Of a stretch of 64,000 nucleotides of DNA, positions 1-64,000 are shown one piece after another. This stretch comes from a virus. The notes beneath the pieces were generated by a model, which was given only the letters and a program-made list of their open reading frames with translations, was not told the DNA's origin and did not search any database. The position numbers and the translations under genes were made by a program. Within the stretch, counting starts at the first letter, position 1. Each line of letters opens with the position of its first letter. The DNA lies in the IMG/VR virus record IMGVR_UViG_3300010367_000168, positions 1-64,000 of that record. One strand, 5' to 3'.

Positions 1-1
1 C

Positions 2-490
2 ATCTGGGTCAAGCAGCACTTCGTGGTGTCGCGGGGCGACTACCACTGGATGCATGAGCCCTGCTGGTATGCGGTCCGCAAGGGCAAGACCGGGCACTAC
101 AACGGGGATCGGAAGCAGACCACCGTTTGGGAGATCAAGAACAACAACCCGATGGGTGCGGGCAAGGGCAAGGAGAAGACCTGGGATCACGGCACGCAGA
201 AGCCGGTCGAGTGCATGCGCAAGCCGATCGAGAACAACTCCTCCGCCGGCCAGGCCGTTTACGATCCCTTCCTCGGGTCGGGCACGACGCTGATCGCGGC
301 CGAGATGATGGGCCGCGCCGGCTACGGCTGCGAGCTGAACCCGGTCTATTGCGACGTGATCATTCGCCGCTGGCAGGAATTCACGGGCGAGGAGGCCCGC
401 CTGGACGGGACCGGCGAGACCTACGAGGCCGTCCAGGCCCGGCGCCTCCAGGCCCCGACGCACCCCGAGCTGGCCAAGACGGTCCAGTGA
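2..490 (+). CDS. DNA N4/N6-methyltransferase, C-terminal part (5' end outside window)
   Basis: Frame is open from the window edge. It carries the AdoMet motif DPFLGSGTT and the EPCWY..KGK region typical of beta-class N4/N6 DNA methylases that precede phage terminase genes. Confidence 0.8.
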   Translation: MWVKQHFVVSRGDYHWMHEPCWYAVRKGKTGHYNGDRKQTTVWEIKNNNPMGAGKGKEKTWDHGTQKPVECMRKPIENNSSAGQAVYDPFLGSGTTLIAAEMMGRAGYGCELNPVYCDVIIRRWQEFTGEEARLDGTGETYEAVQARRLQAPTHPELAKTVQ

Positions 491-508
491 CAGCGGAAGG
501 ACGATCCT

Positions 509-784
509 ATGAGCTATTCCTTCAGCGTGACGGCCGACACCAAAGCCGAAGCCAAGGAGAAGATCGCCGCGGAACTGGAGCGTGTTGCCAGCGATCAGCC
601 GGTCCACGCCACGGACCGCGCCGCGGCCCAAGCCGCCGCGGAATCGTTCGTGGATCTGTTGAGCGAGCCCGCTGAAGGTCAAACGATCGTCGTCAACGTC
701 AACGGCTCTCTCGGTTGGCTCACCGAGGGTGACTTTTGCAGCGCCAATGTCGGCATCGGCGCGCGGGTCGGTGCCAAGACTTAG
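509..784 (+). CDS. hypothetical phage protein (91 aa)
   Basis: ORF track, GGAAGGA RBS-like sequence upstream, GC-rich third positions. No family recognised. Confidence 0.5.
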   Translation: MSYSFSVTADTKAEAKEKIAAELERVASDQPVHATDRAAAQAAAESFVDLLSEPAEGQTIVVNVNGSLGWLTEGDFCSANVGIGARVGAKT

Positions 785-796
785 GGGGGGCTGCTG

Positions 797-976
797 ATGA
801 TCTTGCGCGCAGACCTGTCGCCAGAGTCGGCCGCCGTCGCGCTGGAGCGCCTGGACGCGGCTCTCCTGGCCCTTGCAGCGGTGATGGCGGCCAATGCCGC
901 GGCCCTGCGGGAATGCGGCCTGGCCATCGTCCATTGGGCAGAAACCGAACGATGCAGAGCCGCCGGCTCTCGCTGA
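797..976 (+). CDS. small hypothetical protein (59 aa)
   Basis: Hand-translated ATG 797 to TGA 974-976, below the ORF-track cutoff. GC-rich third positions. Its 3' end overlaps the next start. Confidence 0.3.
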   Translation: MILRADLSPESAAVALERLDAALLALAAVMAANAAALRECGLAIVHWAETERCRAAGSR

Positions 977-1359
977 TCGAAGCCTGCACCTCGACGGCAA
1001 TCGGGTTCGTCGTCGCCACTGCGACGCAGATCGCCGTGTTCCCGCTCTTCGGGCTGCACACCAGCCTCGGCGAGAACATGGCGATCGGCGCGATCTTCAC
1101 GGTTGTTTCCATCGCCCGCTCGTACCTCGTGCGGCGCCTGTTCGAGACCTTGCATGTCAAAGCTCCGATCCTCTGCCAAGCCGACCGCGCTGAAGCTCAT
1201 CCAGGGCAACCCCGGCAAGAGGCCAATCAACAAGCGCGAGCCGAAGCCGATCTCTGCGATCCCCGACCCGCCGGAAGTGTTGTCGACGGCCGCTGCGATC
1301 GAATGGATGCGGATCACGCCGGAACTGCATGCCCTTGGGCTGCTGACCGGCCTGGATAG
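952..1359 (+). CDS. small membrane protein (two predicted TM helices)
   Basis: Sequence MQSRRLSLIEACTSTAIGFVVATATQIAVFPLFG...AIGAIFTVVSIARSYLVRRLF. The last ~65 codons overlap terS out of frame, so the true C-terminus is uncertain. Confidence 0.45.
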   Translation: MQSRRLSLIEACTSTAIGFVVATATQIAVFPLFGLHTSLGENMAIGAIFTVVSIARSYLVRRLFETLHVKAPILCQADRAEAHPGQPRQEANQQARAEADLCDPRPAGSVVDGRCDRMDADHAGTACPWAADRPG

Positions 1360-1636
1360 GGCCGCCCTGGCCGCGTACTGCCAAGCCTATGGTCGGTGGG
1401 TCCAGGCCGAGAAGGCCATTGCCGAGATGGCCAAGCGGGATCTCCTGACCGGTGGTCTGATGATCAAGACGAGCAACGGCAACGCCATCCAGAACCCGCT
1501 CGTCGGCACCGCCCACAAGGCCGCCGCCGACATGGTCCGGTACGCCTGCGAATTCGGCATGAGTCCGGCGGCGCGATCCCGTATCGCCGCTGGTCCGATC
1601 GAGGACGGGTCGAAGTTCGACGGGCTGCTTGCCTAA
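1154..1636 (+). CDS. terS: terminase small subunit (P27-family-like)
   Basis: N-terminus MSKLRSSAKPTALKLIQGNPGKRPINKREPKP and a helical body typical of P27-type TerS. It lies immediately upstream of terL. Confidence 0.8.
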   Translation: MSKLRSSAKPTALKLIQGNPGKRPINKREPKPISAIPDPPEVLSTAAAIEWMRITPELHALGLLTGLDRAALAAYCQAYGRWVQAEKAIAEMAKRDLLTGGLMIKTSNGNAIQNPLVGTAHKAAADMVRYACEFGMSPAARSRIAAGPIEDGSKFDGLLA

Positions 1637-3218
1637 GAAGCGCGGCGCGTTCCCCGAACGCGCAGAGAGGGTCCGCCGCTTCATTGAATGCCTGATCGTC
1701 CCGTCCGGCGTTGGCCAGGGTGGACCGCTTCGGACGCGGCGGTTCCAAAGGAAGTTCATCCAGGCGATCTATGAGCCCCATACCTTCAAGGGGCGGCGAT
1801 GGCGCCGGGTGGTGCGGCGGGCGATCCTCTCCATCGCCCGGAAGAACGGAAAGACGGCGCTGATCGCGGCCCTCGTGCTGGTCCATCTGTGCGGACCCGA
1901 GGCGATCCCGAACGGCGAAATCTACTCGGCCGCGAACGAAAGAGAGCAGGCCGCCCAGGTCTTCAAGGTCTGCCAGCAGATGATCGCGGCGGACCCGGAA
2001 CTGCGTTCTCGAGCCGGGCTTGAGGTGATCCCGTCCACGAAGACGATCATCTGCCGCCGGAACGGCTCGGTCTATCGGGCGATCTCGGCCGAGGCCGGGA
2101 CCAAGATGGGCTTGAACCCGAGCGTCGTCGTTTATGACGAGCTGGCGCAGAGCAAGAACCGGGCTCTCTACGATGCTCTCGACTCTGGCATGGGCGCCCG
2201 CGAGGAGCCGCTCTTCATCATCATCAGCACGCAATCGAATGATCCGCAGCACATCCTGTCGCAACTGATCGATGACGGGCTTCGGGCCGAAGACCCCACG
2301 ATCGTCTGCCATCTCTACGCGGTCCCCGACGACGCCGAAGACATCTTCGATGAAGCCGTCTGGCCGCTCGCTAATCCGGCTCTGGACGATTTCCGCTCCC
2401 TGGAGGACATGCGGGCGATGGCGCAACGGGCGTCACGCATGCCTTCGTTCGAGGCGTCCTTCCGCAACCTCTATTTGAACCAACGGGTCGATGCGCAGAG
2501 CCCGCTGATCCCGCGGTCGGAATGGGAGGCGTGCAAGGTCGCCGAGACCCTCCAGCCGGGCGAGCGGATCTATCTAGGGCTCGACCTGTCGGCGACCACC
2601 GATCTCACGGCCCTCGTCGCCTGCTCGGCGGACGGCGGCGACCGGATCGGGTCGTGGTTCTGGAAGCCGGGCGGGTTGGTCAAGGAGCACGAGCTGCGGG
2701 ACCGGGCGCCCTATTCCCTGTGGAAGGAGCAGGGCTGGCTCAGAGCCCCACCGGGCAAGGCCATCGACTACGGCTACATCGCCGAGCAGATCGCGGAGCT
2801 GTCCACCGACTACGACATTGTCGGCCTGGCTTATGATCGCTGGCGGATCAAGGACTTGATGCGGGAGTTCGACCGCATTGGCCTGCGCGCCTACGCGGAC
2901 GACGACAAGCCCATCCCCGGCGGCCTGCGGCTCGTCTCCTGGGGCCAGGGCTTCCGGGATATGAGCCCGGCGATCGACGCTCTGGAGATCTCGATCCTGC
3001 AGCGCAGGTTCGCTCACAACGGCAACCCGGTGCTCAACTTCTGCATCGCCAATGCGCAGGCCGTGAGCGACCCGGCCGGCAACCGTAAGCTCGACAAGTC
3101 GGCAACCCGGTTCCGCATCGACGGTGCGGTCGCGACGGCCATGGCTGTTGGGCTCAAGGCCCGCGACCTCCAGCGGGTCGTGCAGCCGACCTATCAGATG
3201 CTCTTCCTGGGGAGCTAG
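1629..3218 (+). CDS. terL: terminase large subunit
   Basis: 529 aa. ATPase N-half (ARKNGKTALIAALVL, VVYDELAQ) and nuclease C-half of Terminase_1 type. TTG start overlaps the terS stop. Confidence 0.9.
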   Translation: MPKKRGAFPERAERVRRFIECLIVPSGVGQGGPLRTRRFQRKFIQAIYEPHTFKGRRWRRVVRRAILSIARKNGKTALIAALVLVHLCGPEAIPNGEIYSAANEREQAAQVFKVCQQMIAADPELRSRAGLEVIPSTKTIICRRNGSVYRAISAEAGTKMGLNPSVVVYDELAQSKNRALYDALDSGMGAREEPLFIIISTQSNDPQHILSQLIDDGLRAEDPTIVCHLYAVPDDAEDIFDEAVWPLANPALDDFRSLEDMRAMAQRASRMPSFEASFRNLYLNQRVDAQSPLIPRSEWEACKVAETLQPGERIYLGLDLSATTDLTALVACSADGGDRIGSWFWKPGGLVKEHELRDRAPYSLWKEQGWLRAPPGKAIDYGYIAEQIAELSTDYDIVGLAYDRWRIKDLMREFDRIGLRAYADDDKPIPGGLRLVSWGQGFRDMSPAIDALEISILQRRFAHNGNPVLNFCIANAQAVSDPAGNRKLDKSATRFRIDGAVATAMAVGLKARDLQRVVQPTYQMLFLGS

Positions 3219-3295
3219 GCGGCGCGACGACCGGCTTCGTCTTGGGCCGAAGCCTGCGAGGTGGGGGCTCGGGCCGCCGCGCCGAGGCCGATCTT

Positions 3296-3315
3296 AGGGC
3301 ACACATTTGAGACCT
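3296..3315. promoter_or_regulatory. operator-like 7-6-7 dyad AGGGCAC-ACATTT-GAGACCT
   Basis: Member of the AGGGCWC-N6-GWGCCCT family seen at other intergenic sites. It lies in the terL-capsid gap. Confidence 0.4.
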
Positions 3316-3317
3316 AC

Positions 3318-3342
3318 AAGGGCGCAGTCTTGTGCCCTTTTT
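3318..3342 (+). terminator. hairpin plus T-run between terL and capsid gene
   Basis: AAGGGCGCA-GTCT-TGTGCCCTT stem (one G-U pair) followed by a T5 run. It overlaps the upstream ATG 3332, which favours ATG 3359 as the capsid gene start. Confidence 0.45.
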
Positions 3343-3358
3343 GCTTCTGGAGCTGCCC

Positions 3359-5299
3359 ATGCTTGATCGGGCCTACAGCGTCCTGCACGTCCGCAGCGTC
3401 AACGACGAGGACCGGGTGATCGAGGGCATCGCCTCGACCCCGCGGCCGGACCGTATCGGCGATGTCGTCGAGCCCATGGGCGCCAAGTTCGCGCTGCCGA
3501 TGCCTCTGCTTTGGCAGCACAACGCCACGATGCCGGTCGGCCACGTCGAGTTCGCCAAGCCGACCAAGGAAGGCATCCCGTTCCGAGCCGTCATCGCGAA
3601 GATCTCCGATGCCGGCACTCTCCGCGATCGTGTCGACGAAGCATGGCAGTCGGTCAAGGCCGGCCTCGTCCGTGCTGTGTCGATCGGCTTCCGGGCCATC
3701 GATCGCGAGTTCCTCGAAGGCGGCGGCATCCGCTTCCGCACTTGGGAATGGCTGGAGCTGTCGCTCGTAACCATTCCCGCCAATGCGGACGCCACCATCA
3801 CCGCCATTCGATCGATCGACGCCGAACTCCGGGCCGCGACCGGCCAGTCGGAGCGCAGGGCCGATCGTCCCAAGCTGCCCGGCGCCTCGGGCTCCCTGAA
3901 ACACAATGCGAAGAAAGGGGCCAAGGCTATGCCGAGGACCATCGCAGAGCAGATCGCTGCATTTGAGAACACCCGCGCCGCAAAGGCCGCGCGGATGGGC
4001 GACATCATGAACGAGGCTGGCGAGAACGATGTCACCCTCGATACCGAGCAGGCCGATGAGTATGACGGCCTGCGGGACGAGGTGAAGGAGATCGACTCCC
4101 ATCTCGGCCGGCTGCGCGAGCAGGAGGCCCTCCAGGCCGTCACCGCCCGTCCGGTCACCACGGTTGCCACTGAGCGCGGCCTGGCCGACCGGGGCCAGAG
4201 CCCGATCGCCATCGTCCGCGAGACCAAGCTGCCGCCCGGCATCGAGTTCGCCCGCTACGTCAAGGCGCTCGCCGCGGCGAAGGGCAACCCGCAGATCGCG
4301 TTCGAGATCGCGAAGTCGCAGTATCCCGAAAACGGCCGCATCCACAATGTGCTCAAGGCCGCGGTGGCCGCGGGCACCACGACCGACCCGACCTGGGCCG
4401 GCCCGCTGGTGGATTACCAGACCTTCGCCGGGGACTTCATCGAGTTCCTGCGGCCGACCACCATCCTCGGCAAGTTCGGCGCCAATGGCATCCCGAACCT
4501 GTTCAACGTGCCGTTCAACATCAAGATCCCGGCACAGACCAGCGGCGGCAATGCCTACTGGGTCGGCGAAGGCAAGCCGAAGCCCCTGACCAAGTTCGAT
4601 TTCTCGCAGATCGAACTGCGCTGGGCCAAGATCGCGAGCATCGCGGTCCTGACCGAGGAGCTGGTCCGCTTCAGCAACCCGAGCGCGGACACCCTCGTCC
4701 GCAACGCCCTGGCCGAGGCGGTGCGGGCCCGCATGGACACCGACTTCATCGACCCGGCCAAGGCCGCGGTCGCGAACGTGTCCCCGGCGTCCATCACCAA
4801 CGGCGTCGCCCCGATCGTCTCGACCGACGACGTTTCGGCCGATCTGGACGCGCTGTACACGGCGTTCATCACCGCGAACCTGTCGACGGCCAACGCGGTC
4901 TTCATCATGAGCGAGATCCTCGCGCAGCAGATCGCTCGCGTGAAGACCCCGCTCGGTCAGACCGAATATCCCAACATCGGGCCGCGCGGCGGCTCGCTGG
5001 AGGGCGTGCCCGTCATCACGTCGCAGTACGTGCCGGCTGGTACGATCATCCTCGTGGCGGCCGACCAGGTCTACCTCGCGGACGACGGTCAGGTCGTGAT
5101 CGACGCCTCCCGCGAGGCGTCCCTGGAGATGCTGGACAACCCGACCAACAGCTCGGCGCCGCCGACTGCCACGTCGCTGGTCTCGCTCTGGCAGACCAAC
5201 TCCATCGGCATCAAGGCCGAGCGCTTCATCAACTGGCAGAAGCGCCGGGCCCAGGCCGTCGCGCTCGTGACCGGCGCCAACTACGCGCCGACCACCTAA
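3359..5299 (+). CDS. prohead protease / major capsid protein fusion (HK97 type)
   Basis: N-terminal ~180 aa resemble an HK97-family prohead protease (MLDRAYSVLHVRSV..IEGIASTP..DRIGDVV). A coiled-coil linker follows, then a C-terminal HK97-type major capsid domain. TGGAG RBS precedes ATG 3359. Confidence 0.85.
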   Translation: MLDRAYSVLHVRSVNDEDRVIEGIASTPRPDRIGDVVEPMGAKFALPMPLLWQHNATMPVGHVEFAKPTKEGIPFRAVIAKISDAGTLRDRVDEAWQSVKAGLVRAVSIGFRAIDREFLEGGGIRFRTWEWLELSLVTIPANADATITAIRSIDAELRAATGQSERRADRPKLPGASGSLKHNAKKGAKAMPRTIAEQIAAFENTRAAKAARMGDIMNEAGENDVTLDTEQADEYDGLRDEVKEIDSHLGRLREQEALQAVTARPVTTVATERGLADRGQSPIAIVRETKLPPGIEFARYVKALAAAKGNPQIAFEIAKSQYPENGRIHNVLKAAVAAGTTTDPTWAGPLVDYQTFAGDFIEFLRPTTILGKFGANGIPNLFNVPFNIKIPAQTSGGNAYWVGEGKPKPLTKFDFSQIELRWAKIASIAVLTEELVRFSNPSADTLVRNALAEAVRARMDTDFIDPAKAAVANVSPASITNGVAPIVSTDDVSADLDALYTAFITANLSTANAVFIMSEILAQQIARVKTPLGQTEYPNIGPRGGSLEGVPVITSQYVPAGTIILVAADQVYLADDGQVVIDASREASLEMLDNPTNSSAPPTATSLVSLWQTNSIGIKAERFINWQKRRAQAVALVTGANYAPTT

Positions 5300-5304
5300 T
5301 CGGG

Positions 5305-5853
5305 GTGATCTGGCACGCGACACCCTGGCTCTCGGGCGACATCGGCGGCGGGTTGAACCTGTTCGTCGAGCGCCTGCCCGAGGACGCCTGGGTCTGCCTT
5401 CGTGACGGCGACACGATCTGGCTCACGTCAGATTGGGGCGACCAAGTTGAGCGGGTGGTAGCCGAGCACGGCGAGACTTTTGCGGTGCTCGGCTGCATGA
5501 CCAATCGGCTCCGGTCGCCCCACCAGCTCCACGGCGGCGTCATGTCGACCGATCCGGACATCGGGCGGCACCGCGATATCGCCCTTGCCCGGTGGAAGGA
5601 ACACGGCACCGCGGTTCAACCGCTGACCCGCGGCGTCCTGGCCGGCATGTGCCTGATCTTCCCGAAGCGGGTCTGGGTCGAGCACCCGTTCGAGGAACGC
5701 TCGATCCACTTCGACAAGACGTTCTGCGAGGCGGTGCGGGCCGGCGGTGGCCGGCTCGGCGTCGCTCTCGGGATCTACCTCTTTCATCTCTACCGCTGGG
5801 GCGCGCGGAACCCGTTTGCCTCCACGGCCCATCTTGCAGGGGTCGGTCGATGA
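5305..5853 (+). CDS. GT-A-like glycosyltransferase candidate (182 aa)
   Basis: Pattern LNLFVERLPEDAWVCLRDGDTIWL (DxD-like DGD), LAGMCLIFPKRVW and FDKTFCEAV..GGRLG resembles small GT-A fold transferases. Stop overlaps the next start (ATGA). Confidence 0.45.
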   Translation: MIWHATPWLSGDIGGGLNLFVERLPEDAWVCLRDGDTIWLTSDWGDQVERVVAEHGETFAVLGCMTNRLRSPHQLHGGVMSTDPDIGRHRDIALARWKEHGTAVQPLTRGVLAGMCLIFPKRVWVEHPFEERSIHFDKTFCEAVRAGGGRLGVALGIYLFHLYRWGARNPFASTAHLAGVGR

Positions 5854-7235
5854 AGATCGGCATCGGCGTCACCACGCACAACCGGCGCGAGACATTCCTC
5901 CACTCGCTTGCGCAGATCCGCCGCTTCGCACCGCCGGGTTCGGTGCTTGTCATCGTGGACGACGCCAGCGCCGAGCCGGCACCGGAAGCAACCTTCCGGT
6001 TCACGGTCAACGCCGGCATCGCTCGTGCGAAGAACAAGTGCTTGGAGCTGCTGGACGAAGCCGGGTGCGACGAGTTCTTCCTGTTCGATGACGACACCTA
6101 TCCGCTCTGCCCGGATTGGTGGCGGCCCTACGTCGAGAGCGACGAGCCGCACCTGATGTACATCTTTGCCGATTTCCGTGATCGTCCGACGCTTCGGGAC
6201 ACGACCATCCTCTACGGCGACAGCAAGATCACGGCATACAGCCACGCTCGCGGCTGCATGCTCTATCTCAATCGGCTCTGCCTGGAACGGGCCGGCGGTA
6301 TGAACCCGGCGTTCGGGCGCTGGGGCTGGGAACACCCGAACCTCTCGGAGCGGATCTACAATCTCGGCCTGACCACCTTCCGATATGCCGATGTCACCGG
6401 CAGCGACCGGCTGATCCATAGTGGCGACGAATTCCTGGAGGTGAAGTCGACGGTCTACGGCGAGGAGCGCCAGAAGTGGATCGCCCGCAATCGCGGCCTC
6501 CACCAGGGGCTCCGGGACGCGACCGAGTTCGTGCCCTTCCGGGCAACCGAGGACGTGGTCCTGTCCTGCTATTTCACCGGACAGCCGGACCCGCAGCGCG
6601 GCGACGCCCGGATGCCCACGAACTACGATGACCTCCTGCCGCTGATCAACAGCATGCACGGGCAGCAGCTCGTGATCTTGCACGACTGCCTGGATGCGCC
6701 GGACACGCCGACGCTCAAGCACGTGCGGGTCGAGACCGCCATTCAGCCCTACTTTCAGCGGTGGATCTCGTACCTCCAGTATCTTCGGGCGCATCCGGAA
6801 ATCGATCGCGTCTTCTGTGTCGATGCGACGGACGTGGAGTTGCTGAACGACCCGTTCATCGAGATGGGCGAGCACCTGTACATCGGCGATGAGCCCTCCC
6901 GGCTCGCATGCCCATGGATGCTCCAGCAGCACCGGGCGATCTTCTTGCTCGAATTCTTCCGCCGATATGGCCATCTGCCGCTGCTCAACGCGGGCCTCCT
7001 CGGGGGCCGGCGCCAGCTCGTGGTGCAGTTTTTGCAGCGGTTGATCTCGGTCTACTTCGACGCCCTGACCGATGCCGCGATCAAGAAGCTGCCGGGCCCA
7101 GGCACGACCGATATGGGCGTCTTCAACTACACTGCTCGAACCTTCTTCGCCGCCCGGCTCAAGCATGGCCGCGAGGTGAATACGGTCTTCAAGAGCTTCT
7201 GCAACGAAGGCCCGAGCTGGTTCCGCCACAAGTAG
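5850..7235 (+). CDS. two-domain glycosyltransferase (GT2-like N-half plus second nucleotide-sugar-transferase-like half)
   Basis: N-half MKIGIGVTTHNRRETF..VLVIVDDASAEP..NAGIARAKNKC..FFLFDDDTYP is a classic GT2 signature. C-half has CVDATDVELLNDPF (DxD-like). The ORF-track N-terminal extension from 5592 has implausible composition. Confidence 0.7.
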   Translation: MKIGIGVTTHNRRETFLHSLAQIRRFAPPGSVLVIVDDASAEPAPEATFRFTVNAGIARAKNKCLELLDEAGCDEFFLFDDDTYPLCPDWWRPYVESDEPHLMYIFADFRDRPTLRDTTILYGDSKITAYSHARGCMLYLNRLCLERAGGMNPAFGRWGWEHPNLSERIYNLGLTTFRYADVTGSDRLIHSGDEFLEVKSTVYGEERQKWIARNRGLHQGLRDATEFVPFRATEDVVLSCYFTGQPDPQRGDARMPTNYDDLLPLINSMHGQQLVILHDCLDAPDTPTLKHVRVETAIQPYFQRWISYLQYLRAHPEIDRVFCVDATDVELLNDPFIEMGEHLYIGDEPSRLACPWMLQQHRAIFLLEFFRRYGHLPLLNAGLLGGRRQLVVQFLQRLISVYFDALTDAAIKKLPGPGTTDMGVFNYTARTFFAARLKHGREVNTVFKSFCNEGPSWFRHK

Positions 7236-7243
7236 AGGTCGCC

Positions 7244-7498
7244 GTGCCAGAACTGATCTCTCTCAGGCCCATGCGTTATCGCCATCGGGCGCTTCGCCCC
7301 GGCGTGCCGTTCACGGTGCCGACCGACATCGAGGCCGACCTTCTGAAGCGGGCCCGCTGTGCCAGGGACGCCGTTCCGAATAATTCGGAGCGCGGCTACG
7401 AGGTGGCGGCCGTCACCGCGGAGGACTCGCCGGCCAGGCCGAAGCTCAAGCGCAAGCCGCAACGGTATCAGCGCCGGGACCTCCGGGCCGATGACTGA
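7244..7498 (+). CDS. hypothetical protein (84 aa)
   Basis: GTG 7244 preceded by GAGG. Alternative ATG at 7271. Basic C-terminus. No family recognised. Confidence 0.4.
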   Translation: MPELISLRPMRYRHRALRPGVPFTVPTDIEADLLKRARCARDAVPNNSERGYEVAAVTAEDSPARPKLKRKPQRYQRRDLRADD

Positions 7499-7757
7499 GC
7501 CCTACAGCGACCTTTGGCCCAGCACCCCGGCGGCCGAGGAGCGGCCGGAGCTGGTCCTCAACGTCCGTGTCCTGGAGGGCGATCTCCAGCGGCTCCGGCT
7601 GCGCCGCGGCGACAAGCTCGTCCTCATGACGGACCGCGTGCTCACAGAGAACGAGCAGGTCCACATCATGCATGAGCATAAGCGGTCCTTCCCCGACCAC
7701 GAACTGATCGTCCTTCCGCCCGGCTTCCGGCTCGGCGTGATCGCGGCATCGGACTAG
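7491..7757 (+). CDS. hypothetical protein (88 aa)
   Basis: ATG 7491 overlaps the upstream stop. Plausible composition. Confidence 0.5.
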   Translation: MTEPYSDLWPSTPAAEERPELVLNVRVLEGDLQRLRLRRGDKLVLMTDRVLTENEQVHIMHEHKRSFPDHELIVLPPGFRLGVIAASD

Positions 7758-7760
7758 CCC

Positions 7761-9143
7761 ATGCGGATCTTCGGCCTCACCATCTCCAGGACCGCGGACG
7801 AGGCCAAGGCGGTGCCGGCCAATCTGCGCGGCCCATCCAATCGCGGCGGGTGGTGGCCGTTCGTCCGCGAGCCCTATGCGGGAGCGTGGCAGCAGAACGT
7901 CGAATGGTCCACCGACGAGGTGCTGGCCTATTTCGCCGTTTACCGCTGCATCAGCTTGATCAGCTCCGACATCGCCAAGATGGAGTTGATGCTGGTCAAT
8001 TGGGCCAATGGCATCTGGACCGAGACCGACAGCCCGGCCTTCTCGCCGGTCCTGGCCAAGCCGAACCCGTACCAGACGCGCATCCAGTTTTTCCAGTCGT
8101 GGGTGATCTCGAAGCTCGTCAACGGCAACGCCTACGTCCTCAAGGAGCGCGATCAGCGCGGCGTCGTGGTGGCGATGTACGTGCTCGACCCGTGGCGGTG
8201 CCAGCCGCTCATCGCCGAGGACGGCTCGGTCTACTATCAGCTCGCGGTCGACACGCTCAACGGGATCGAGAACAGCGTCGTCGTACCGGCCCGCGAGATC
8301 ATTCACGACCGGTGGAACACGCTCTACCACCCCCTCTGCGGGACCTCGCCGATCTTCGCTTGCGGCCTCGCCGCCATGCAAGGGCTCAAGATCCAGAACA
8401 ACTCGGCGGCGTTCTTCGGCAATGGGTCGCAGCCGGGCGGCATCCTGACTGCTCCTGGCGCGATCAGTGATGAGACCGCTACTCGGCTGAAGGCGCATTG
8501 GGACGCCAACTACAGCGGCACCAATGTCGGCAAGATCGCGGTGCTCGGTGATGGCCTCAAGTATGAGGCCATGGCGCTCTCTGCCGTGGACTCGCAGCTC
8601 ATCGAGCAGCTCCGGTGGACGGCCGAGGTGGTCTGCGCGGCGTTCGGGGTCCCTGCCTACATGGTCGGGATCGGCGCAACCCCGACCTACAACAACATCG
8701 AGGCGCTCTCGCAGCAGTATTACTCGCAGTGCCTCCAGATCCACATCGAGAGCATCGAGATCTGCCTCAACGAAGGGCTCGCGCTTCCAAAAGCCTACGG
8801 CACCCGCTTCTCGATCGACGATCTGCTCCGGATGGACACGGCCACGATGATCAAGGCCGAGGCCGAGGCCGTGGGCGCTGGCATCAAGGCGCCGAACGAG
8901 AGCCGGCTTCGGCTCAACCTCCCGCCGGTCAAGGGTGGCGCCACTCCCTATTTGCAGCAGCAGAACTACTCGCTCGCAGCCCTGGACGAGCGCGACCGCG
9001 GCGACCCTTTTGCGAAGCCGGCGCCACAACCGGCGCCCCAGCTCGCGCCGCCCGAGGCCGATTCCGAGGAGGAGGAGCCGACCGACGTAACCGCGGCCTT
9101 GGTCGCGCGGATCGAGCGCGCATGGGAGGCTGCTCATGTTTGA
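7761..9143 (+). CDS. portal protein (HK97 family)
   Basis: 460 aa. VLAYFAVYRCISLISSDIAKM, NGNAYVLKERD and QQYYSQCLQIHIESIE are typical of HK97-type portals. Acidic C-terminus. Confidence 0.9.
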   Translation: MRIFGLTISRTADEAKAVPANLRGPSNRGGWWPFVREPYAGAWQQNVEWSTDEVLAYFAVYRCISLISSDIAKMELMLVNWANGIWTETDSPAFSPVLAKPNPYQTRIQFFQSWVISKLVNGNAYVLKERDQRGVVVAMYVLDPWRCQPLIAEDGSVYYQLAVDTLNGIENSVVVPAREIIHDRWNTLYHPLCGTSPIFACGLAAMQGLKIQNNSAAFFGNGSQPGGILTAPGAISDETATRLKAHWDANYSGTNVGKIAVLGDGLKYEAMALSAVDSQLIEQLRWTAEVVCAAFGVPAYMVGIGATPTYNNIEALSQQYYSQCLQIHIESIEICLNEGLALPKAYGTRFSIDDLLRMDTATMIKAEAEAVGAGIKAPNESRLRLNLPPVKGGATPYLQQQNYSLAALDERDRGDPFAKPAPQPAPQLAPPEADSEEEEPTDVTAALVARIERAWEAAHV

Positions 9144-10242
9144 TGTCGATGTCGTGGCGCGGGCCCTGGTCAACGGGGCCGAGCGCCGCCTGGAGACGCT
9201 CGTCGAGCCGGTCCGCGGGCTGGCCACCACCAACCGGCAGGACATCGAAGTTTGCACGGCGATGCTGTGCGCGGTCGAGGCCGAGCTGAAACAGGCCAAC
9301 GTCGTCATCAATGGTCTAGTCGAGCGGCTCGGCGAAATGTCCGAGCGGGTGGCCACCCTGGAGGCCAGGGCGCCTATTCCCGGCCCAGCGGGGCCCGCTG
9401 GGGCCGATGGCGCCCCAGGGGCGCCCGGTGCCAAGGGCGAACGTGGCGACCCCGGCCCTGCTGGCCCCCAGGGGCCGCAAGGGGAACCCGGCCTGGCCGG
9501 CGCTCCCGGCCCGAAGGGCGACCCCGGCGAGCAAGGCTCGGAAGGGCCGCAGGGCCCGGAGGGACCGGCTGGCCGCGACGGTGTCGACGGCCAGGACGGC
9601 GCGCCCGGCGAGCAAGGGCCGCAGGGCGAGGCTGGCCGCGACGGCTTGGACGGTATGGACGGCGCCCCTGGCGCGCCTGGAGAGGCCGGTCCTGCTGGTC
9701 CGGCTGGCTCGGCTGGGCCCCAGGGCGAGAAGGGCCTGGACGGCGCCCCTGGCCGCGACGGGCGCGATGGCGTGCAGGGACCGCAGGGCGAGCGCGGCTT
9801 GCCCGGCCCCCAGGGCGAGGTCGGCCCGGTCGGGAGCCGAGGCGAGCGCGGCGAGAAGGGGGACCCCGGCCGCGACGGCTACAGCATCACGGATCTGGAC
9901 TTCTCGACGCCGGACGGTGGCCGGACGCTCGTCGTCACGGTCGGTGGTGGCGACGAGGTTCTGACCAACGAAATCCAGACGCAGACCACGATCTGGCAGG
10001 GCACGTTCAAGGAGGGTGTCACCTATCTCCCCGGCGATATCGTCACGCTCGGCGGCTCCTGGTGGCACTGCAACCTGGAGACCACCGAACGGCCGGGCGA
10101 GGCCAAGGCGGCCTGGACGCTGACCGTCAAGCGCGGTCGTGACGGCCGGGACGGCAGGGATGGCGAGCGCGGCGAGCGCGGTCCGCAGGGGCCGCAGGGC
10201 CGTGACCTGACCCAGATCGCTCCGGATGGGAGCAAGTTCTGA
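9136..10242 (+). CDS. collagen-like triple-helix-repeat protein with C-terminal CBM5/12-like motif
   Basis: N-terminal coiled coil, ~55 uninterrupted G-X-Y triplets, a globular region WQGTFKEGVTYLPGDIVTLGGSWWHCNLETT..PGE..AAW, then a second short GXY run. Start overlaps the portal stop. Confidence 0.85.
   Translation: MFDVDVVARALVNGAERRLETLVEPVRGLATTNRQDIEVCTAMLCAVEAELKQANVVINGLVERLGEMSERVATLEARAPIPGPAGPAGADGAPGAPGAKGERGDPGPAGPQGPQGEPGLAGAPGPKGDPGEQGSEGPQGPEGPAGRDGVDGQDGAPGEQGPQGEAGRDGLDGMDGAPGAPGEAGPAGPAGSAGPQGEKGLDGAPGRDGRDGVQGPQGERGLPGPQGEVGPVGSRGERGEKGDPGRDGYSITDLDFSTPDGGRTLVVTVGGGDEVLTNEIQTQTTIWQGTFKEGVTYLPGDIVTLGGSWWHCNLETTERPGEAKAAWTLTVKRGRDGRDGRDGERGERGPQGPQGRDLTQIAPDGSKF
9382..9879 (+). 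repeat. G-X-Y collagen triplet tract (coding)
   Basis: Residues G83-G248 of the 368-aa ORF are continuous Gly-X-Y. Confidence 0.9.
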
Positions 10243-10544
10243 TGGCCACCGCCCCGCTCGTCACGCTTGAGATGGTCCGCGATCGGCTCCGCATCGACGC
10301 GGTCGATGATCAGCCCGACGTTGAACGGCTCATGAGAGAGGGCACGCGGATTGTGCTGGGCTATCTCAAGCCCCAGCCGGTCGGCAGCGCCCTCGACCGT
10401 GGCTGGACCATCGACACCGTGCCAGAGCATATCCAGACGGCGATCCTGCTCGTCATCCGGGCGCTCTATGACGGCGAGGACAACCCGCTGTCACAGGCCG
10501 TGATCGATATCGTTCATCGCGACCGGGACCCGGCGCTCGCATGA
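10242..10544 (+). CDS. head-tail connector (gp6-like)
   Basis: LVTLEMVRDRLRID...IQTAILLVIRALYDGEDNPLS matches the phage gp6-like connector pattern. The position also fits. Confidence 0.75.
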   Translation: MATAPLVTLEMVRDRLRIDAVDDQPDVERLMREGTRIVLGYLKPQPVGSALDRGWTIDTVPEHIQTAILLVIRALYDGEDNPLSQAVIDIVHRDRDPALA

Positions 10545-10888
10545 GCAAGCAGCCGATGCGGGCTCGGCGGCTCCGGACCCGCCTGACCTTCTACAGCCCG
10601 GTCGAAAACGAGAGCCCCACCGGCAACGTGGAGCTTGGCTGGACCCCGTTCGTCTCGCGCTGGGCCGAAATGGCCGGGATGCGAGGCAAGGAGCAGCTCC
10701 AGGCCGGGCGCCTTGAGGCCCAGGTGCCTTCCGTCGTCCGCATTCGGTGGGACAGCGAAACCGAGCTGATCACGTCGGCGTTCCGCGCCGGCAAAGACGG
10801 GCCGGACTTCGCCATCGTCTCGGTCTCCGAGCCGGACCAGATGCGCCGGATGATTGAGCTGTTGCTGCTCACGGGGAAGCCGGGCTAG
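10541..10888 (+). CDS. head closure / head-tail adaptor protein
   Basis: RLRTRLTFYSP..SPTGN...WTPFVSRWAEMAGMRGKE is typical of the Phage_H_T_join family. Confidence 0.7.
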   Translation: MSKQPMRARRLRTRLTFYSPVENESPTGNVELGWTPFVSRWAEMAGMRGKEQLQAGRLEAQVPSVVRIRWDSETELITSAFRAGKDGPDFAIVSVSEPDQMRRMIELLLLTGKPG

Positions 10889-10891
10889 GCG

Positions 10892-11356
10892 ATGGGCAAC
10901 TTCAAGGTCAGTGGCCAAGCCCGGCTCGATCAGAAGCTCCGGGAGATGCCCGAGGCTGTCCGCGAAGCCATGTCCAAAGCGATCGCGGAGGGCATGGAGG
11001 ATCTCAACGACTACCAGCGCCGGCTCGCGCATCGGGTGTGGCGGACGGGCGAGCTGGAGCGGAGCATCGGCTGGGGCTGGGTCACTCCTGGGCAGGAGGG
11101 GCTGGAGGGGCTGAAGAAGTTTCGGGCGGCAAACCTCGGGGCCAAGGGCGCTCTCCAGCTCGCGGCCAAAGCCTATGCGGGCCGGACCCCAAGCGGCGAA
11201 GCCTATTGGGCGAAATGGGTTGAGTTCGGGACCCGCAAGATGCCGCCCCGACCCTTCTTCTTCCCGGCCTACCGCATCAAGAAAAAGCAGATCAAGTCGA
11301 AGATTTCACTCGCGTCTCGCCGGGCCATCAAGGCGATTGCGAAGGCCGGACAATGA
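10892..11356 (+). CDS. HK97 gp10-family tail/neck protein
   Basis: WVEFGTRKMPPRPFFFPAY motif and position after the adaptor gene. Confidence 0.7.
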   Translation: MGNFKVSGQARLDQKLREMPEAVREAMSKAIAEGMEDLNDYQRRLAHRVWRTGELERSIGWGWVTPGQEGLEGLKKFRAANLGAKGALQLAAKAYAGRTPSGEAYWAKWVEFGTRKMPPRPFFFPAYRIKKKQIKSKISLASRRAIKAIAKAGQ

Positions 11357-11769
11357 GCCCTGACTGCTCCAACGAACTTCTAGCGGCAGTCCGCACACGG
11401 CTGCTCGCAGAGCCGGCCGTGAGCGCCATCGTCGGCACCCGCGTTTTCGACCGACCGGACATGGGAGTCGACTTCCCCTGGCTCCAGATCGGCGAGACCC
11501 TGATCCAACCCTTCGAGGCGCATTGCGTCACGGGGGCCAGCATCTTCTTCACCCTCCACGGCTGGGGCCGAGATGGCCATGCTGGCGACACCATGCGAGC
11601 CCTCGGGGCTGCGGTGTATGCCAGCCTCCATGCCAAGCGGTTCCCGCTGCCAGGGCCCTATGCCCTTCAGCTCATCGAGCATCAGAGCACTCAGGTATTG
11701 CGCGATCCGGACGGCACGACCCGGCACCTCGTGACCGACTACCGCGCTGACACCACGGCCGATCTCTAA
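11353..11769 (+). CDS. tail completion/terminator-like protein (DUF3168-like)
   Basis: LLAAVRTRLLAEPAVSAIVGTRVFD..P....FPWLQIG pattern, and position before the major tail gene. Confidence 0.65.
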   Translation: MSPDCSNELLAAVRTRLLAEPAVSAIVGTRVFDRPDMGVDFPWLQIGETLIQPFEAHCVTGASIFFTLHGWGRDGHAGDTMRALGAAVYASLHAKRFPLPGPYALQLIEHQSTQVLRDPDGTTRHLVTDYRADTTADL

Positions 11770-11848
11770 CGGCCAGCCCGACCCGGCCCTTGGGCAAGGC
11801 TGACCGGCCCGCAGTGATGCGCGCCATTCCCACGATGGAGCCCACGCC

Positions 11849-12301
11849 ATGGCCCAGCCCGAACTCGTCGGTGCGAGGGAGCTGCTGCTGTACTTCGAAG
11901 ATCCCAATGTCCCGAATGTTTGGCTCTTCGCCTGCGGCATCAACTCGCGAGCCCTGAACGGCACGCTCAACAACACGGAAACCCCGATCGCCGATTGCGA
12001 CGACCCCACCGCGCTGCCCGTGCGGCGGGTGACCGCAAACTACTTCGCCGAGGACATCTCGGGCACCGGGATGCTGGCGAAGGAGCGTCTGGACGATTTC
12101 GAGGCGATCTACAAATCCGCGGCCTCGCACCGCTGGCGGATCGGCCTGCTCAACACGGGCTATTGGCAGGGACCCTTCCTGATGACCAGCCGCAACATCG
12201 GAGGCGAGCAGGAAGGGTATGTCACCCTTGAGATCACGCTCACGAGCGATGGGCCGGTCCCCTACACCGCTGACCTCACCTTCCCCGGAGCAACGACGTG
12301 A
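11849..12301 (+). CDS. major tail (tube) protein
   Basis: 150 aa. ELLLYFED..FACGINSRALNGT..ETPIADCDDP resembles TP901-1/GTA-type tail tube proteins. It is followed by the chaperone pair and tape measure. Confidence 0.7.
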   Translation: MAQPELVGARELLLYFEDPNVPNVWLFACGINSRALNGTLNNTETPIADCDDPTALPVRRVTANYFAEDISGTGMLAKERLDDFEAIYKSAASHRWRIGLLNTGYWQGPFLMTSRNIGGEQEGYVTLEITLTSDGPVPYTADLTFPGATT

Positions 12302-12729
12302 CCTGGACCGCACTGATCGAGGTGCCGTTTGCCAACGAACTGCACCGTTTTCGCCTTGGCCTCGGCCAGCTCGAAGACCTGGAGACCCGCTTCCGCGCCG
12401 GCACCATCGAATGGGTTGAGCGGTTCCGCGCGAACCAATGGCGCATCGGGGAGATGCGTGCCGTGCTCATCACGGCGCTGGTGGGAGGTGGCCAGGACCC
12501 CCTCCAGGCCAAGGAGGTTGTCGACCGCTGCATGATGGCGTGGCCGATGGTCCGGAACGTCAAGCTGTTCTGGCTGATCGTCAACGCGGCCATCCTTGAA
12601 CCGCCGAGCGGGCTCTCCGCGGGAAAAGATCAAGCGGACGAGGAGGAGGAGGAAATGCTCTCAGCCTCGCCCGCCTTCTCGGTCTCGGCGGAGCCCTCGG
12701 CTACACCGCGAGCGAGGTCTGGCAAATGA
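12298..12729 (+). CDS. tail assembly chaperone (G-like, zero-frame product)
   Basis: Positioned between the tube and tape measure genes. Acidic tail. Contains the slippery heptamer. Confidence 0.7.
   Translation: MTWTALIEVPFANELHRFRLGLGQLEDLETRFRAGTIEWVERFRANQWRIGEMRAVLITALVGGGQDPLQAKEVVDRCMMAWPMVRNVKLFWLIVNAAILEPPSGLSAGKDQADEEEEEMLSASPAFSVSAEPSATPRARSGK
12621..12627 (+). promoter_or_regulatory. -1 programmed ribosomal frameshift slippery heptamer G_GGA_AAA
   Basis: Zero-frame codons are gcG GGA AAA. The -1 frame stays open to 12860 and encodes the conserved ..LLGLGGALGYTASEVWQMSLWELTALVDGF.. segment. Confidence 0.6.
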
Positions 12730-12860
12730 GCCTGTGGGAACTCACGGCTCTCGTGGATGGGTTCAACTCTGCCCATGGCGGCGATGGCGAGGGCAGCGGC
12801 GTTGAGCCGATGACCCTGGAGCGGCTGAAGCAGATCAACCCGCCGAAGACGCTGCACTGA
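12627..12860 (+). CDS. tail assembly chaperone -1 frame extension (GT-like product, joins 12298..12627)
   Basis: Hand translation of the -1 frame from the slip site to TGA 12858-12860. It could alternatively start at ATG 12726 as a separate 44-aa product. Confidence 0.55.
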   Translation, partial: RSSGRGGGGNALSLARLLGLGGALGYTASEVWQMSLWELTALVDGFNSAHGGDGEGSGVEPMTLERLKQINPPKTLH

Positions 12861-13239
12861 GCGACCGCTTCAACTCCAGAGCCCGCGCCTCGTTGCTCTC
12901 CACCTTTGCGGGATCGCAAGGGCCAACGGACTGAGCGTTGAAGCGATCGAAATAGGCATCGACGATCTGCTGCACCGTCTCACGTGCGAGGCCTGCCTTC
13001 TCGGCGAGCCCTGGCAACGCGATGCCGTGACCAACGATGGCGTTGCTGACCTTGTACCGTTCGGCCGCGTCGTCCTTGAGACAGAAAATCCTGCCGCCAT
13101 CGGCGTCGCCCTGGGCTCTGGCCATCTCGAAATACGCGTCGACCGGGTCCGGCTTGCTCGATCCGAAGTCGTGGACATTGGCGCCAGCCACCCCGCCCAC
13201 CAAGGCGGCGATCACAATCAGCGGGATGTAATGGCTCAT
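12835..13239 (-). CDS. signal-anchored or secreted small protein, antisense moron in the tail module
   Basis: MSHYIPLIVIAALVGGVAGA hydrophobic N-terminus. GC-rich third positions in hand translation. GGGGA RBS. It is the only minus-strand gene inside the late operon. Confidence 0.55.
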   Translation of the reverse strand: MSHYIPLIVIAALVGGVAGANVHDFGSSKPDPVDAYFEMARAQGDADGGRIFCLKDDAAERYKVSNAIVGHGIALPGLAEKAGLARETVQQIVDAYFDRFNAQSVGPCDPAKVESNEARALELKRSLSAASSAG

Positions 13240-13293
13240 TGAAATCCCCGGGTTTCTGAGTCGTTTCCGCACGCATACCACGGGGCGGCCTCG

Positions 13294-15801
13294 ATGGCAA
13301 ATACAGAGCTTGAGACCCTCCTAGTCACGGTCGAAGCCGATCTGCGCCGCTACTCCAAGCAGATGCAGCAACTCGGTCAGATGACCGAAGGCGGATTCAA
13401 GAGGGCCGGCAAGGCCGCGAACGACGCGCTAGGGAACATCGAGACCCGGTCGGTTCGGGCTGGCGCTGCGGCCACGCGGGCGATGCAGGACGCGCAGCGA
13501 TCGTCCCGCCAATTCGGCCAGCAGCTACAGAACGTCGGTTACCAAGTCGGTGACTTTTTCGTCCAAATTGAAGGCGGGCAAGGGGTCATAAGAGCCCTCA
13601 CGCAGCAAGGATCGCAAGTGCTCGGGGCCTTTGGGCCCTGGGGTGCGATCCTCGGTGCGGCGGCCGGCGCGCTCGGTGCCCTGGGCACGGCCCTCCTCGG
13701 CATGGGCGATGAGGCAAATAAGGCTGCCGCGGCGACCGACTCGTTCAAAGTTGCCCAGGATGCGCTCGGCGGTGTCCTGACCGAAAATCAGCAGAAAGTC
13801 TCGGACGCCAAGGACGCACTCAGCCTTCTGCAACTCGGTTATTCCAGCCTGGCAAAGCTGGCGCTCAGTGACGCGATCAAGAAGAACAATGAGGCCATCG
13901 CCGAGAGCTTCAACGAGATCAAGGAGGCCGGTGACTGGGCCTGGATTACCAAGGTCCTCGACCAATATGAGGCCGCAGCGAACCGCGCCGGTCAGAGCTT
14001 CGGCGAAAAGTTCGGGCCTGGGCTGGACAAGTTCCGGCAATCCCTGGACGAGCTGGGCAAGACCACGACGCCGACGCTCGCGCAGATCGAGGCCTTCATC
14101 GATGAGTTGATGGCCCTCCAGGGGACGGTGCCGGGTGCTGAACAACGCATCACGGGCCTCCTCGAAGCCGTCGCGCCCCTGATCGCGAAGCTCAAGGATC
14201 AGGCGGACCGCACTCGGGCGCTCAACGAATTGAACGAGGCGTTCGCGCGGAGCGGCGGCAAGGCGACCACGGCACTCAAGGTGCTCGGCTTCGGCTTCGT
14301 GGACGCGACCGTCGACGCGGTCAATTTTGGCGACGCTGTCCGAGGCGCGGTCGGGGCGATGGACGCTATGTCCAATGCCAAGCCGACCTTCCCGATGGCC
14401 GGCGGGAAAATGAGCTTCGGTGGCCAGCCGAACGGTGCCAAGGGCTTCGGCACGGTCGGGAACACCTTCGGCAACCTGGACCCGTCGTCGCTGCTGTCGG
14501 AGCCTGCCTGGGTCGACAGCGACGAGATCAACAACGCGATCAAGCCGCTCAACGTGCTCGGCCTCGGGTTCGCCAAGGTCGTCCCGGAGGCGAAGGAATT
14601 CACGGACTCGATCCGCGCGGCCGAGGCGTCTGTCGTCGACCTGTCCAAGGCGCCGAAGACGTTCACGATCGGCGGCGGCGGGATCAACTTCAAGGGCCTG
14701 CCAAGCCGGACGGACCTCCTCGGCCAGCTCTTCGGAAAGGAGAGCCCGGCGGACCTGGAGATGAGCCGGTTCTCTAGGGATCTCTATGGCGACGGCGGGG
14801 TGATCAAGCCGAAGAAGGCCGCCAAGGAGAAGGTCACCCCGGAGGACCGCGCCGAGGACCGCACTCAGGCCCTCAAGGACGAGATCGCGTTCAATCAGCA
14901 GTTGGCGGTCGTCTACGACCAGGGGGTCGAGGCGCGCAACCGGGTCACCGCCTCGTATCTGGCGCTCAAGGAGGCTCGGAAGACGGGCCTCGCCGAGGGA
15001 TCGGACGAATTCAAGCAGTTCGTCGATATCCAGACCAAGCAGAACGAGGTCAACCTCGGCCTTGAGCATCGCCTGGAGTTGATGAAGGAAGGCCAGACGC
15101 TCCACGAGTCCTTGATGACCGATCAGGAGCGGGAGACCAAGCTCCTCGCCGACTACAAGGAGATGCTCGACGCCGGGGCCCTGTCCTTCACCGACTACCA
15201 GCGCGCCGTCGCCAAGGCCAAAGACCACAACGAGGAGCTGATCGAGGCGATTGGCGGGGTCGGCGACGCCATCGAGTCCGGCATCCAGGGCGCGACGAGC
15301 TTCAGCGACGCTCTCGCGAAGATCGGCCTCCAGCTCCTCACCATGCTGGCCAAGGGTGCCTTTGGCGCAGGCCCGCTCGGGGGGCTGTTCAACCAACTCC
15401 TCAACGTCGGCGCTGGCGGCATCCTCGGCCTAGCCGGCGGCGGAGCTGGAGCCGCTGGGGCCGCTGGCGCCGCGGCGTCGATTGCGCCTGGGTTCGGGAC
15501 CGGTTTCCGCCGGTCCTTTGCCGCTGGCGGCATGGGCGGACCCGGTCCCGTCCTCGTCGGCGAGAGCGGGCCCGAGATCGCCAACATGCCAGCGCGGGGC
15601 TACATCGCCCCGGCCAACGCCACCCGGCGACTGCTGTCGCCGACCACGAATGGCCAGCCCATGCAGATCGTCGTCAACGGCGCCAAGGGCAACCAAGAGA
15701 TCATGCGGATGATCTCCGCCGGGGTGACGGAAGGGGTGCGCCAGGCCGGCAAGAACGTCCCGAGCATTCAGCGCAATTACAATCTGCGGTTCGCACCCTG
15801 A
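13294..15801 (+). CDS. tape measure protein
   Basis: 835 aa, helical and Ala/Gly-rich with Gly-rich hydrophobic blocks (GAILGAAAGALGALG). Position after the chaperones. Confidence 0.9.
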   Translation: MANTELETLLVTVEADLRRYSKQMQQLGQMTEGGFKRAGKAANDALGNIETRSVRAGAAATRAMQDAQRSSRQFGQQLQNVGYQVGDFFVQIEGGQGVIRALTQQGSQVLGAFGPWGAILGAAAGALGALGTALLGMGDEANKAAAATDSFKVAQDALGGVLTENQQKVSDAKDALSLLQLGYSSLAKLALSDAIKKNNEAIAESFNEIKEAGDWAWITKVLDQYEAAANRAGQSFGEKFGPGLDKFRQSLDELGKTTTPTLAQIEAFIDELMALQGTVPGAEQRITGLLEAVAPLIAKLKDQADRTRALNELNEAFARSGGKATTALKVLGFGFVDATVDAVNFGDAVRGAVGAMDAMSNAKPTFPMAGGKMSFGGQPNGAKGFGTVGNTFGNLDPSSLLSEPAWVDSDEINNAIKPLNVLGLGFAKVVPEAKEFTDSIRAAEASVVDLSKAPKTFTIGGGGINFKGLPSRTDLLGQLFGKESPADLEMSRFSRDLYGDGGVIKPKKAAKEKVTPEDRAEDRTQALKDEIAFNQQLAVVYDQGVEARNRVTASYLALKEARKTGLAEGSDEFKQFVDIQTKQNEVNLGLEHRLELMKEGQTLHESLMTDQERETKLLADYKEMLDAGALSFTDYQRAVAKAKDHNEELIEAIGGVGDAIESGIQGATSFSDALAKIGLQLLTMLAKGAFGAGPLGGLFNQLLNVGAGGILGLAGGGAGAAGAAGAAASIAPGFGTGFRRSFAAGGMGGPGPVLVGESGPEIANMPARGYIAPANATRRLLSPTTNGQPMQIVVNGAKGNQEIMRMISAGVTEGVRQAGKNVPSIQRNYNLRFAP

Positions 15802-16466
15802 TGCTGCTGATCCCATTCCCCGTCGTGCTGTCCCCCACGTTGCAAAACTGGTGGCTCGACGCCCGCACGAGATCCGGCGGCGAGACCGTCGTCGGCCGCG
15901 AGCAAGTCGTGTCCTCCGGGCTGCTGCGCTGGCAGGCGTCGCTGTCATTTCCGCTCTACAGCCGCGAGACGATCTTGGCCTTCCGCGCCTGGATTGCGCA
16001 GATGGAAGGTCGCGGAAATCGGACGCTGATCGGTCCCTGCGATTGCTCCACCGGAAACCGCCTCAGGGAGGTTATCGGCGGCATCCCGCACAGCGATCAG
16101 ACGATGCACAGCGACGGGGCTGGCTATTCCCAAGGCGGCGTCCCGGCCGAGGTGGTCGCGCTCGCGCCGATCGGCACCAATCAGGTTCGGATTTACAACG
16201 CCTCGACTGAAACGCCGATCTTGACCGGCTCCTACATCGGCCTCGGCAACTTCCTATACCTGATCATCGGCGCCGCCCCGCAGGCTGGCAACGAGACCGT
16301 CCTCACGCTCACTCCGAAGCTCCGCGCCGCGGTGCCCGTGGACACCGTTGTCGAGTGGTGCAAGGCCCGCTGCCCGATGCGGCTCATGGCCGATGACACC
16401 GGTCGGTTCGACCTGAGCCTCGGCCGTTACGGCAACGCCACAATCGATCTCGTCGAGGTCTGGTAA
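15801..16466 (+). CDS. minor tail protein (distal tail, lambda M/L position)
   Basis: ATG overlaps the TMP stop. 221 aa. Called by position only, with weak resemblance to GTA-type distal tail proteins. Confidence 0.5.
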   Translation: MLLIPFPVVLSPTLQNWWLDARTRSGGETVVGREQVVSSGLLRWQASLSFPLYSRETILAFRAWIAQMEGRGNRTLIGPCDCSTGNRLREVIGGIPHSDQTMHSDGAGYSQGGVPAEVVALAPIGTNQVRIYNASTETPILTGSYIGLGNFLYLIIGAAPQAGNETVLTLTPKLRAAVPVDTVVEWCKARCPMRLMADDTGRFDLSLGRYGNATIDLVEVW

Positions 16467-17081
16467 ATGCCCTTCTTCCCGCCTTTCCCGTCTGCGGTTC
16501 GTGCGCAGGCGCAGGGCCTCCATGTTGTCGCATCGCTCTTCATCACGTTCGATTTCCTGACCACCCCGATCCGCGTTTGGGAGGGGGACGGTGAACTCGA
16601 ACGGGAGGGTGAGACGTGGCGTGGCGTCGGTTCCCGAGTGAACAACGACGGGAGCCCCCTGCAGTCGATCGATGGGCTGGAGGAGGCGATCAACGGGCAA
16701 GCCCCGCAACTGAGCCTCACGCTTTCCGGAGTGGATCAAACGGTCGTGGCCGCAGCCCGCGAGGATGTCGCGAACCAAGAGATCGAGGGCCGGGATCTGA
16801 CCGTGCAGATCGGGTTCTTCGACGCAAGCCAACCGGGCTTGGTCCCGCTAGATAATCTCCTGGTCCTTGGCGTTTGGGCCATGCAGAAGCCGAGTTTTAC
16901 GGCGACGGGCCCGAGCCTGCGGACGATCAATCTCCCCTGCGAGACCCTGTTCGCCCAGCGCAGCCGCGCGCCTTTCGGTCTCCTGACCGACCGCGATCAG
17001 CAGCGCCGCTTTCCGGGCGATCTGGCCTGCCAATTCCCGCCCTCTCTCGTGGATCGCGACGTGGCATGGCCGCGCCACTAG
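16467..17081 (+). CDS. minor tail protein (hub/L-like position)
   Basis: 204 aa following the distal tail gene. Called by synteny with lambda-like and GTA-like tail tips. Confidence 0.5.
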   Translation: MPFFPPFPSAVRAQAQGLHVVASLFITFDFLTTPIRVWEGDGELEREGETWRGVGSRVNNDGSPLQSIDGLEEAINGQAPQLSLTLSGVDQTVVAAAREDVANQEIEGRDLTVQIGFFDASQPGLVPLDNLLVLGVWAMQKPSFTATGPSLRTINLPCETLFAQRSRAPFGLLTDRDQQRRFPGDLACQFPPSLVDRDVAWPRH

Positions 17082-17491
17082 GCGCCGGGGGGCCGGCCTT
17101 CGACGCCGGCCTGGCGGACCATCTACGCATCGGCAACGAGACGCCCGTCGAGCTGGGCCGGTGCGACTGCTCGCTGTGGGTGGCCGATTGGGTTCGCAAG
17201 CGGGTCGGCATCGATCTCGCCGAGGACTTCCGCGGCAAATACCACACCCGCGCCGAGTATCTCCGGTTGCTGATCCCCATGGGTGGGCTCGTGCGGGTGA
17301 CGGCCCGGCGCATGGATGCCATCGGCGCCGAGATCATCCCCCCGAGCGACTGCCGGCCTGGAGACATCGGGGTCATCGCGACGAGCGACGGTCCGGCCCT
17401 GGCGATCTGCGGGCCGGATGGATGGCTCGCCAAAGTCGGCGACGAGCTGGCCGCGTCCGATCACGCGACCTTTGCCTGGAGGCTCCCGTAA
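17066..17491 (+). CDS. tail-tip NlpC/P60-like protein (lambda K position)
   Basis: The RCDCSLWVADWV segment resembles the catalytic Cys region of NlpC/P60-type tail peptidases. ATG 17066 lies inside a longer ORF. Confidence 0.4.
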   Translation: MAAPLGAGGPAFDAGLADHLRIGNETPVELGRCDCSLWVADWVRKRVGIDLAEDFRGKYHTRAEYLRLLIPMGGLVRVTARRMDAIGAEIIPPSDCRPGDIGVIATSDGPALAICGPDGWLAKVGDELAASDHATFAWRLP

Positions 17492-20400
17492 ATGCCGGTT
17501 GCGATTCCGCTTGCCCTCGGTGCCGCGGCGGCCGGGGCCGGCGTCGCTGGCGGTATCGCCGCTGGAGCGGCCAGCCTGACCTTCCTCGGCATCGGGGCCT
17601 GGGGCTGGGCCGCGATCAGCGTCGGCCTCACCGTGCTCGGGTCGGTGGCGCAGATGATGCTGTCGCCAACCCCGCCCAAGCCGCAGATGCAGGACGGCGA
17701 CGTTTCCGTCAAGCAGGCGATCCCGTCGCGTCGCCGCATCTACGGCCGGCAGCGGCTAGGTGGCGTATTTCTGTATTACGACTCCACCTCCGAGGGCGAT
17801 CTGAAGACGCTCGTTTGCCACGCGGCTCACGAGGTCGACGATTCGGTCATCGGGGCGCCGAACCCGGAGGAGCACTGGCTCAACGACGAACGCGTCCAGG
17901 TTGACGACAACGGGCAAGTAACCGACGACCCGTGGTGGCAAGAAGGCAGCGGGTTCGGTGGTGACGAGGGGCACAGCGTCGTCACGATCATCAGCTATCT
18001 CGGCGCGCCCAGCCAAGTCATCGCCCAGTTCGACGACAGATGGACCGCCGATCACAAGGGGCACGGGCTCAATTGTACTTACGTCGAGTACAATGATCTC
18101 AAGGACGAGGACCAGCTCAAGGTCTTTCCGCAGGGGCCGCCCCCCTATCGCGTCGTCCTCAGGGGAGCCAAGATCTTCGACCCTCGGGACCCGGCCCAGC
18201 ATGCCGGCACCGAGTCCGGCTACAAGTGGTCGGATAATGCCGCGCTCGTCGTCCTCGACTATCTGACCCGTACCGAGAACGGCATCCCTGTCGGGTTCGG
18301 GATCGCGTGGTCTCGGGTCGATACCGCCAGCTTCGCCACTGCCGCGGCAATCTGCGATCAGCTCATCCCGATCAAGGTCAACGGGGTGGTCGCGGGCGTT
18401 GAGAAGCGGTGGCGCTCCTGGGGAGGCTATGAGCTTACGGAGGACCGGAAGGACGTTCTGAAGGATCTGCTCGACGCCTGTGCTGGCCGGCTCATCCAGA
18501 CCCCGCAGGGCAAGATCGGGCTTTCTGTCGGCGCAGGACGCTATCGCACGCTGCCGGCTGACCCGTGGACCATCCCCAGCGGCGTCCCGGCCTCGTCGGT
18601 GACCTTGGGCGAGGACCAGCTCTTCGGGTGGGACCTGACCAACGGCAAGGCTGCGATCGAGCGCGTCAACGAGGTCCGCGCGACCTACGTATCCGAGGCC
18701 TGGGATTGGGCCGAGACCGAGGCAGGCATCCAAACCGATGACGCCGGGATCGACCGCAACGGAACGGAGAGCAGCCAGATCAAGCTCCGGTTCGTCCCGG
18801 CCGAGAGTCAGGCCCAGCGGGTCGCCCGCGAGGTACTGCGCCGCGGCAACCCGACTTGGATTGGAACCGTCCGCACCACGCTCGCCGGGCTCGATGCCTG
18901 GGGCGAGCGTTGGATCACGCTCGTCATCCCGGAGCTGCTGATCGACGGTCTCTTTGAGGTGACCGGGATGCGGTTGGACCGGACGACCATGATGGTCGAG
19001 ATCGACGTGTCCTCCTATGACGATTGGTGGGATTGGACCGCGACCGTCGACGAAAAGTTGCCGGCTGTCCCGCCACCCGAGGACGAGGACGAAGACGACA
19101 TCCCGATCCCGGATAACGTTGCCGTCGCCATCGTGCATCGGCCGATCAATGGCCAGACCGTCCAGGCAGTTGGCGTGATCACGTGGGACCCGCCTCCGAG
19201 GCCGATCTATACCGCCCGTGCTCGCTACCGCCCCGTCACGGTGCCCGTCTCGCCCTGGCAGTCGCTGCCGGTGGCGCAGGACGGCCTCCAGGTGGAAACC
19301 AACCCGCTCGCCGATGGCCAAGGCTACGAGGCGCAGGTTCGGTTCCTGGGGGCGCGCGGGGCGGGCGGCGATTTCTCGACTCCCCCGGTGTCGTTCACCG
19401 CCGTTGCCGATCCCGTGGCGCCGCCCTCTCCGACCGGTCTCACGGCCCAGCAGGGCGTGCCGACGTTGGGTTCGGTGACGGTCCAGGCGACCGCGCCGAA
19501 CTCGCCCAAGCATGCATCGCTGCGGTTCTATCGCAACTCGTCCAGCTCGTTTACCGGCGCGACCCTCATCGCCGGGCCGCTCTACTCAAGCCCCGGCTCT
19601 AGCCGCAGCTATGTCGACACGCCGGGCACTGGCGACTGGTGGTATTTCGCCACGAGCGCGAATTGGTCGAGCGTCGAGAGCCTCCCGACCCTGCCTGGCG
19701 TGCTGGCCGAGGTTCTCCCCGCGGCTCCGGTCATCACCACCACGCCTGCGACCATCGGCCAGACGAACCCGACCATCACTGGCACGTCCGCTGCGGGCGC
19801 GACGATCAAGGTATTCGCCAACGCCGTCCTCAACACCACGACGACCGCATCTGGCGCGGGCAGCTGGTCCGTCGCCCTGATCGCCCTCGGCAGCGGGGCG
19901 CAGACCATCACTGCAACCGCGACCGTCGCCGGCAATGAGAGCGCCGCCTCGGGCTCCGTGACGATGACTGTCGTCTGGTACGATCCGGACGCTTCGGTCC
20001 ATGCCGACTTCAAGGGCGGGCAGTACCGGCTCAACGGCTCGGCCTCGACGCTGGCCGGCATCTTCGATGTCCTCACCACGTCGGCACAGATCGTAACCCA
20101 TGCCAATGGGGCGCTGTCGTTCGTGCCCGCCAACTCCGCCCCGCTCTGCGACCGGGGGCTTGAGGTTTGGGAGAACAGAACCAACCGCTGCACCAATCGC
20201 AATGCGGCGCCGGTCGATCTAACCGGGGTCACTCTGAGCGGCGATGCTGCGGCGACGCTGACCCGCGTCGATGACAGCGCCAGCATGGGCTCGGGCTCGA
20301 TCCTCAACGCCCTGCTGACCGGCGGGGCGTTGAACGGGTTCGTCTACAAGCTGGACAACTCCATTGGGACCACCGACGCCTTCGCCACGATCAGCGGCAT

Positions 20401-21139
20401 CGTCGCCGTTGTCGGTGCCTGCCGTGGCTCCATCGTCTACCGGGGCTCCGCCGGACGCATTGAGATCGGCGGAGCGACTGCGGTCGCGTTCGCGGCCTCG
20501 ACCCCGTATTCGCGCGTGGGTGGGGGCAGGACGGCAGCCGCCACCACCGAGCAGATGCGCGTCGCTGCGCCGGCTGGCTCGGTGATCTTCTTCATTCTCA
20601 ACCAACTGGAAAACGGGTCGACCGATACGGCGCCGATCGTGGTGAATGCCGCCACCGCGTCGCGTAGCGCCCCTCTCATCCAGCACACGGCCGGCGTCGA
20701 CTTCAATGCCGTGGAGGGCTTCTTCGGAGCCCGCGCGAAGGTCGCCCCCGGCACCACCAACTCGGGTGTCGTCGTCGGGTCACTCCAGACCACGATTGCC
20801 GATGCGAACCTGATCCAGTTCAGCGCGGTTTCGGCAATGCGCGGCCTGACCCAGGTCGCCGCCGCGGCGACGGGTGTGGCATCGCAGTCGGTCACCGCGA
20901 CGAACATGACGACCGGCATCTACGGATACCGCGCCAACGACTTTGCGTTCGCTGCCAACGGCCTACCGGTGGTGACGGACACCTCTGGCGCGGTCCCCAC
21001 GGGAACGCCCGCAAAGATCACTGTGAGCCTCTCGGTCACGCCCCCGCTGAATGGGGTCATCGAGCAAGTCAAATGGGGCCTCGCGAGACCCGCGAACGCG
21101 CTCATCCAAGCCAAGAGCGGCTGGACGACCCTCTCCTAG
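17492..21139 (+). CDS. host specificity / central tail fibre protein (lambda J / GTA g15-like)
   Basis: 1215 aa. Gly/Ala-rich N-terminus, then SRRRIYGRQRLGGVFLYY, which is conserved in J-like proteins. Ig-like segment PVITTTPATIGQTNPTITGTS..ATIKVFAN. Confidence 0.8.
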   Translation: MPVAIPLALGAAAAGAGVAGGIAAGAASLTFLGIGAWGWAAISVGLTVLGSVAQMMLSPTPPKPQMQDGDVSVKQAIPSRRRIYGRQRLGGVFLYYDSTSEGDLKTLVCHAAHEVDDSVIGAPNPEEHWLNDERVQVDDNGQVTDDPWWQEGSGFGGDEGHSVVTIISYLGAPSQVIAQFDDRWTADHKGHGLNCTYVEYNDLKDEDQLKVFPQGPPPYRVVLRGAKIFDPRDPAQHAGTESGYKWSDNAALVVLDYLTRTENGIPVGFGIAWSRVDTASFATAAAICDQLIPIKVNGVVAGVEKRWRSWGGYELTEDRKDVLKDLLDACAGRLIQTPQGKIGLSVGAGRYRTLPADPWTIPSGVPASSVTLGEDQLFGWDLTNGKAAIERVNEVRATYVSEAWDWAETEAGIQTDDAGIDRNGTESSQIKLRFVPAESQAQRVAREVLRRGNPTWIGTVRTTLAGLDAWGERWITLVIPELLIDGLFEVTGMRLDRTTMMVEIDVSSYDDWWDWTATVDEKLPAVPPPEDEDEDDIPIPDNVAVAIVHRPINGQTVQAVGVITWDPPPRPIYTARARYRPVTVPVSPWQSLPVAQDGLQVETNPLADGQGYEAQVRFLGARGAGGDFSTPPVSFTAVADPVAPPSPTGLTAQQGVPTLGSVTVQATAPNSPKHASLRFYRNSSSSFTGATLIAGPLYSSPGSSRSYVDTPGTGDWWYFATSANWSSVESLPTLPGVLAEVLPAAPVITTTPATIGQTNPTITGTSAAGATIKVFANAVLNTTTTASGAGSWSVALIALGSGAQTITATATVAGNESAASGSVTMTVVWYDPDASVHADFKGGQYRLNGSASTLAGIFDVLTTSAQIVTHANGALSFVPANSAPLCDRGLEVWENRTNRCTNRNAAPVDLTGVTLSGDAAATLTRVDDSASMGSGSILNALLTGGALNGFVYKLDNSIGTTDAFATISGIVAVVGACRGSIVYRGSAGRIEIGGATAVAFAASTPYSRVGGGRTAAATTEQMRVAAPAGSVIFFILNQLENGSTDTAPIVVNAATASRSAPLIQHTAGVDFNAVEGFFGARAKVAPGTTNSGVVVGSLQTTIADANLIQFSAVSAMRGLTQVAAAATGVASQSVTATNMTTGIYGYRANDFAFAANGLPVVTDTSGAVPTGTPAKITVSLSVTPPLNGVIEQVKWGLARPANALIQAKSGWTTLS

Positions 21140-21193
21140 CCGATCCCCCAAGACCCGTTCCGACACCACCGTTCTTTGACGGAGCCCCCGATT

Positions 21194-24100
21194 ATGGCGA
21201 TCCCGAACGCTGACGAAATCTGGCGTGATCTCAATGCGGACGGGACCCCGCATGAGCCGATCAAAGACGAGATCCGGCGATACCTGAATTCCCTGTTTGT
21301 CGTTGCGTCGGCCAACGGGATGAAGACTTACCCCAACAAAGCAACGATGGACGCCGACACGAGCCAGCCTGTCGGCAAGCCCGCCCTCCTCTATGCCGAT
21401 CCTGTCCCGGCCAACAATTACCCGACCATTTGGACTTGGAGCGGGTCCGCGTGGATCGCGGGGGTCGATCGGATCAGCAGCCTTGCCGTCCAGGTCAACG
21501 CCAACGCGGGAGCGATTGCAGACGTGAACGCCGGTCTCATTCAGCAGCCGCAGCAGGCCAATTTTCAGTACCGCACGGGATACGTGCAGTCGTGGACGAC
21601 GATCACGAACCCCGCCACCCGGTGGACGATCTCGGAGACCGATGGGTCTTTCAAGATCGACACGACGGCGTCGCTACCGCAGCCCTGGCCGGTCGGCATC
21701 AAGCTCCCCTATGATCTGGTGCCCGGCGACGTGATCGAGGCCGAGTACAAGATCACGGCGGGAACGGTCGACGGCACGGTGGGACCGTACATCGGCACCG
21801 ACCCGGCGATCAGCGGCGACATCAGCACGGGTGCGATCCTCTACCACTGGCGCAATGCAGCCTCGGGCGGCGGCATCTATGGCCAGAACTACACGGGGAG
21901 CGGCGGCATCGTGGCGGGCTACGCAACGGTGCCCCAGGCCGGGACCGATGCACCTTCGGTTCCCTTCGTCCTGAATGACGTTCTGAAGATCATCGCCAAG
22001 GTGAAGGCCAATCGCAGCCTGACCATCGAGCTGTATGTCAACGGCACGTTGAAGATCACGCTGGATGCTCCGGGGGTGCTGCCGGTCGGCCGGGTGGTCG
22101 TCGGCCTCCTGCCGCCGGTTTCGGGCTCGGCCACCATCACCCACGTCAAGCGCACCGGCTTCATCGGCCAGACCGTCTATATCGACTCCCAGGCATCGAT
22201 CAGCGGCAACGGGTCCAACGGCGCTCCGGTGAAGACGTGGAGCGAGGCCGTTGCCATCGCCCAGGCAAACCGCCTGTCGGTCTGCGACGTGGTGATCCTG
22301 TCGGCGGAACTCCGCGGAGCGATCGTCGCGGACGACAAGCTGTTCTCGCGCTATCGCATCAGGGGGCGCGGCGGCTCGCAAACCAAGATCATTGCTGCCG
22401 ACTTCAGCCCGAACGATTGGCAGCTTCTTGGCGGGACCACTAAGGTTTGGTTCCGCCCGAACAAGAACGCTGCCGGTTCGCCGAATGTGACCCTGTCCGG
22501 CACGGTCTATTTCCCCGGCGTGCCGAGCCACCCGTATCCGTGGATCACGCTAGAGGATAGCTGGCTGCCGTATTTCACGGGAGTGCCTGCGGACCTGGAG
22601 GGGCAGGCCCAGGGTGGTCGCCGGGTGTCGGGCGGGAACCTGTATGTCCGCATGCCGGACAGCTTCGGCACGGCTCCGAACGCTACGACCATGGAGGTCA
22701 ACACCAGCGCGGCCGTTCTCTACTGCGTCGGCGCGCCGCAGCTCGAAGTCGAAAACATCGTCTTCTCGCGAGGCGGCAACGATGTCTTCTTTGCTGATCG
22801 CGCAACCGCAGTATTCCGGCATTGCCGTTTCGAATGGGGCGAAGTCAACGGTACGCAGGACTCGGCGGGCAACGTCTATTACTTCGATTGTGAGTGGCAC
22901 GGGGTCTCCAACGATCTCGCCGCACGCACCTTCCCGGTCGGCTACGCCGAAACCCTGCTGATGCTCCCGGTTTCGTATTTCAGCGGGTGCCGGATGTACG
23001 GGACGGTGCAGGGCGACGGCATCGCCCACCATGGCTCCACGGTCGCGATCAAGTCCCGGATGCGGGTTCATGATTGCGACATCTACGATTGCGCCAAAGA
23101 CGGCATCGTCCCGGCGTCCTGCGATTTCGAGATCAGCGGCTGCCGCATCCGGCGGTGCGCAAACGCTCAGATCGAGATCATCGGCGGCGGGACCGGCCCG
23201 TCCCTCCCGACCGGCATGTCCGCGAATGGGTCGATCACGGATTGCACGCTCGATCCCGCTGGGGTTGGCCTGTACGGCTTCCTTCAGTCCGGCGCGGCCG
23301 GCGGCAAGATCGCCACCACGATCGATCGGTGCCACTTCTCGACGCCGGTCAACGGCGAGTTGTGGGGCACCGTTTCGCCCGTGGCTGGCCGCACCTCGGT
23401 GCCGGCCGATTTCACCACCACGGTCATCGCCTCCACGTTCGAGCGGAACTCGTCGGAGCGGGTGATCCGCGACAATGGGGTGGTGACCTTCGATGTGAAC
23501 GATCCGCTCGGCGAGGTGCAGGACGTTCTCGGCCCGATTTCGGAAGTGATCATCCCCGATGGGGCGACGACCGTTGATGGGCTGAATTTCATCCTGCGCT
23601 TTTCCACCCCCGAGCCCAGCAACCGGCTTCTCGGCGGCATCACGGACCAGAGCCTTTTTGCCATGTTCAAGGGGTTCCTGCTCGCCGGGATCGGCGGCGG
23701 GACCCTGCGGCGCAGCGCGGACCCGGAAGTGATCTGCCAATGGGTCACGGCGAATGGCCGGGTCAAGATGCGCCTGCATTCGGACCCGGCTAAGGACATC
23801 ATTCCGGGCGGAGGCGGATCGTCGGGGGCATCCAACCCGCTCGGCGCGCAACTGGTGATGTATCCGGTCTACGGGCAAAGCCTGGGGGAGGGCGCCGAGG
23901 CGCTGCCCCCCATGTCCCTCGCCTCGACCGGGTCGAACGCCTTCAAGTTTGCGAGGGGCGTGCGTACGTTCAAGCTGGACGCCTGGGCCCTCAATCCGGC
24001 AGGGCGACCGGCGGCCGACTTCAACTTCGTCCCGCTGACCGAGCAGGTTGACGGCGCCACTGGCGAGACGATCGCCACCGCCTTTGCGGCGATGGTCAAG

Positions 24101-25450
24101 GAACTCGTCGTCGGGCCGTTCTCCCCCACCCCGCGCACGGGCGAACCCCAGATCCTCGTGACCTTCCCTGGACGGGGTGGCCGCCTGCTGGACGAGTTGT
24201 CCAAGGTCCCTGTCGTTCCCGATGGCGTCGGGGACTATTACGGAACGCTGATCGATGACGTTCGCCGCGCCAAGCAATACGCCATGGAAAATGGCATGTC
24301 GTTTGCCGTGGGCGGCATCATCTGGATGCAGGGCGAAGCCAACAATGGCCTGAACATCACTCGCGGCGGCCCGGTCCTCGCTTACTCCGACTTCATCGCT
24401 CAGTACTCCGCGGGCCTGATCGCGCTGGCGGACAATCTCGACGCTGATATCCGGGCGATCACGCAACAGAGCGGTCGCATCCCGTTCTTCACCTATTCCA
24501 CCGGGGGCGTTGTCTCCGCGCAGGCGCAGTACAGGGCCGCTGAAACGGCGCCCGCGAAAATCATCCCGGTCGGGCCGACCTACTACGTTCCGGGAGCCAG
24601 GAACAGCTATTACGGCTCCCCCCAGCAGCACGGGGCCGAACTCCACCTGGCCGCCGATGGGGAGCGTTGGTTCGGGTCGAACGTGGCCAAGGTGGTCTAT
24701 CGCAGCCGGGTGCTGCGGGAGCCGGCCGTGAGCCTCAAGCCGCTGTTCGCCAAGCGGATCGATGCGACCACGTTCGACGTGACGTTCTCGGTCCCGCGGC
24801 CTCCCATCCGGATCGATACCACGTTGCTGCCGCTGCAAGGGGCTGGAGCCGCAGGCTTCACGCTCTACAACGGCACTTATGCCGGCCTGGCGGCTGGGGT
24901 CTACCCGGCCGCAGGACCGGTGATCACGTCGGTCGCCGCGGTGGACGTGGACCGTCTGCGGTTCACGACCGGGAGCAATCTCCCGGCGGGGACGGTCTCA
25001 CTGACCTATGGACAGGACCCGAAGGTCTTCACCGTCCCGGCTCCGGTCGCGATCTGGCGGGATGGGGCTGTGCTGCCCAACGGGAACGCCTCGAAGGAGT
25101 TGGTTTTCGCGGGGTCGCATTCCGCGCTGTTCGCCAAGCTTCTGGAGGAAGGCGCGTTCATGGTCGATCGGCTGACCCCGACCCTCAACCGCAAGGCCTG
25201 GGTCGGACGGACGGTCACCGAAGCCGGCGGCCAGACGATCATCCGGGGTGAAGCCGGGGAAGTCACGGTCGGCTCGTTCGCCGCTGGCGACACCATCCAG
25301 ATCAGCCGACAGGGGCCTTACGGGAACGTCGCGGACAGCGACACGGCGATCTCGACCCTTTCCTTCGCGGATCACTCCTACGGCAGCCGGACGGGTCCCT
25401 ATCCGCTCGCAAACTGGCTGATCCCGTTTGCCGATCTCGTCCTGACCTAG
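21194..25450 (+). CDS. tailspike/tail fibre with parallel beta-helix and SASA/SGNH-like esterase domain
   Basis: Beta-helix style repeats (NIVFSRGGNDVFF, CRFEWGEVNG, DCDIYDCAKDGI, ISGCRIRRCANAQIEI). C-terminal YGQSLGEG and IIWMQGEAN resemble sialate-O-acetylesterase-type motifs. GGAG RBS before ATG 21194. Confidence 0.7.
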   Translation: MAIPNADEIWRDLNADGTPHEPIKDEIRRYLNSLFVVASANGMKTYPNKATMDADTSQPVGKPALLYADPVPANNYPTIWTWSGSAWIAGVDRISSLAVQVNANAGAIADVNAGLIQQPQQANFQYRTGYVQSWTTITNPATRWTISETDGSFKIDTTASLPQPWPVGIKLPYDLVPGDVIEAEYKITAGTVDGTVGPYIGTDPAISGDISTGAILYHWRNAASGGGIYGQNYTGSGGIVAGYATVPQAGTDAPSVPFVLNDVLKIIAKVKANRSLTIELYVNGTLKITLDAPGVLPVGRVVVGLLPPVSGSATITHVKRTGFIGQTVYIDSQASISGNGSNGAPVKTWSEAVAIAQANRLSVCDVVILSAELRGAIVADDKLFSRYRIRGRGGSQTKIIAADFSPNDWQLLGGTTKVWFRPNKNAAGSPNVTLSGTVYFPGVPSHPYPWITLEDSWLPYFTGVPADLEGQAQGGRRVSGGNLYVRMPDSFGTAPNATTMEVNTSAAVLYCVGAPQLEVENIVFSRGGNDVFFADRATAVFRHCRFEWGEVNGTQDSAGNVYYFDCEWHGVSNDLAARTFPVGYAETLLMLPVSYFSGCRMYGTVQGDGIAHHGSTVAIKSRMRVHDCDIYDCAKDGIVPASCDFEISGCRIRRCANAQIEIIGGGTGPSLPTGMSANGSITDCTLDPAGVGLYGFLQSGAAGGKIATTIDRCHFSTPVNGELWGTVSPVAGRTSVPADFTTTVIASTFERNSSERVIRDNGVVTFDVNDPLGEVQDVLGPISEVIIPDGATTVDGLNFILRFSTPEPSNRLLGGITDQSLFAMFKGFLLAGIGGGTLRRSADPEVICQWVTANGRVKMRLHSDPAKDIIPGGGGSSGASNPLGAQLVMYPVYGQSLGEGAEALPPMSLASTGSNAFKFARGVRTFKLDAWALNPAGRPAADFNFVPLTEQVDGATGETIATAFAAMVKELVVGPFSPTPRTGEPQILVTFPGRGGRLLDELSKVPVVPDGVGDYYGTLIDDVRRAKQYAMENGMSFAVGGIIWMQGEANNGLNITRGGPVLAYSDFIAQYSAGLIALADNLDADIRAITQQSGRIPFFTYSTGGVVSAQAQYRAAETAPAKIIPVGPTYYVPGARNSYYGSPQQHGAELHLAADGERWFGSNVAKVVYRSRVLREPAVSLKPLFAKRIDATTFDVTFSVPRPPIRIDTTLLPLQGAGAAGFTLYNGTYAGLAAGVYPAAGPVITSVAAVDVDRLRFTTGSNLPAGTVSLTYGQDPKVFTVPAPVAIWRDGAVLPNGNASKELVFAGSHSALFAKLLEEGAFMVDRLTPTLNRKAWVGRTVTEAGGQTIIRGEAGEVTVGSFAAGDTIQISRQGPYGNVADSDTAISTLSFADHSYGSRTGPYPLANWLIPFADLVLT

Positions 25451-25459
25451 GGGGTTTGA

Positions 25460-26260
25460 ATGGTGGATATCGTTACCTCGGCAACGTCCGACGATCCGAC
25501 GTTGCCCTTCGACGGCCCCCGCGGGTTTGCGTCCGCCGGGCTGACCGGCCTGTACTTCATCGACGGCAGCGACACCACGGCCAGCATCACCAATGCGGCC
25601 GGCGGTGGCGCTACGGCGGTTGTCCCCGCGGGTGGGGCGACCGCAGGCTGGTCCGCCGCGTCGCTGATGACCAATGGTGGCATCCAGCTTCGGGGCAACA
25701 CGATCCTGCCCGGACCGACGACGGATCTGACGTTGCCTTGGACCATGTTCATGCATGGCGCTGTCGGGCTCCCCACCGATCACGGGGTGACGACGTGGGT
25801 TTCCCCGGTCCTCTCGACCGACCAATACGTCAACCTCAAGGGCGTGATCATGTACGCGTCGATCGGGACCGCCTACCCGACGACCTCCACGCAACTCAAC
25901 CCCGCGATGCGGTGGACGAACAACGGGGCGCAGTCGGCGCCGGTTGTGATGGGCGCGCCGGTCGATCTCACCTATCTGGACCCGGTCACCTTCGCCTTCT
26001 CGTACAATGCGGGGTCGATCCGCACCCGCATTTTCCGCGGCGGGACGAAGATCCAAGACCTGTCCCAAGCCGTAACGATCGCGAATGTGGTGAACGGCAC
26101 GCCATCGCAGAAGCTGACCGTTTCCACCAATCAGACCAACTATGCCGAGGCCAACATCCTCTGCGAGGTGTTCGGCTGCTACGACCGGGCACTGTCGGAC
26201 AACGATCTGGTCACGACCGATCTGGTCGCGTCCGGCATCCGCTTGGCGCGCGGACGGTGA
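25460..26260 (+). CDS. tail fibre accessory / LamG-like jelly-roll candidate
   Basis: 266 aa and beta-rich. A C-terminal ..VFGCYDRALSDNDLV.. pattern is seen in concanavalin/LamG-like domains. Position after the tailspike. Confidence 0.4.
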   Translation: MVDIVTSATSDDPTLPFDGPRGFASAGLTGLYFIDGSDTTASITNAAGGGATAVVPAGGATAGWSAASLMTNGGIQLRGNTILPGPTTDLTLPWTMFMHGAVGLPTDHGVTTWVSPVLSTDQYVNLKGVIMYASIGTAYPTTSTQLNPAMRWTNNGAQSAPVVMGAPVDLTYLDPVTFAFSYNAGSIRTRIFRGGTKIQDLSQAVTIANVVNGTPSQKLTVSTNQTNYAEANILCEVFGCYDRALSDNDLVTTDLVASGIRLARGR

Positions 26261-26266
26261 TCCCGA

Positions 26267-26563
26267 ATGTCTGATTTCGGCGAGGGCCCAGGTCGCCGCT
26301 TTTCGGACCGGCCAGAGCTGCGCGACATCGTGCGCGAGATGCAGGAATTGAGCCGCCGCGTCACCGTCATCGAGACCAAACTGGACATCAAGCTCCAGCA
26401 GATCAGCACCGACATCGAAGGTCTGAAAGCCGATGTCGCGGAGTGTGCCACCAAGGAGCAGCTCAAGCCCGCGGTCTGGCTCTTGGGCATCATCGGCAGC
26501 TCCGGCGTGGGCGCCTTCGTGCTGACCTTGTGGAACATGGTCCTCAAGAAGGGCGGGAGCTGA
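26267..26563 (+). CDS. coiled-coil protein with C-terminal TM helix (lysis-cassette associated)
   Basis: AVWLLGIIGSSGVGAFVLTLWNMVL TM segment. Lies directly upstream of the endolysin region. Confidence 0.4.
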   Translation: MSDFGEGPGRRFSDRPELRDIVREMQELSRRVTVIETKLDIKLQQISTDIEGLKADVAECATKEQLKPAVWLLGIIGSSGVGAFVLTLWNMVLKKGGS

Positions 26564-27102
26564 TGACCATCCGGCACCGCCATTGGTTCAGGGAGCCGCT
26601 ATGGTGGCTCGCCTTCCTGATCGGAGCGCCGCTGTCGGTCGCTTTCGCATTGATGGTGTGGGCGCTGATCGACCGCTCGCCGCCTGTGATCTACCGGGGC
26701 CTCAATGCCGGTGCGTATGACCCGGCAACGCGGATCTTGTCGCTCCAATGGATCATCCAGCGTAACCGCTACTGCCCTGGGGAGCTGGTCCGCTCGATCG
26801 AGGCCCAGGTCGGCGGGACGATCAGTCTTCCATCGGTTGTCATCGACCCGGATGCAATGACGCGGGAAGTGAGGGCCGCTCGGCTCGGGACCACCTATGT
26901 CGGGGGCACCAACTTGATCGAAGTGCCGCCAACGGTCGGCGGCACCATCAAGCTCACGACGATCCCGCGGTTCGTTTGCTCACCGTTCCAGCTCTTCGCG
27001 CCAATCGAGGCGTCCGTGCCGCCCATCATCTTCACGATCCCTGATCCCGAGTCATGGACGGGCGGCGGCATGCCGGTCCAGGTGGGTCCGCTCCCGGAGT
27101 AG
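26563..27102 (+). CDS. N-terminally membrane-anchored protein (179 aa)
   Basis: ATG overlaps the upstream TGA. PLWWLAFLIGAPLSVAFALMVWALI TM segment. Function unknown. Confidence 0.4.
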   Translation: MTIRHRHWFREPLWWLAFLIGAPLSVAFALMVWALIDRSPPVIYRGLNAGAYDPATRILSLQWIIQRNRYCPGELVRSIEAQVGGTISLPSVVIDPDAMTREVRAARLGTTYVGGTNLIEVPPTVGGTIKLTTIPRFVCSPFQLFAPIEASVPPIIFTIPDPESWTGGGMPVQVGPLPE

Positions 27103-27108
27103 AACCCC

Positions 27109-27825
27109 ATGATCTCTGCTGATCTGTTGAGCGCCCTGTGTCCCCAGGGCGAGGGGACCGTCATTGCCGGCCTGGCGCGATCGTTCGATTTGCTGCTGCC
27201 CGCCTTTACTCTCTCGACACCGCTCCGCCAGGCCCACTTTGTCGCCCAAGCAGCGGTCGAGACGGCCTATTTCCGGACCCTGCGTGAGTACGGCACCGGG
27301 CAGCGATACGCCCCCTACGTCGGCCGCGGGCCGGGGCAGCTCACCTGGGAGGCCAACTACGTCGAAATGGGCCGCCGCCTGTCGCTCCCGTTGAAGGCGC
27401 ACCCCGAGCTGGTGGAGGACCCGGCCCTCGGGACGGTGGTCTTCCTGATGTACTGGATGGATCACAACCTCAACCGTTACGCCGACGAGGACGATGGCCG
27501 GGCGATCTCGCGGGCCATCAATCGTGGCTCGGCGGCATCGGACAAGGCGGCCAACGCCGAGGCCGAGCGCCTCGCGATGGTTGCCAAGGCCAAGGCGCTC
27601 ATCGGAGGCGCTAGTGGGGGCGCCCCGCGCTCGCTAGCGGCGCTCCAGGTCGCGCTCAACAGACTTGGCGCGGCGCCCAAGCTGTCGGTCGATGGCCGCA
27701 TGGGCCCCGCTACCGAGGCCGCGGTAATCGATTTTCAGGCATCCCGAGGGCTGGTGGTCGATGGCAAGGCCGGCCCGGTGACATGGGCCGTCATCGACGA
27801 CGCCCTGGCCGAACTCGACGCCTAG
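27109..27825 (+). CDS. endolysin: GH19-like (chitinase-type) catalytic domain plus PG_binding_1 domain
   Basis: LRQAHFVAQAAVETAYFRTLREYG..YVGRGPGQLTWEANY (GH19 phage lysin signature) and a C-terminal LQVALNRLGA..LSVDGRMGPATEAAVIDFQASRGLVVDGKAGPVTW. Confidence 0.85.
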   Translation: MISADLLSALCPQGEGTVIAGLARSFDLLLPAFTLSTPLRQAHFVAQAAVETAYFRTLREYGTGQRYAPYVGRGPGQLTWEANYVEMGRRLSLPLKAHPELVEDPALGTVVFLMYWMDHNLNRYADEDDGRAISRAINRGSAASDKAANAEAERLAMVAKAKALIGGASGGAPRSLAALQVALNRLGAAPKLSVDGRMGPATEAAVIDFQASRGLVVDGKAGPVTWAVIDDALAELDA

Positions 27826-27842
27826 CTGAAAGGAGCGAGCCT

Positions 27843-28028
27843 ATGGCCCCTCTCCCGCTGCTCATGAATGTGATTGCGGCGGTGATCGTCGTCATCCTTT
27901 TGGTGTGGCTTATCAAGCAGATCCCGGTCGACCAATGGATCAAGAGCGCGTTGTACGTGCTGCTCGTCGTGATCCTGCTGGTGTGGCTGCTGGCGCTATT
28001 CCCGATCGTACATATCGGCATCCAGTGA
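27843..28028 (+). CDS. small two-TM membrane protein (holin candidate)
   Basis: 61 aa, AAAGGAG RBS, two hydrophobic helices. Adjacent to the endolysin. Confidence 0.5.
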   Translation: MAPLPLLMNVIAAVIVVILLVWLIKQIPVDQWIKSALYVLLVVILLVWLLALFPIVHIGIQ

Positions 28029-28037
28029 GGTGATCCC

Positions 28038-28226
28038 ATGGACTTCGGCAGGGTCTCAAAGGCAATAGCTGGGGCGTTCGCAGCCGGCATAGGTGGCGCC
28101 GGTACGAGTGCAATTGTGATCCCCGATGGCGTGACGATGCCGTGGTACGGCTATGTCCTAGTCGGGGCGCTCAACGCAGTGCTTGGGTTCGCGGTCGTCT
28201 ACTTCGCGCCGCGGAACACGGCCTAG
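28038..28226 (+). CDS. small membrane protein (holin/antiholin candidate)
   Basis: 62 aa, Gly/Ala-rich hydrophobic segments. Last gene of the plus-strand late block. Confidence 0.45.
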   Translation: MDFGRVSKAIAGAFAAGIGGAGTSAIVIPDGVTMPWYGYVLVGALNAVLGFAVVYFAPRNTA

Positions 28227-28465
28227 CGTTGGAAGGTGGAGCGCCTTGCGGGTGGTCTTCGGAGCCCTCGCTCGTGCTCCTTCAATGCGGCTCGCCTTTC
28301 GATCATCAACTCCTTGAGCCGCTCGCAAACCGGGTCCGGCACCTCGGCCAGCACCCTCCACTTATAAATTGTCCGACGATTGATCCCCAGCGCACGCGAC
28401 ATCGGAACTATCCAGTTGTCGCCAAAGAGGAGCGCCCCAGCCTTTTCTAAGTAATCGATGTTCAT
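28223..28465 (-). CDS. small HTH DNA-binding protein (Cro/YdaS-like)
   Basis: MSRALGINRRTIYKWR helix-turn-helix. The second ATG (28465) has GGAG at proper spacing. Convergent with, and 4 bp overlapping, the late operon end. Confidence 0.55.
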   Translation of the reverse strand: MNIDYLEKAGALLFGDNWIVPMSRALGINRRTIYKWRVLAEVPDPVCERLKELMIERRAALKEHERGLRRPPARRSTFQR

Positions 28466-28489
28466 TCGCATCTCCGCTGTAGACGAATC

Positions 28490-28520
28490 GCCCCGGTCCT
28501 AATGGCCGGGGCTTTTTTTT
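28490..28520 (+). terminator. rho-independent terminator of the late operon
   Basis: GCCCCGG-9 nt loop-CCGGGGC followed by T8. Confidence 0.65.
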
Positions 28521-28699
28521 GTGACCGAAATCCGCTGCCCATCGATGTTCTCGGCACGTTCAGGTTTCCTAATTCAGCCTGCCATCTGGGGCACCATTCT
28601 GAGCCCGCGAGGGCACACATGCGGGCCCGGCCACCTTACCAAAGACTGCCGCTTCGTTGTACTGCCTAATGCCACCCTGGTCCCCACGGTGACTGCGAA

Positions 28700-28721
28700 G
28701 GGGGCACATTTGTGTGCCCCC
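28700..28721. promoter_or_regulatory. perfect dyad GGGGGCACA-TTTG-TGTGCCCCC (operator family member)
   Basis: 9-bp arms read directly. Core GGGGCAC-N6-GTGCCCC matches the 7-6-7 family. Half-sites occur at 28611 and 28757. Confidence 0.45.
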
Positions 28722-29158
28722 TCCGTACACGGATGTGAGCCCTGCTGGAAAATGCCACAGGGCACAGTTTTGACTTTAATTCGGACCATTGAGCCAAATG
28801 CATATCATATGACGTGCCGGGTTGCGACTCCCCGCAGAGTCAAGGATATCCCCTTATAACTATTCCAATCCGCCGAGAATTTGAGCGCTCGTGGCAAATT
28901 CTTGGATGTATTCTTGGACAGCCCGGTGTTCTAGCAGAGTCGTCGGACCGTCACTTCACCCTAATTACAGGGTCCGCTCTGCCAGTACACTTTAACATGG
29001 CAATTCCAATGTTTACCGTCGTTCACAAAGACTCTGCCCGAAGGGGTTGCAATGGCCCGCGACTCCGGATTAACTTCTCAGAGGGAGGTTGTTCGTGCAA
29101 TTGATCGACCGATTTCTTGGTGTCCTACCCCGACCCCAAAAGGGCGGGGCAATAGCGA

Positions 29159-29190
29159 AGCGCGCCGGCAACGAACGCGCTCCTGTTTTT
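29159..29190 (+). terminator. weak terminator-like hairpin upstream of the dual-HTH gene
   Basis: AGCGCG-11 nt-CGCGCT followed by CCTGTTTTT. Confidence 0.3.
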
Positions 29191-29216
29191 CTCCAACGGA
29201 CATAGGAGGCGAAACG

Positions 29217-30992
29217 ATGCATCGAGCATCAGGGGAAACTTTGACTAAAATTGTTTCCAATTCTACCTTGACGATCCCTCAACGGCATTTGCGAACTGTC
29301 GATTTCCGGCCACTTTCACGACAGGAAGGCCAGGGGATGACATCAGGCGACGACGCATCCAACGATACCGCCATCGCCCTCGCGCTCAAGCGAGCGGCAG
29401 GCGCCAAGCTCTTGAAGCAGCACAAGAAACGTGAGGCGCGCGAGGCGACCAAGCAGGCTCGCCTAGACCGCCTCAAGGTCAAGCAACAGGCACCGGAGGA
29501 TCGCCCGCCTACGCCGATCCCGGCGCCGCGGACCGGTGCGGCGCTCCTGGTGGAGGCGCAGCATTTCCTCCAGGACAAGGCCCAGCGCGAGCAGCGCATC
29601 CGACAGCTCTCGGCCATAGCCATGGGGCGGGCCAGCACACCAGAGCCGGTCGTGACGCAGCGGCTACCGCCGCCCCCTCCATCGGGCCCCGATGATCCCC
29701 GCGTCCTGAATGGGACGCTGGCCCCATCACCGAAGGTCGCGGCGATCCTCAGGGCGAGCGTGTCCGAGGCAGCGACCCAAGCGGCGGCAACGAAGCCCCC
29801 GCGACCCGAGCAAACGGGCCGTCCGGAAGCGTGGCTGGAGGTGCTGCGATCCGGCACCCCGAGTCAAATCCTCGCCTGCCGGCGTGCGAAAGACCTCAAG
29901 GGGGACGATCTCGAAGCGTTCAACCGGGCGCGGCGGCGTGAGATCGATGCCGTCCTCGGCGGGCGGCGATTGAAGGATCTGTCTCCGGAAGAGATGCAGG
30001 CTTACAGCGCCGTGAAGGCGCGCCATCTGGCCCTCATGGTCGACCACCACGCTCCGCGGGCCGTGCGCAAGGGTGCCGCGCGTTGCGCAGTCGGGAGGGC
30101 GATCGACAAGCTCCGCCACGAGGCGGGCCTCACGGTCAGGCAGCTCGCCGAGCGGGCTGGTCTGTCGCGAAGCCGGCTGACCAATGCGATTGCTGGCAGG
30201 CAGCAACTCAGGCGAGACGAAGCCGCCCTGCTCGGACACTTCTTCAACGTCAACCCGGAGCCATTCATGAGCACCACCACCACGTCGAGCCCGCCCAAAA
30301 CCAAGCCGGCGCCCCTTGCGCTCAATGGCGTCACCCCGCCCAAGACGAACCCAGAGCGGCGGGGCTACAACGAGCAGCACGACCTGAACATTCTGTTGAA
30401 GCTGACCGAGCCGCGGGACGGCGACAGCCACTTCCAGGCCAGCCTTCGGCGGATCATGCGGGCCCGCGGGCTCATGGCGCAGCACGTGGCCAAGCTCTGC
30501 GGGCTGTCGGCAGACGTGCCCGGTCGGCTCCTGCGGACCGGGATGGCCCCGGCGCCGGCTACGCGCGAGAAGCTGATCAGCGGCCTCGGCGTTACCGAGG
30601 CGGAGCTGTTCGGCAGCGAGGAGCCGCTGGCGGAGGCGGCGCCCGTCCGGCCCCACGGGGTCGTCCAGGCCGAAGCACTCGCGCCTGTGGCCCAGGAGGC
30701 CGAGGGCGAACTCGCGCCCGACGAGGCTCGCGGCGCCGTCCTGGCAACGCCCATGGTGCCGGTCGAGATGGGTGTCCCGATGCCTCCGATCGTCCTGCGC
30801 TCCGACCGGTATCCGTGGACCATGCCCAAGGGTGGCAGCTTCAAGGCCGAGGTGCCGTTCGGCATGCCCTGGGCCACTTTCCGCAGCCGGTTCGTGAAGA
30901 TGATCGATCGCCAGAGCGAGAGCCTCGGTCACTGGTACTCGTTCGAGGAGGCCGAGGACCAGGGGTCGATCCGGGTGTGGAGGGTCATCTGA
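29217..30992 (+). CDS. large regulatory protein with two XRE-type HTH segments
   Basis: GGAGG RBS 7 nt before ATG 29217 (alternative ATG 29337). HTH-like LTVRQLAERAGLSRSRLTNAIAGRQQL and MAQHVAKLCGLSADVPGRLLRTG. Lys/Arg/Gln-rich and Pro-rich N-half. Unknown C-terminal domain. Confidence 0.5.
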   Translation: MHRASGETLTKIVSNSTLTIPQRHLRTVDFRPLSRQEGQGMTSGDDASNDTAIALALKRAAGAKLLKQHKKREAREATKQARLDRLKVKQQAPEDRPPTPIPAPRTGAALLVEAQHFLQDKAQREQRIRQLSAIAMGRASTPEPVVTQRLPPPPPSGPDDPRVLNGTLAPSPKVAAILRASVSEAATQAAATKPPRPEQTGRPEAWLEVLRSGTPSQILACRRAKDLKGDDLEAFNRARRREIDAVLGGRRLKDLSPEEMQAYSAVKARHLALMVDHHAPRAVRKGAARCAVGRAIDKLRHEAGLTVRQLAERAGLSRSRLTNAIAGRQQLRRDEAALLGHFFNVNPEPFMSTTTTSSPPKTKPAPLALNGVTPPKTNPERRGYNEQHDLNILLKLTEPRDGDSHFQASLRRIMRARGLMAQHVAKLCGLSADVPGRLLRTGMAPAPATREKLISGLGVTEAELFGSEEPLAEAAPVRPHGVVQAEALAPVAQEAEGELAPDEARGAVLATPMVPVEMGVPMPPIVLRSDRYPWTMPKGGSFKAEVPFGMPWATFRSRFVKMIDRQSESLGHWYSFEEAEDQGSIRVWRVI

Positions 30993-31342
30993 TGACCATG
31001 GCCGAGGCGGAGGGCTCCTGTCCCGCATGCGGTGCCTCGATGACCTTCACCATCGACCGCAGCGATGACGCCCCGCCCGAAGCCATGCAGGCGCTCAGAC
31101 TTGGGATCGCGGACTACGCGGCACACCAGGAACGCGTTCGGCGCATTAGGGCCGATCTGCGGCGCCTTCGGTTCGTCTTCTATCTGGCCGCCGGGGCCTG
31201 CACCGGGTCGGGCCTCGTCTACATGAACGGCAATGACATGATGTCGAAGTGGTACGCGGTGGCGGCCAGCGCGACGGCCGCGCTGGCGTGGTTTGCGGCG
31301 GCGACATGGGTGATTGATCTCAAGGAACGGACGATCCGCTGA
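30992..31342 (+). CDS. zinc-ribbon plus two-TM protein (116 aa)
   Basis: ATG overlaps the upstream stop. CPACGASM motif and hydrophobic C-half. Confidence 0.5.
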   Translation: MTMAEAEGSCPACGASMTFTIDRSDDAPPEAMQALRLGIADYAAHQERVRRIRADLRRLRFVFYLAAGACTGSGLVYMNGNDMMSKWYAVAASATAALAWFAAATWVIDLKERTIR

Positions 31343-31851
31343 TGCCAGAGACATCCTCCATCCAACCGGACATCCGAGAGCTGATCCTTGCAGACCTTCC
31401 GCACCATTGCGCGAGGCTCTGCGAAGAGATCCTCATCACGATGGATCAGCTGATGTTCTCCTTGGCAATCGTGGTCACGGAGACCGAGGTGCAGACGCTC
31501 ATGATCCCAGTCCCGACCAACGAGACCGAGGCTGCGGTTGCCAACGGGCTCAGACACCATCTGCAGCAGCACGGGGCTATCGCCTATGCCGTTTGCACGG
31601 AGGGCTGGCTCCGGTTCGCGGATACTGCGGGCCTGTCGGACCCAAAGCCCCCGAGCGAGCATCCGGACGGGGTCGAGGCCGTGATGATCATGGGCGAGGC
31701 GCTGGACGGCCCGTTCCATTGCGCGTTCCGCACGCTGCGCAACGAGACGGGGAAGGTCCGCGCCCTCGGCGATGATCTCGTGGCCGGTCGCGCGCCACCG
31801 AAGACCGGCCTGTTCATGGGCCTCCTCGCGCCGCCCCCGAAGCTGCACTGA
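31342..31851 (+). CDS. hypothetical protein, paralog A (169 aa)
   Basis: ORF track. Shares architecture with the 31866..32375 product (..AYAVCTEGW..PDGVEAVMIMGEALDG..). Confidence 0.55.
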   Translation: MPETSSIQPDIRELILADLPHHCARLCEEILITMDQLMFSLAIVVTETEVQTLMIPVPTNETEAAVANGLRHHLQQHGAIAYAVCTEGWLRFADTAGLSDPKPPSEHPDGVEAVMIMGEALDGPFHCAFRTLRNETGKVRALGDDLVAGRAPPKTGLFMGLLAPPPKLH

Positions 31852-31865
31852 GCGGAGATCTGACC

Positions 31866-32375
31866 ATGAGATTGAACCCGCTCACGGATGATCAGCGGCG
31901 CCGATTTGAAACCGACATCCTCGGCGTCGCGCTGGAGACGAGCGATGCCATCATGCGCAGGATTGGCGGGCTGACCGAGGGCGTCCTCGTCGCGCTCACG
32001 GCTAAGGGCGCTCTGATCGAAGCCGTCCCGATGCCACCCCACTTTGGCCATCGCACCGCCATTGCTGAATCGTGTCGGGGCCTTCTCCTGGCCAGCCGGG
32101 CAACGGCCTATGCCTTCGCCCATGAGGTGTGGACGCGGAGATCGACCAAGGAGGATCTAAACGAGCCTGTCGGAAACTTCGCCGACATGCCGGACAGCGA
32201 AGAGGCCGTGGTGATCGTCGGGCAAACCACGGACGGCAATTTCGGCGCGCACTACAACATCGTTCGATCGAGGCGCGACGACTTCAAGCGGCTTCGCCCT
32301 CGGGACGAAGGCGGCGGAAGGATGATCTACACCGGCATCTGGACCGATCTGCTCTATCGCCAGCAGGCGAGCTGA
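31866..32375 (+). CDS. hypothetical protein, paralog B (169 aa)
   Basis: ORF track. ..AYAFAHEVW..DSEEAVVIVGQTTDG.. aligns by eye with paralog A. Confidence 0.55.
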   Translation: MRLNPLTDDQRRRFETDILGVALETSDAIMRRIGGLTEGVLVALTAKGALIEAVPMPPHFGHRTAIAESCRGLLLASRATAYAFAHEVWTRRSTKEDLNEPVGNFADMPDSEEAVVIVGQTTDGNFGAHYNIVRSRRDDFKRLRPRDEGGGRMIYTGIWTDLLYRQQAS

Positions 32376-32397
32376 CAACACAAGGGAGGAAGGAGCG

Positions 32398-32718
32398 ATG
32401 GCCACCAAGAATCCAGATGGGTCAATTGGGCTCACTCCGGAAGAGGGCGCAGAGTTTTACGGGCATGCCAACGAGGCGCTCATGGCCGACATTGCAGCGG
32501 CGGCCAAGACCCACGGCGTGCATGCGATCAGCGTGTGCGCCATCACCAGCGATGTCGGCGTCCTGACCTTCTCGACCGGTGCTGATGTCGCGTGGAGGGA
32601 GATTGCGCGCGCCCTGGCCGTCAAGATGGGTGTCGACCTGAGCGAGATGCTCAAGGGCGGTGACCTGAAGATCCATGGCCGCGGCAAAGTCCGCCGGGCG
32701 CCGGGGAGCAGGCAGTGA
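32398..32718 (+). CDS. hypothetical protein (106 aa)
   Basis: ORF track, GGAGG-type RBS. No family recognised. Confidence 0.5.
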   Translation: MATKNPDGSIGLTPEEGAEFYGHANEALMADIAAAAKTHGVHAISVCAITSDVGVLTFSTGADVAWREIARALAVKMGVDLSEMLKGGDLKIHGRGKVRRAPGSRQ

Positions 32719-33038
32719 CCATCGCTGGCGAAATGACACCGGAGATGGCGCGCGCCCTCCAGTACGACGCGCAGAAGGCGGGCATCCTACCGATGTGGGT
32801 TGTGACCACGGGCACCAAGGACTTCGGCCATCGGTTCGTCGCCCGGCCCCATTTCGTCGGGGACGTGAGGAATGTCCAGATCGGGGGCGTCATCCAGACG
32901 GCGGCCGATACGCTTGCATCGGCGCGGTATCTCATCGCCGACACCCTGGAGGAGCTTCGCGGTCTCCTGCCCCCTGGCCTCGTCCGGATCAGCAGGGCCG
33001 AGCAGGACGACGCCGTGATCGTCGAGTCCTGGTTCTAG
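32715..33038 (+). CDS. hypothetical protein (107 aa)
   Basis: GTGA start/stop overlap. PMWVVTTGTKDFGHRFVARP..LEELRGLLPPGL..DDAVIVESWF recalls a small conserved family of unknown function. Confidence 0.5.
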   Translation: MTIAGEMTPEMARALQYDAQKAGILPMWVVTTGTKDFGHRFVARPHFVGDVRNVQIGGVIQTAADTLASARYLIADTLEELRGLLPPGLVRISRAEQDDAVIVESWF

Positions 33039-33049
33039 AGGGGAATGCC

Positions 33050-33247
33050 ATGGACAAGGAGATCCACGTGCTCATGGAAATCGACGGCGAGGCCGAGAGC
33101 GTGGTCGTGGCCAGCCTCTACGATGCCGGCGTCCACGCTGCTGCGTTCATCCGGAACCTCAGCCTGGAGAAGCATCTCGGAGCCGAGGTCAAGATCGAAG
33201 TCGAGATCTGCGCGGCGAAGCCTGCTGCCGGTTGGCCGGAGTTCTGA
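33050..33247 (+). CDS. hypothetical protein (65 aa)
   Basis: Internal ATG of a longer ORF with a GGGGAA RBS-like sequence. Acidic. Confidence 0.4.
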   Translation: MDKEIHVLMEIDGEAESVVVASLYDAGVHAAAFIRNLSLEKHLGAEVKIEVEICAAKPAAGWPEF

Positions 33248-33248
33248 C

Positions 33249-33725
33249 ATGGCCGAGGAACAGATCCTTCGCGGCGTGCCGAAGACCGTCCAAACCCTCT
33301 ACGACAAGTCGTCGTGGGGCCCCGGCCCCTGGCAGGACGAGCCCGACGACGTGCGCTGGAGCGATAGCGTCACCGGCCTTCGCTGCATGCTCCGACGCAA
33401 CCCGGCCGGCTTCTGGTGCGGCTACTGCGGGCTTCCTGGGAACCATCCCTGGGAACGCCTGAAAGCCGACGACATCCCGGCCGGCATTCATGGTGGGATC
33501 TCGATGAAGGGCATCGTCCAAGGCGATGGCGTTGGGCTGACCTGGATTGGGTTCGATTGCGGTGGGCCGAAAGATCTCAAGCCCGGCCTCGTCGGTGCGG
33601 GAAGAGGATGGTCTGGCGCGGTCTACCGGGACCAGCAGTACGCGACGACGCATGTGCTGCGGCTCTGCGTAGAGATCTGTCTCGCGACCGGCCCCGGCGC
33701 TTGGTGGGAAGGTGGCCGTGGCTGA
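33249..33725 (+). CDS. hypothetical phage protein (158 aa)
   Basis: GPWQDEPDDVRWSD..GLRCMLRRNPAGFWCGYCGLPGNHPW..IHGGIS is a pattern common in phage early regions. Function unknown. Confidence 0.55.
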   Translation: MAEEQILRGVPKTVQTLYDKSSWGPGPWQDEPDDVRWSDSVTGLRCMLRRNPAGFWCGYCGLPGNHPWERLKADDIPAGIHGGISMKGIVQGDGVGLTWIGFDCGGPKDLKPGLVGAGRGWSGAVYRDQQYATTHVLRLCVEICLATGPGAWWEGGRG

Positions 33726-34281
33726 ATTCTGCAATCAGTGCGCCGGCCCGATGGGCTTTGGCGGCGACTTCGCCGGCATCACCACCGACGAGGGATGGCG
33801 CGCCGGGCGCGCGGCTGCGGTCCTGTGCGAGGGGTGCGGGCCGACCCAGGTTGACCCCGCGGGCAACTGTGTCTCGCCGTACTGCTGGCACCGGCACGGC
33901 CTGCCGACAAAGGTCGGGACGCCCGAGGCGGACCGCATCCGCCGACTGCTGCTGCGGATCGACCATACCGTCAACCGAGCGGCGGACCAGACGCTTGTCC
34001 ACGCCCCGCTCGCCACGTTGTTGGAGGCCGAGGAGGTGGTGGAAGACCTTGGGATGCGGTTGGGCCTTGTGCCGCTCCCGCAGACCCGGCGCGCGGGTGA
34101 TATCAAGCCGGCCTGGCCGGCTCGTCAGATCGGGACGATGGATCGGTTTGCCTTGGCCATTGGCGATCTGCTGGACGCCTTCATCGCCGCGGGTGCGATG
34201 CCGGACGTGCTGGCCGAGGCGCTCCAGTTCGAGGCCGACCGGCTCATGGAACTCGATGCAAAGGAGGGGGAGACATCATGA
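33712..34281 (+). CDS. Cys-rich hypothetical protein (189 aa)
   Basis: ORF track. CNQC..CEGC..C..C cysteine pairs at the N-terminus. Confidence 0.5.
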   Translation: MAVAEFCNQCAGPMGFGGDFAGITTDEGWRAGRAAAVLCEGCGPTQVDPAGNCVSPYCWHRHGLPTKVGTPEADRIRRLLLRIDHTVNRAADQTLVHAPLATLLEAEEVVEDLGMRLGLVPLPQTRRAGDIKPAWPARQIGTMDRFALAIGDLLDAFIAAGAMPDVLAEALQFEADRLMELDAKEGETS

Positions 34282-34484
34282 TGCTGCCGTATCAGGACCG
34301 CGCACGGTTTGATGCTCAATTGGTTCTGGAGTTCCTGGACGGGTGTCCTCATCGCGGCCAAGCCCCGGAGCAGGGGTGGATTTCGCTGGCGAGGGAAGCC
34401 TGCCATCGGATCGCATTTCTCGAGGGTGCTGTCGCCGGGCTCGAAGCCCTGGCCGAGGCGCGCGACGGGAACTCCGCCGCATGA
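34278..34484 (+). CDS. hypothetical protein (68 aa)
   Basis: ORF track. Start overlaps the upstream stop. Confidence 0.45.
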   Translation: MMLPYQDRARFDAQLVLEFLDGCPHRGQAPEQGWISLAREACHRIAFLEGAVAGLEALAEARDGNSAA

Positions 34485-34717
34485 GCGCCGTCAAGAAGTG
34501 CCCCGTTTGCGAGATCGGCGAGATGGACGAGACCCTGCAGCAACAGGTCTTTGATCTCCGCGTCGGGCCGCGCCCGACCGATCTCGTATCGCTCGTGGCC
34601 GAGGACGTGCCGGTCATGACCTGTCGCCACTGCGGCGAGCAGCTCACCGACTGGCGCGGCGGCCGAGCCCAGGAGCGCGCGGTGGCGGCCTATCGCAAAG
34701 CGGCCCGCGGGGAGTGA
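34481..34717 (+). CDS. YgiT/MqsA-type zinc-ribbon protein (78 aa)
   Basis: CPVCEIGEM...VMTCRHCGEQL, ATGA overlap. Confidence 0.45.
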   Translation: MSAVKKCPVCEIGEMDETLQQQVFDLRVGPRPTDLVSLVAEDVPVMTCRHCGEQLTDWRGGRAQERAVAAYRKAARGE

Positions 34718-34721
34718 GGCG

Positions 34722-34910
34722 ATGAGCCCATACATCGAAGATCTGCTGCGACGCATGGACGCCTACGTGAAGGTCGAGAGCGCGCGGCTTGGCGAGGGCG
34801 CGACCTATCACCCGATGCATCCCGTGACTCTCGTGGCCGAGGCCAAGGTCGCACTGCGGGCGGCAGAGATGCTCGCCGAAAAGAAGGGGTTGGGAGAATA
34901 CATCCAATGA
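34722..34910 (+). CDS. hypothetical protein (62 aa)
   Basis: ORF track. Confidence 0.45.
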   Translation: MSPYIEDLLRRMDAYVKVESARLGEGATYHPMHPVTLVAEAKVALRAAEMLAEKKGLGEYIQ

Positions 34911-35131
34911 ACGATCGACCCACGTCGGAAGACATCGCCGACATGCTCATCTCCATGGAGCAGGCCGGCTGGCACCGGAAGGGCTACGCGATGACGCGCG
35001 GTCGCTACGAGGCCATCGTCGGCATCGACGGCAGCATCTTTGTGAGGGGCCCCGACGAGGAGGGACCGAAGTCGGTCGACGAGCTTCTCCGCCCGGTTTC
35101 CGGAGACGGGAAGTGGGACCACGATGCGTGA
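34907..35131 (+). CDS. hypothetical protein (74 aa)
   Basis: ORF track, start/stop overlap. Confidence 0.45.
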   Translation: MNDRPTSEDIADMLISMEQAGWHRKGYAMTRGRYEAIVGIDGSIFVRGPDEEGPKSVDELLRPVSGDGKWDHDA

Positions 35132-35441
35132 GCACCTCTTGGCCGACCGCCGTGTGGTGGAACGCGCCTGGCCGATCGTCATCGTCCAGGACCGATACGG
35201 GGGCGCCTATAGCGGCGGCGCTTGGCTGGCCATCGCCAAAGGCGACGAGATGGAAGTCGAAACCTTCGGCGCTAGCCGCGTTATGTGCTGCCTCAAGGCC
35301 GGTCCGCACGGCAGCGACACCGACGCGATGGCGTTCTGGCTTTTCCCGCCGGAATGGATCGCGGCCGGGGCCACGCCCAACGAGGCGACGATGGCGCTTA
35401 TTGAGAAGCTGTCCGCCACGCCGGGAGGTGACGATGCTTGA
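35124..35441 (+). CDS. hypothetical protein (105 aa)
   Basis: ORF track. The IVIVQDRYGGAYSGGAWLA pattern is seen in phage proteins of unknown function. Confidence 0.5.
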   Translation: MREHLLADRRVVERAWPIVIVQDRYGGAYSGGAWLAIAKGDEMEVETFGASRVMCCLKAGPHGSDTDAMAFWLFPPEWIAAGATPNEATMALIEKLSATPGGDDA

Positions 35442-35769
35442 TGCCGGACGACTGCATCGGTGGCTCGAAAATCTGGCGCTCGCCAATGTGCAGGAGTTCA
35501 CGCTCTCGGATGACGCCCGGCTTTGGCGAGGGCTGGCGCCCTACCTTTACACCCTGGCCATCGTTCAGGCCCCGGTCCTGACCTACGACATTGATCGCTG
35601 GTGCTTCGACGACCCGGAGCTGGCGCGCCGATGCTTGGCCGCCTGGGACGGCCGCGGCGATCCGCCGGACGGATGGATCAAGCACGTCAACACGAACCGG
35701 TGCCGCCTCAACGGCGACCCGACCAAGGAGACCATCGGATGGCCCGAGCCGGTATTACGATCCCGTTGA
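35434..35769 (+). CDS. hypothetical protein (111 aa)
   Basis: Internal ATG overlapping the upstream stop region. Confidence 0.45.
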   Translation: MLDAGRLHRWLENLALANVQEFTLSDDARLWRGLAPYLYTLAIVQAPVLTYDIDRWCFDDPELARRCLAAWDGRGDPPDGWIKHVNTNRCRLNGDPTKETIGWPEPVLRSR

Positions 35770-36269
35770 TGGATTCGGAGGACGCGCGGCTCATTGCGGC
35801 GGCGGCCGAGGATTCGGTCGTGCCCTGCGGCTCGTGCCATGCATGTTGCCATAGCCCCGTTGAGGTGCAGCCCCACCGCGGCGACGACCCGGCCCTCTAC
35901 GAGCTTGCGGTCAACATGGATATGTCGGCGCCGAACCGCCACACCATGATCACGCTCAACCGCAAGCCGGATGGCTCCTGCTACGCGCTGAAGAACGGCC
36001 GCTGCACAATTTGGGACAAGCGTCCCGTGATCTGTCGCGCCTTCGACTGCCGGAAGCTCTTCGCCATGCACACCAAGGAGGAGCGCCGGACGCTGGTCGA
36101 GCTGAAGTATTTCAAGCAGGCCATCTTCGACGCCGGGCGCAAGCGATGGTCCACCCTGCTTGATGCCGAGGCTCTGCGCGCCGCCTGCAAGCGGGTGGGA
36201 TATGGCCGGATGGCCCTGGAGTTCATGGAGCGCCGCCGTGGCGTGGCGCCGAAAGGACCGAGATCATGA
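35769..36269 (+). CDS. YkgJ-family cysteine-cluster (CxxCxxCC) protein
   Basis: CGSCHACCHS ... CYALKNGRCTIWDKRPVICRAFDC. TGATG overlap at 35767-35771 (alternative ATG 35739). Confidence 0.6.
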   Translation: MDSEDARLIAAAAEDSVVPCGSCHACCHSPVEVQPHRGDDPALYELAVNMDMSAPNRHTMITLNRKPDGSCYALKNGRCTIWDKRPVICRAFDCRKLFAMHTKEERRTLVELKYFKQAIFDAGRKRWSTLLDAEALRAACKRVGYGRMALEFMERRRGVAPKGPRS

Positions 36270-36598
36270 GCGAAGCCGTCCACGCCGACGATCTGCGCGA
36301 CACGTTCCTCCAGGTGCTCGCTGCCTATGCCCATTATTGGGCGACCCTGGAGGGCAAGACCCCGCACGAGCGGTGCAACGGGCTCGCCTTCTCGATGCTG
36401 GCCATGATCGACGGCAGCAACATGTCGCTGCCGTCCTTTGACCTAGTCGCCCGGCCCCATCCCGACGACAAGCCCCTCCTCCAGGCGGAGGGGAGCGATT
36501 GGATCGAGGACGGGACGATCATCAGCGATGGCGGCCTCCACGAGGTTTGGCGCCGATACGAGATCCCCGCCGCGCCGGACGAGGACACCAAGCCATGA
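36266..36598 (+). CDS. hypothetical protein (110 aa)
   Basis: ORF track, start/stop overlap. Confidence 0.5.
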   Translation: MSEAVHADDLRDTFLQVLAAYAHYWATLEGKTPHERCNGLAFSMLAMIDGSNMSLPSFDLVARPHPDDKPLLQAEGSDWIEDGTIISDGGLHEVWRRYEIPAAPDEDTKP

Positions 36599-36672
36599 CC
36601 GGGACCGAGCGGGCCATCGTGATCATCATCTGCGCGTTCTTCGGCTTCATGGCCGTGCTCGTCCTTTCGTGA
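36595..36672 (+). CDS. 25-aa hydrophobic micro-protein candidate
   Basis: Hand translation MTGTERAIVIIICAFFGFMAVLVLS. ATGA overlap with the upstream stop. Confidence 0.3.
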   Translation: MTGTERAIVIIICAFFGFMAVLVLS

Positions 36673-36692
36673 CCCACCAAGGAGACCAAGCG

Positions 36693-36974
36693 ATGTCAGA
36701 TGATGAACCGCAGATCGCCGAGGACATGAAGCGGGCCATGGAAATGGTCGGCGATCGGCAGAAGTTCTTCCGGATGCTGGACGCTCTCACCGCGGCCACG
36801 GATTTTCTGCACGGGCACGGCTGGGCCCGCTTCGGCGTGGTCATGCGCAAGGGCTCGCACGAGGTCGTGCTGACTCTTGATGGCGCGATTCAAGCGAGTG
36901 CCTCGTGTGCGGACGCCGACCTCCCGCAGGAGATCCATCAGCTCGCGGCCACGGGACGCCGGCACGATGCGTGA
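36693..36974 (+). CDS. hypothetical protein (93 aa)
   Basis: AAGGAG RBS before ATG 36693. Confidence 0.5.
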   Translation: MSDDEPQIAEDMKRAMEMVGDRQKFFRMLDALTAATDFLHGHGWARFGVVMRKGSHEVVLTLDGAIQASASCADADLPQEIHQLAATGRRHDA

Positions 36975-37191
36975 CCCGACCGAGGAGCCACCGCTGATCA
37001 ACACATTCGTCGAGGACATGCTTGCTCACGCCACCAGCGAGACGGAACGAACGCAGATGCTCGCGGCGATGATGACGATCTGTGCCGAGTACATGGCCCG
37101 CGAGATAGGGCGCAGCAGGACCCGCCACGCCCTCCTCGGCCTGGACGCCTTCATCCGCAACGCGCAGCCGGCGCGGCCCTGGGAGGAATGA
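36967..37191 (+). CDS. hypothetical protein (74 aa)
   Basis: Internal ATG overlapping the upstream gene end. Confidence 0.45.
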   Translation: MRDPTEEPPLINTFVEDMLAHATSETERTQMLAAMMTICAEYMAREIGRSRTRHALLGLDAFIRNAQPARPWEE

Positions 37192-37192
37192 C

Positions 37193-37546
37193 ATGGGCTG
37201 GAAACTCGATAGGGTTCGGCAATGTGCCAAGTGCCCGTGGAAGGTGTCGACCAATCCCTACGAGATCCCGAACGGATACGAAGTCGAGCTGCATCGGGAC
37301 CTCGCCTCGACCATAGCTCGGCCTGGCGATCTGTCCGCGGCAACCGGCGAGCGGCACGTCATGGCCTGCCACGAGCACCCGCCGGGCCAAGAAGCATACT
37401 GCGTCGGGTGGCTGATGAATCAGCTCGGGCCCGGCAACAACATCGGCCTGCGGGTCAAAATGATCGGCTGCGAAAACATCGGCGACGTTCAGCTTGACGG
37501 GCAGCAGCATCGCCGGTTCGAGGACACCCTGCCGAAGGGGAGATGA
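37193..37546 (+). CDS. DUF6283-like Cys-rich protein
   Basis: CAKCPW..NPYEIPNGY....MACHEHP....CVGWL matches my recollection of the DUF6283 pattern. Confidence 0.45.
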   Translation: MGWKLDRVRQCAKCPWKVSTNPYEIPNGYEVELHRDLASTIARPGDLSAATGERHVMACHEHPPGQEAYCVGWLMNQLGPGNNIGLRVKMIGCENIGDVQLDGQQHRRFEDTLPKGR

Positions 37547-37749
37547 GCATGGACGAAGACGATTTCGATGATCGCGCCCGAGCATTCCTCGCCGAGCTTC
37601 GAAGGATCAGTCTCAAGCACCGCGTGATGATTGGCGGCTGCGGCTGCCTCGGTTCGCCCTGGCTTGGCGGCATCACGAAGAAGAAGTTGAAGACGGGGAA
37701 AAGTCGGTACGCGATCGACCCTGATTTCACGAACCTCAAGTGGGAGTGA
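37543..37749 (+). CDS. hypothetical protein (68 aa)
   Basis: ORF track. Confidence 0.45.
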   Translation: MSMDEDDFDDRARAFLAELRRISLKHRVMIGGCGCLGSPWLGGITKKKLKTGKSRYAIDPDFTNLKWE

Positions 37750-37751
37750 CC

Positions 37752-37958
37752 ATGCACACGGATCGGCCGGTCCCCGGAGAGTTCACTTCTGACTGGAAGC
37801 CAACGGCAGCCGAGGCCCCGGCTTTCCGCTGCCGCGCCTGTGGCTCGGGCGATGTCTGGTATCGCCGATGGGAGTCATCCTGCGGCGGCTATGAAGATGT
37901 CATCTACCATTGCCGCAAATGTGATCGGCGGTGCTGGGTCGAAGGGGCAGACGCGTAG
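37752..37958 (+). CDS. zinc-ribbon protein (68 aa)
   Basis: CRACGSGD ... CRKCDRRC. Confidence 0.45.
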   Translation: MHTDRPVPGEFTSDWKPTAAEAPAFRCRACGSGDVWYRRWESSCGGYEDVIYHCRKCDRRCWVEGADA

Positions 37959-38342
37959 ATGGCGGGCTCGATCTCAAGGGCGGCGCCGTTCGAGCCGCGC
38001 GAATACCAGCTGCCTCGTGCGATGGAGATTGACGCCATCGTGCGTCTCGGCCGGGAGCGCGCGGAGCTGGCCCCGAGCCATCCGGCATCGGTGGTGCTCC
38101 ATGTCGCGACCCGCCTGCTGGAGGAGCTGGCGGCCGAGCGTGGGCTGCTGTCGGAGGATTGCGGTGCGCTGCCGGAACCGGCGGAGGACACCGGCCCGCG
38201 GTCGCGGATGGAGCGATTCATCAGCACCATCGAGGCCGTCTCCGATCGGTTTCTGGCCGAGGGTGCCCACCCCCCGAATCTTGCGGGCGCACTTCGGGCG
38301 GAGGCCGATAGGATCGAGCACCAGCAGCCAAGGGAGGATTGA
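37959..38342 (+). CDS. hypothetical protein (127 aa)
   Basis: ORF track. Confidence 0.5.
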   Translation: MAGSISRAAPFEPREYQLPRAMEIDAIVRLGRERAELAPSHPASVVLHVATRLLEELAAERGLLSEDCGALPEPAEDTGPRSRMERFISTIEAVSDRFLAEGAHPPNLAGALRAEADRIEHQQPRED

Positions 38343-38344
38343 GC

Positions 38345-38629
38345 GTGGCCGAGACCTTTGGCGAGCTGGGGCTACGGCCTCGCGAGACCAGCGTCATTCG
38401 GGATTGCCTGTGGGCTCGAACAGTGGTGCCCAATGGCCACTATCTGTGCAGCCCAGGGCAGATTGCATCGGCCAAGCGGCTCATCGACAAAGGGTTCATC
38501 ACCAACGTGACCAGCGAGGCGGGGATGTCCCCGAGGGTGCGTGGCGATGGCAGCGACGGTTGGCTCGTCGTGAAGATCGACGAAGCCAATATCGAGGCGA
38601 TGCGGAAGGCGGAGAGCGTCCAGAAATGA
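38345..38629 (+). CDS. hypothetical protein, tandem paralog 1
   Basis: GTG 38345 lies 6 nt after AGGGAGGA. VAETFGELGLRPRETSVIRDCL..YLCSPGQIASAKRLIDKGFI..WLVVKIDEANIEAM. Confidence 0.5.
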   Translation: MAETFGELGLRPRETSVIRDCLWARTVVPNGHYLCSPGQIASAKRLIDKGFITNVTSEAGMSPRVRGDGSDGWLVVKIDEANIEAMRKAESVQK

Positions 38630-38883
38630 CCAAGACGTTTGGCGAGCTGGGCCTTGAGCCCGGCGAAATGGACGTGATCAAAGCATGCCTGCACGCCTGG
38701 GATGTGACCCCGACCGGCTACTACCTGTGCAGTCCAAATCAGATCGCGTCGGCCGAGCGTCTGATCGCTAGGGGCTTCATCGCCGACGCGAGCGCGGAAG
38801 CCGGGCCCGCTCCCTTGGGGTGGTCGAAATGGCTCGTCGTGAAGATCGACGAGGAGAACATCGAAGCGATGAGCAGGGCTTGA
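38626..38883 (+). CDS. hypothetical protein, tandem paralog 2
   Basis: MTKTFGELGLEPGEMDVIKACL..YLCSPNQIASAERLIARGFI..WLVVKIDEENIEAM. ATGA overlap. Confidence 0.5.
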   Translation: MTKTFGELGLEPGEMDVIKACLHAWDVTPTGYYLCSPNQIASAERLIARGFIADASAEAGPAPLGWSKWLVVKIDEENIEAMSRA

Positions 38884-39021
38884 AGGGAGGGCGGGGCCGA
38901 CAAGGGTTTCCGGGGTCATCTTCACCGTTCGAGGATGTAGACCCCAGGAGCATTCGGCCCCGCGAAGATCATAGCAAAGCGGAGGGACGATCGCCATGCC
39001 GCGGTTCAACTCCGCTCTGGC

Positions 39022-39228
39022 CTACGGTTCGTCGACCGGGTCTGCGGCTTCGCTGCCTGCCTCACCGAGCACGTCTTCCTCCAGCGCGAACTCGCCCACG
39101 GTTTCATCGCCGTCCGCGATCTCGCCTTCCTTCTCGCCGCCTTCGATCCGGTCGGCCACCGCGCGCAGCAGCTCGGCGACCTTGCCCGCATCCCTGCCAA
39201 CGACATCCATGTCCAGGGCAAACGCCAT
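39022..39228 (-). CDS. highly acidic small protein (68-72 aa)
   Basis: Hand translation shows GC-rich third positions. About one third of residues are Asp/Glu. GGAGAG precedes the second ATG (39228); alternative start 39240. Confidence 0.5.
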   Translation of the reverse strand: MAFALDMDVVGRDAGKVAELLRAVADRIEGGEKEGEIADGDETVGEFALEEDVLGEAGSEAADPVDEP

Positions 39229-39297
39229 CTCGCTCTCCATCAAAGGGAAACCCGCGTCCTGCGGGCGGCATATGCTTTCCCGTTTTGAATCGGCGCG

Positions 39298-39332
39298 CAA
39301 AAGAAAACCCCGCCAGCTCGTGGCCAGCGGGG
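39298..39332 (-). terminator. minus-strand rho-independent terminator
   Basis: On the minus strand CCCCGCUGGC-CACGA-GCUGGCGGGG forms a 10-bp stem with two G-U pairs, followed by UUUUCUUUU. On the plus strand the same positions are C-A mismatches and no U-tract follows. Confidence 0.6.
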
Positions 39333-39955
39333 CTCAGTTTGGCATCCTGGCTGCGCCCAACCCGGAGAGGAATGGCGCAGTGCGACGGTGACAACCGCTA
39401 TGAAGCGCCGTCGCGAGGTGCCTCGGCGGCACCATAGCGCAGGGCGCCCGGCTTGGCCACCGGATGCGCTCGGGATGGACACCGATTCAGGGCTCACATA
39501 TGATTCCGTTGCGCCAACACGTCACGCACGAGCCGTCTTGGCCAGCCTCGGGTCTGCCACCATCGAGCCCCCCTCGTTGCCGGCGCCCGATGCGGCCGGT
39601 CCCCCTCCCGACTGCGGCTTCGACCGCCGTGGGCTCACAAGGGACCGGCCGCCCCCCAATGTTCGTCCAGCGTGTTGTGCGGGGAGTCCGCAACGGCTAT
39701 AATTGGCGCGCGAATGTTGACCCACACCATCCGCACCGGCCGGGCCGCTATCCGTCCCTTTTTGCGCGAGAGAGGCCGGGGCGGCCCGGCTACCATTCCC
39801 CCCATCATCAGAATGCCCCTGTGCCACGCACAAGTGGCGCGTCAAGGCCGTGCCACCGCCGCCGGTAGTCTCCGGGGCGGGTCCGCCTAGCAGGCGCCCT
39901 TGTGGGGCTTTGTGCGCCATAGGCGCCAATTCAGCCTGGCCGGGCCGACCTAACT
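39333..39955 (-). ncRNA. candidate structured non-coding RNA (family unknown)
   Basis: About 620 nt with no credible ORF in six frames, ending at the minus-strand terminator. Contains a perfect 12-bp long-range dyad (39592-39603 / 39641-39652) and nested hairpins. Confidence 0.25.
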
Positions 39956-40114
39956 AATTATGTGAGCTGGGTATTGACTCCGTTCGGCAGTCGCGCCCAC
40001 GCTTCGCGACTATTTAGGGGGGGCTTTTTAGTGACTGATTTCCTGTCTGCGGATGGCAGCACCACCAAACATCGCCGCTCATTCCGCCGGGCTTTCCGGA
40101 ATTGGATCTGGCCG

Positions 40115-40834
40115 ATGTTCCGCGATTTTCCACGCGAGCTTTTGCGGACGAAGCTGATCCGGTTTGGGATCAGCGCGACCCGGTTCGCGTGGTATGCGCT
40201 GCTGCTTCGCCGCATGAGGACGGCCGGCGCGACCGGCGGCGTCGCCAAGTCGACGCTCCAACACAACCTGCGCGGCATGCTCGACCTCCACGTCGAGCGG
40301 TCCGTTCGACTGATCTACCCGATCGCGATGTGGGCCGCCGCCCGGAGGACAAGCCTCGCAGATCTCAGGGTGCTCACAGTAGGGCCGCGGACCGAAGGCG
40401 AGATCTTCAACCTCGTCGCCCATGGCTTCCGTCGTGGCAACATAGTCGGTCTCGATCTGATCTCCTATTCGCCCACCATCGAGCTTGGCGACATGCACGC
40501 CATGGCATATTCGGATGCGACCTTCGATGTCGTGGTCGCCGGGTGGGTCATATCGTATTCGGACCAGAAAGACATCGCTGCCAGAGAGATCGCGCGAGTG
40601 ACGAAGCCGGGCGGGATCGTCGCCATCGGTATCGAGTGGGGCCGGAAGTCGCCAGAGGAGGTCGCAGCCGAGCGCACGGGCTATATCGTGGGGTCGGCGG
40701 TACGGCTTCGTTCAGCCCAGGCGATCCTTGACCTATTCGGCGACCGCGTCGACCGGGTGTATGCCCAAGTGGACGATCAGGACATCGCCGACGAGGAATC
40801 TGGCGATCTTCTCGTTGTCTTCCGGCTGAAATAG
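40115..40834 (+). CDS. class I SAM-dependent methyltransferase
   Basis: LRVLTVGPRTEGEIFNL..DLISYSP..DATFDVVVAGWVISY..KPGGIVAIGIEW (Methyltransf_11-like motifs I and post-I). Alternative GTG start at 40031. Confidence 0.65.
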   Translation: MFRDFPRELLRTKLIRFGISATRFAWYALLLRRMRTAGATGGVAKSTLQHNLRGMLDLHVERSVRLIYPIAMWAAARRTSLADLRVLTVGPRTEGEIFNLVAHGFRRGNIVGLDLISYSPTIELGDMHAMAYSDATFDVVVAGWVISYSDQKDIAAREIARVTKPGGIVAIGIEWGRKSPEEVAAERTGYIVGSAVRLRSAQAILDLFGDRVDRVYAQVDDQDIADEESGDLLVVFRLK

Positions 40835-40844
40835 AGACGCGGCC

Positions 40845-41000
40845 ATGTACAACTCGCAATACGATCTGAACGGCGACCCCGGCACCGCCGCCAACGAGTA
40901 TGGCTGGATGGTCCTGCTGGTGGTCGTAGCCGCCTGCCTCCTGTGCGTGCTGTTCAAGCCGAAGGCCGACCCGCGCCGCGACACGCGGGACGAGGAATAG
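40845..41000 (+). CDS. 51-aa single-TM micro-protein candidate
   Basis: Hand translation MYNSQYDLNGDPGTAANEYGWMVLLVVVAACLLCVLFKPKADPRRDTRDEE. Confidence 0.35.
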   Translation: MYNSQYDLNGDPGTAANEYGWMVLLVVVAACLLCVLFKPKADPRRDTRDEE

Positions 41001-41008
41001 GATCGCGC

Positions 41009-41248
41009 CTACGGGTGCTCATCAGCCTCCCCCCGCCAATAGGCCCTCGCCGCGCACCGGTGGCGCTGTAGGGCCTTGGCGCGTTTGGCCTGGGCCACGG
41101 CGGCCCGACGAAGCGCCTTGGCCTGTAGGGCCTTGCTGCGGCGCCGGGTGCGGTGGCGCTTGGGATGGCTGCGCTCCTGCCGATTGTCCAGGAGCGCTTG
41201 CCGGGCCTCGTCGCTACTCGGATCAGGAAACGAGCGCCGTGACATCAT
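41009..41248 (-). CDS. basic Arg/Lys-rich small protein
   Basis: ATGA overlap with the upstream gene stop. Repeated AKALQ units. Confidence 0.35.
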   Translation of the reverse strand: MMSRRSFPDPSSDEARQALLDNRQERSHPKRHRTRRRSKALQAKALRRAAVAQAKRAKALQRHRCAARAYWRGEADEHP

Positions 41249-41766
41249 TCATCCACGATGAGCAGGCTCGGGTTCGTGCCCAGCTGGCCGGCACCGAGAG
41301 CGAGCGGCAAATGCTTCTGGTAGCCGATGGCGTGGGACCAGTCGACGCGCCCGGTGTTGCGAAGCCGACGCAACGTCTCAATCGCCTCGGCGACGGTGAT
41401 GCGCTCCATGTAGGCAACGGCGCCGCTCCAGTCGAAAGCGTGGAACAGTTGGTCGGCGATGTGCTTTTTCAGCCCGAGCCATTTGGCAGCTACATACGGG
41501 ACCATTGAATCAAACGGCCAAGCGTTTTCGAGTGTCGGCCCGCTCCAGAAGCGAACCGGGTCTGCCAGCAGCGCGGCGTGCCCCGCCAAGCAGGCCACCG
41601 TGCCGCACTCGCCGTTGTCGCTGCACCACGCGGCCATATAGAACCACACTCGCTTGCCGGTCACCGGGTCGAGCCATCCGGGTTCGCCGACGTTCGGCAC
41701 AGCCTCCAGGTGCGCGATCAGCATGTCGAGGTTGGTGGTGGTCAGATTGACTGATCCATCGGGCAT
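41245..41766 (-). CDS. hypothetical protein (173 aa)
   Basis: AAGGAG RBS. The CGTVACLAGHAALL motif resembles a conserved phage family of unknown function. Confidence 0.55.
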   Translation of the reverse strand: MPDGSVNLTTTNLDMLIAHLEAVPNVGEPGWLDPVTGKRVWFYMAAWCSDNGECGTVACLAGHAALLADPVRFWSGPTLENAWPFDSMVPYVAAKWLGLKKHIADQLFHAFDWSGAVAYMERITVAEAIETLRRLRNTGRVDWSHAIGYQKHLPLALGAGQLGTNPSLLIVDE

Positions 41767-41782
41767 CACCGCTCTCCTTCGC

Positions 41783-42520
41783 CTATTCGTCTTCGGCCGT
41801 CATTGCAGCCACCATGTAATTGGTCAGATCCCTGGGGCGGGTCGGCTCGCACCTGACCTCGATCAGATCGACAGGACCGCCGGGCAGTCCGTCATCGAAG
41901 ACGCCAACGACGATGCGACCCGTGAACCAAGCGAAGGTGTCGAGATCGGTACGGCCGGCCAGCAGGATCGGGCCCTCGGCGAATTGCTCGTGCCCGTGGA
42001 CCACGTGCCGGCGACGGTGACCTCGCTCGTCGGCGGAATTGTAGAGCTTCCACAGGAGGACTTCCTCGCGCTGCTCATCGAGTGGCACCGCAGGGTCCAC
42101 GCCGGCATGGACGAAGACCCGATGCCGATCGACGTAGATCGGCGGCAGGTTGTACAGCCAACTCAGGTGCTCGTTCGGCACCACCCCAGCGTCGATCCGG
42201 CCGGTCGTCGGATGGCCATACGAAAGCAGAGTCTCGGCCCCGCCGTTGCCGATCCACCAGAGCATTTCCGCCAAGCGGCCGACGCATCGGAACATCATGT
42301 CCTCGTGGTTTCCCTTGAGGCAGACCCAGGTCCAGCCGGGCGGGGGGCCGGCCATGAGCCGGTCGATGATCTGTTTGCTCTGCGGCCCCCGGTCTACGTA
42401 GTCGCCGAGGAAAACAATCGTGCCAGGCTGACTCGCATGAGCCGCGATGGCCTCCAGCGCCGCCTCCAGGATGTCGAAGCGACCGTGCAGGTCGGCGATG
42501 GCATAGGTGACGCCGGGCAT
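41783..42520 (-). CDS. Ser/Thr protein phosphatase (lambda PPase-like metallophosphoesterase)
   Basis: YAIADLHGRFD, FLGDYVDRGP, LKGNHEDMM and VHGH motifs. GGAG RBS before ATG 42520. Confidence 0.85.
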   Translation of the reverse strand: MPGVTYAIADLHGRFDILEAALEAIAAHASQPGTIVFLGDYVDRGPQSKQIIDRLMAGPPPGWTWVCLKGNHEDMMFRCVGRLAEMLWWIGNGGAETLLSYGHPTTGRIDAGVVPNEHLSWLYNLPPIYVDRHRVFVHAGVDPAVPLDEQREEVLLWKLYNSADERGHRRRHVVHGHEQFAEGPILLAGRTDLDTFAWFTGRIVVGVFDDGLPGGPVDLIEVRCEPTRPRDLTNYMVAAMTAEDE

Positions 42521-42708
42521 TACCGCTCTCCGCGAGATCAGGGTGTGGTTCGCCAAGGGCCGGGCGCTAATCCGGCTCTATCCAACGTCACCGATATTCG
42601 GCTCATTCGAGGGCCTGTGTGCCGTGCCTCGGGCGCGTCCGCTGGACACCTTCGCTGCTGGCTGCGTGTCTGCTTTCCACACCGCCTCGGCCTCAACATC
42701 ATATCCCA

Positions 42709-42756
42709 CGCAGGGCACAGATCAATGCCCTTCGCAGGGCACAGATCAATGCCCTT
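42709..42756. repeat. perfect 24-bp tandem duplication, each unit an operator-type dyad
   Basis: CGCAGGGCACAGATCAATGCCCTT x2 read directly. Core is AGGGCAC-AGATCA-ATGCCCT. Confidence 0.9.
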
Positions 42757-42763
42757 GGCGAGC

Positions 42764-42852
42764 TGGTGGGCGCCCGAGGATTCGAACCTCTCGCGGCCGA
42801 CCCGTCTCGGATATCGCGCCGGGTTTACAGCCCGGTGACGGGAAAGGCGCCC
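42764..42852 (-). tRNA. tRNA-like gene, Tyr(GUA)-type anticodon loop, non-canonical body
   Basis: 7-8 bp acceptor stem with encoded ACCA, TTCGAAT T-loop, and anticodon arm CCGGG-CUGUAAA-CCCGG. Only ~8-10 nt lie where the D-arm should be, and a ~27-nt extra arm is present. Confidence 0.4.
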
Positions 42853-42853
42853 A

Positions 42854-42927
42854 TGGATCGGGCGGCTGGATTCGAACCAACGTTGCAGGGACCAAAGCCC
42901 CGTGTCCTACCGCTAGACGACGCCCGA
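42854..42927 (-). tRNA. tRNA-Gln(UUG)
   Basis: Manual cloverleaf of 74 nt: U1-A72 pair, D-loop AGCGGUA, anticodon loop CUUUGGU, T-arm GUUGG-UUCGAAU-CCAGC, encoded CCA. Confidence 0.8.
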
Positions 42928-42936
42928 GCGGGAGGA

Positions 42937-43025
42937 TGGCGGAGGGCGGAGGAATCGAACCCCTAGCGTTCGTCACGCTACCCCGGTTTTCGGGACCAGT
43001 TGCCGGCCATTCAGCGGCGCCCTCC
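42937..43025 (-). tRNA. tRNA-Ser(CGA)-like, class II, with C33
   Basis: 89 nt with a 6-bp variable arm UAGCGU/ACGCUA and encoded CCA. The anticodon loop CCCGAAA has C instead of the near-invariant U33. G8 and an A-C mismatch in the T stem are also unusual. Confidence 0.55.
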
Positions 43026-43026
43026 G

Positions 43027-43115
43027 TGGCGGAAGGGGAGAGGATCGAACTCTCGCGAGGACTGGCCCCGGCTACGGTCTAGCAAACCGACGCATTACCG
43101 CTCTGCCACCCTTCC
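43027..43115 (-). tRNA. tRNA-Ser(GCU), class II
   Basis: 89 nt. 3-bp D stem, anticodon loop UUGCUAG, 5-bp variable arm, perfect T-arm GAGAG-UUCGAUC-CUCUC, encoded CCA. Confidence 0.7.
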
Positions 43116-43202
43116 AAATCAGAAGGATGATCGACTCAATTGCTGTCGGTATCGCAGAGCGCGGGTCATTCGAGCGATATACCACGGCCGAGCTGACCGC
43201 GA

Positions 43203-43661
43203 TCAGGAAATCTGCGGCGGGAACACCAGCACCTCAACCCCGTCGAGGGTGCTTAAATGCCGGATGATTTCCTCGCGGACCGCGAGCCATTCCAGGCCGC
43301 CTCTGCCGCAGCCCAGGGCCGGCAAGGCGATGGAAGCAATGCCGCGCCGCTGGAGGGACGCGGCAAGGCGCTCCAGCCCCCAGGACACCCATTCCAGGCG
43401 GCTCGGCTGGCGCCACGACTGCTTTGTGGGAAAGTGGACGATCCACCTGGGCACCGAGCCGATCTTGTAGTCGAACACGTGCAGGCGCCCTGGCTGGAGG
43501 GCTTGGCGGTGGCACGCGGCCATGTAGGCGTGGCTTGCTTCGGGGAAGCGGCTCCGGAACTCCTTCGCAAGGCCGGCCCCCATGACGCCATCCGTGTTGA
43601 CCGGGTTGACCAGGGCCTCGGCCTTCGCTTCGAAGAGCGAGCCGTCGCAGTAACGGATCAT
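43203..43661 (-). CDS. stand-alone macro domain protein (ADP-ribose binding/hydrolase type)
   Basis: ALVNPVNTDGVMGAGLAKEFRSRFPE and IALPALGCGRGGL are characteristic of TARG1/DarG-like macro domains. 152 aa with no fused domain. Confidence 0.75.
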   Translation of the reverse strand: MIRYCDGSLFEAKAEALVNPVNTDGVMGAGLAKEFRSRFPEASHAYMAACHRQALQPGRLHVFDYKIGSVPRWIVHFPTKQSWRQPSRLEWVSWGLERLAASLQRRGIASIALPALGCGRGGLEWLAVREEIIRHLSTLDGVEVLVFPPQIS

Positions 43662-43958
43662 TTACCTCCTCCTCTGCCGGGCCCGGCGGCTCCGCCCGTG
43701 CTGGCCGGGATCGCCGCCAGCAGCGATGTAGGCTCGCCTGCCCTCATCGGTGGCGCCGAACCATTCGGTCGTCTGGCCATCTTCGATCCGAGCCCGGAGC
43801 GCTTTGATCCAGCCCTGCCGTTCGAGGCTGCGCTTGGTGCCTACCGAGACGACGAAGAGGGGCCCGATCCGCCAGCCGGCTTGATCGGACCCCCATATCT
43901 CGGGCTTGTGGCCCGACGTAAACAGCGTCTTCAGGGCCTCGAATTGGGGAGGCGTCAC
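43662..43958 (-). CDS. hypothetical protein with basic tail (98 aa)
   Basis: GTG 43958. Its TAA stop directly abuts the macro gene ATG, and the GGAGGAGG RBS lies in its 3' end. Confidence 0.4.
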   Translation of the reverse strand: MTPPQFEALKTLFTSGHKPEIWGSDQAGWRIGPLFVVSVGTKRSLERQGWIKALRARIEDGQTTEWFGATDEGRRAYIAAGGDPGQHGRSRRARQRRR

Positions 43959-43972
43959 CTGTCCGCCGCCTC

Positions 43973-44182
43973 TCAGACGGTGGCTGCTGTTGCGCGACCA
44001 TTCAGCCGATCGGCCTCGCCTTCGATCCGGCCACGGTCGTGCGTCCATTCGCCGATGATATGAAACGTCGGCGTCGCATCGGTCTCATAGACCCCGTTCG
44101 GCGCGCGTGATTGCGACCACCAGTGGGCGAGTGCCCATCCGGCGCGGCTGTCGAAGATCACGATGTACTTGTGATTGGTCAT
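43973..44182 (-). CDS. hypothetical protein (69 aa)
   Basis: GGGAGGGGG RBS before ATG 44182. Confidence 0.45.
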   Translation of the reverse strand: MTNHKYIVIFDSRAGWALAHWWSQSRAPNGVYETDATPTFHIIGEWTHDRGRIEGEADRLNGRATAATV

Positions 44183-44193
44183 CGCCCCCTCCC

Positions 44194-44544
44194 TCACGCG
44201 GCAGCCATGGTGACATCCAGGTGGATGGCATCGTAGGGGAACAGCACCCCGGACTCGGTGCCAATGATCTGCCGGTCCAGGAGACCGGCATCGATCAGCG
44301 CATGGATGTCGGTGTGAACGCCCTTGAAGTCGCGGTCCACCCGCCGGGCGATCTCGCGCATGGTCATGGCGCCCTGGCCGGCCATCGCCCGCAGGATGTC
44401 CCACCGCTTGGGCGTGATCACTTTGTGCAGCGCCTCGAACGTCCGGAAATCAATCCGGGGCTCCTGGGGCTCGCCTTTGTACGCCGCAATGAAGCGAGCC
44501 TCAGTGTCGGCCAGGGACGCGACGCCGATTGTAACGGTGTTCAT
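44194..44544 (-). CDS. TumA-like winged-helix antitoxin/transcriptional regulator
   Basis: MNTVTIGVASL..PRIDFRTFEALHKVITPKRWDILRAM..MTMREIARRV.RDFKGVHTDIHALIDAGLL resembles the HVO_A0114/MarR-like partners of DUF6516 toxins. ATGA overlap with the toxin stop. Confidence 0.55.
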   Translation of the reverse strand: MNTVTIGVASLADTEARFIAAYKGEPQEPRIDFRTFEALHKVITPKRWDILRAMAGQGAMTMREIARRVDRDFKGVHTDIHALIDAGLLDRQIIGTESGVLFPYDAIHLDVTMAAA

Positions 44545-44831
44545 TTCAGGATCTCCATCCAGGTTGCAACATCCGCCCGAAAGTCGGCCAGCAGGGTCTC
44601 GACATCGACAAAGCGGTAAGGGATCTCGGTGCTGCCGAGGTGCTTGTGGTCGCCCTTGCCGCGCTCGTTGTCGTACCGCATCACGCACTCGCCCTTGGAC
44701 ACGAGGGCGAGGCGGTATTTGACGTTGTGCTTGCTCCCCGGCACCGGGGCCGGCACCGCCCAAACGACCATCTCGACGAAAGCCGTCTCGGTCAGGATCA
44801 GTCGGTTGCGTAGGAGAAGCTTGGCGTTCAT
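44541..44831 (-). CDS. TumE-like (DUF6516) toxin candidate
   Basis: MNAKLLLRNRLILTETAFVEMVVWAVPAPVPGSKHNVKYRLALV..RYDNERGKGDHKHLG..EIPYRF matches my recollection of the DUF6516/TumE signature. Confidence 0.55.
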   Translation of the reverse strand: MNAKLLLRNRLILTETAFVEMVVWAVPAPVPGSKHNVKYRLALVSKGECVMRYDNERGKGDHKHLGSTEIPYRFVDVETLLADFRADVATWMEILK

Positions 44832-44832
44832 G

Positions 44833-44852
44833 AGGGCACAATACTGTGCCCC
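44833..44852. promoter_or_regulatory. operator dyad AGGGCAC-AATACT-GTGCCCC abutting the toxin start codon
   Basis: Read directly. Begins 2 nt upstream of the TumE-like ATG. Confidence 0.55.
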
Positions 44853-44950
44853 AACGGTGATGTAAAGCACTCCATCACCCACAGAGTGAGGGCCGCCTGG
44901 AGGATGCCCGGCGGCCCTGTTTTCATGCATCGCGGTTTGTAAGTCGGCGT

Positions 44951-44978
44951 GGGGTGCCTTGGGGCGCCTTGGGGCGCC
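44951..44978 (+). repeat. three tandem 10-bp repeats GGGGYGCCTT
   Basis: ggggtgcctt ggggcgcctt ggggcgcc, with helical-turn periodicity. Confidence 0.8.
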
Positions 44979-45008
44979 GATTCCGGTTTGTAACGCCTAA
45001 CCTGTTGA

Positions 45009-45020
45009 TTTCACGTGAAA
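45009..45020. other. perfect 12-bp palindrome TTTCACGTGAAA (candidate recombination core or operator)
   Basis: Read directly. Lies centrally between the 9-mer pairs. Confidence 0.4.
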
Positions 45021-45127
45021 CGCCGGTTCCTGGAAGTTCTTCTGTTCCGCCCTGTATGTCGCAGAAATCCTGGAGTTTCGGGCAGGTTTGTAAAAGGTTT
45101 GTAGAAAGGACCCGGTTGATCTGTTCC

Positions 45128-45324
45128 CTATTCACCCCGCCGCGGGTGGCCGGGCATCTTCTCCGACCACCGGGCGTCCTCGAATTCGCGCCGCGCATCG
45201 GCCTCCTCGATCAGCGCGTCCACGAGTAACTTCCTGGCGCGTTCGGTGTCCGCTTGCGCCCGCGCGACTTTGCGCGTGGCGGAGTCGAGGCGGCGCTTTG
45301 CGCGCCGCTCCAGGGGGCCGGTCA
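45128..45324 (-). CDS. hypothetical coiled-coil protein (65 aa)
   Basis: Internal ATG 45324 of a longer ORF. Charged helical sequence. Confidence 0.4.
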
Positions 45325-45335
45325 TTCCGAGCCCC

Positions 45336-45557
45336 TCAACCGACGAGCCTTCTGGCACAATCGACACCAAACGGGAACCAGCCCTGGGACTGATCCTCAG
45401 GGACATCTTCCCGATCGTGATAGGTGTTATCCCGCCGGTCCAATTCCAGCCATGCCACGCGGCCCGAGATCGCCTTCCCGCAGCGGGTGCAATACCGGCT
45501 GCTCGGGTCAATCTCATTGGTGTGCCCCATGACACGCGGGGCCTGCATGCTGGTCAT
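45336..45557 (-). CDS. hypothetical small protein (73 aa)
   Basis: ATGA overlap with the upstream stop. RYCTRCGK...FPFGVDCARR. Confidence 0.45.
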   Translation of the reverse strand: MTSMQAPRVMGHTNEIDPSSRYCTRCGKAISGRVAWLELDRRDNTYHDREDVPEDQSQGWFPFGVDCARRLVG

Positions 45558-45886
45558 TCCGAGCCCTCCAGAACATAGTCGATGCGGACATCGCGCCCCC
45601 CGTTGACGATGATCTCCTCAACCTCGGCGGCAATGTGTCGGGCCAGGATCGTCAAGACGGAAATGGCCGCGCTCTGCTCTCTTTCAGCGCCGTCGCGGTT
45701 CTTCCAACGAATCGTGTAAGCCCAGCCTCTGCCGACCGCGGCGCCCGGCTTCAGCAGCGCGCGACTGCCGTGGCTCCGGTACACGTCCTTGACCTTGCCC
45801 GAGCCGATGGCCTTGAGGTCGGTGTCCTTGATGGCGCGACGGGCTTGGCGCCGCTGCCGGATGCGCGTCGTAGCTTTGCCGCTCAT
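45554..45886 (-). CDS. hypothetical protein (110 aa)
   Basis: ORF track, start/stop overlaps on both sides. Confidence 0.5.
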   Translation of the reverse strand: MSGKATTRIRQRRQARRAIKDTDLKAIGSGKVKDVYRSHGSRALLKPGAAVGRGWAYTIRWKNRDGAEREQSAAISVLTILARHIAAEVEEIIVNGGRDVRIDYVLEGSE

Positions 45887-46107
45887 GATTGCGCTCCCTT
45901 CGACGCCGCCTCTCTGCCGGCATCGGTGATGTAATGATCGCCGTGAGCGTTCGGGACGATCAACCCCGCTGCCTCCAGGTCGGCCAAGGCAACCTTGATC
46001 CGGTGCCGATCAAAGCCGGTCCGGCCGCCGCCACGGATGACCCCATCGGGGTGCGCAGCGCCGTCCTGGAGGAGGCGCACCTTCGTGACGGACAGGCGGA
46101 GGCTCAT
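45883..46107 (-). CDS. hypothetical protein, possible winged helix (74 aa)
   Basis: Internal ATG 46107. The longer ORF's N-terminus has implausible composition. Confidence 0.4.
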   Translation of the reverse strand: MSLRLSVTKVRLLQDGAAHPDGVIRGGGRTGFDRHRIKVALADLEAAGLIVPNAHGDHYITDAGREAASKGAQS

Positions 46108-46283
46108 TGCGGCACCTCCCGCGCCGCTGGCGCGCCCTTCTGTGCCTTGGCGGCCTCCTCGGCCCAGCGCCGCACCTCGGGGGCCTGCGGGCCCCCGAGC
46201 ATGCCGGTGATCTCTTCGACCGTGCGGCCAGCCTCGACCATCCGCCGGACCATGTTCTTCAGAGCGGAAAGGAAGAGCGGCAT
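46104..46283 (-). CDS. small HTH-like protein (59 aa)
   Basis: MPLFLSALKNMVRRMVEAGRTVEEITGMLG resembles resolvase-type HTH. Confidence 0.4.
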   Translation of the reverse strand: MPLFLSALKNMVRRMVEAGRTVEEITGMLGGPQAPEVRRWAEEAAKAQKGAPAAREVPQ

Positions 46284-46519
46284 CACCGTCCTCCCTTCGC
46301 CACCGCGGGCGCCGCTGGGGCTTGCGCGGCCTCCAGGTGGCGCACAGTGGCCTCCAGGCGGCGAATGTACGCCACGGCCAGCGGCAGGGCGAATTGGGGC
46401 GCAAGGCCCCGGCCAGCGGCGGCGTCGGCCAGGGCCGCGGACAGCTCGGCGTCGTCCTTGAAAGCCACAAGGAGGTCGCCGAGATCGGGCTTGCGGGCGA
46501 GTTCGTCCAGGATGTTCAT
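46283..46519 (-). CDS. hypothetical protein (78 aa)
   Basis: GAGGGAGG RBS before ATG 46519. Lies immediately downstream of int. Confidence 0.45.
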   Translation of the reverse strand: MNILDELARKPDLGDLLVAFKDDAELSAALADAAAGRGLAPQFALPLAVAYIRRLEATVRHLEAAQAPAAPAVAKGGR

Positions 46520-46530
46520 CGCGGCCTCCC

Positions 46531-47646
46531 TCAACCCACAAGCCGGAAGCGATCACGCATCTTGCGCCGCACTCCTTCCTGGAGCTGCGCCTTCTCGGCC
46601 TCCTCGCAATACCGCTGCACCTCCGAAAGGGTCTCGTGGCCGGTCACGGTCATGATCTCGTGCGGGGTGCAGCCAGCCTCGGCCAGCCGCCGGGCAGCGG
46701 CCTTGCGGAGGCCATGGGCCACGCATCGGCTCGGGAGCTTGGCGGCATCGAAGTTGGCGGCCATCCAGACGCTCAAGCGGGAGGCGATGAATGGCTGGTG
46801 GATGCTGTTGAGCAGGATGTGCTGCTGGATGTCGGTCGGGATCTTTTCCCTCTCGCAGGTTTCCCGCCACGCATCGAGCGCCTCGACCAACTCGGGCTCG
46901 CAGTTGATGTAAAGGGTCTTGTCCTTCTTCGCGCCCTTGCCCTTCTTCTGCTGGACGGCAATGGTCGCCCGGCGGTTGCCCTCCTGATCGGTGAACCACT
47001 GGATCTCGGGCCACTTCATTTTGGCAACGTCGATCCCGCGCTGCCCGGTGAACAGAAACAGGGTGAAGGCCGTCCGCTCGCGCGTCCCGACCTTCCATCG
47101 CGTCTCGTACTGAGCGATCTCCTGCTCATTCCAGGTGTGGTGCTTGCCGATCTCCAGCTTCTCGACCCCGAGGGTCGGGTCGCGGTCCATCCAACCCCGC
47201 CGGATCACGAACTTGGCCAGTTGGCGCAGCGCCTTCAGCAGGTTGTTATGCTGGCCGGGGCGATCGTGGTAGGTCGCAAAAAATTCCTCGATCTTGGCGA
47301 CCGGGGTGCCGCGCACCGACCGGTGGCCATGGACCTTGCAGAAGATGGCCAAGATGCGCCGGGTCTTCTTCCGCGACTCCTCGCCCTGCTTGCCGAGCCC
47401 AACCGCGAGGAAATCCTTCACCGCGGCGTTCCACGTCTGCTGCCCGGTGCTGGTCTTCATCGCCTCGGGGAGCGGGGCCTGCTGGGGGACGAAGCCGAGC
47501 GCCATGTTGTACTGCGCCATGAACTCCGGGGAGCCCGGCTTGCCGATCAACCGCACCGCCTTCTGCTTCGGGAACCGGAAATAGGACCGCTCTCGTCCAT
47601 GCCGGTCGGTGAAGGTGTTCACGTATTTGAGGGTGACGGTGGCCAT
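46531..47646 (-). CDS. int: tyrosine recombinase / phage integrase
   Basis: 371 aa from ATG 47646 (GAGGTG RBS). C-terminal catalytic signature ..AHGLRKAAARRLAEAGCTPHEIMTVTGHETLSEVQRY... N-terminal arm-binding-like segment RSYFRFP..VRLIGKPGSPEF. Confidence 0.9.
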   Translation of the reverse strand: MATVTLKYVNTFTDRHGRERSYFRFPKQKAVRLIGKPGSPEFMAQYNMALGFVPQQAPLPEAMKTSTGQQTWNAAVKDFLAVGLGKQGEESRKKTRRILAIFCKVHGHRSVRGTPVAKIEEFFATYHDRPGQHNNLLKALRQLAKFVIRRGWMDRDPTLGVEKLEIGKHHTWNEQEIAQYETRWKVGTRERTAFTLFLFTGQRGIDVAKMKWPEIQWFTDQEGNRRATIAVQQKKGKGAKKDKTLYINCEPELVEALDAWRETCEREKIPTDIQQHILLNSIHQPFIASRLSVWMAANFDAAKLPSRCVAHGLRKAAARRLAEAGCTPHEIMTVTGHETLSEVQRYCEEAEKAQLQEGVRRKMRDRFRLVG

Positions 47647-47651
47647 CGTGG

Positions 47652-47885
47652 TCACCTCACCCAAACGGCGCCACGCTGGAGCGTTTCCAGCGTGCGATAA
47701 TACTCGCGGGTGAAGACCGGGCTGCTGGGGTCGCCGGGCAACCGAAATTTGACCGTGATCGGGCGGCTGGGCGCCTTGGTTGGCGCCGCTGGGTCCGCTG
47801 CGGGGAGATAGGTTGCGACGAAGTAGTAGGCCGTGCCGTGCGGGTTCGGAATGGACCGCAGATGCTTCAATTCGGTCAGTGACAT
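47652..47885 (-). CDS. stand-alone integrase-N-terminal (arm-binding)-like protein, RDF candidate
   Basis: HGTAYYFV...ITVKFRLPGDPSSPVFTREYYRTL aligns by eye with Int residues HGRERSYFRF..AVRLIGKPGSPEFMAQYNMAL. GGAGAC RBS. Confidence 0.5.
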   Translation of the reverse strand: MSLTELKHLRSIPNPHGTAYYFVATYLPAADPAAPTKAPSRPITVKFRLPGDPSSPVFTREYYRTLETLQRGAVWVR

Positions 47886-47900
47886 TATGGTCTCCGGGTT

Positions 47901-47938
47901 TGGGCACTTGTATGTGCCAGGGCACACATTAGTGCCCT
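47901..47938. promoter_or_regulatory. two abutting operator dyads upstream of the int operon
   Basis: TGGGCAC-TTGTAT-GTGCCA and AGGGCAC-ACATTA-GTGCCCT share base 47919. Confidence 0.55.
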
Positions 47939-47966
47939 TCGCCGCAGATCTGGAAGGGCTTTTTTT
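47934..47966 (+). terminator. plus-strand hairpin plus T7 (terminator-like) in a minus-strand gene region
   Basis: GCCCTTC-12 nt-GAAGGGC followed by TTTTTTT. Confidence 0.35.
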
Positions 47967-47974
47967 ACAAACCT

Positions 47975-47994
47975 AGGGCTCACTTGTGTGACCT
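47975..47994. promoter_or_regulatory. operator dyad AGGGCTC-ACTTGT-GTGACCT
   Basis: Read directly. Overlaps the stop of the HTH_17-like gene. Confidence 0.45.
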
Positions 47995-48265
47995 ACGCGT
48001 CGTCCCAGCTCGTGTCCTTGATCGGGGGCGGGACCTCCTCCCATTTGACATCGATGTGCGGGAGCGCCTTGTACGCTGCGGTCACCTCGTCACAGTCCCA
48101 CGTCTGCACGCCCCCGACACTCCGGGGTGGCGGCATCACCTTCGCCCGTACCAGCCGTTGGAAGTTCTCAACGCCGATGCCGATATAGGCCGCCGCCTCG
48201 GGCAACCGCAGGCCCAGCACCACAGGGAGGCGGCTCCTGGCCTCGGCGCGAGTGATGGTCGGCAT
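47993..48265 (-). CDS. AlpA/excisionase-type HTH protein
   Basis: LRLPEAAAYIGIGVENFQRLVRAKVMPPP..GGVQTWDCDEV (MerR/HTH_17-like), upstream of int. Confidence 0.6.
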   Translation of the reverse strand: MPTITRAEARSRLPVVLGLRLPEAAAYIGIGVENFQRLVRAKVMPPPRSVGGVQTWDCDEVTAAYKALPHIDVKWEEVPPPIKDTSWDDA

Positions 48266-48268
48266 CGC

Positions 48269-48448
48269 CTATCCCTCCTTGATCTCGTAGCCGTAGAATT
48301 CCGGGTCATGGGCGATGAAGTCGAACACGTCGCCATACGCCAGCCCGAGGCGCTCGTGGATCAGCATCCAGTGCGCGCCCTCGGGAAGATCGAGTTCCTC
48401 GACCTCTTCCATCACATCGCGGACACGCTCCTTGGTCGGCCTGGCCAT
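48269..48448 (-). CDS. hypothetical protein (59 aa)
   Basis: Internal ATG 48448. The upstream part of the long ORF is Arg/Pro/Gly junk. Confidence 0.4.
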   Translation of the reverse strand: MARPTKERVRDVMEEVEELDLPEGAHWMLIHERLGLAYGDVFDFIAHDPEFYGYEIKEG

Positions 48449-48453
48449 GATCG

Positions 48454-48705
48454 TCACCGGGCCCGCTTGAGGCCGATCTCCTTCACCGTCTCGAACTGAA
48501 TGCCGAGCCGGCGACGGACATCCTCCTTGGCGGCATACATGACGTGCCATGCCTCCCGGATGTCCTGCATCTCCGCGGCCTTGCCCATGGCCGCGTAAGT
48601 CACGATCTCGCCAACCGGGGTCTTGGCCAGCAGAGCGACGAGGCCCTTCCGCTGGTCCAGCCGGGGCCGGCTCGGCTTGCGCATGTTCGCGATGCCCATG
48701 TCCAT
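48454..48705 (-). CDS. hypothetical protein (83 aa)
   Basis: GAGGAGG RBS before ATG 48705. Confidence 0.5.
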   Translation of the reverse strand: MDMGIANMRKPSRPRLDQRKGLVALLAKTPVGEIVTYAAMGKAAEMQDIREAWHVMYAAKEDVRRRLGIQFETVKEIGLKRAR

Positions 48706-48707
48706 GC

Positions 48708-49184
48708 CTACCTCCTCGTAAGTGATGCTTCCTGGCTCTCGCGGTCGCGTTGACTGCGGAAGCGGTCCGACAGCCGCGTCCAGATCCCGGCCGCGTCGGG
48801 GTTGCGGTCCAGCTCGCGCCGGCTCTCCTTGCAGCCGCAGATCCGCCGGACCTGTTCGGCCGCCGCCTCCTCGCTGTCGACCTTGAGCCACGCTTGGAAA
48901 GCCGGGTCCTTGCACAGGATGCCGGCCTGCTTGACGAACGGCAGCTTTCGCCACGACTGCCGCTCCGGGGGCTCCAACTCACGGTTCGTCTTCACCGAGA
49001 GCACCTCGGGGTCGAGGGTGACGATGGCGCAGGGCCTGGACGAGCCCGGCAGGGGGAAACCGCCGAGCCGCCGATGAACCTCGTCGCCATCCTCGATCGG
49101 CGCCTCGAAGAGGATCTGCACAACCCCGCGGCTCGGGATGGCCTTGAGCTGCACGAAGTCGGCGATGATCGGTTCTTCTCTCAC
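48708..49184 (-). CDS. hypothetical protein (158 aa)
   Basis: GTGA overlap with the upstream stop. Plausible composition from VREEPIIADFVQLK. Confidence 0.45.
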   Translation of the reverse strand: MREEPIIADFVQLKAIPSRGVVQILFEAPIEDGDEVHRRLGGFPLPGSSRPCAIVTLDPEVLSVKTNRELEPPERQSWRKLPFVKQAGILCKDPAFQAWLKVDSEEAAAEQVRRICGCKESRRELDRNPDAAGIWTRLSDRFRSQRDRESQEASLTRR

Positions 49185-49402
49185 TCGCTCGCTCCCACCG
49201 GAGCGACCGTGAAGCCGCGGTGTTCCAGGCACTCGATCGCGTAACTGGCCTCGGCCAGATACCCCGTATACGTCCCCTCGACATCGTCCAGGGCGATGTC
49301 CGCCTTGCAGGCGAGGAACTTCTGACCTTTCCCATCCATGATGGCCCAGACCTCGGCCAAGGCCTCGGACGCCGCTCGGCGCAGTTTGCCGTGGCTGGTC
49401 AT
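49181..49402 (-). CDS. hypothetical protein (73 aa)
   Basis: ORF track. Confidence 0.45.
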   Translation of the reverse strand: MTSHGKLRRAASEALAEVWAIMDGKGQKFLACKADIALDDVEGTYTGYLAEASYAIECLEHRGFTVAPVGASE

Positions 49403-50250
49403 GGCGTCAAATCCATCGGCTTGGCAGCCAGGGTCTCGGCCTCGACGATCAGGTCGATGGCCCAGCTATTGCGCTCGGGGTCGGACGCGGCCCATGCCCG
49501 GATGGCCTGCACGGCATCCTTGTTCTCCTGGATGTCGATCAACTTCCGATTGGTCCCGAGGCCGCGGATCAGATTGGTCAGGAATTCTCGGGCCCCGTTG
49601 CCGTTGGCCGGGAACCTCCGCTCCACGACCCGGCCCGTAAACGTGTCCGGCGGGAATGACAGGACGAAGTGCCGGCCACCCGATGTCCCCTCCTGCGGAG
49701 TTGGCACCGGCGGTGACGGCTGGCTGCTGGCCGTGTCGGCCTGGCGTCCGGCCTGGCGGGCGCCTTGGCCAGCTTGTGCGCCCTGGCGATAGCCCTGCTG
49801 CGCGGCGCCCTTCACCCGGTCGCGGACGAAGTTCCCGGCGGCGAGGCCGCCATCGTCATCCTCGTCCCCGGTCAGGCCGACAGCGGCGCCGAAAGCGTAC
49901 CTCTTCGCATAGGTGATCGCGCTGCCCATTTGCTGGGCCGAGAATTCGCGCCCGAGCACCACCGGGATCTCGGTCTCGATCCACTGACCCGAGGCATGCA
50001 TCAGCAGCGTGGTGACAACGAGCACGCCCTTTTCGGAATACTCGGGCGCCTGCATCCAGGCGATGGCGTTCTCGCTCAACGCAGCGCGGGCGGCGTCGAT
50101 CAGGGCATCCAAGGTGGCATACTTGAACGTGTATTTGGCGCCGCTCTTGGTCTCGACCTCCACTGGCCGGTCCCGACCGGGATTGCGCATCGTGCCCTGC
50201 GCCTTGGCCAACGCCTCGGCGAACTTGTCGATCTGTTCGCTGCGGATCAT
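49399..50250 (-). CDS. ERF-family single-strand annealing protein
   Basis: KYTFKYATLDALIDAARAALSENAI...LLMHASGQW...QQMGSAITYAKRYAF..GLTGDEDDDG is the ERF signature. Confidence 0.8.
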   Translation of the reverse strand: MIRSEQIDKFAEALAKAQGTMRNPGRDRPVEVETKSGAKYTFKYATLDALIDAARAALSENAIAWMQAPEYSEKGVLVVTTLLMHASGQWIETEIPVVLGREFSAQQMGSAITYAKRYAFGAAVGLTGDEDDDGGLAAGNFVRDRVKGAAQQGYRQGAQAGQGARQAGRQADTASSQPSPPVPTPQEGTSGGRHFVLSFPPDTFTGRVVERRFPANGNGAREFLTNLIRGLGTNRKLIDIQENKDAVQAIRAWAASDPERNSWAIDLIVEAETLAAKPMDLTP

Positions 50251-50252
50251 GA

Positions 50253-50759
50253 TCAGCCCTGCCGAATGGAGATGGTGGGAGCCGGGTTCGACAGGACGGC
50301 GCCGGCCACTTCGTCGCCGTCTTCGAGCGCCGCTTTGATGTCGGCCTTGATCGGCTTCCGGATGATCTTCACGTAGGCGTCGGGGAGCGCCGCCTCGTCG
50401 ATTACGATCACGTGCCGGCTGCCCTTGGTCAGGGTGACGGTCGCCTCGGGGAAATCGAACCGCCTCCGGGCCGCGGTCTCCATCGCCGCCTGCACGAGAT
50501 ACTTCTTCCGGGCGGCGCGATCCTCCAGGCGGCTTTTCCGAGACGCCATCTTCTTGACCCGCGCGGCCAGCGCCTCGGCCATCGTCTCGTCGTCAAAGGA
50601 CGAGACGATCAGCGCCCGGCACCGCTCCGGAAAATCCGAGATGCCGTCGAGGGTGTCGAGCAGCGCCGGCTCGTCCTCGGCCAGAGTGGGGAACTCCCGC
50701 AGCAGCGCCTCGCGCAAAGAGGCATCAGCGGCGGCATCGGCAGTGAGGCTGCGATTCAT
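50253..50759 (-). CDS. Siphovirus Gp157-like protein
   Basis: ALLDTLDGISDF..RVKKMASRKSRLEDRA...VIVIDEAALPDAYVKI..KADIKAALEDGDEVAGAVL. Sits next to the annealase. Confidence 0.65.
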   Translation of the reverse strand: MNRSLTADAAADASLREALLREFPTLAEDEPALLDTLDGISDFPERCRALIVSSFDDETMAEALAARVKKMASRKSRLEDRAARKKYLVQAAMETAARRRFDFPEATVTLTKGSRHVIVIDEAALPDAYVKIIRKPIKADIKAALEDGDEVAGAVLSNPAPTISIRQG

Positions 50760-50944
50760 GGCTTCATCCCGAAAGCGACATAGGCGAGCGGAATTCCCCA
50801 CAAGGCCAGGGCGACCCCGGCGCCGAGGATGACGGTGCCGAACACGACCTCCGCTGGGCCGGATCGGCAGACGGGCGAGAGGAGCAGCGCGAAGCCATAG
50901 AGCACGAGGAACGTGGCGCTGATGACGAGGACCGCGCCGGTCAT
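50756..50944 (-). CDS. small two-TM membrane protein (62 aa)
   Basis: MTGAVLVISATFLVLYGFALLL...VILGAGVALALWGIPLAYVAF. Confidence 0.45.
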   Translation of the reverse strand: MTGAVLVISATFLVLYGFALLLSPVCRSGPAEVVFGTVILGAGVALALWGIPLAYVAFGMKP

Positions 50945-51141
50945 CCCGACACCACGAGCTTCGCGAGGGCCGCGATCCACATCAGCGCCAGGAAGACCCC
51001 AACGATCAGCGCCGCGGCGGCCTTGTCCCCTTTCGTCCAGCGCAGCGGTCCACGGATGGCACTGTTGATCAACATCGAGATGCCGAAGCCGGCGATGAAG
51101 GCGAAGGTGGCGGCGAGTGCGGAGACGAAAACCGGGTTCAC
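50941..51141 (-). CDS. small two-TM membrane protein (66 aa)
   Basis: GTGA overlap. VNPVFVSALAATFAFIAGFGISML...AALIVGVFLALMWIAALA. Confidence 0.4.
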   Translation of the reverse strand: MNPVFVSALAATFAFIAGFGISMLINSAIRGPLRWTKGDKAAAALIVGVFLALMWIAALAKLVVSG

Positions 51142-51437
51142 GGCATCTGCTCCCGCCGGACCATGGCGCGGGTCCGATCTCGTTCCCTGGCGTCGTCGAT
51201 CTTGTCTTCGGTCCACCAGCGATGGGCGGCGGCGATGTCGAACGGCACCCAATGGGTCCGGCCGACACCCGAGGCCACGACCTCCAGGAGCTTGGCCGCC
51301 GCTACCACGTCGTCGCCGCCTTCGCTCTCGTCATAGGCACCGCAGGCATCATCGATCCGGTCGTAGATCGTGACCGTGTGCTTCCGCTCCTGAATGCTCC
51401 ACCAGACCAGGACATAAAGCGGGGGCGTGGCGCGCAT
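51138..51437 (-). CDS. first gene of leftward early operon, hypothetical (99 aa)
   Basis: GGAG RBS before ATG 51437 (ORF opens at GTG 51455). Confidence 0.5.
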   Translation of the reverse strand: MRATPPLYVLVWWSIQERKHTVTIYDRIDDACGAYDESEGGDDVVAAAKLLEVVASGVGRTHWVPFDIAAAHRWWTEDKIDDARERDRTRAMVRREQMP

Positions 51438-51486
51438 ACCGATCTCCGGTTGCACCCTTTGGGCGGGGTTGAGTGAGGTATCTGCC

Positions 51487-51506
51487 AGGGCTCACATCCG
51501 AGCCCT
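51487..51506. promoter_or_regulatory. operator dyad AGGGCTC-ACATCC-GAGCCCT at the leftward early promoter region
   Basis: Perfect 7-bp arms read directly, 30-50 bp upstream of the leftward operon. Confidence 0.55.
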
Positions 51507-51578
51507 TCACGATGCTGTCATCATGTGGTCACGTCGTTTTGCGGTCAAGCGCGTTTTCTTTCCGATTTTCGTCCGTCC

Positions 51579-51587
51579 TGTGGATAA
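51579..51587. promoter_or_regulatory. consensus DnaA box TGTGGATAA
   Basis: Exact reverse complement of TTATCCACA. A single copy in the divergent control region. Confidence 0.4.
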
Positions 51588-51593
51588 GTCTGT

Positions 51594-51646
51594 GGTTTGT
51601 AAGTGCATAAGGCCTCCGTGGGGTACTATGGGGCGCTATGGGGCAT
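51594..51646 (+). repeat. composite element GGTTTGTAAGT + 3 x 10-bp GGGGYRCTAT (second copy of the 44934-44978 element)
   Basis: ggtttgtaagt ... ggggtactat ggggcgctat ggggcat. Same order, orientation and periodicity as in the 44.9 kb gap. Confidence 0.7.
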
Positions 51647-51707
51647 AAATATCCCGTACACGAAAAGTGAAGGCGGGCGGTTTCTCTAAAGTCACCGCTC
51701 ACGGTTT

Positions 51708-51727
51708 GTGACCTGATTTTAGGTCAC
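51708..51727. promoter_or_regulatory. dyad GTGACCT-GATTTT-AGGTCAC upstream of the rightward early gene
   Basis: Perfect 7-bp arms. A second dyad TTGCGG-CGAT-CCGCAA lies at 51751-51766, and a TATAGT -10-like hexamer at 51746-51751. Confidence 0.45.
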
Positions 51728-51785
51728 TGCATTTTTCTTTGCGTTTATAGTTGCGGCGATCCGCAAAACGCGCATTCATCAAGGC

Positions 51786-52046
51786 ATGCTCTATTGCGAC
51801 GCCGCCCTGTATCGAGTGCAGCGATGGATCGAGTCCCTCGATCCGCACCTTCGCTCGCCGCTGATCCTTGCTCGCCTGACAGGGCTCAGTTCTGGGACCC
51901 TGACCCGATTTCTTCGGCCGGGCGGGGTTGGGAATGTGACCCTCGATACCCTCCGCCGCCTGGAGCAGCACGTGCCCGCCGATTTCATGCCGCTGCGCAT
52001 GCAGGCGGAGATCACGCGGGACGACGAGCCGGCAAACGCCGCTTGA
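51786..52046 (+). CDS. small HTH regulator (Cro/CII-like position)
   Basis: LILARLTGLSSGTLTRFLRPG HTH-like segment. First gene of the rightward operon. Confidence 0.5.
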   Translation: MLYCDAALYRVQRWIESLDPHLRSPLILARLTGLSSGTLTRFLRPGGVGNVTLDTLRRLEQHVPADFMPLRMQAEITRDDEPANAA

Positions 52047-52085
52047 CCACCAACTGGCCGGCGCTGCCGGCCACGGGAGGCTCCT

Positions 52086-52400
52086 ATGGTCGACTTCGAG
52101 AAGATGGCCGACAGCGGCCGGGCCCTGAAACAGCGGCTCGCCACCGCGGTTGAAACGATCGCCGGCTATGACCGGGACATCGACGGGCTCAAGGCGCAGC
52201 GGAAAGAGGCTCTGGCCACCGCGGAGGCCGACGACAAGCTGGTGCCCGTGGCCGTGGCCTTCCTGGCCCATCTCCACCGCACCGGGAAGAGCGCGCGGGT
52301 CACGTCCGCCGACTGGCCGATGGTCGAAAAGTACGCCGAGGTGCTGGGCCTCGTCCTGCCCGGCAACGATCAGCCGGATCTCTTTGCCGAGACCGACTGA
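52086..52400 (+). CDS. hypothetical protein (104 aa)
   Basis: ORF track, GGAGG RBS. Confidence 0.5.
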   Translation: MVDFEKMADSGRALKQRLATAVETIAGYDRDIDGLKAQRKEALATAEADDKLVPVAVAFLAHLHRTGKSARVTSADWPMVEKYAEVLGLVLPGNDQPDLFAETD

Positions 52401-52870
52401 TGCCTCGTCGCCGGATGGCGCCGCTCGGCGTCATGACGGCGGCGCAGCTCCGCCGCTACCAGCTCTCGCTCGTCACGGAGGATGCGGTGCAGTCGCAGAT
52501 CATCTCGTTCCTTCGGCAGATGCCGGACCCTCCCTTGGGGCCGGCTTGGACAGCGATCAATCCCGTGCCAGCCAAGAGCAAGGCCGCCGCCAGCCGATCC
52601 AAGCGCATGGGGCTGGTGGCGGGCTTCCCCGACTTGCACGTCCTTTGGGGTGGCCGGGCGGCCTATGCCGAGTGCAAGCGGCCCATCGGGGGCCGGCCAT
52701 CCGGTGATGAGCAGCCCAAGGTCCAAGGCCACCTCGTCGCCGCGGGCGGCTTCGTGGCGATCGTGACCAGCGTCGAGGAGTTCTTCGGCTTCCTTCGGGA
52801 AACCTTCCCCCTCGAATGGGCCGCCCTGGGCCGGGCCTGCCCCGGTCTCTGGCAGCGGAGCGTCCAATGA
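52400..52870 (+). CDS. VRR-NUC domain nuclease
   Basis: GLVAGFPDLHVLWGGRAAYAECKRP..SGDEQPKVQGHLVAAGGFVAIVTS fits the G.PD...E.K...Q pattern. Confidence 0.6.
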   Translation: MPRRRMAPLGVMTAAQLRRYQLSLVTEDAVQSQIISFLRQMPDPPLGPAWTAINPVPAKSKAAASRSKRMGLVAGFPDLHVLWGGRAAYAECKRPIGGRPSGDEQPKVQGHLVAAGGFVAIVTSVEEFFGFLRETFPLEWAALGRACPGLWQRSVQ

Positions 52871-53196
52871 CCGCGCCTGACTTCATCGCGCTCCGGGTTG
52901 GCCTAGCCGGGCATCCCCTCGTGACCGAGGCCGTTGCCCTGTGCAATCGCGACCGGGCTCTGGTTCTGGCCGTGCTGGTCGAGTTGATCGGCGTTGGGCT
53001 GTCGGCAAGCGACCGCGGCGATCTCCGGGACTTCGATGCCGAGGGTATGGCCCAGCAGTACGGCGTCGAGACCGCCGACATCCTGTTCGTGCTCGACGCG
53101 CTCCGTGTCGTCGGCGTCATCAGCGTCGGCCTCGGCGAGGGCTACAACGAGCTGCATCGGCACCCCATCCGGTATCCGGAAGGCTCTGCCGTATGA
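52867..53196 (+). CDS. hypothetical protein (109 aa)
   Basis: ATGA overlap. Confidence 0.45.
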   Translation: MTAPDFIALRVGLAGHPLVTEAVALCNRDRALVLAVLVELIGVGLSASDRGDLRDFDAEGMAQQYGVETADILFVLDALRVVGVISVGLGEGYNELHRHPIRYPEGSAV

Positions 53197-53411
53197 CCCC
53201 GCTCGCCGACATCCTCGACCGGGTGCTGTTCGAGATCGCCGAGGCGATGGACTGGCCGCTCGACGCCAAGTCGCGGTTCTTCTACCGGCTTGCCGATCTC
53301 CTGCCCGCCAGCACGGTCAAGTCGCTGATCGTGGACGCTGTATCCGCCGGCATCCTCTCCCCGAACGAAGCACGCCGGATCATCGCTGCCCTCGACCTGG
53401 GGGCGGCATAG
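53193..53411 (+). CDS. hypothetical protein (72 aa)
   Basis: Internal ATG overlapping the upstream stop. Confidence 0.45.
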   Translation: MTPLADILDRVLFEIAEAMDWPLDAKSRFFYRLADLLPASTVKSLIVDAVSAGILSPNEARRIIAALDLGAA

Positions 53412-53413
53412 CG

Positions 53414-54181
53414 ATGGCACGCATCCGGTCAATCCATCCGAGCCTGCTGACCGACGAGGCGTTCATGACGCTCACGGTCGATGCGCCCCTTGCCGTGACG
53501 CTGCTGATCGGCCTCTGGACCGAGGCCGACGACCAAGGGGTGTTCGAGTGGAAACCGCTCACGATGAAGGCCCGCATCCTGCCGGCACCGGTGGTGGACA
53601 TCGCCCCCCTGCTGGAGGTGCTGGTGGTGAACCGGTTCATCCGCCGGTTCGAGATCGACGGGCGGATTTACGGCGCGGTCCGGAACTTCACCCGGTTTCA
53701 GCGGCCGAAAAAGCCGAACGCGATCCACCCCATGACGGAAGAGGTCCGAGCCTGGGTCGGAACCGGTTCCGTACCAGTGGGGAACCGGTTCCGTACCGGT
53801 GGGGAAAAGAGCCCGCAGATGGAGGATGGAGGAGGAAGGAAGGAAGGGAAGGAGGAAGGAGGGAAAGGAAATCATACTGATGATCCCAGCCTCCCACGCG
53901 AGCGCGCGCGAGGCGATGCCTCGCGGGAGTATGCCTTCGTTGGTCGAGTGGTGCGCCTGTCGAAGGCGGACTTCGATCGGTGGTCGTCGGCCTACCGGCA
54001 TCTCGAACTCACGGCCGAGCTGATCGCCAGGGACGCCTATCTGGCCGGCCCCGAGGTCAACGACCGGGATCGGAAGAACTGGTTCACGTCCACCAGCAAA
54101 TACCTCGCCAACCGGAACGCCGAGCTGGCCAACAGGGCCAGGGCCGGTCCGGACAAGCTGCCCCGTGGCTATGCGATCTGA
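53414..54181 (+). CDS. replication initiator candidate (lambda O-like organisation)
   Basis: Conserved-looking N-domain (IRSIHPSLLTDEAFMTL..IGLWTEADDQGVFEW), a Gly/Glu/Lys linker encoded by iterons plus a homopurine tract, and a C-domain. Lies directly upstream of the primase-helicase. Confidence 0.45.
   Translation: MARIRSIHPSLLTDEAFMTLTVDAPLAVTLLIGLWTEADDQGVFEWKPLTMKARILPAPVVDIAPLLEVLVVNRFIRRFEIDGRIYGAVRNFTRFQRPKKPNAIHPMTEEVRAWVGTGSVPVGNRFRTGGEKSPQMEDGGGRKEGKEEGGKGNHTDDPSLPRERARGDASREYAFVGRVVRLSKADFDRWSSAYRHLELTAELIARDAYLAGPEVNDRDRKNWFTSTSKYLANRNAELANRARAGPDKLPRGYAI
53759..53802 (+). repeat. two tandem 22-bp iterons, each containing the palindrome GGAACCGGTTCC
   Basis: ggaaccggttccgtaccAgtgg / ggaaccggttccgtaccGgtgg read directly inside the initiator ORF. 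Confidence 0.85.
53828..53871 (+). repeat. 44-nt uninterrupted homopurine (GGA/GAA-rich) tract
   Basis: Read directly, followed by the AT-richer atcatactgatgat. Confidence 0.85.
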
Positions 54182-54186
54182 GCGCC

Positions 54187-55867
54187 ATGCGGGTCGAACT
54201 CGCCAACGTCCGTGCCGGGCTGGAGGCCCAAGGCTTCCGGCTCCGCTCCTACAACCCCGGCGAGCACCACTCGGTTTGCCCGAGGTGCAGCCCCACCAGG
54301 AAAAAGAAACATGCCCGATGCGTTTCAGTCCGGATCGAGCCCGATGGGGCCGCATGGCAGTGCCACCACTGCGGATGGCGCGACGGGTTCCGGCTCCACG
54401 GCGATCAGCCGCGCCGTCGAGAAGTGGTTTCTGAGCCGCGGCATCCACCAAGGCGCCCTTCGGGCTGGCGGCGTGTTTTCGGAGGTTCGGGACGGCTCTG
54501 ATGTGATCGTCTTCCCGTACCGGCGCCGCGGGCGGATCGTGAACCAAAAGTACCGCGGCCACGGCAAGCGGTTCTGGATGGATGCCGGCGGCGAGCTGAT
54601 CCCGTGGAACATCGATTGCCTCCAGGGCAACCCGGATCACGTGTATTTCGTCGAGGGGGAGATGGACGCCCTGGCCTTCATTGAGGCCGGGATCTGGAAC
54701 GTGATTTCGGTGCCGAACGGCGCCGGCCCGACCAACGAGCAGCCGGGCGAGGTGCCCGAGCCCGAGCAGGACGACGGCTTCCGCTACCTGTGGAACTGCC
54801 GCGAGGAGCTGGCCGGCCGCCGAATCGTCCTGGCCGGCGACAGTGATGCGCCTGGCGTGCGCCTCCGCCACTCGCTCGTCGCCCGGCTCGGCCGCGCCAA
54901 CTGCGATATCGTCGACTGGCCCGAGGGCTGCAAGGACGCCAACGACTACCTGCTGGAGGTCGGTCCGGACGCCTTCGCCGAGTATGTGCGTGCCAGCCGC
55001 AAGCCCTATCCCATCCGGGGCCTGTGGGCGTGGAACGACGTGCTGCCGACCCCGCCGATGGAGACGCTCGACATCGGCATCCCGCTGCTGCGCCAGCACG
55101 TCCGGCTCGCTCGCGGCACGGTCTCGCTCGTCACGGGCATCCCGAACCACGGCAAGAGCGCGCTCGTGAAGCAGCTCGCCTGCCAGATGATCAAGCTCCA
55201 CGGCTGGAATGTGACGGTCGCCAGCTTCGAGGACCGGGTCTACGCCAACCTCATGCCAGAGCTGCTCCGGATCATGAGCGGTCAGGGCCCATCGCTGGAG
55301 CCGTGGGTGATCGCGGCGCGAGCCGATGCCGCGCTGGTCCTCGCCAAGCACCTCTCCTTCATCGCCGACGAAGGCTATGTGGACGAGCCGATGACCCTGA
55401 AGTGGTTCGTCGACATCGCGCGCGACGCGAAGGCGCGCTTTGGCACCGCCATGCTGATCGTAGACCCGTGGAATGAGATCGAACACCTGTGGGGCCGCGA
55501 TCAGAACGAGACGCAGTACATCGGCGAAGCCCTGCGGGATCTGAGGCGCCTCGCGGTCGAGCTGGACATGCACATCATGATCGTCGCGCACCCGACCAAG
55601 GTGCTCGATGGTCAGGCACCCGGCCTCTACCACGTCTCGGGCTCCGCCCATTGGGCGAACAAGGTCGATGTCGGCCTGGTCGTGCATCAGCCGCATTTCG
55701 GCCAAGGCCCCGGCGGCCCGACCGAGGTCTACATCCGCAAGATCAAGCGCGCCGAACTCGGCCAGCGGGGGGTCGTGGTCCTGCAATTCAATGCAGCCAA
55801 TGCCTCGTTTGAGGCCCCAGCCGGCCGCCCGTTCGACGACCCCGACATCGAGAGGACCGCAGCATGA
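54187..55867 (+). pseudogene. primase (Zn-ribbon + TOPRIM) / P-loop helicase, reading frame broken near 54400
   Basis: Frame 1 encodes the zinc ribbon (CPRCSP..WQCHHCGW) and stops at 54501. TOPRIM (VYFVEGEMDALAF), Walker A (GIPNHGKS) and Walker B (MLIVDPWNE) continue in the +1 frame, which has no plausible start of its own. Confidence 0.6.
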
Positions 55868-56169
55868 GCATCACGAGCGATGGGCTGACCGATGGTTTGC
55901 CGGTCGAGGGCTATCGGCCGCAGACCGATGAGGCGATTGCCCTGGTCAACGAGAACAAGCGCCTGGAGGAGCTGATCCTGCGCCGGCTCGATGAGCTGCG
56001 GGAGCTGGCGATCCAAGCCGAGAACGGTGGCAACAATCACCTGATCGACTTCCGCTGGTTCTCGATCGCGAGGACGCACATCGAGCAGGGCTTCATGGCC
56101 CTCAACAGGTCGATCTTTCAGCCGAGCCGCGTTTCCCTGCCCTGGGGCGTCGGAAAGCCCGAGGAGTGA
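55864..56169 (+). CDS. Acb2-like cyclic-nucleotide sponge candidate
   Basis: ~100-aa helical protein. EGYRPQTDEAIALVNENKRLEE...DFRWFSIARTHIEQGFMALNRSIFQP matches my recollection of the Acb2-type family, including the 15-residue Tyr-to-Lys spacing. Memory-based. Confidence 0.4.
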   Translation: MSITSDGLTDGLPVEGYRPQTDEAIALVNENKRLEELILRRLDELRELAIQAENGGNNHLIDFRWFSIARTHIEQGFMALNRSIFQPSRVSLPWGVGKPEE

Positions 56170-56372
56170 TGATGGGATCGTTCCTCAATTGGCTTTGGGG
56201 GCCCGAACCCGAGTTCAAGCAGGACGAGGCGCTCCCGTTCCTCCGCTGGCGCGACGGCCGCCTGCTCCGCCCGCGGGTGCCCCCGCCGGTCCAGTACATC
56301 ATCCAAGGGCCTCGGTTGCCGTGGGTGAACGAACACAAAATGCGGGGCCGCCGCCCCGAGGATCTCCGTTGA
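56166..56372 (+). CDS. hypothetical protein (68 aa)
   Basis: ORF track. Overlaps neighbours at both ends. Confidence 0.4.
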   Translation: MMMGSFLNWLWGPEPEFKQDEALPFLRWRDGRLLRPRVPPPVQYIIQGPRLPWVNEHKMRGRRPEDLR

Positions 56373-57076
56373 TGCTCCGCCTCCTCGATCTCTTCGCCGG
56401 CATCGGCGGCATGAGCCTCGGGCTCCAACGCTCGGGTCATTTCCGCCCGGTGGCGTTCTGCGAGATCGACCCGTTCTGCCACCACGTCCTCCGAAAGCAT
56501 TGGCCCGAGGTTCCGATCTATGGCGATGTCCGATCCCTCGACCGAGCCCGGCTTGCCGCTGCCGGAATTGCCGTCGACGCGATCTGCGGCGGCTTCCCCT
56601 GCCAGGACATCTCGGCCGCTGGGCGAGGTGCGGGGCTTCATGGCTCCCGTTCCGTTCTCTGGCGTGAGTTCGCTCGACTGCTTGGCGATCTTCGACCGAG
56701 ATACGCGATCGTGGAAAACACCGATGCCCTCACTTTTCGCGGGCTCGGGATCGTTCTCGGAGACTTGGCCGCGCTCGGGTTCGATGCGGTCTGGCATTGC
56801 ATACCGGCTGCCGCCATTGGTGCCCGCCACCTCAGAGAGCGGGTCTGGATTGTGGCCTACACCGATCGCTCGGGATTGGAAGAGCAGTGCTACCGCCACG
56901 CGCCAGAACTCGCGGCCGCTTTCGGAACACATGCCTGGGGCTTTGAACCCGAATTGGATCGAGTGGCTCCTTGGCTTCCCTATCGGGTGGACCGCGTTCG
57001 CGCGCTCGGCAATTCCGCGGTCCCGCAAATCCCGGAGATCATTGGCCGTCTAATCGGCAACCTGGAGGCAGCGTGA
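56372..57076 (+). CDS. DNA (cytosine-5)-methyltransferase, short form
   Basis: Motifs DLFAGIGG (I), GFPCQDIS (IV), IVENT (VI), RERVWIV (VIII) and GNSAVP (X). Only 234 aa, so a very small target-recognition region. Confidence 0.85.
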   Translation: MLRLLDLFAGIGGMSLGLQRSGHFRPVAFCEIDPFCHHVLRKHWPEVPIYGDVRSLDRARLAAAGIAVDAICGGFPCQDISAAGRGAGLHGSRSVLWREFARLLGDLRPRYAIVENTDALTFRGLGIVLGDLAALGFDAVWHCIPAAAIGARHLRERVWIVAYTDRSGLEEQCYRHAPELAAAFGTHAWGFEPELDRVAPWLPYRVDRVRALGNSAVPQIPEIIGRLIGNLEAA

Positions 57077-57753
57077 TCCACTATCACGGGACGCCGATCT
57101 CCCCGGTGATCGAACGGCAGAAGATGGCCGGCAAGCATTTCTGCGTCTCGTTTGAGCGGCCGGACGATGCCGAATGGTGCCTCGCCAACGGGCAGTCGGT
57201 GCTGTGGGACAATGGGGCGTATAGCGCCTTCCGCCACGGCAAGCCGCTCGACACCGGCAAGCTTTACGCATGGCTTGAGCGGCGTCTGGCGCAGCCGCAT
57301 TGGGCCATCATCCCCGACCGGATCGGCGGCGACATCGACGAGCAGCGGGCCATGGTTTCAGCCTGGCCGTTCCCGAGGACCCTCGGGGCGCCGGTCTGGC
57401 ACATGGCGCTGGAGATCGACTACCTGCTCGAACTGGCCGACGAGTGGCCGCGGATCTGCTTCGGCAGTTCCGCTCGGTACTGGCAGATCGGCAGCCCGAT
57501 TTGGGAGCGCCGTTGCGACGAGGCGTTCAACGCCTTGGCCAAGCGCCACCCGCGGTTGCCTTGGGTCCACATGCTGCGTGGCCTCGCCCTGGCCGGTGAC
57601 CGCTGGCCCTTTGCTTCGGTCGACAGCGCCAACGTCGGCCGCAACTTCAAGACCCTCAACACGTGCCCCGAGCGAATGGCCCGCCGTCTCGACGCCATCC
57701 AGTGCCCGATCATCTGGACCCTGCGGATGGTGCAACAGGATCTCGTCGCATGA
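57073..57753 (+). CDS. dpdA: DpdA-like (TGT-superfamily) DNA transglycosylase candidate
   Basis: VLWDNGAYSAF resembles the DSGGFQ/DSGSYQ catalytic-Asp motif, and FASVDSANVG resembles the ..FDSA.. motif of archaeal-type TGT/DpdA. GTGA overlap with the MTase and ATGA overlap with the transporter gene. Confidence 0.55.
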   Translation: MIHYHGTPISPVIERQKMAGKHFCVSFERPDDAEWCLANGQSVLWDNGAYSAFRHGKPLDTGKLYAWLERRLAQPHWAIIPDRIGGDIDEQRAMVSAWPFPRTLGAPVWHMALEIDYLLELADEWPRICFGSSARYWQIGSPIWERRCDEAFNALAKRHPRLPWVHMLRGLALAGDRWPFASVDSANVGRNFKTLNTCPERMARRLDAIQCPIIWTLRMVQQDLVA

Positions 57754-58259
57754 TGCTCCTGACCCTCTACGTCCTCACAGTGCCGGCCGCGAATTGGCTG
57801 ATCGGAAACGTCGGCCGCTGCGTCGTCGAAGGGCCGTGCCTGATCCCGGTCGGCTTCGGCCTTGAGGCCCCGAGCGGCGTGCTCATGGTCGGCCTGGCGC
57901 TTGCCCTCCGCGACGCCATCCAGCGCCGCCACGGGCTCGCTCCAGCCTTTGGTGCCATCGGGCTCGGCTGCTGCGTGTCGATATGGGTCGCGCCGGACGC
58001 GCTGGTGGCCGCCTCGGCAGCGGCCTTCCTGTCCTCCGAGTTGGCCGACCTTGCCGTCTACACGCCGCTCCAGCGGCGCCGGCTGGTCCTGGCCGTGCTC
58101 GCCTCCGGTGTCGTCGGCGCCGCCGTCGATAGCGCGCTCTTCCTGTGGATCGCGTTCGGGTCGTTGGACTTCTTTGCCGGCCAGATGCTCGGAAAGGTCT
58201 ACATGACCGTCGCCGCGGTCCCTCTCGTGCTCATGACCAGAAAGAGGGCTCCCGCATGA
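57750..58259 (+). CDS. yhhQ: YhhQ/VUT-family (queuosine-precursor transporter-like) membrane protein
   Basis: Polytopic. AAAFLSSELADLAVYTPLQRRR...ASGVVGAAVDSALFLWIAFGS parallels the YhhQ ..Q.LD..VF..L....S...G...DT..F..IAF.. signature. Confidence 0.65.
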   Translation: MMLLTLYVLTVPAANWLIGNVGRCVVEGPCLIPVGFGLEAPSGVLMVGLALALRDAIQRRHGLAPAFGAIGLGCCVSIWVAPDALVAASAAAFLSSELADLAVYTPLQRRRLVLAVLASGVVGAAVDSALFLWIAFGSLDFFAGQMLGKVYMTVAAVPLVLMTRKRAPA

Positions 58260-58816
58260 TCAGCACCCACAAGGATCGAACCTACGGCACCAAACGCGTT
58301 CAGGTCGGCGACCGCTGGCGCACCGACTTCCTGCTGCACTGCTCGGGATGTGGGGCCGAGGACACGATCCACATGGACCCGAACTGCAAGCCTGACCTGA
58401 TCGTCCAGAAGTTCGAGCGGATGGGCTGGAAGGTCGATGAGCGCAATCCGGCTCGGAACCTGTGTCCGCTCTGCCAGCCCCGCACCAACCCGAAGCCCAA
58501 GCCGAAGGAGGACGTGATGGCCGATCTGCCGAAGGGCCCCACGCATGAGCAGCGCAAGCGCATCGCGCAGCAGCTCCGCGGGGTCTTCGACGAGGCTCGT
58601 GGCTGCTACCTCGACGCGCACACCGATCAGTCGGTCGCTCAGGAATTGCAGATGCCGTGGGCTTGGGTTCGCGAGTGCCGGGATCTGCTCGGCTACGAGA
58701 TCAAGATCGACCCCGAGATTGAGGCGCTTCGGAGCGAGTTCGCCACCCTGGCCGACATGCTCGTCGCTGCCGAGGCCAAGCTCGCCGCGCTCGAAAAGAG
58801 GAGGCTCGCGTCATGA
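58256..58816 (+). CDS. hypothetical protein with Cys pairs and a C-terminal coiled coil (186 aa)
   Basis: ATGA overlap. CSGCG...CPLCQ. Confidence 0.45.
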   Translation: MISTHKDRTYGTKRVQVGDRWRTDFLLHCSGCGAEDTIHMDPNCKPDLIVQKFERMGWKVDERNPARNLCPLCQPRTNPKPKPKEDVMADLPKGPTHEQRKRIAQQLRGVFDEARGCYLDAHTDQSVAQELQMPWAWVRECRDLLGYEIKIDPEIEALRSEFATLADMLVAAEAKLAALEKRRLAS

Positions 58817-59046
58817 TCGAAGATTTGGAAACGCCCGATCCGGAACTCCGGGTCGAAGCGGCGACCGAGGCTCTCTATGTCCACCTCCGGGCCCTCGTCC
58901 TCAAAGAGAAATTCGACATGGACGAGATCTTCGCCGCGATGTGCGAGGTCGTGGCCGAATGTGTCAGGCGGCGCCCGGACCGCGCGCAGCATGTTCGCAA
59001 CATGCTTGCTGACCTATCCGGCGCGGACGTTCGGAGGGTCCCATGA
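58813..59046 (+). CDS. hypothetical protein (77 aa)
   Basis: ORF track. Confidence 0.45.
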   Translation: MIEDLETPDPELRVEAATEALYVHLRALVLKEKFDMDEIFAAMCEVVAECVRRRPDRAQHVRNMLADLSGADVRRVP

Positions 59047-59276
59047 ACGAGCCGGAAGCCCGCGCGATTTGGGACGCCAGCCGCGACGATCTCGTCGTGG
59101 ACATGATCACGGCAATCGACCGCTCCGGGCGCCGGCACAAATGCTCGCCGCGGGAGACCATCGCTGGCGCGGCATTCGCCCTGGCCTGCTGCATTCGGGT
59201 CGAGCCGGGCTCCGAGGAGATCGTCCGAGACGTTTTTGCGATCGTCGGCGTCTCGCTGAAGGAGCCCGGCCCATGA
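59043..59276 (+). CDS. hypothetical protein (77 aa)
   Basis: ORF track. Confidence 0.45.
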   Translation: MNEPEARAIWDASRDDLVVDMITAIDRSGRRHKCSPRETIAGAAFALACCIRVEPGSEEIVRDVFAIVGVSLKEPGP

Positions 59277-59488
59277 CCGCGAGCCCAGAGCAGGAAGCTC
59301 GCATCCGCGCCATCGGCGCTGCTGCGATCGAGATCATCGAGGCCACCCGACTGATCGGCCAGGCCCACAACCTATCCCCCGACGACACGTTGGCCTCGCT
59401 CGCGATGGCGAGCAACTCGATGGACGCGGCCATGGACGTTGTCGCCCAACTCAAGGAGCTGGCACGTGGATCACGAGAACCACTTTGA
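59273..59488 (+). CDS. hypothetical protein (71 aa)
   Basis: Internal ATG overlapping the upstream stop. Confidence 0.4.
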   Translation: MTASPEQEARIRAIGAAAIEIIEATRLIGQAHNLSPDDTLASLAMASNSMDAAMDVVAQLKELARGSREPL

Positions 59489-59762
59489 CACCGAGGTCGA
59501 TCTGGAGTGCGCGGTTGCCGAGCTGGAAGCGGCGGCCGATGCGATGATGAACGCGGTCATCACCGTCATTCGGCGCGAGTCCATGCACCCGGCTCGCGCC
59601 ATCTACGCCACGGCGGTCGCGCTGTCGTCGATGATCGACGCCTTGCCGGCAACGGTGCGGGCCCAAGCCGGCGCGGACGTGATCAGAGTGATCGAAGGCG
59701 GCCTGGCCGAGGCGGCCAAGGCTGATGGCCAAGCGGTGGCCAGAGGGCCGCTGCTCGCATGA
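59466..59762 (+). CDS. hypothetical protein (98 aa)
   Basis: GTG 59466 lies 7 nt after AAGGAG. Confidence 0.4.
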   Translation: MDHENHFDTEVDLECAVAELEAAADAMMNAVITVIRRESMHPARAIYATAVALSSMIDALPATVRAQAGADVIRVIEGGLAEAAKADGQAVARGPLLA

Positions 59763-59941
59763 CCACGCCGCAAATGATTATGACGGTCCTGCTCACCCTC
59801 CGCTTCGTCGGGCCACTGGCGCGGGCGTTCGGAGCGGAGTTCCCGATGCGGAGGCGCGAACCGCCGTGGGTTGAACTGCCCGCCGCCGTCATCGCTGTCG
59901 GCATCTACGTCTCCGTGCTGGCCTGGGGAGGGTTCTGGTGA
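59759..59941 (+). CDS. small membrane protein (60 aa)
   Basis: ORF track, two hydrophobic segments. Confidence 0.4.
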   Translation: MTTPQMIMTVLLTLRFVGPLARAFGAEFPMRRREPPWVELPAAVIAVGIYVSVLAWGGFW

Positions 59942-60171
59942 TGGCCACGGCGCCCAAGACGGCAGAGCCCATTGCGGACAAAAGTGAGCCCTCGCGCTTC
60001 CTCTACGGGCTCCACTTCGCCTATCGTGGGCGGCTCTATCAGATCGGTCCCGAGGAGCTGGCGAGATGCCTCTGGTCCGATGGTGCAGCCTGGGCCGCCG
60101 ACGTGGCTTGGGCCCGCCAGATCATCGACGCTCTCGCCACAAAAATCACAGGAAAGGCACCAAGCCAATGA
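59938..60171 (+). CDS. hypothetical protein (77 aa)
   Basis: ORF track. Confidence 0.45.
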   Translation: MMATAPKTAEPIADKSEPSRFLYGLHFAYRGRLYQIGPEELARCLWSDGAAWAADVAWARQIIDALATKITGKAPSQ

Positions 60172-60617
60172 GAGACCTTCGCCTGCTGGATGCTCATCGG
60201 GTCCACCTCCAAGGCATGCCGCTCGGCGATGACCGGGAGGGTGCGTTTCAGCTCCAGTCGCCGATCGACCGGGCCCCGCTCCGCGTCATAGCCTCGTCGG
60301 ACATGGGCTGGGATCACGTGTCCGTCTCGCGCCAGAACCGGCCCCCGAATTGGCACGAGATGTCATTCGTGAAGCGGCTCTTCTTCAAGGAGGGCGAGAC
60401 CGCAATGCAGCTCCACGTGCCGGTGGACGATCACGTGAACTTCCACCCCAACTGCCTGCACCTGTGGCGTCCTCATGACGTGGAGATCCCGCGCCCGCCA
60501 TCCATGATGGTCGGGCCGTCCACCGCGCCGGCCCACCCGAGCGAGCCCGATGCGCTCGGTGAAGCACCTCAGGCAGTAGCCGCCGATCGGTCGGTCCAGA
60601 GAAAGGCACGCGGATGA
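60168..60617 (+). CDS. conserved phage protein of unknown function (149 aa)
   Basis: LRVIASSDMGWDHVSVSRQNRPPNWHEMSFVKRLFF..ETAMQLHVP..DHVNFHPNCLHLW is a pattern frequent in phage genomes. Confidence 0.55.
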   Translation: MRDLRLLDAHRVHLQGMPLGDDREGAFQLQSPIDRAPLRVIASSDMGWDHVSVSRQNRPPNWHEMSFVKRLFFKEGETAMQLHVPVDDHVNFHPNCLHLWRPHDVEIPRPPSMMVGPSTAPAHPSEPDALGEAPQAVAADRSVQRKARG

Positions 60618-60928
60618 CGACCCCGCTGTTCGAGGACCAGGAGACGCGGGAGTGGCTCGGCATCGACGGACCCGATGCCGAGCAGAAGCTTCTCGATGCC
60701 ATGGCGCCGGCCTGCCGGGCCATCTCCGGGTCGCTGCGCAAATCGGGGCTGGATCAGCGCCAAGCGGCGTTCCTGGTGGTGATGGTGATGGGCGCCGTGC
60801 TGGCAGCCCAGCCCAGCGCCACAGACCGCGACAAGCTCATCGTCGAGGCCCTGCTGGCCCTGGACCGCGTCCGCGATGAATGGGCCAAGGCGCGGGCTCG
60901 TCGCCGCCCGCGGCCGATGGTCAACTGA
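60614..60928 (+). CDS. hypothetical protein (104 aa)
   Basis: ORF track. Confidence 0.45.
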   Translation: MTTPLFEDQETREWLGIDGPDAEQKLLDAMAPACRAISGSLRKSGLDQRQAAFLVVMVMGAVLAAQPSATDRDKLIVEALLALDRVRDEWAKARARRRPRPMVN

Positions 60929-60929
60929 G

Positions 60930-61142
60930 ATGCTGAAGCTCGATAGGGAGGCGACCGAGGCGCTCGTCGATCTCGGGACCCATCGCCGGGCGTGGCGGAC
61001 ATCGCTCCTGGCTTGCATGCGCAGGGCGAAATACGACCCGCCCGAGGTCGATGACCGGAGCTATTGGGAACACGAGATCGAGGTCTTCGATCGAGTGCTC
61101 GAAATCCTCACCCGGCTGGATGCTCACGTCCTGGACAGGTAG
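60930..61142 (+). CDS. hypothetical protein (70 aa)
   Basis: Internal ATG just after the upstream stop. Confidence 0.4.
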   Translation: MLKLDREATEALVDLGTHRRAWRTSLLACMRRAKYDPPEVDDRSYWEHEIEVFDRVLEILTRLDAHVLDR

Positions 61143-61150
61143 GAGCTGTG

Positions 61151-61348
61151 ATGAAGGTCAAGCACGATCGCACCATGTTCCCGCCGGCCTGGAACACGAC
61201 CAACGTCCTCACACTCGTCTCGGGCGGCGATCAGGTCGCGCATCGCGTTGTCGTCACCGATGCCAGTGGGTTCTCCGCTGCGCTCGAACTCACGGCCGAC
61301 AAGGCGAACGATCTCTACCTCAAGCTCAAGGCCAGCATCGAAACGTAG
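61151..61348 (+). CDS. hypothetical protein (65 aa)
   Basis: AGGAG RBS before ATG 61151. Confidence 0.45.
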   Translation: MKVKHDRTMFPPAWNTTNVLTLVSGGDQVAHRVVVTDASGFSAALELTADKANDLYLKLKASIET

Positions 61349-61360
61349 CAGCAGGGGATC

Positions 61361-61900
61361 ATGAGCGCGAAGAGCAAGGCCAGGGTGCAGTCGCTGCTGG
61401 AGACACCGGAGCGGGCCCAGCACGCAGCAGCAATCATCGACCGCAACATCGGGACCGCCATAGGCACGCCACGGGGCCGGCTCATTCAGAACCCGCTTGA
61501 TCGTCTCGCAGTGCGTGAGTCCATCACGCCACGAATGCATGCCGCTGGGATGCGGCTCAAGGAGGACTTCGAGGTCGGGGTCCTCGGCGCCAAGGACGCC
61601 GAGGGCAACTTCGCCCTCGGGATCAGGGGCCAAGCGAACCACGCATGGGTCCCGGATGTCCAGTTGGACGCGATCCGCCGGTTCAAACTGGCCATGATTG
61701 CGGTCGGGGCCCACGTCGGCGCCGTCCTGGTAGCCTTCTGCTGCTACGACCGGGACGTGGTGAAGATCGCGGTCCAGCAGGGTCGGAACCGGGACAAGGT
61801 GATGGGGATCGTCGAGGTCGGGCTCGAAACCCTGGCCGACCACTATGGCATGCTCGGCAAGGACGAGCGCCGCAAGATGCAGGGCTGGAGGGAGGACTGA
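61361..61900 (+). CDS. DUF6456-like HTH protein, late-gene regulator candidate
   Basis: NPLDRLAVRESITPRMHAAGMRLKEDFE...VLVAFCCYDRD...GLETLADHYG fits my recollection of DUF6456 (sigma region-4-like). It is the last sizeable gene of the early/middle operon. Confidence 0.45.
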   Translation: MSAKSKARVQSLLETPERAQHAAAIIDRNIGTAIGTPRGRLIQNPLDRLAVRESITPRMHAAGMRLKEDFEVGVLGAKDAEGNFALGIRGQANHAWVPDVQLDAIRRFKLAMIAVGAHVGAVLVAFCCYDRDVVKIAVQQGRNRDKVMGIVEVGLETLADHYGMLGKDERRKMQGWRED

Positions 61901-61902
61901 AC

Positions 61903-62148
61903 ATGGTGCCGCCGATCGTGCCTGCCCCGGTGCCGCCGCCGGGCTTCTACATCGCGGAGGAGATGAAGGCCCGCTTCCTTACGATATCCGACGTGGCGCT
62001 CGTCCTGGACGTGAGCGAGACCACCGTCGATGGCCTGATCCGCGGCGAGGTCCGGATTAAGCCGCGGGTCGCCGACGATCTCGCCGTGCTGTTCGGGGTG
62101 TCACCGGAATTTTTCCTCAACCTCCAGCGAGCATACGACGAGCAGTAG
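61903..62148 (+). CDS. HigA-family XRE antitoxin-like HTH protein (orphan)
   Basis: PPGFYIAEEMKARFLTISDVALVLDVSETTVDGLIRGEVRI..DLAVLFGVSPEFFLNLQRAYD. No HigB-like partner is evident. Confidence 0.55.
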   Translation: MVPPIVPAPVPPPGFYIAEEMKARFLTISDVALVLDVSETTVDGLIRGEVRIKPRVADDLAVLFGVSPEFFLNLQRAYDEQ

Positions 62149-62243
62149 AGCCGACTCTCGCCGAAAAAACAGTATCTTGTGCCATGCCGCACGGTGTGGC
62201 AGCATCTGCCCCATCGTGACTTCGTGTCCCTGCGATCTGAAAG

Positions 62244-62267
62244 ACGCCCGGCCCTGGAGCCGGGCGT
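62244..62267. terminator. hairpin between convergent genes (bidirectional terminator candidate)
   Basis: ACGCCCGGC-CCTGGA-GCCGGGCGT, a 9-bp perfect stem. Only short T/A runs on either side. Confidence 0.4.
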
Positions 62268-62274
62268 GCCTGTT

Positions 62275-62679
62275 TCAGGGCTTGGGCGGCTGAACCAATA
62301 GGGCAAACTGGTCCGGCCCGATCTCCAGCCGGACAATGTCGCCGGGGCTCAGATCCACCCAATTCTGCGCGTCATGGCCGGGGATCTTGTCGATCCCATC
62401 ACTGCCGCCGAACGAGTCCGCCTTGGTCTCCCACCATAAGTCGAAGGACATCGTCTCGGGGTTGCACTCGTTGGCGTAAACGATCCGGTTGGTGCGCTCG
62501 CCGCCGGGCAACGGTGGGATGCCGTTGCTCATCAGGTAGATGCCGTCGTCGCCCACCAGATGCAAAGCCGGCTTGACCGGGTCGCCGGGTTGATCGGCGT
62601 AGCATGGTCGGTGAAGCCGTGATGCGTAGGCGTGTGCGAGAAGCTCCTTCACGCCGGCTTTGTCGAAAGTGAGGATCAT
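62275..62679 (-). CDS. DUF3085-like protein
   Basis: MILTFDKAGVKELLAHA...PALHLVGDDGIYLMSNG matches my recollection of DUF3085, often found near anti-restriction genes on mobile elements. Confidence 0.45.
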   Translation of the reverse strand: MILTFDKAGVKELLAHAYASRLHRPCYADQPGDPVKPALHLVGDDGIYLMSNGIPPLPGGERTNRIVYANECNPETMSFDLWWETKADSFGGSDGIDKIPGHDAQNWVDLSPGDIVRLEIGPDQFALLVQPPKP

Positions 62680-62694
62680 CGTTTCTCTCCGGGT

Positions 62695-62833
62695 TGGTGG
62701 TCGTCGATCTACCAGGGGGTTCTGCCGGCCGCTGGCGAATTCGGCGGCGCTCGGACCCAGCTCGGCGGATCGGTCGTCGATCCACTGGGGGTGGTCGTCG
62801 ATCTACCAGGGGGTCGTCGATCTACTGGGGGGT
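62695..62833 (+). repeat. iteron array: four ~21-bp GTCGTCGATCYACYRGGGGGT units (three contiguous)
   Basis: Copies at 62697-62720, 62772-62792, 62791-62814 and 62814-62833, read directly. Each contains GATC. Confidence 0.85.
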
Positions 62834-63099
62834 TTGGGAGGTCGGTGGTGTGTCCCGGCCGCAACAGTCTCATTTCGGCCACAGAGCGTGTCTCCCGGCT
62901 GCCACAGAGCGGCCCGGTCGAGACACCTGTCTCCGATTTGCCACGTGTCCGCCGGGAGACGCACTCGGCGGGCCAGGGCAACCCGATCGTCCTACACGCC
63001 CGGCATGGCGATCCCGATCCGAGCCCCCGCCCGGCTTCGCGGAACCCGGCTTCCGGGTTCAACGTCGACTTGGTGGCGATCTCGTTTGGGCCATAGGCG

Positions 63100-63560
63100 G
63101 CCCCGCCACCAAGGGGCCGCCACCATGGCCACCAGGGGCCCAGCTGGGGCCCACCAGGGCCGGCCCGGCTGTAGGGGCTTGCCACCAGGGCCACCAGCGC
63201 CGACCCGGCTGTAGGGCCGCCCCACCAGGGCAGGCCATGGCAAGGCGGCCCGCACAGGGGCCCGGCTAGGGCCCTTGGGCGAGTGCCCTGGTAGGGTAGC
63301 CTAGGCGAAAGGAACTCGAGCCCTACGGGGCCGCCACGCAACCGGGCCGCCGGCCCCCGGCCCAGGCCGGCCCCGTTGGGCCCGCCTGGACGAGCCAAAG
63401 CCCCGCCGGCTGTAGGGCCGCGGGGCTGGGCTCGGGTTCGGCTCGGGCTGGGGCTGGCCCCCACCATGGCGACTCCTGTTGCGCTGGGGCCGGCTGGCCC
63501 TGGCACTGCCAAAGCCCCGCGCGGCGCTGGCCGGCGGGGCTTTGGCTGGTGGCGGGGCTT
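63100..63560. repeat. very GC-rich ORF-poor field with CCACCAGGGCC / CCCGGCTGTAGGG repeats and REP-like hairpins
   Basis: CCACCAGGGC appears about 4 times and CCCGGCTGTAGGG 3-4 times. Hairpins AGCCCCGC..GCGGGGCT (63399-63427) and a perfect 12-bp stem CCAAAGCCCCGC..GCGGGGCTTTGG (63509-63545). Confidence 0.7.
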
Positions 63561-63564
63561 CGCG

Positions 63565-63810
63565 CTAGGGCAGTTCACCCCCAGCAGCCAGGGCGCGGAA
63601 AGCCGCGTGCTGGACTTCCTGGGCTTGGGCTTTCAGGCTATGGGCCGCCACCAGATCCGGGCCCCAATCGCCGCGCTGGTAGCTGTAGCGGCGATCCACC
63701 GCCTTTCGCCCAAATTGAGCCACCAGGGCCGCGCAAAAGGCCTCCTCCGCCGCGTTGGCTGCGGCAATGGAGTCGTAAAGGGCTTGGCCCAAGGGTGTAC
63801 GGGTGACCAT
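63565..63810 (-). CDS. hypothetical protein (81 aa)
   Basis: GGAG RBS before ATG 63810. Plausible helical composition. Confidence 0.45.
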   Translation of the reverse strand: MVTRTPLGQALYDSIAAANAAEEAFCAALVAQFGRKAVDRRYSYQRGDWGPDLVAAHSLKAQAQEVQHAAFRALAAGGELP

Positions 63811-63905
63811 GGTGGGACTCCGGGTTGTGGGGCCGCTGGCCGGCCCTTGCACTGCCCTGGGCCCCGCCGGCTGTTGCCGCGCGGGGCTGGGCTGGGTCGG
63901 CTGGC

Positions 63906-64000
63906 CTAGTCGGAGCGCGCATCCCGATAGGCCTCGGCGCTGGTGTTGAAAGGGCCGGCCGGCTCGCCATCCGGCAAGCAGCCAGGGAACTCGGCAACCC
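63906..64000 (-). CDS. 3' end of a minus-strand gene continuing beyond the window
   Basis: Hand translation ..VAEFPGCLPDGEPAGPFNTSAEAYRDARSD-stop (TAG at 63906-63908). Too short to classify. Confidence 0.3.
   Translation of the reverse strand, partial: VAEFPGCLPDGEPAGPFNTSAEAYRDARSD

Follow-up and report, generated by a model that had tools for sequence, protein, structure and literature searches.

A glycosyltransferase gene pair between the capsid and portal genes of a tailed phage as a candidate virion O-glycosylation cassette

Our analysis of a 64,000-nt stretch of viral DNA (the window; positions 1 to 64,000 of IMG/VR record IMGVR_UViG_3300010367_000168) suggests that two adjacent genes inserted between those for the capsid and the portal, GT1 (5305-5853) and GT2 (5850-7235), form a late-expressed virion O-glycosylation cassette, in which GT1 would prime the C-terminal threonine of the capsid and tail-tube proteins and GT2 would extend the glycan. 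We put the probability of this reading at roughly 0.75. It draws on the gene anatomy of the locus, the folds of the encoded proteins, the homology of GT2 to a mycobacteriophage glycosyltransferase and the covariation of glycosyltransferase content with the C-termini of structural proteins. What is new here is best read as a Thr-Thr/GT1 form of the system known from mycobacteriophages, with a different priming enzyme, a different acceptor and, probably, a proteobacterial host.

Both genes belong to a head module on the + strand that runs terS, terL, capsid, GT1, GT2, two small ORFs, portal, collagen-like gene and connector, with the tail-tube gene further downstream. Its upstream boundary is terL (1629-3218; Pfam TerL_ATPase and TerL_nuclease), followed by a 655-aa fusion of prohead protease and major capsid protein (3332-5299; Pfam Peptidase_S78 and Phage_capsid; phrog_617, E 1e-172), the first predicted glycan acceptor. 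GT1 starts with a GTG at 5305 after a 5-nt gap from the capsid stop codon, and its own stop overlaps the ATG of GT2 in the ATGA at 5850-5853, confirming in the DNA the coupling proposed in a first-pass annotation of this stretch. The insertion is bounded downstream by the portal gene (7761-9143; Pfam Phage_portal, E 4.5e-88), whose end overlaps the collagen-like gene (9136-10242; Pfam Collagen, E 1.7e-32); the second predicted acceptor is the 150-aa tail-tube protein (11849-12301; Pfam Phage_tail_2, E 1.6e-9). The two small ORFs between GT2 and the portal gene (75 aa, 7271-7498; 88 aa, 7491-7757) have no Pfam or NCBIfam match, are called as genes on an identical Logan contig and have conserved counterparts in no relative but the closest (81%). 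A DNA methyltransferase gene lies upstream of terS.

The first-pass annotation had placed both glycosyltransferase genes in the late operon and on the late strand, and this agrees with the unbroken + strand run: at the junction between the capsid gene and the cassette there is neither a promoter-like site nor a convincing terminator, a scan around the cassette having given nothing above chance. It had also set them apart from the conversion genes that adjoin int, and the integrase gene (46531-47925) indeed lies on the other strand, at a distance of some 40 kb. While every sequence feature it listed was recovered in place, its picture of an unusual head module holds for the glycosyltransferase insertion but not for the gene order. 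The native order in this capsid lineage is terL, capsid fusion, small ORF(s), portal; PAJU2 and BP-4795 share the capsid-before-portal arrangement, and the insertion is therefore the only unusual feature. Nor are glycosyltransferase genes within a head module without precedent: those of mycobacteriophage Corndog sit between portal and capsid, just as the window cassette sits between capsid and portal.

GT1 is a minimal GT-A glycosyltransferase of 182 aa. It matches the glycosyltransferase-annotated family phrog_14179 (E 2.9e-55 over positions 1-178 of 187; the family comprises 844 clusters), and D34 and D36 of its RDGDT motif are invariant in 35 homologues. Its AlphaFold (AF2) model is confident (pLDDT 93.3, pTM 0.90) and has a GT-A fold, as the annotation had supposed from the DGD motif. 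Matches of this model to PDB folds in Foldseek are weak (E ~5e-4, TM ~0.5) and are headed by LH3, ppGalNAc-T2 and RmlT, with COLGALT1 lower down (E 1.4e-3); LH3 and ppGalNAc-T2 are protein-acting glycosyltransferases. GT1 has no Pfam match, neither protein is matched by PADLOC, a search of NCBIfam found nothing, and PDB sequence searches with the two proteins gave marginal GT-A matches only.

The 461-aa GT2 protein consists of two GT-A domains, as anticipated from its motifs and its glycosyltransferase-like C-terminal half: an N-terminal domain of about residues 1-232 (5850-6545) with DDAS and DDD motifs (in full VLVIVDDAS and FFLFDDDT) and a C-terminal domain of about residues 233-461 (6546-7232) with a DATD motif (FCVDATDVE). 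D37, D38, D80, D82, D325, T327 and D328 are invariant among 28-29 homologues of about 50% identity. The protein matches phrog_1579, annotated as glycosyltransferase, over positions 21-482 of 482 (E 5.7e-152), and its N-terminal half matches phrog_2456 (E 7e-68); it reaches 22.1 bits on PF02709 (Glyco_transf_7C), below the gathering cutoff of 23, and many homologues have precomputed matches to PF00535 (Glycos_transf_2) or PF02709. The AF2 model (pLDDT 92.9) again has a GT-A fold, and its best Foldseek matches are all two-domain enzymes (K4CP, heparosan synthase 2 and LH3; E ~1e-11). The structural comparison of both proteins thus returned GT-A enzymes only (LH3, ppGalNAc-T2, K4CP, PmHS2, GT6), which answers in favour of the first-pass assignment. 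Like GT2, K4 chondroitin polymerase (2z86), Pasteurella heparosan synthase 2 (8vh8) and human LH3 (6fxr) are tandem GT-A proteins, each half of which has an acidic metal/nucleotide-sugar motif, but identity to GT2 is 12-14% and whole-chain TM 0.25-0.34, and polymerase activity is not indicated.

The closest functional context for GT2 comes from mycobacteriophages. GT2 is 47-48% identical over its full length to glycosyltransferases of cluster F mycobacteriophages (Fruitloop gp99, 47% over 464 residues, E 2e-135) and matches 567 mycobacteriophage records; it is for phages of cluster F that virion glycosylation has been shown. More than 1000 GT2-family proteins were found at E <= 1e-10, the best match in a scan of genome contigs being 52% identical, with no close relative found. 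Homologues also occur in Micromonospora and Dactylosporangium chromosomes, where phage neighbours are not obvious. We know of only one experimental study of phage virion glycosylation, which to our knowledge has so far been demonstrated only in phages of mycobacteria, and that study reportedly concluded that there was little sign of it beyond the actinobacteriophages. In mycobacteriophages the O-glycans are reportedly attached to the C-terminal ends of the capsid and tail-tube subunits. In one study the glycostain signal was absent in ten unrelated phages, and our literature search returned no reports of glycosylated capsids in Gram-negative phages and no direct test of a Fruitloop-type GT2. 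In the cluster F phages Che8 and Rita the capsid proteins are glycosylated (PMC11256854). Capsid and tail-tube proteins of mycobacteriophages receive their glycans from glycosyltransferases that the phages themselves encode, among which Che8 gp110 and Corndog gp38 are essential (PMC12363180).

The window resembles this system in several respects: in both, phage-encoded glycosyltransferase genes lie in or next to the structural genes (Che8 gp108-110; Corndog gp35-38), and in both, capsid and tail tube share a C-terminus with a hydroxy amino acid. The capsid and tail proteins of Che8, Fruitloop and Corndog end in -GS or -DS, whereas those of the window end in Thr-Thr. The essential gp110/gp38-family enzyme is absent from the window, where tblastn revealed no gp110-like gene, and the small, unrelated GT-A protein GT1 is present instead; no methyltransferase gene adjoins the window glycosyltransferases, unlike the situation in mycobacteriophages. 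We considered whether the window enzymes might be homologues of Che8 gp108-110 and rejected this, BLASTP of GT1 and GT2 having given no significant match. The host, too, is predicted to be non-actinobacterial, with a GC content of 66% and a capsid family shared with Pseudomonas, Salmonella and E. coli phages. A terL search gave metagenomic matches only, plus one Acetobacteraceae MAG (68% identical), which together with the GC content points to a probably proteobacterial host.

The major capsid and tail-tube proteins of the window have a C-terminal Thr-Thr in common: the capsid fusion ends ...GANYAPTT (ACC ACC TAA at 5291-5299, with the threonine codons at 5291-5296 and the stop at 5297-5299) and the tail tube ...FPGATT (threonine codons 12293-12298). 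This dipeptide is also the commonest C-terminus in 40 loci with GT2 homologues (53 of 805 ORFs), where it is found on proteins of 19 unrelated similarity groups. Among the large TT-ending proteins, 17 of 21 match Phage_capsid and 3 of 21 Phage_cap_E, while 15 of the 23 small ones match five different tail-tube families; a Gp13-like capsid likewise ends in TT. In GT1 phages that are mutually unrelated, capsids of four Pfam families and tail tubes of five families end in threonine, mostly as -TT. The C-terminal motif occurs in phages of Bacteroidota, Proteobacteria and Actinomycetota.

As a presence/absence control we used the window's own capsid family (51-86% identity; 75 homologues for the class of C-terminus). 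Capsids ending in -TT are accompanied by GT1 in 6/6 cases and by GT2 in 5/6, the one miss being a contig that ends inside GT1. Those ending in -GS or -TS are accompanied by GT2 in 37/43 cases, and in 29/29 of those with at least 8 kb of flank on both sides, its partner always being gp110-like; capsids with other endings have a glycosyltransferase in none of 30. The association of ending with glycosyltransferase content has a Fisher p of 2e-15, with about six independent switches on the tree, the underlying counts being inflated by non-independence since many of the surveyed loci, such as a large enterobacterial -TS/-GS clade, are close relatives. GT1 and gp110-like genes exclude each other (90 versus 94 loci; both in 0/184). 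With ORFs called crudely, on one strand and greedily by length, those ending in T make up 14.7% in GT1 loci versus 3.0% elsewhere, and those ending in S 14.1% in gp110-like loci versus 4.6-8.5% elsewhere. Capsids and tubes still end in TT in GT1 loci that have no full-length GT2, and some GT1 loci of 14-20 kb had no TT-ending ORF on the strand analysed. The two cultured capsid relatives differ: BP-4795 has no glycosyltransferase and its proteins end in -GG, and PAJU2 has a different cassette, with a Maf-like gene and a methyltransferase, and no clear motif.

The phi92-like myophages were considered as a cultured test case for GT1 and set aside. They have a GT1 homologue and a capsid ending in -LTTA, and no TT-ending structural protein was found in the region examined; they neither support the rule nor fit it.

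These patterns, taken with the homology of GT2, argue for the capsid as a glycosylation substrate, as the first-pass annotation had proposed, and point to the terminal threonine of capsid and tail tube as the probable site of sugar attachment. Since the window has no gp110/gp38 homologue, it is from the covariation that we infer a priming role for GT1 on this threonine; GT2, in the division of labour that we propose, would be the glycan-extending enzyme. The two enzymes would be produced alongside the structural proteins in the cytoplasm, through cotranscription with the capsid gene and ATGA coupling. GT1, with its DxD motif, would recognise Thr-Thr at the free C-terminus of both the major capsid protein and the tail tube and transfer a first sugar to the hydroxyl of the terminal threonine, a host nucleotide-sugar being the presumed donor. 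GT2 would then add further sugars, plausibly one linkage per GT-A domain. If, as is general for these folds, the C-termini of HK97-fold capsid proteins and of siphophage tube proteins are external, the modified ends would face outward and both head and tail would be coated with short glycans, with shielding or altered surface properties as the putative benefit.

Several other explanations for these genes have to be weighed against virion glycosylation at Thr-Thr. The enzymes might modify other virion proteins, such as the collagen-like protein, tail fibres or portal, the Thr-Thr endings not being attachment sites. The collagen-glycosylating enzymes LH3 and COLGALT1 are among the structural neighbours of GT1 and GT2, the collagen-like gene is only 1.9 kb downstream, and the head-tail module of Cellulophaga phage phi12:1, which encodes a GT1-type domain, also includes a collagen-repeat protein. 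The LH3 and COLGALT1 matches, however, reflect the general GT-A fold (TM ~0.25-0.5), and it would be left unexplained why four capsid and five tube families end in TT only in the company of GT1. We consider this reading unlikely. The collagen-like protein itself, which the first-pass annotation had named as a plausible substrate, finds no support as one in its C-terminus or its distribution: it ends in ...DGSKF, with no TT or GS motif and no conserved C-terminal motif in relatives, and its gene is present with and without the glycosyltransferases (36/38 GT-positive and 20/30 GT-negative relatives). It is very unlikely, in our estimate, that the two genes encode lysogenic-conversion or host-takeover enzymes acting on host LPS, O-antigen or exopolysaccharide, even though PHROGs files them under 'moron, auxiliary metabolic gene and host takeover', GT-A enzymes are common in polysaccharide synthesis (K4CP and heparosan synthase being the top structural matches of GT2) and one Pantoea prophage has a GT2 homologue between its lysis cassette and terminase, a typical moron position. 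The phage-borne Gtr cassettes (GtrA/GtrB/GtrC) do contain glycosyltransferases of the GT-A/GT2 kind, as the window does. Some of their components are membrane proteins, and their action is on lipid-linked sugars on the periplasmic side. They are found near int with their membrane parts, and the window cassette has neither feature: no Pfam family of a GtrA flippase, GtrB bactoprenol glycosyltransferase or membrane GtrC, nor any Pfam membrane-protein family, occurs in or beside it, and the genes are in the late operon, far from the integrase gene. Late expression in a dying cell fits virion modification rather than conversion, which would also fail to account for how strictly the genes covary with the C-termini of capsid and tube.

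A role in glycosylating phage DNA, with hypermodified bases protecting against restriction as with the T-even or TET-associated glycosyltransferases, appears to us most improbable. It finds some encouragement in a weak match of GT2 to phrog_842, a beta-glucosyl-HMC alpha-glucosyltransferase (E 0.0013), in a TET-associated glycosyltransferase among the distant viral fold neighbours of GT1 (E 8e-4), in the methyltransferase gene ahead of terS and in the phi92-like homologues, which adjoin a DNA polymerase gene. These sequence and fold matches are marginal, though, no gene for hydroxymethyl-pyrimidine synthesis was noticed in the subset of window ORFs that was profiled, and neither the head-module position nor the C-terminal covariation would be predicted. 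Shared ancestry or linkage in a single mobile head module, the TT/GS endings and the glycosyltransferase genes having no functional tie, would be favoured by the close relatedness of many surveyed loci (the enterobacterial -TS/-GS clade inflating the counts), yet it has to contend with a motif borne by four Pfam families of capsids, five families of tubes and 19 similarity groups, recurring in phages of three bacterial phyla, and with roughly six switches of ending within a single capsid family in step with glycosyltransferase content; we regard it as extremely improbable. The place of the cassette speaks to the same point. A survey of synteny among relatives, which the first-pass annotation had suggested, found it always within or next to the head module, in late orientation, but not in one fixed slot; because its positions differ, the cassette must have moved independently of the capsid gene.

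Among the systems closest to the window cassette are those of proteobacterial relatives from IMG/VR and of a Phytobacter prophage that pair GT2 with a gp110-like gene. They have a GT2 orthologue, a common C-terminal motif on capsid and tube, and the same head module as the window (terL, protease-capsid fusion, portal and collagen-like gene), but the endings are -GS or -TS and the cassette follows the connector gene or lies upstream of terS instead of between capsid and portal. We lean, with some reservation, towards the wider view that virion glycosylation is widespread among the tailed phages of Proteobacteria, Bacteroidota and Actinomycetota as a modular trait that spreads horizontally, set by a C-terminal code in which the last residue or residues of capsid and tail tube would specify the family of the priming enzyme. 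Threonine (-TT/-GT) would call for the GT1/phrog_14179 family and serine (-GS/-TS) for the gp110 family, while interchangeable extenders (GT2, GT-B enzymes, methyltransferases) would build different glycans.

If this is true, the window would be a founding example of the Thr-Thr/GT1 branch, and sequence alone would suffice to predict which phages are glycosylated, the sign to read being a capsid and a tail tube that both end in Thr or both in Ser, accompanied by the cognate small glycosyltransferase. The sizes of the GT2 and GT1 families (more than 1000 proteins and 844 clusters, respectively) suggest a trait much broader than the actinobacteriophages. Recognition of a free C-terminal dipeptide would offer a hypothesis for how soluble glycosyltransferases choose their substrates; a short C-terminal tag of this kind might serve in capsid glyco-engineering and might aid the choice or design of phages for therapy that a glycan shield would protect from antibodies. 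Candidate cultured systems are the enterobacterial -GS/-TS prophages and the Cellulophaga phage phi12:1, which has a Bacteroidota host. In phi12:1 (gp39-gp40), the GT1-type domain is likewise encoded between the portal and capsid genes, but as the C-terminal domain of a 407-aa protein that is preceded by a methyltransferase and has no GT2 beside it; the capsid and tube proteins of this phage have -GT ends, where those of the window end in -TT.

The window starts with the late genes of a phage, arranged as an operon on the + strand that begins with a DNA methyltransferase fragment and continues through terS (1103-1636), terL (1629-3218), a fused prohead-protease/major-capsid gene (3332-5299), the glycosyltransferase (GT) genes GT1 (182 aa, 5305-5853) and GT2 (461 aa, 5850-7235), two small ORFs (7271-7757), the portal gene (7761-9143), a collagen-like gene (9136-10242), connector and tail-completion genes, the tail-tube gene (11849-12301), and the tape measure and tail genes. 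The GT pair noticed here in the first-pass annotation was confirmed: the capsid gene ends in ACC ACC TAA (5291-5299), and GT1 starts with GTG at 5305 and overlaps GT2 through an ATGA at 5850-5853. A promoter/terminator scan found neither a promoter-like site nor a convincing terminator between the capsid gene and the GT genes. In the GT-less relatives PAJU2 and BP-4795, one or two small ORFs separate the capsid gene from the portal gene, and the pair is therefore an insertion at the capsid-portal junction. Elsewhere the cassette follows the collagen-like gene (locus L005), the connector gene (L136, L137) or, directly, the portal gene (L006), or it lies between terL and the portal gene (L025, L027) or upstream of terS (L155, L160); it has the late orientation in all these relatives. 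Corndog, a mycobacteriophage, has its GTs between the portal and capsid genes. The cassette thus behaves like a mobile module, tied to the head genes by function and not by position.

GT1 has no Pfam match and GT2 scores 22.1 bits against Glyco_transf_7C, just below threshold; both fall in phage glycosyltransferase families of PHROGs (GT1 in phrog_14179, E 3e-55; GT2 in phrog_1579, E 6e-152, full length). Their AlphaFold models are confident (pLDDT 93.3 and 92.9). That of GT1 is a compact GT-A fold with weak PDB neighbours (E ~5e-4, TM ~0.5), headed by RmlT, ppGalNAc-T2 and the glycosyltransferase domain of LH3, with COLGALT1 further down (E 1.4e-3) and a Cellulophaga phage GT as the nearest viral neighbour; D34-G-D36, N18, N67, R68, H89, H161, Y163, R164 and H176 are invariant in its family. 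GT2 best matches tandem enzymes with two GT-A domains (K4 chondroitin polymerase, heparosan synthase 2, LH3), and acidic motifs are invariant in both its halves (D37/D38, D80/D82, D325/T327/D328). The GT-A models, tandem-domain matches and invariant acidic motifs thus bear out the original structural reading of both proteins as glycosyltransferases. The GT1 domain occurs alone (~180 aa) or C-terminally in proteins of ~390-420 and 550-650 aa, and its family comprises 844 clusters at E <= 1e-10 among 1.84 billion representative proteins.

In the window, the capsid protein has the C-terminus ...GANYAPTT and the tail-tube protein ...TFPGATT; both proteins likewise end in Thr-Thr (TT) in the first three other GT1+GT2 loci examined. 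One of these, L006, comes from an unrelated siphophage whose terminase differs and whose capsid gene is not fused; there they end in ...GTVTT and ...TAPTT. TT was the commonest C-terminal dipeptide in 40 GT2-family loci (53 of 805 ORFs, called crudely on the + strand only and greedily by length), followed by the GT2 proteins' own -HK. The large TT-ending proteins, 21 after removal of redundancy, include 17 with a Pfam match to Phage_capsid and 3 with one to Phage_cap_E. The 23 small ones include 15 with matches to five different tail-tube families, as well as 3 head-completion/connector proteins. A GT1-seeded survey adds a Gp13-like capsid and more tube families. The TT-ending proteins form 19 groups without detectable mutual similarity, and Pro is common at position -3, upstream of TT (21/48). 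Some long GT1 loci have no TT-ending ORF among their + strand calls.

Within the window's own capsid family, we examined 80 loci encoding homologues of the capsid fusion (51-86% identity), detecting GT genes by tblastn. All six capsids ending in -TT were accompanied by GT1 and five by GT2, the sixth lying on a contig that stops inside GT1. GT2 was found with 37 of 43 capsids ending in -GS or -TS, and with 29/29 where the flanks reached at least 8 kb on both sides; the partner gene there was always a homologue of gp110 (from mycobacteriophage Che8)/Fruitloop gp102, never GT1. None of the 30 capsids with another ending (-VVP, -YTA, -PKQ, -YSA, -WGA and others) had GT2 (Fisher's exact p = 2e-15, a value inflated by relatedness). 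A neighbour-joining capsid tree from which the last 12 residues were excluded shows about six changes of C-terminal class, which go along with GT content. The clade sister to the window's group, whose capsids are 62% identical, combines -GS endings with GT2 and a gp110-like gene. The tail-tube-sized ORF ends like the capsid, e.g. -ATS with -PTS and -AGS with -SGS.

Relatives in this family that lack GT2 frequently carry a Maf/MptE-like gene (L008:9498-10049; L139, L144, L149, L154, L157-L159, L173, L199), and -A is a common ending of their capsids (e.g. -YSA, -YTA, -WGA). In Pseudomonas phage PAJU2 (L269, 7780-9723) this gene is gp10, annotated 'alpha-2,3-sialyltransferase' and followed by gp11 and the methyltransferase gp12 inside the head-tail module; the set may represent a third kind of virion-modification cassette. 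In Stx phage BP-4795 (L268), the capsid (7995-9932) and major tail protein (14287-15132) share a Gly-Gly ending (-SASGG and -GAGG) with no glycosyltransferase nearby.

In 2023, Freeman et al. reportedly located mycobacteriophage O-glycans at the C-terminal end of both the capsid and the tail-tube subunits. From end to end, GT2 shares 47-48% identity with GTs of hundreds of cluster F mycobacteriophages such as Fruitloop (gp99). Glycans are present on the capsid proteins of Che8 and Rita, two cluster F phages (PMC11256854). Mycobacteriophages use enzymes of their own to glycosylate capsid and tail-tube proteins, Che8 gp110 and Corndog gp38 being the essential ones (PMC12363180). Che8 gp108-110 have no homology to GT1 or GT2; Fruitloop pairs gp99 with a gp110 homologue (gp102, 85% identical). 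An enzyme of the gp110 family is present in each of Che8, Fruitloop and Corndog, whose capsid and major tail proteins have the endings -TGS/-DGS and -VGS/-GDS. Corndog (L209; 16775-19527, 20547-21779, 24316-25131) has a methyltransferase and three GTs between portal (gp34) and major head protein (gp41), and the endings of its head protein (-LVGS) and gp49 (-KGDS) agree with the association of Ser termini and gp110-family enzymes. The window's cassette is, on sequence grounds, a variant of this virion-glycosylation system, from which it differs in predicted priming enzyme family, predicted acceptor motif and predicted host group. In the literature searched, no such system is reported outside actinobacteriophages.

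No locus among 184 had both GT1 (present in 90) and a gp110-like gene (present in 94); Thr-ending ORFs made up 14.7% in GT1 loci versus 3.0% elsewhere, and Ser-ending ORFs 14.1% in gp110-like loci. Many loci in the GT1-seeded survey lack the two-domain GT2, and capsid and tube still end in -TT; some of these have a single-domain enzyme like the N-terminal half of GT2 (GT2N-like) plus a GT-B enzyme, others no further GT detected. Because the identity of the small partner enzyme goes with the acceptor residue, while the companion GTs are interchangeable, we infer, with somewhat better than even confidence, that GT1 would be the priming, peptide-recognising enzyme for the terminal Thr and GT2 would extend the glycan. 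In the cultured Cellulophaga phage phi12:1 (L270; 20545-22217, 24052-25296, 29655-30089), which infects Bacteroidota, the interval from portal to capsid gene holds a methyltransferase and a 407-aa GT whose C-terminal domain is of the GT1 type. Capsid and tail tube end in -VSGT and -TVGT, respectively, and the phage is a tractable test system.

The original proposal of virion glycosylation is supported by this covariation and sharpened by it, the likely acceptors being the capsid and tail tube through their C-terminal Thr-Thr; the collagen-like protein, also suggested as a substrate, lacks the motif, and its gene is present in 20/30 GT-negative relatives. Were the GTs to serve lysogenic conversion, the covariation with capsid termini would go unexplained; moreover, Pfam shows no Gtr partners or membrane components in the cassette or next to it, and the tyrosine integrase gene (46531-47925, minus strand) lies ~40 kb from the head module. 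Pure hitch-hiking of endings and GTs is an unlikely account of a convergence that spans protein families, host phyla and insertion sites. DNA glycosylation has marginal matches in its favour and may apply to phi92-like myophages, where a GT1 homologue (gp166, 45% identical), the GT2N-like gp165 and two GT-B enzymes are encoded on the early strand beside the DNA polymerase gene (E. coli phage phi92, L127, 32201-35377, minus strand; L128, 18223-19224). There the capsid ends in -LTTA and the 75 kb examined contain no TT-ending ORF, so that these phages would be an exception to the GT1/Thr-terminus rule or have a different target. Micromonospora/Dactylosporangium chromosomes (L094-L107, L118) encode GT2 homologues (~50% identical) with no obvious phage structural genes among large neighbouring ORFs in a one-strand scan, which may reflect a cellular use of the family or a high-GC ORF-calling artefact.

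Directly upstream of terS, the methyltransferase fragment (23-490) belongs to a ParB-N + N6/N4 DNA methyltransferase fusion cut by the window start, with a full copy in L003:95-1456. The collagen-like gene and the end of the portal gene share 8 nt. Over its C-terminal 90 residues, the collagen-like protein matches the final part of long 'portal' profiles (phrog_2271, positions 770-857 of 859; phrog_1289), so that some phages have this domain fused to their portal protein. Beyond the late operon, the window encodes a beta-helix tail fibre, HTH regulators, an ERF recombinase, a primase-helicase, and tRNA-Gln and tRNA-Ser (42854-43115, ~40 kb from the head module). This remainder likewise looks phage-derived: phage-type genes occur throughout, and no clear host gene was identified in the 64 kb, of which 16-64 kb was profiled in part. 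Related IMG/VR contigs are 72-74 kb long. The window has a GC content of 66% and its relatives are all metagenomic, one terL homologue (68% identity) coming from an Acetobacteraceae MAG.

Follow-up and report, generated by a model that had tools for sequence, protein, structure and literature searches.

Phage regulatory RNAs embedded in leaders include P1 c4, P4 CI, lambda OOP and HK022 put. These are short structured RNAs at the start of a transcription unit, beside operator-controlled promoters, whose possible targets are the polymerase and the message that follows; put RNA, in particular, consists of two adjacent stem-loops, one nucleotide apart, just downstream of its promoter. Prophages also carry RNAs of the GOLLD, ROOL and HEARO type, which occupy long, GC-rich and stem-rich stretches devoid of open reading frames. 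Among bacterial families, the trans-acting alphaproteobacterial cuckoo/CcsR RNAs (ar14, RSs0680) have anti-Shine-Dalgarno loops in two to four adjacent hairpins, each with CCUCCUCCC in its loop and with no multiloop (PMC4615179), and the bacterial Y RNAs YrlA and YrlB are defined by a GNCGAAN0-1G motif (PMC4201824).

The locus described here is a gap of some 660 bases between the gene for an acidic protein and a methyltransferase gene, within a 64,000-nucleotide stretch of viral DNA that we refer to as the window. A sequence-only reading had proposed the interval 39298-39955 as an ORF-free region and a candidate large non-coding RNA. The lack of reading frames holds: no credible ORF was found, the six-frame ORFs are Gly/Pro/Arg/Ala-rich, and neither these nor the small gene that relatives carry at this place have any Pfam or PHROG match. 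GC content is equal across the three codon positions of the gap, whereas it differs in the flanking genes. Mismatches with relatives are spread evenly over the three positions and alignment gaps are not multiples of three, the opposite of the coding-like pattern in the acidic gene. The flat codon-position GC and the non-coding pattern of mismatches and gaps rule out a hidden frame, and no conserved protein-coding frame came to light.

In the collections searched, the DNA of the gap is common to only two sister phages, G001 and G002, and the covariation reported below rests on these three DNA homologues and carries little statistical weight. Blastn found nothing similar to the gap among 50,697 phage records. 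Scans of viral contigs and of the metagenome for exact patterns returned G001 and G002 again and nothing else, and scans of genome contigs, as well as searches of viral contigs with the acidic protein and its 174-aa neighbour, found no further relatives. The methyltransferase (a Methyltransf_11 match, 7e-10) led to one provirus, L002, in which a 75% identical enzyme stands in a different context with dissimilar DNA upstream. A search with the Zn-ribbon-like ORF of the sister phages added one phage, G005, which has only the coding part in common with them. Homologues of the acidic protein (P0004-P0009) were found by protein search on Logan and JGI contigs. The extended N-terminus of one of these, P0005, is the translation of the conserved block 39226-39295 in a fourth phage, which is known only through this over-extended protein and appears to retain the 3' arm of the terminator, the U tract and the block downstream.

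Table 1. Features of the gap and its borders (window coordinates; promoters and RNAs are predictions)
Feature	Position	Strand	Description
Conserved block between terminator and acidic gene	39226-39295	-	UCAAAACGGGA..GCCGCCCGC, hairpin 39250-39266, Shine-Dalgarno GGAGAG before ATG 39225
Intrinsic terminator	39296-39335	-	Stem-loop 39305-39335, U tract 39296-39304 (UUUUCUUUU)
Candidate small RNA	39297-39424	-	Promoter, three-way-junction core, linker, terminator
Three-way-junction core	39341-39422	-	P1 (39416-39422 with 39341-39348), then SL1, SL2
P_minus, candidate promoter (inferred)	39431-39459	-	-35 TGGCCA 39454-39459, 17-nt spacer, -10 TATGGT 39431-39436
P_plus, predicted promoter	39476-39504	+	TGGACA-17-TATGAT, overlaps half-site AGGGCTCACAT at 39489-39499
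Leader, three tandem hairpins	39505-39656	+ (assigned by position only)	H-a, H-b, H-c
H-a	about 39508-39546		Leader hairpin
H-b	about 39548-39590		Leader hairpin with CGAG-C5-CUCG at 39564-39576
H-c	39592-39652		Leader hairpin: 12-bp dyad and inner hairpin 39614-39627
Filler, 50 nt, window-specific	39657-39706	.	Where G001 and G002 carry a plus-strand Zn-ribbon-like ORF
GC-rich hairpin cluster (R-part)	39707-39953	.	28-nt block, 10-bp dyad, core
Upstream end of methyltransferase cassette	39954-40030	+	Start GTG 40031; inverted GCTCACATA copy at 39959-39967

We regard the gap as probably a mosaic regulatory spacer rather than one RNA (Table 1). It is composite because its relatives carry a plus-strand ORF inside it, its conservation is blockwise, P_plus is invariant and the cargo to the right differs. 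A predicted, conserved pair of divergent promoters divides it at 39431-39504, and between the conserved blocks the proportion of invariant positions falls to 30-57%, with the spacer between the leftward and rightward units (about 39394-39453) poorly conserved. BLAST homology to G001 ends at 39656 and restarts at 39707, and in the middle of this homologous stretch both sister phages have a plus-strand Zn-ribbon-like ORF of 68-81 aa (L010:2267-2473 and L011:2123-2368, 71% protein identity), no copy of which was found anywhere in the window phage.

On the rightward side, P_plus is the sole promoter-like site detected by the promoter scan in 38500-40600 (10/12 consensus matches, 0.3 sites expected). 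The scan finds it in all three phages, in which it is identical, and it fits the definition of a sigma-70-type promoter, with predicted hexamers near TTGACA and TATAAT at a distance of 16-18 nt. Two operator half-sites had been noted in the gap; the one overlapping P_plus is real and invariant in the relatives, but the copy near 39631 is conserved in neither. For the 7-mer GCTCACA the window shows no enrichment, with 9 copies where 8.1 are expected. In the relatives, the P_plus spacer and -10 hexamer read AGGGC-N11-GCCCT, of which AGGGCTCACAT is the left half; the window has TCCGT in place of the right half. A phage-wide operator family of AGGGC-N9-12-GCCCT sites occurs six times in the window against 0.63 expected, five of the six with N10. 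The P_plus site is not a full member of the AGGGC-N10-GCCCT family, since the window retains the left half only and G001 and G002 have both halves with N11. This presumably operator-controlled promoter, back to back with P_minus, would start the three-hairpin leader rightward.

The leader is the best-conserved part of the gap, with 87% identity to G001 and 80% to G002 and 73-80% of positions invariant per 30-nt bin, against 73-77% identity for the acidic gene. Its three hairpins are present in all three phages, and its reading frames are not maintained between them. The perfect 12-bp dyad described earlier (39592-39603 with 39641-39652) and the GCGG-CTTCGA-CCGC hairpin enclosed by it are both confirmed as parts of H-c, where a U-A pair covaries to C-G and the inner hairpin is altered on both sides. 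Folding scores for the three phages (z of -3.5, -5.4 and -2.4 on the plus strand; -2.4, -5.0 and -2.7 on the minus strand) accompany mixed evidence on strand from G-U versus A-C pairs, and the leader is placed on the plus strand by its position. In the sister phages it would precede the small Zn-ribbon-like gene; as the window phage is without that gene, the leader would there run into 50 unrelated bases.

The R-part beyond the filler is 72-74% identical to that of G001 and includes a 28-nt block (39712-39739) identical in that phage, a 10-bp dyad (39739-39748 with 39781-39790) and a core (39810-39923), also found in G002, with the long-range pair CGCACA(A/G) / (U/C)UGUGCG. Individual folds differ between phages except for this long-range pairing, which shows a compensatory change from G-C to A-U. 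The R-part of G001 begins right after the Ro60 stop codon, and in G002 it sits between the converging Zn-ribbon ORF and a 79-aa minus-strand gene. It probably marks transcript ends, because it separates converging transcription units in the simplest relative, and it borders a site of cargo-gene exchange: to its right the window has the methyltransferase, G001 has Ro60 together with a YrlA-like RNA, and G002 has no cargo, and 39954-40030 has no counterpart in either sister phage. A Y RNA identity for this right part, near Ro60 in G001, was considered and rejected, as it finds no Rfam support and the GNCGAA motif of the inner hairpin is not conserved.

On the leftward side, the conserved element is a terminator. 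The hairpin at the left end had been described as forming 10 contiguous pairs only in minus-strand RNA; the terminator is real, with a minus-strand stem of 13 pairs, two of them G-U and eight of them G-C in the terminator scan, followed by UUUUCUUUU. The arrangement of a rho-independent terminator, a GC-rich stem-loop directly before a U tract on the transcribed strand, exists on the minus strand only; on the plus strand no U tract follows the stem. G001 has at the same place a 10-bp stem of another sequence (CCCCGCCAUG/CAUGGCGGGG) with a U tract, and in G002 the stem is wholly replaced by one of 8 bp (AUGGCCGC/GCGGCCAU), again with a U tract. The retention of a terminator in three of three phages despite differing stems, with the U tract on the minus strand only, supports the suggestion that an independent leftward transcript ends here.

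Upstream of this terminator, separate minimum free energy folds of the three homologues yield the same three-way-junction architecture, and for the window and G002 they coincide with the centroid. Folding is strand-asymmetric, with z values of -3.9, -3.7 and -4.7 on the minus strand and of -1.7, -1.8 and -4.0 on the plus strand. A covariance model of the junction RNA, R1, scores 104, 97 and 55 bits and recovers one copy per phage (a second hit in G001, at 17.5 bits, lacks SL2 and was rejected). Under this model 86% of cells are paired, compared with at most 42% in a control with slid partners, and five pairs show both-sided changes against 0-1 in that control, which ignores relatedness. Both-sided changes occur in P1, SL1 and SL2, with more visible by eye in SL1 and the terminator. 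The apex of SL2 (39358-39373) reads AUUCCUCUCCGGGUUG as RNA; a 13-nt apical sequence is invariant between variable stems, and its loop contains UUCCUCUCCGGGU, invariant in the three phages, which resembles an anti-Shine-Dalgarno sequence. The -10 hexamer of P_minus lies 7-8 nt upstream of P1 in all three phages. The window P_minus has 8/12 consensus matches, under the threshold of the promoter scan, and the G002 counterpart (GTGACA-18-TATTGT, 9/12) passes it. The small RNA is therefore real as a structure, given the fold found three times, the asymmetric z values, the both-sided changes, the invariant apex and the constant positions of the terminator and the -10 hexamer.

From these elements we infer the following course of events. 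P_minus, a putative weak sigma-70-type promoter, would start a leftward transcript at about 39424, and the nascent RNA would fold at once into a compact three-way junction from which SL2 presents its CU-rich, anti-Shine-Dalgarno-like sequence. After a short single-stranded linker, the strong intrinsic terminator and its long U tail would release a small RNA, most likely of about 125 nt. Such an RNA might base-pair through the SL2 apex and thereby occlude ribosome-binding sites; complements of the apical sequence are not enriched within the phage (10 found, 10 expected). Read-through of the terminator would make the small RNA double as leader of the acidic-protein gene, for which no promoter of its own was found.

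The junction RNA resembles the cuckoo/CcsR RNAs in its length near 100 nt, its CU-rich hairpin apex, the variable stems around the motif and the terminator-like hairpin that follows (PMC4615179). It differs from them in being phage-borne, in having no Rfam match and in its fold, a three-way junction in which only one hairpin carries UUCCUCUCC at its apex, instead of two to four CCUCCUCCC hairpins, and it is not assigned to that family. The best Rfam match for 39300-39381 (-) is the Burkholderia anti-hemB sRNA (RF02837), with which it has in common a CU-rich hairpin loop, a GC-rich terminator and a U tail; membership was rejected, since the match reaches 20.9 bits where the gathering score is 49.5 (E 0.028, with 951 nt searched), aligns generic features only and leaves the upstream half uncovered. 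With P1 c4, P4 CI, lambda OOP and HK022 put it has the position and general build described above in common, but no similarity of sequence or model, and no complementary target repeats were found downstream of it beyond a pairing of 5-6 nt with a Shine-Dalgarno sequence.

That pairing bears on an alternative which we hold possible but rather doubtful, namely that the junction is a cis-acting leader (an attenuator, a riboswitch-like sensor or a put-type processive antitermination RNA) that decides whether RNA polymerase continues past the terminator to transcribe the acidic-protein gene and, further on, the Y-RNA-like hairpin. In none of the three phages did the promoter scan find a promoter-like site between terminator and acidic gene, an absence equally compatible with a leader acting in cis and an RNA acting in trans. 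The 70 nt in between are nearly invariant, the GGAGAG of the acidic gene is complementary to CUCUCC in the SL2 apex, and two adjacent stem-loops one nucleotide apart just past a promoter recall put RNA. Against such a leader, inspection of the three sequences revealed no conserved antiterminator pairing with the 5' arm of the terminator, hardly any unpaired nucleotide of the junctions is conserved, as a ligand pocket would require, Rfam offers no riboswitch or leader family at E<=10, and the strong terminator with its long U tail is more reminiscent of stand-alone small RNAs.

It is unlikely that the gap is mostly inert recombination debris, left when the Zn-ribbon gene was lost and the methyltransferase cassette came in. 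Only ordinary promoters and terminators would then work, and what looks like a small RNA would be no more than the 5' end of the acidic-gene transcript next to its promoter, without a part in regulation. The varying gene content at two points in or beside the gap, the altered right operator half-site and the filler, which resembles nothing in the relatives, are what such a history would leave. Debris would hardly outdo the neighbouring protein gene in conservation, as the leader does, nor keep the SL2 apex invariant while the stems around it vary with compensatory changes; moreover, loss of the downstream gene has left both the leader and the junction RNA in place.

The weakest alternative, one ornate minus-strand RNA of about 620 nt running from 39955 to 39298, is highly improbable, for although the minus strand is G-rich, folds better than shuffled sequence, contains numerous GC-rich stems and ends in a terminator, a plus-strand protein gene breaks the homologous stretch in both relatives, conservation is by blocks, predicted divergent promoters lie inside, no minus-strand promoter is visible at 39955-40030, folding is ordinary for this genome and no Rfam family matches. 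The description of the region as highly structured survives comparison with dinucleotide shuffles (z of -3.6 on the minus and -2.5 on the plus strand) but not a GC-corrected comparison with 43 further stretches of 663 nt from this phage (z of -0.18 plus, -1.58 minus), and its structure resides in discrete modules rather than in one fold. A check for a promoter had been proposed around 39950-40010, where the promoter scan found no sigma-70-like site on the minus strand. At gathering thresholds the only Rfam matches in the whole window are two tRNAs, and at E<=10 positions 39150-40100 gave four chance-level matches, none to a large RNA. The gap thus differs from GOLLD, ROOL, HEARO, OLE, raiA and other large ornate RNAs in reaching no gathering score and in not being a continuous conserved unit, split as it is by predicted promoters and, in relatives, by a gene; nor is the R-part fold conserved.

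Near the gap, a hairpin resembling Y RNAs (38891-38964, minus strand) is almost invariant. It has a long stem, and GCCGAAUG, which begins at its seventh nucleotide, fits the GNCGAAN0-1G definition. Its likeness to YrlA and YrlB (PMC4201824) lies in the long hairpin, in GCCGAAUG near the 5' end and in weak matches on the Ro-binding stem; it differs from them in having no tRNA-like domain. Its YrlA and YrlB scores are 23.5 against a gathering score of 69 and 20.5 against 97. Only G001 has a Ro60 (TROVE) gene, about 1.2 kb from its copy of the hairpin and on the same strand, and none was found in the window phage or G002. Lacking both a gathering score and a Ro60 gene within 4 kb on the same strand, the window hairpin was not accepted as a full member of either family. 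That the whole minus-strand unit (promoter, junction RNA, terminator, acidic protein and near-invariant YrlB-like hairpin, with Ro60 and a YrlA-like RNA added upstream in G001) might be a new kind of phage RNA module is a speculation that we consider decidedly unlikely; in it, the junction RNA would be an unclassified put-like or attenuator element, or an anti-Shine-Dalgarno regulator, gating an orphan Y RNA that hijacks the RNA-decay machinery of host Ro60.

Reading the gap as a mosaic removes a false lead, since it is not a new large ornate RNA, and suggests that long ORF-free gaps in mosaic phage genomes may arise as short regulatory modules join on the loss or exchange of small cargo genes. 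The Y-RNA-like hairpin hardly changes whether or not the phage has a Ro60 gene, and may be of greater interest as a lead. The gap itself leaves a concrete, testable candidate: a small phage RNA, some 125 nt long and outside any Rfam family, whose invariant hairpin apex resembles an anti-Shine-Dalgarno sequence and which adjoins an apparently operator-controlled promoter and lies upstream of a putative DNA-mimic-like acidic protein.

Positions 39298-39955 come from an IMG/VR phage record that is complete at 68.4 kb, bears direct terminal repeats and has a GC content of 66%; the window covers its first 64 kb. The sequence-only reading had seen no credible ORF there, and this was borne out by codon-position GC, Pfam search and mismatch phasing against relatives: GC is level at all three codon positions across 39290-39950, with a third-position excess in both flanking genes; gap ORFs gave zero Pfam matches; and mismatches to two relatives fall evenly over the three positions, with gap lengths not divisible by three, whereas a coding-like pattern of mismatches and gaps is seen for the acidic gene against the same relatives. 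Likewise confirmed were the left-end terminator, in which a stem is followed by UUUUCUUUU solely on the minus strand, and the 12-bp dyad, which pairs 39592-39603 with 39641-39652 without a mismatch. The description of the region as highly structured held against dinucleotide shuffles (z of -3.6 on the minus and -2.5 on the plus strand), but the fold is ordinary when set, GC-corrected, against 43 other 663-nt windows of the same phage (z of -1.58 and -0.18, respectively). The Rfam search that had been suggested returned no family at gathering thresholds and, at E<=10, only a 20.9-bit partial likeness of 39300-39381 (minus strand) to anti-hemB. We consider the gap to be probably composite. Its parts would be a small RNA of about 125 nt that ends at the terminator, a divergent promoter under operator control that is followed by the structured leader of an absent gene, a filler of 50 nt, and a cluster of hairpins at a recombination junction.

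No similar DNA was found in the known-phage collection. Exact search with the dyad and a large-terminase search reached two metagenomic sister phages, G001 (73.8 kb) and G002 (72.8 kb). Their terminases show 89-92% identity, and they have the gap region in common at 72-75% identity. Further scans returned either these two or nothing, and a protein search located acidic-protein homologues also on other Logan and JGI contigs. Comparative statements therefore refer to three sequences: the window, G001 and G002.

Features of the gap, its surroundings and the corresponding loci of related phages (window coordinates unless a locus is named; L010 and L014 from G001, L011 and L015 from G002, L023 from G005)
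Feature	Location	Strand	Remarks
Y-RNA-like hairpin	38891-38964	-	about 75 nt; just 3' of acidic gene
Acidic gene	stop 39022, real start ATG 39225	-	left of gap; GGAGAG Shine-Dalgarno ahead of ATG
Invariant short hairpin	39250-39266	-	CCCGC-loop-GCGGG
Conserved block	39267-39290	-	UCAAAACGGGA
Terminator stem	39305-39335	-	
Candidate small RNA	39424 down to 39297	-	
P_minus, candidate promoter	39431-39459	-	TGGCCA-17-TATGGT; in G002 GTGACA-18-TATTGT, found by promoter scan
P_plus, putative promoter	39476-39504	+	TGGACA-17-TATGAT; back to back with P_minus; identical in three phages
Structured leader, strand assigned by position	39505-39656	+	
Right module	39707-39953		GC-rich, stem-filled; folds differ between phages
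Class I methyltransferase gene	start GTG 40031	+	right of gap; Methyltransf_11 at 7e-10
79-aa gene	41009-41248	-	
Zn-ribbon-like ORF, Cys/His-rich	L010:2267-2473, L011:2123-2368, L023:2471-2695	+	68-81 aa; in G001, G002 and G005
TROVE/Ro60 gene, 550 aa	L014:1878-3530	-	G001, where window has methyltransferase
YrlA-like tRNA-like module and second stem	L014:3525-3703	-	directly upstream of G001 Ro60
tRNA-Met(CAT)	L014:4598-4674, L015:2342-2418		between 79-aa and 174-aa minus-strand genes

Conservation across the gap is blockwise. Independent folds of the three homologues give the left block the same architecture, in which a closing helix (P1) encloses two hairpins, SL1 and SL2, spaced by one nucleotide in the window and G001, and a single-stranded linker of 5-9 nt leads to the terminator. 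MFE and centroid structures coincide in the window and G002, and z scores for the three homologues are -3.9, -3.7 and -4.7 on the minus strand versus -1.7, -1.8 and -4.0 on the plus strand, where the G001 fold loses the junction. Compensatory changes are seen in P1 of G002 (G-C to A-U and U-A to C-G) and in SL2 (C-G to U-A), two pairs of the inner part of SL1 are flipped between the window and G001, and the U tract is kept although G001 has part, and G002 all, of the terminator stem replaced. A model-based alignment pairs 86% of cells, a figure that understates the fit because part of G002 is still misplaced, against at most 42% with slid partners, and it holds five pairs changed on both sides against 0-1. 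The apparent covariation in the core, drawn from three related sequences, is suggestive and not proof. The SL2 apex bears 13 nucleotides, UUCCUCUCCGGGU, that are invariant in the three phages, a promoter-like hexamer pair lies 7-8 nt ahead of P1 in all three, and a covariance-model search recovers a single copy of the small RNA per phage. Indirect evidence comes from P0005, an acidic-protein homologue with an over-extended gene call on an 11.6-kb Logan contig, the 38 extra N-terminal residues of which translate the terminator 3' arm, U tract and downstream conserved block of a fourth phage, suggesting that these elements are conserved there; with third codon positions unseen, the residues would fit Watson-Crick pairs in place of the two G-U pairs of the window stem.

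The role we favor for the candidate small RNA is that of a base-pairing regulator, the CU-rich SL2 apex of which would act on ribosome-binding sites. Its proposed action would be like that of the cuckoo/CcsR RNAs, but it does not belong to their family, since these carry 2-4 adjacent CCUCCUCCC hairpins and, unlike the candidate, no multiloop. Sites complementary to the SL2 apical sequence show no excess within the phage. A serious rival, albeit one that we hold unlikely, is that the minus-strand element is a cis-acting leader or attenuator for the acidic gene, as argued for by the failure to find a promoter between terminator and gene and by the ability of the SL2 apex to pair with the Shine-Dalgarno sequence of that gene. 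The invariant hairpin and the conserved block between the terminator and this Shine-Dalgarno, in which no promoter is visible, may serve to process or stabilize the acidic-gene mRNA.

On the opposite strand, P_plus is the sole promoter-like site detected by promoter scan in 2.1 kb. Its spacer and -10 bear AGGGCTCACAT, which supplies the left half-site of an AGGGC-N11-GCCCT dyad in the relatives; with six sites versus 0.63 expected, these dyads constitute a real phage-wide family. The right half-site of the window is changed relative to G001 and G002, and a second half-site proposed at about 39631 is not conserved. The leader is the most conserved non-coding stretch (80-87% identity to the relatives versus 73-77% for the acidic gene) and folds into three hairpins that all three phages have in common. 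The hairpin with the 12-bp dyad has a U-A pair changed to C-G in G002, and the reading frames of the leader are not kept across the three. Fold scores and G-U versus A-C counts favor neither strand, and we assign the leader to the plus strand on account of its position, flanked on one side by the conserved P_plus and on the other, in the relatives, by the small gene's start codon.

The layout is mosaic. Window positions 38884-39656 align to both sister phages, and 39707-39895 to G001, with the core of that part alignable to G002 as well. Between these parts both sisters place the Zn-ribbon-like ORF (71% identical between them), where the window has 50 unrelated bases. Its product matches no Pfam or PHROG family. 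The ORF is absent from the whole of the window's phage, and in G005, a further phage, it occurs in another context, adjoining a macro-domain gene; it therefore behaves as a small mobile gene. Right of the gap stand a methyltransferase cassette in the window, TROVE/Ro60 in G001 and nothing in G002, the GC-rich right part of which consequently abuts the counterpart of the 79-aa gene. The G001 Ro60 and its upstream RNA module together span about 40377-42200 of that phage; the tRNA-like module matches YrlA at 31.5 bits, below gathering, and the stem upstream of Ro60 matches the nematode stem-bulge RNA model at 31.5 bits versus 38. The closest relative of the methyltransferase (75% identity; provirus L002:4243-5786) has a context unlike that of the window: it shows translational coupling to the gene of an SGNH/GDSL-like hydrolase, downstream of a primase. 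The methyltransferase is therefore a mobile cargo gene. The sisters' tRNA-Met is missing from the window, where about 100 nt (41223-41320) are all that stands at this position.

The right module separates converging genes in G002 and starts directly after the Ro60 stop codon in G001, and the only fold element kept between the phages is a long-range helix, in which G-C has become A-U by compensatory change. Of all parts of our account, the reading of this module as a zone of transcript ends, at a junction of cargo exchange, is the weakest. Beyond the acidic gene, the Y-RNA-like hairpin shows 95-100% identity among the three phages versus about 75% for neighboring DNA. It shows weak matches to Ro-binding stems (YrlA 23.5 bits, YrlB 20.5 bits, far below gathering) and bears GCCGAAUG, fitting GNCGAAN0-1G, a proposed Rsr contact (Chen et al. 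2014, PMC4201824). Since only G001 of the three phages has a Ro60 gene, the hairpin may be an orphan Y RNA of the YrlB type and is worth separate study. The observation behind the sequence-only reading thus largely stands, but its interpretation as a large ncRNA is unsupported, and a single minus-strand RNA of 620 nt filling the gap is very unlikely. What remains, plausibly, is a new phage small RNA inside an ordinary mosaic regulatory spacer.

Follow-up and report, generated by a model that had tools for sequence, protein, structure and literature searches.

The tumE-tumA-like gene pair of the temperate phage studied here appears to be transcribed from a hybrid promoter, at which the winged-helix protein TumA would bind one operator, O1, while a different phage regulator would act at a second operator, O2, that belongs to a family of dyads recurring across the phage genome. 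We regard this model, taken as a whole, as probable, and it is most likely that control runs from the phage circuit to the toxin module rather than in the opposite direction. Which protein binds which site, the sign of the regulation, a leaderless transcription start and the toxicity of TumE are the parts of the model that we infer; the identities of the genes, the conserved dyad family, the promoter layout of the wider TumE family, the covariation of recognition helix and half-site, and the relative that lacks the pair were observed directly.

The window, i.e. the whole stretch of 64,000 nucleotides that was analysed, represents a temperate phage of roughly 70 kb. Besides the landmark genes listed first below, it encodes ERF and Gp157 recombination proteins, a primase/helicase and two tRNAs. 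The tumE-tumA pair comes after the int operon, is encoded on the minus strand, and is followed by further cargo genes.

1629-3218: large terminase
3332-5299: major head/protease fusion
7761-9143: portal
27109-27825: endolysin
46531-47643: tyrosine integrase
44541-44831, minus strand: tumE-like toxin gene, 96 aa, product beginning MNAKLLL, ATG at 44829-44831
44194-44544, minus strand: tumA-like partner gene, HVO_A0114 winged-helix protein, 116 aa
43203-44182, minus strand: remaining cargo operon downstream of tumA
43973-44182, minus strand: orf69, in the cargo operon
43662-44048, minus strand: weakly PadR/BrxR-like winged-helix protein, 128 aa, in the cargo operon
43203-43661, minus strand: stand-alone DarG-like macrodomain (PADLOC DarG, E = 1e-60)
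44889-44918: GC-rich hairpin upstream of the tumE promoter, kept in a relative without the pair

The earlier note had described the pair as a TumE-family gene overlapping a gene for a winged-helix partner, and profile searches bore this out. The toxin matched Pfam PF20126 TumE (DUF6516) over positions 2-80 of the 81-position profile with an E-value of 1.5e-15 and 57.4 bits, far over the curated gathering cut-off of 23.4 bits, and it also matched phrog_16135 (6.7e-31). The RYDNERGKGDHKH block, which had been put forward as the signature of the toxin, is indeed the best-conserved stretch in an alignment of 68 TumE homologues. In the same alignment, the block R-Y-D-N-E-x-G-K-G-D-H-x-H is nearly invariant, and it is intact in the toxin of the window. 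The partner matched Pfam PF25212 HVO_A0114 with an E-value of 1.1e-26 as well as phrog_11214, and the sequence shows its ATG overlapping the tumE stop codon as ATGA at 44541-44544. An AlphaFold2 model of TumA (pLDDT 91.6) has a winged helix-turn-helix with residues 73-85 as the recognition helix, and the solved folds closest to it are those of ArsR/MarR/NolR regulators; a search of the PDB found no solved relative of either the toxin or the partner. The partner adjoins TumE and is predicted to bind DNA, as would be expected of a TumA, which is a functional name for partners from heterogeneous families. When one genome per species in GTDB was scanned with the TumA alignment, 80 loci were obtained. 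In at least 70 of them, the gene immediately upstream is a homologue of tumE, and the two genes mostly overlap by 4 nt.

The TumE-TumA superfamily was defined by Durairaj et al. (2023, Nature; PMC10584680). Growth arrest, inhibition of translation and neutralisation by the partner were reported for only six pairs, all from gammaproteobacteria and of subcluster 1a. From one subcluster to another, the partners are diverse and show no relationship, and the DUF6516 gene is mostly located downstream of the partner gene (PMC10584680). The phage pair shares with these systems the PF20126/DUF6516 toxin, the bicistronic organization and a partner that is predicted to bind DNA, but it differs in that the toxin gene comes first and the toxin is shorter. 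Both features extend to the present subfamily, in which TumE has 92-100 aa. Moreover, compared by construct length, the validated TumA proteins mostly appear shorter than the 116-aa HVO_A0114 partner. Toxicity of the phage TumE would follow by homology to the validated subcluster. With the experiments covering only subcluster 1a pairs with shorter partners (PMC10584680), and with the different gene order and toxin length, it can be argued that the pair is not a working toxin-antitoxin (TA) module here, and that it consists of a degenerate toxin, or of a regulator and an accessory protein. We nevertheless consider this unlikely in view of the intact conserved motif, the tight two-gene layout in at least 70 genomes, the high Pfam score and a promoter that strongly resembles those of autoregulated modules.

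About 70 chromosomal tumE-tumA pairs were found to have a common promoter with two 18-bp palindromes of the type GTTG-N10-CAAC, one over the -35 and one over the -10. Alignment of 63 non-phage tumE promoters on the tumE start codon gave the consensus GTTGG-N5-TTGACAACA-N8-TGTTGG-TATAAA-CTCCAAC-ATG, with the geometry TTGACA-17-TATAAA-7-ATG. The second palindrome ends at the start codon, CAAC being present at positions -4 to -1 in 50 of the 63 loci. As a CAAC that abuts the ATG leaves no room for a ribosome-binding site, the mRNA of these modules is presumably leaderless. Antitoxin palindromes over the -35 and the -10, forming two adjacent operators, are familiar from type II TA modules such as phd-doc of phage P1 and relBE; unlike in these modules, one of the two sites of the phage module appears to have given way to an operator that belongs to another regulon. 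No operators of TumE-TumA modules have been described in the literature, and the putative two-palindrome, leaderless-type promoter and a likely specificity residue are first derived here.

This residue is residue 73, the first one of the predicted TumA recognition helix, the start of which is tracked by the operator half-site. Helices starting with RDVKAVHGD go with GTTGG and those with RDVRAVHSD go with GTTGC, while RDFKGVHTD is accompanied by GATG in three independent lineages, namely L087/L088 and L089, which are chromosomal loci, and the phage clade. At position 73, V or I is thus found with GTTG, and F with GATG. A few RDV-type loci of sphingomonads (L010, L033) have mixed GTTG and GATG half-sites, which indicates that residue 73 is not the sole determinant of specificity.

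The promoter of the phage module, which reads GTGATGgagtgcTTTACAtCAC-cgttg-GGGCACAGTATTGTGCCC-tc-ATG on the gene strand, comprises the following elements.

44857-44878: O1, GTGATG-N10-CATCAC, spanning the -35; putative TumA site
44838-44866, minus strand: sigma-70-like promoter, TTTACA at 44866-44861, 17 nt, TATTGT at 44843-44838
44834-44851: O2, dyad GGGCAC-N6-GTGCCC with the sequence GGGCACAATACTGTGCCC, over the -10 and 2 nt from the tumE ATG

The promoter matches 9 of 12 positions, and in this region the scan found two promoters against 0.1 expected. Its layout agrees with the family consensus TTGACA-17-TATAAA-7-ATG. Its -10 lies only 6 nt from the tumE ATG, so that the phage mRNA would be leaderless as well. 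O1 shares its geometry with the GTTG-N10-CAAC palindrome of the family, with half-sites of the type that goes with F73. A TumA-type palindrome thus appears to overlap the promoter, as in autoregulated type II TA modules. Elsewhere in the window, no O1-type site was detected above chance, O1 being the sole good match. O2 occupies the position that the second TumA-type palindrome has in the wider family and, as far as can be read from the sequence, this second palindrome is swapped, almost base for base, for the 18-bp phage dyad over TATTGT. The dyad had previously been given a 7-6-7 geometry. The palindrome itself is real and perfect as a 6-6-6 (it can also be read as 7-4-7), but the outer A...C of the proposed geometry are not complementary. 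O1, the half-operator that the antitoxin appears to have kept, had been overlooked in the earlier note.

The claim that the dyad 2 nt from the toxin ATG is a member of a phage-wide family proved to be well founded. With at most one mismatch allowed, the window contains 9 such dyads against 0.49 expected, a number that was reached in none of 100 shuffled sequences, and all 9 are non-coding. The other members of the family are listed here together with two genes for putative regulators.

28589, 28611 and 28702 (span 28589-28719): three dyads of region B
42713 and 42737 (span 42713-42754): tandem dyads before the phosphatase operon (region C), GGGCACAGATCAATGCCC, between tRNA-Gln and the gene for a NinI-like phosphatase
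47902-47919, 47920-47937 and 47976-47993: dyads upstream of the int operon (region E)
51488-51505: symmetric dyad variant, GGGCTC-N6-GAGCCC, of the leftward early promoter, which diverges from the HTH_26 gene
51786-52046, plus strand: 86-aa Cro/CI-type HTH protein with a weak Pfam HTH_26 match, candidate binder
28223-28471, minus strand: 82-aa HTH protein, adjoining the densest dyad cluster, candidate binder

The dyads of region B are located between the gene for the 82-aa HTH protein and a gene for a 646-aa double-XRE protein (29052-30992, plus strand). The tandem dyads at 42713-42754 are identical in three phages, including the spacer, and the dyads before the int operon form conserved islands in the diverged intergenic DNA of four phages. 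One of the latter, at 47976, has two mismatches in the window and is perfect at the same position in relatives. The variant at 51488 is retained in two relatives, and L090 has GGGCAC...ATGCCC there. From region B to region F, the arms of the dyads are constant at orthologous positions in four to six related phages, and the spacers are variable. The dyads are thus over-represented, intergenic, clustered at promoters and kept at orthologous positions, as a phage-wide operator would be. Among the additional sites that had been claimed, those of the int operon and, as a GGGCTC/GAGCCC variant, of the early leftward promoter were confirmed, but the dyad before the capsid gene (3320-3337) is not a member of the family. 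This element is a terminator hairpin with a T-run behind it, and its stem shows compensatory substitutions in relatives; only a weak site at 3297-3314 is conserved before the capsid gene. A sigma-54 promoter (TGGCAC-N5-TTGC) was also considered and dropped, because its spacing is off by one.

The terminator at 3320 raises the question of whether all dyads could be RNA or DNA hairpins, i.e. terminators, processing sites or attenuators, and not operators bound by a protein. The perfect sites could form a stem of 7 bp closed by a loop of 4 nt, the region C site follows a tRNA and can pair on the transcribed strand if a G-U pair is allowed, and the 51488 variant differs on both arms in a way that preserves pairing. 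However, six phages have the same arms, combined with variable spacers, at five unrelated loci, most mismatches in a single arm break the pairing without compensation, a T-run is absent at most sites, and the dyad of the tumE promoter is located upstream of the presumed transcription start. Hairpins are therefore a very unlikely explanation for the family as a whole, and we continue to treat the dyads as protein operators.

The earlier note had left two readings of the shared dyad, namely that a phage repressor also controls the TA module, or that the antitoxin acts as the phage's global regulator. The first of these is compatible with all the evidence. For the second, in which TumA, alone or with TumE, would bind the GGGCAC dyads everywhere, it speaks that the dyad adjoins the tumE start, which is the usual place of an antitoxin operator, that it is kept in every tumE-carrying relative, and that a predicted dimeric winged helix of the ArsR/MarR type would suit 18-bp palindromes. 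Several observations on related phages and on the wider TumA family speak against it.

Firstly, the dyad family persists in a relative that lacks the module. No tumE or tumA was detected in the 71.3 kb recovered of the 73.8 kb of IMGVR_UViG_3300019889_000008, and the remaining 2.5 kb fall among tail genes. The proteins of this phage show 78% (integrase), 80% (86-aa HTH protein), 63% (82-aa HTH protein) and 59% (646-aa XRE protein) identity to those of the window phage. Of the five regions with conserved dyads, it has retained them in four, i.e. those of the 28.6-kb type (B), before the phosphatase (C), at the cargo promoter (D) and before int (E). The dyad of its syntenic site D, GGGCACGGTATTGTGGCC, has one mismatch and comes with the same TATTGT. 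The gene that follows is unrelated, encodes 97 aa, and has a normal Shine-Dalgarno leader and no O1.

Secondly, neither GGGCAC nor GTGCCC is present in any of the 63 non-phage tumE promoters, and the chromosomal homologues L087 and L089, the promoters of which use only GATG-type sites, have recognition helices nearly identical to that of the phage TumA.

Lastly, the helix covaries with O1 and not with O2. The site type GTTG/GATG-N10-CAAC/CATC at TumA's own promoter changes along with residue 73, and it is present once in the window. In the sister phage SRR8205315, a case assembled from two contigs of one sample that were joined in frame via a 30-nt overlap, TumA has I73 instead of F73 and O1 reads GTGTTG-N10-CAACAC, whereas O2 and the dyads at int and P_L are still of the GGGCAC type. 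O1 thus follows TumA and the dyads do not. Taken together, these observations make a global role of TumA highly improbable, and they argue for a phage regulator other than TumA at the dyads.

By position, the 86-aa and the 82-aa HTH proteins are the best candidates for this regulator. The 86-aa protein is present in every relative with 60-83% identity and a conserved HTH, and only six homologues of it were found, all inside the present phage family. The HTH motifs of both proteins are invariant. Covariation does not discriminate among the 86-aa HTH_26, 82-aa HTH and 646-aa XRE proteins, as none of them is missing from any relative, and the small size and uniformity of the phage family do not allow a choice between the 86-aa and the 82-aa protein. 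The BrxR/PadR-like cargo protein was rejected as the common dyad binder because it is not conserved among the phages.

Alternatively, a transcription factor of the host might bind the dyads, in which case the phage would read a host signal at all dyad promoters. The search for a phage-encoded binder identified none, and the arms of the dyads do not change between phages whose regulators share only 60-83% identity, both of which would be in line with this view. To our knowledge, the motif fits no LexA, CtrA or sigma-54 consensus. Moreover, the densest dyad clusters adjoin phage regulator genes in two divergent control regions, as is the case with autoregulated phage repressors, and of the 69 loci retrieved when metagenomes were scanned for tandem dyads, only one was a known relative and nearly all were unrelated tandem palindromic repeats. 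Binding by a host factor is thus quite improbable, and a phage-encoded regulator remains the preferred binder of the dyads.

The hybrid promoter would impose a dual repression on a leaderless tumE-tumA-cargo operon. A TumA dimer would read O1, the presumed ancestral autoregulatory palindrome that embraces the -35, and this would provide local feedback only. A dimeric phage regulator other than TumA would act at O2, where it would cover the -10 and the transcription start, and it would couple the TA/cargo operon to the switch of int, the leftward early operon, the phosphatase operon and the 28.6-kb region. In this way, the dyad regulator would tie the TA operon to the developmental state of the phage, and the stage at which this regulator works, lysogeny or lytic growth, would decide whether the module is silent or active in lysogens.

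The genes between the dyad of the TA promoter and the gene for the DarG-like macrodomain vary among all relatives, and the site is therefore a variable cargo slot. The hairpin at 44889-44918 marks the right-hand boundary of the variable segment. Site D carries tumE-tumA in the present phage, and the unrelated 97-aa gene together with other winged-helix genes in the relative that lacks the pair. Going further, site D could be a regulated slot in which cargo is exchanged by recombination inside the promoter core, between the -35 and the -10, so that incoming modules would inherit the phage operator over the -10. The phage regulator would then stop transcription of the antitoxin gene at a defined stage and thereby free TumE as a timed brake on translation. 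This extension of the model is speculative, and we consider it rather doubtful. If it were true, the timed release of TumE might serve for host shut-off, for the exclusion of superinfecting phages, or to enforce the lysis-lysogeny decision.

A TA module within the CI/Cro network of a prophage is already known from paaR2-paaA2-parE2 of the cryptic prophage CP-933P (Jurenas et al. 2021, mBio; PMC8630535). That module resembles the present one in being a TA operon inside a lambdoid prophage network with CI-like and Cro-like control. It has a dedicated CI-like regulator that is co-transcribed with the TA genes, and it is located in the immunity region (PMC8630535). In the present phage, by contrast, the module occupies a cargo slot beside int, and the antitoxin appears to keep O1 while a second, phage-wide operator seems to have been grafted over the -10. 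What sets the present case apart is that one operator appears to be kept and the other to be exchanged for a phage-wide one.

If the model holds, the present phage offers a testable case of a mobile TA module that was rewired upon phage domestication, for which the relative without the pair, where the same operator precedes other cargo, is a natural control. The little-studied TumE/HVO_A0114 family would also gain its first operator model, with two GTTG-N10-CAAC palindromes, a promoter of the leaderless type and residue 73 as a specificity determinant, and the idea of an antitoxin that runs the lysis-lysogeny circuit would fall away. The dyads are reminiscent of the stoperators of mycobacteriophages L5 and Bxb1, temperate phages in which a single short site recurs in numerous intergenic regions of the genome. 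Unlike the stoperators, the present sites are symmetric 18-bp dyads, about 10 in number, which are concentrated at the promoters of the leftward block.

Megablast of the region from 40 to 52 kb gave no match among deposited phages, and a scan of viral contigs based on the phosphatase found nothing. Tblastn with TumA against deposited phages identified only one that carries the module, an E. coli Stx1c phage. There, the module has an ordinary, self-contained promoter with four half-sites, which indicates that the hybrid promoter is specific to the present phage family.

Besides the operator-like dyads of the family GGGCAC-N6-GTGCCC, the window contains a second type of repeat that is distinct from them. 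The motif GGTTTGTAA is present in five exact copies, against 0.04 expected, and these are distributed over three places:

44934-45093, three copies, in the 480-bp non-coding stretch immediately upstream of the promoter of the tumE-tumA toxin-antitoxin pair
47965-47973, one copy, amid the int dyads
51594-51602, one copy, in the early control region

Two places, 44.93 kb and 51.59 kb, also share a longer composite, GGTTTGTAAG..GTGGGGT..TGGGGCGC..TGGGGC. The repeats, short or composite, may represent arm-type sites for Int, as would belong to an attP, or they may be the sites of another regulator. A small reading frame is located between the dyads and int:

47652-47886, minus strand, small ORF similar to the integrase N-terminus, the part that binds arm sites

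The ORF may represent an arm-binding domain that has been duplicated or split. In the related phage locus L090, two places match the Int N-terminus.

Another kind of perfect dyad, GTGACC-N8-GGTCAC (51708-51727), is also present in the early control region, some 60 bp upstream of the gene for the 86-aa HTH_26 protein. This dyad is partly conserved in the relatives, which suggests that this region has a second type of operator.

Two further elements lie in other parts of the window. The unit AGGGCACAGATCAATGCCCT is tandemly duplicated with a period of 24 nt (42713-42754); on the transcribed strand, this duplication lies about 10 nt past the 3' end of tRNA-Gln. The dyad at this position is identical in three phages, including its spacer, and on the transcribed strand it can fold into a hairpin that includes a G-U pair. 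Positions 3320-3337, which lie between the genes for the terminase and the capsid, form a hairpin resembling an intrinsic terminator, the stems of which are distinguished among the relatives by compensatory changes. The adjoining site at 3297-3314 (GGGCACACATTTGAGACC) has CGGCACACATTCGAGACC as its conserved form.

Two genes of the window are conserved in all relatives; the first (42-64% identity) has the densest cluster of dyads to its left:

29052-30992, plus strand, 646-aa protein, two HTH segments of XRE type, long linkers of low complexity
43203-43661, minus strand, stand-alone macrodomain with high similarity to the DarG antitoxin's N-terminal half

The similarity of the macrodomain to DarG was detected with PADLOC (1e-60) and with NCBIfam (2e-58, under the cut-off), and no DarT was found near its gene. 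The protein is plausibly a phage counter-defence against ADP-ribosylation of DNA by DarT. The idea that these phages gather anti-defence cargo is consistent with a gene that adjoins the helicase gene of a sister phage:

L237 12725-12997, gene of the Acb2/Tad1-hairpin family, an anti-CBASS/anti-Thoeris sponge fold

Lastly, one observation concerns a chromosomal tumE-tumA pair:

L087 (JGI Ga0401355_00068) 2723-3351, tumE-tumA pair with an RDF-type recognition helix

Within the ribosomal protein cluster, it is inserted in opposite orientation between the adenylate kinase/secY genes and rpsM-rpsK-rpoA, an unusual location for a toxin-antitoxin module.
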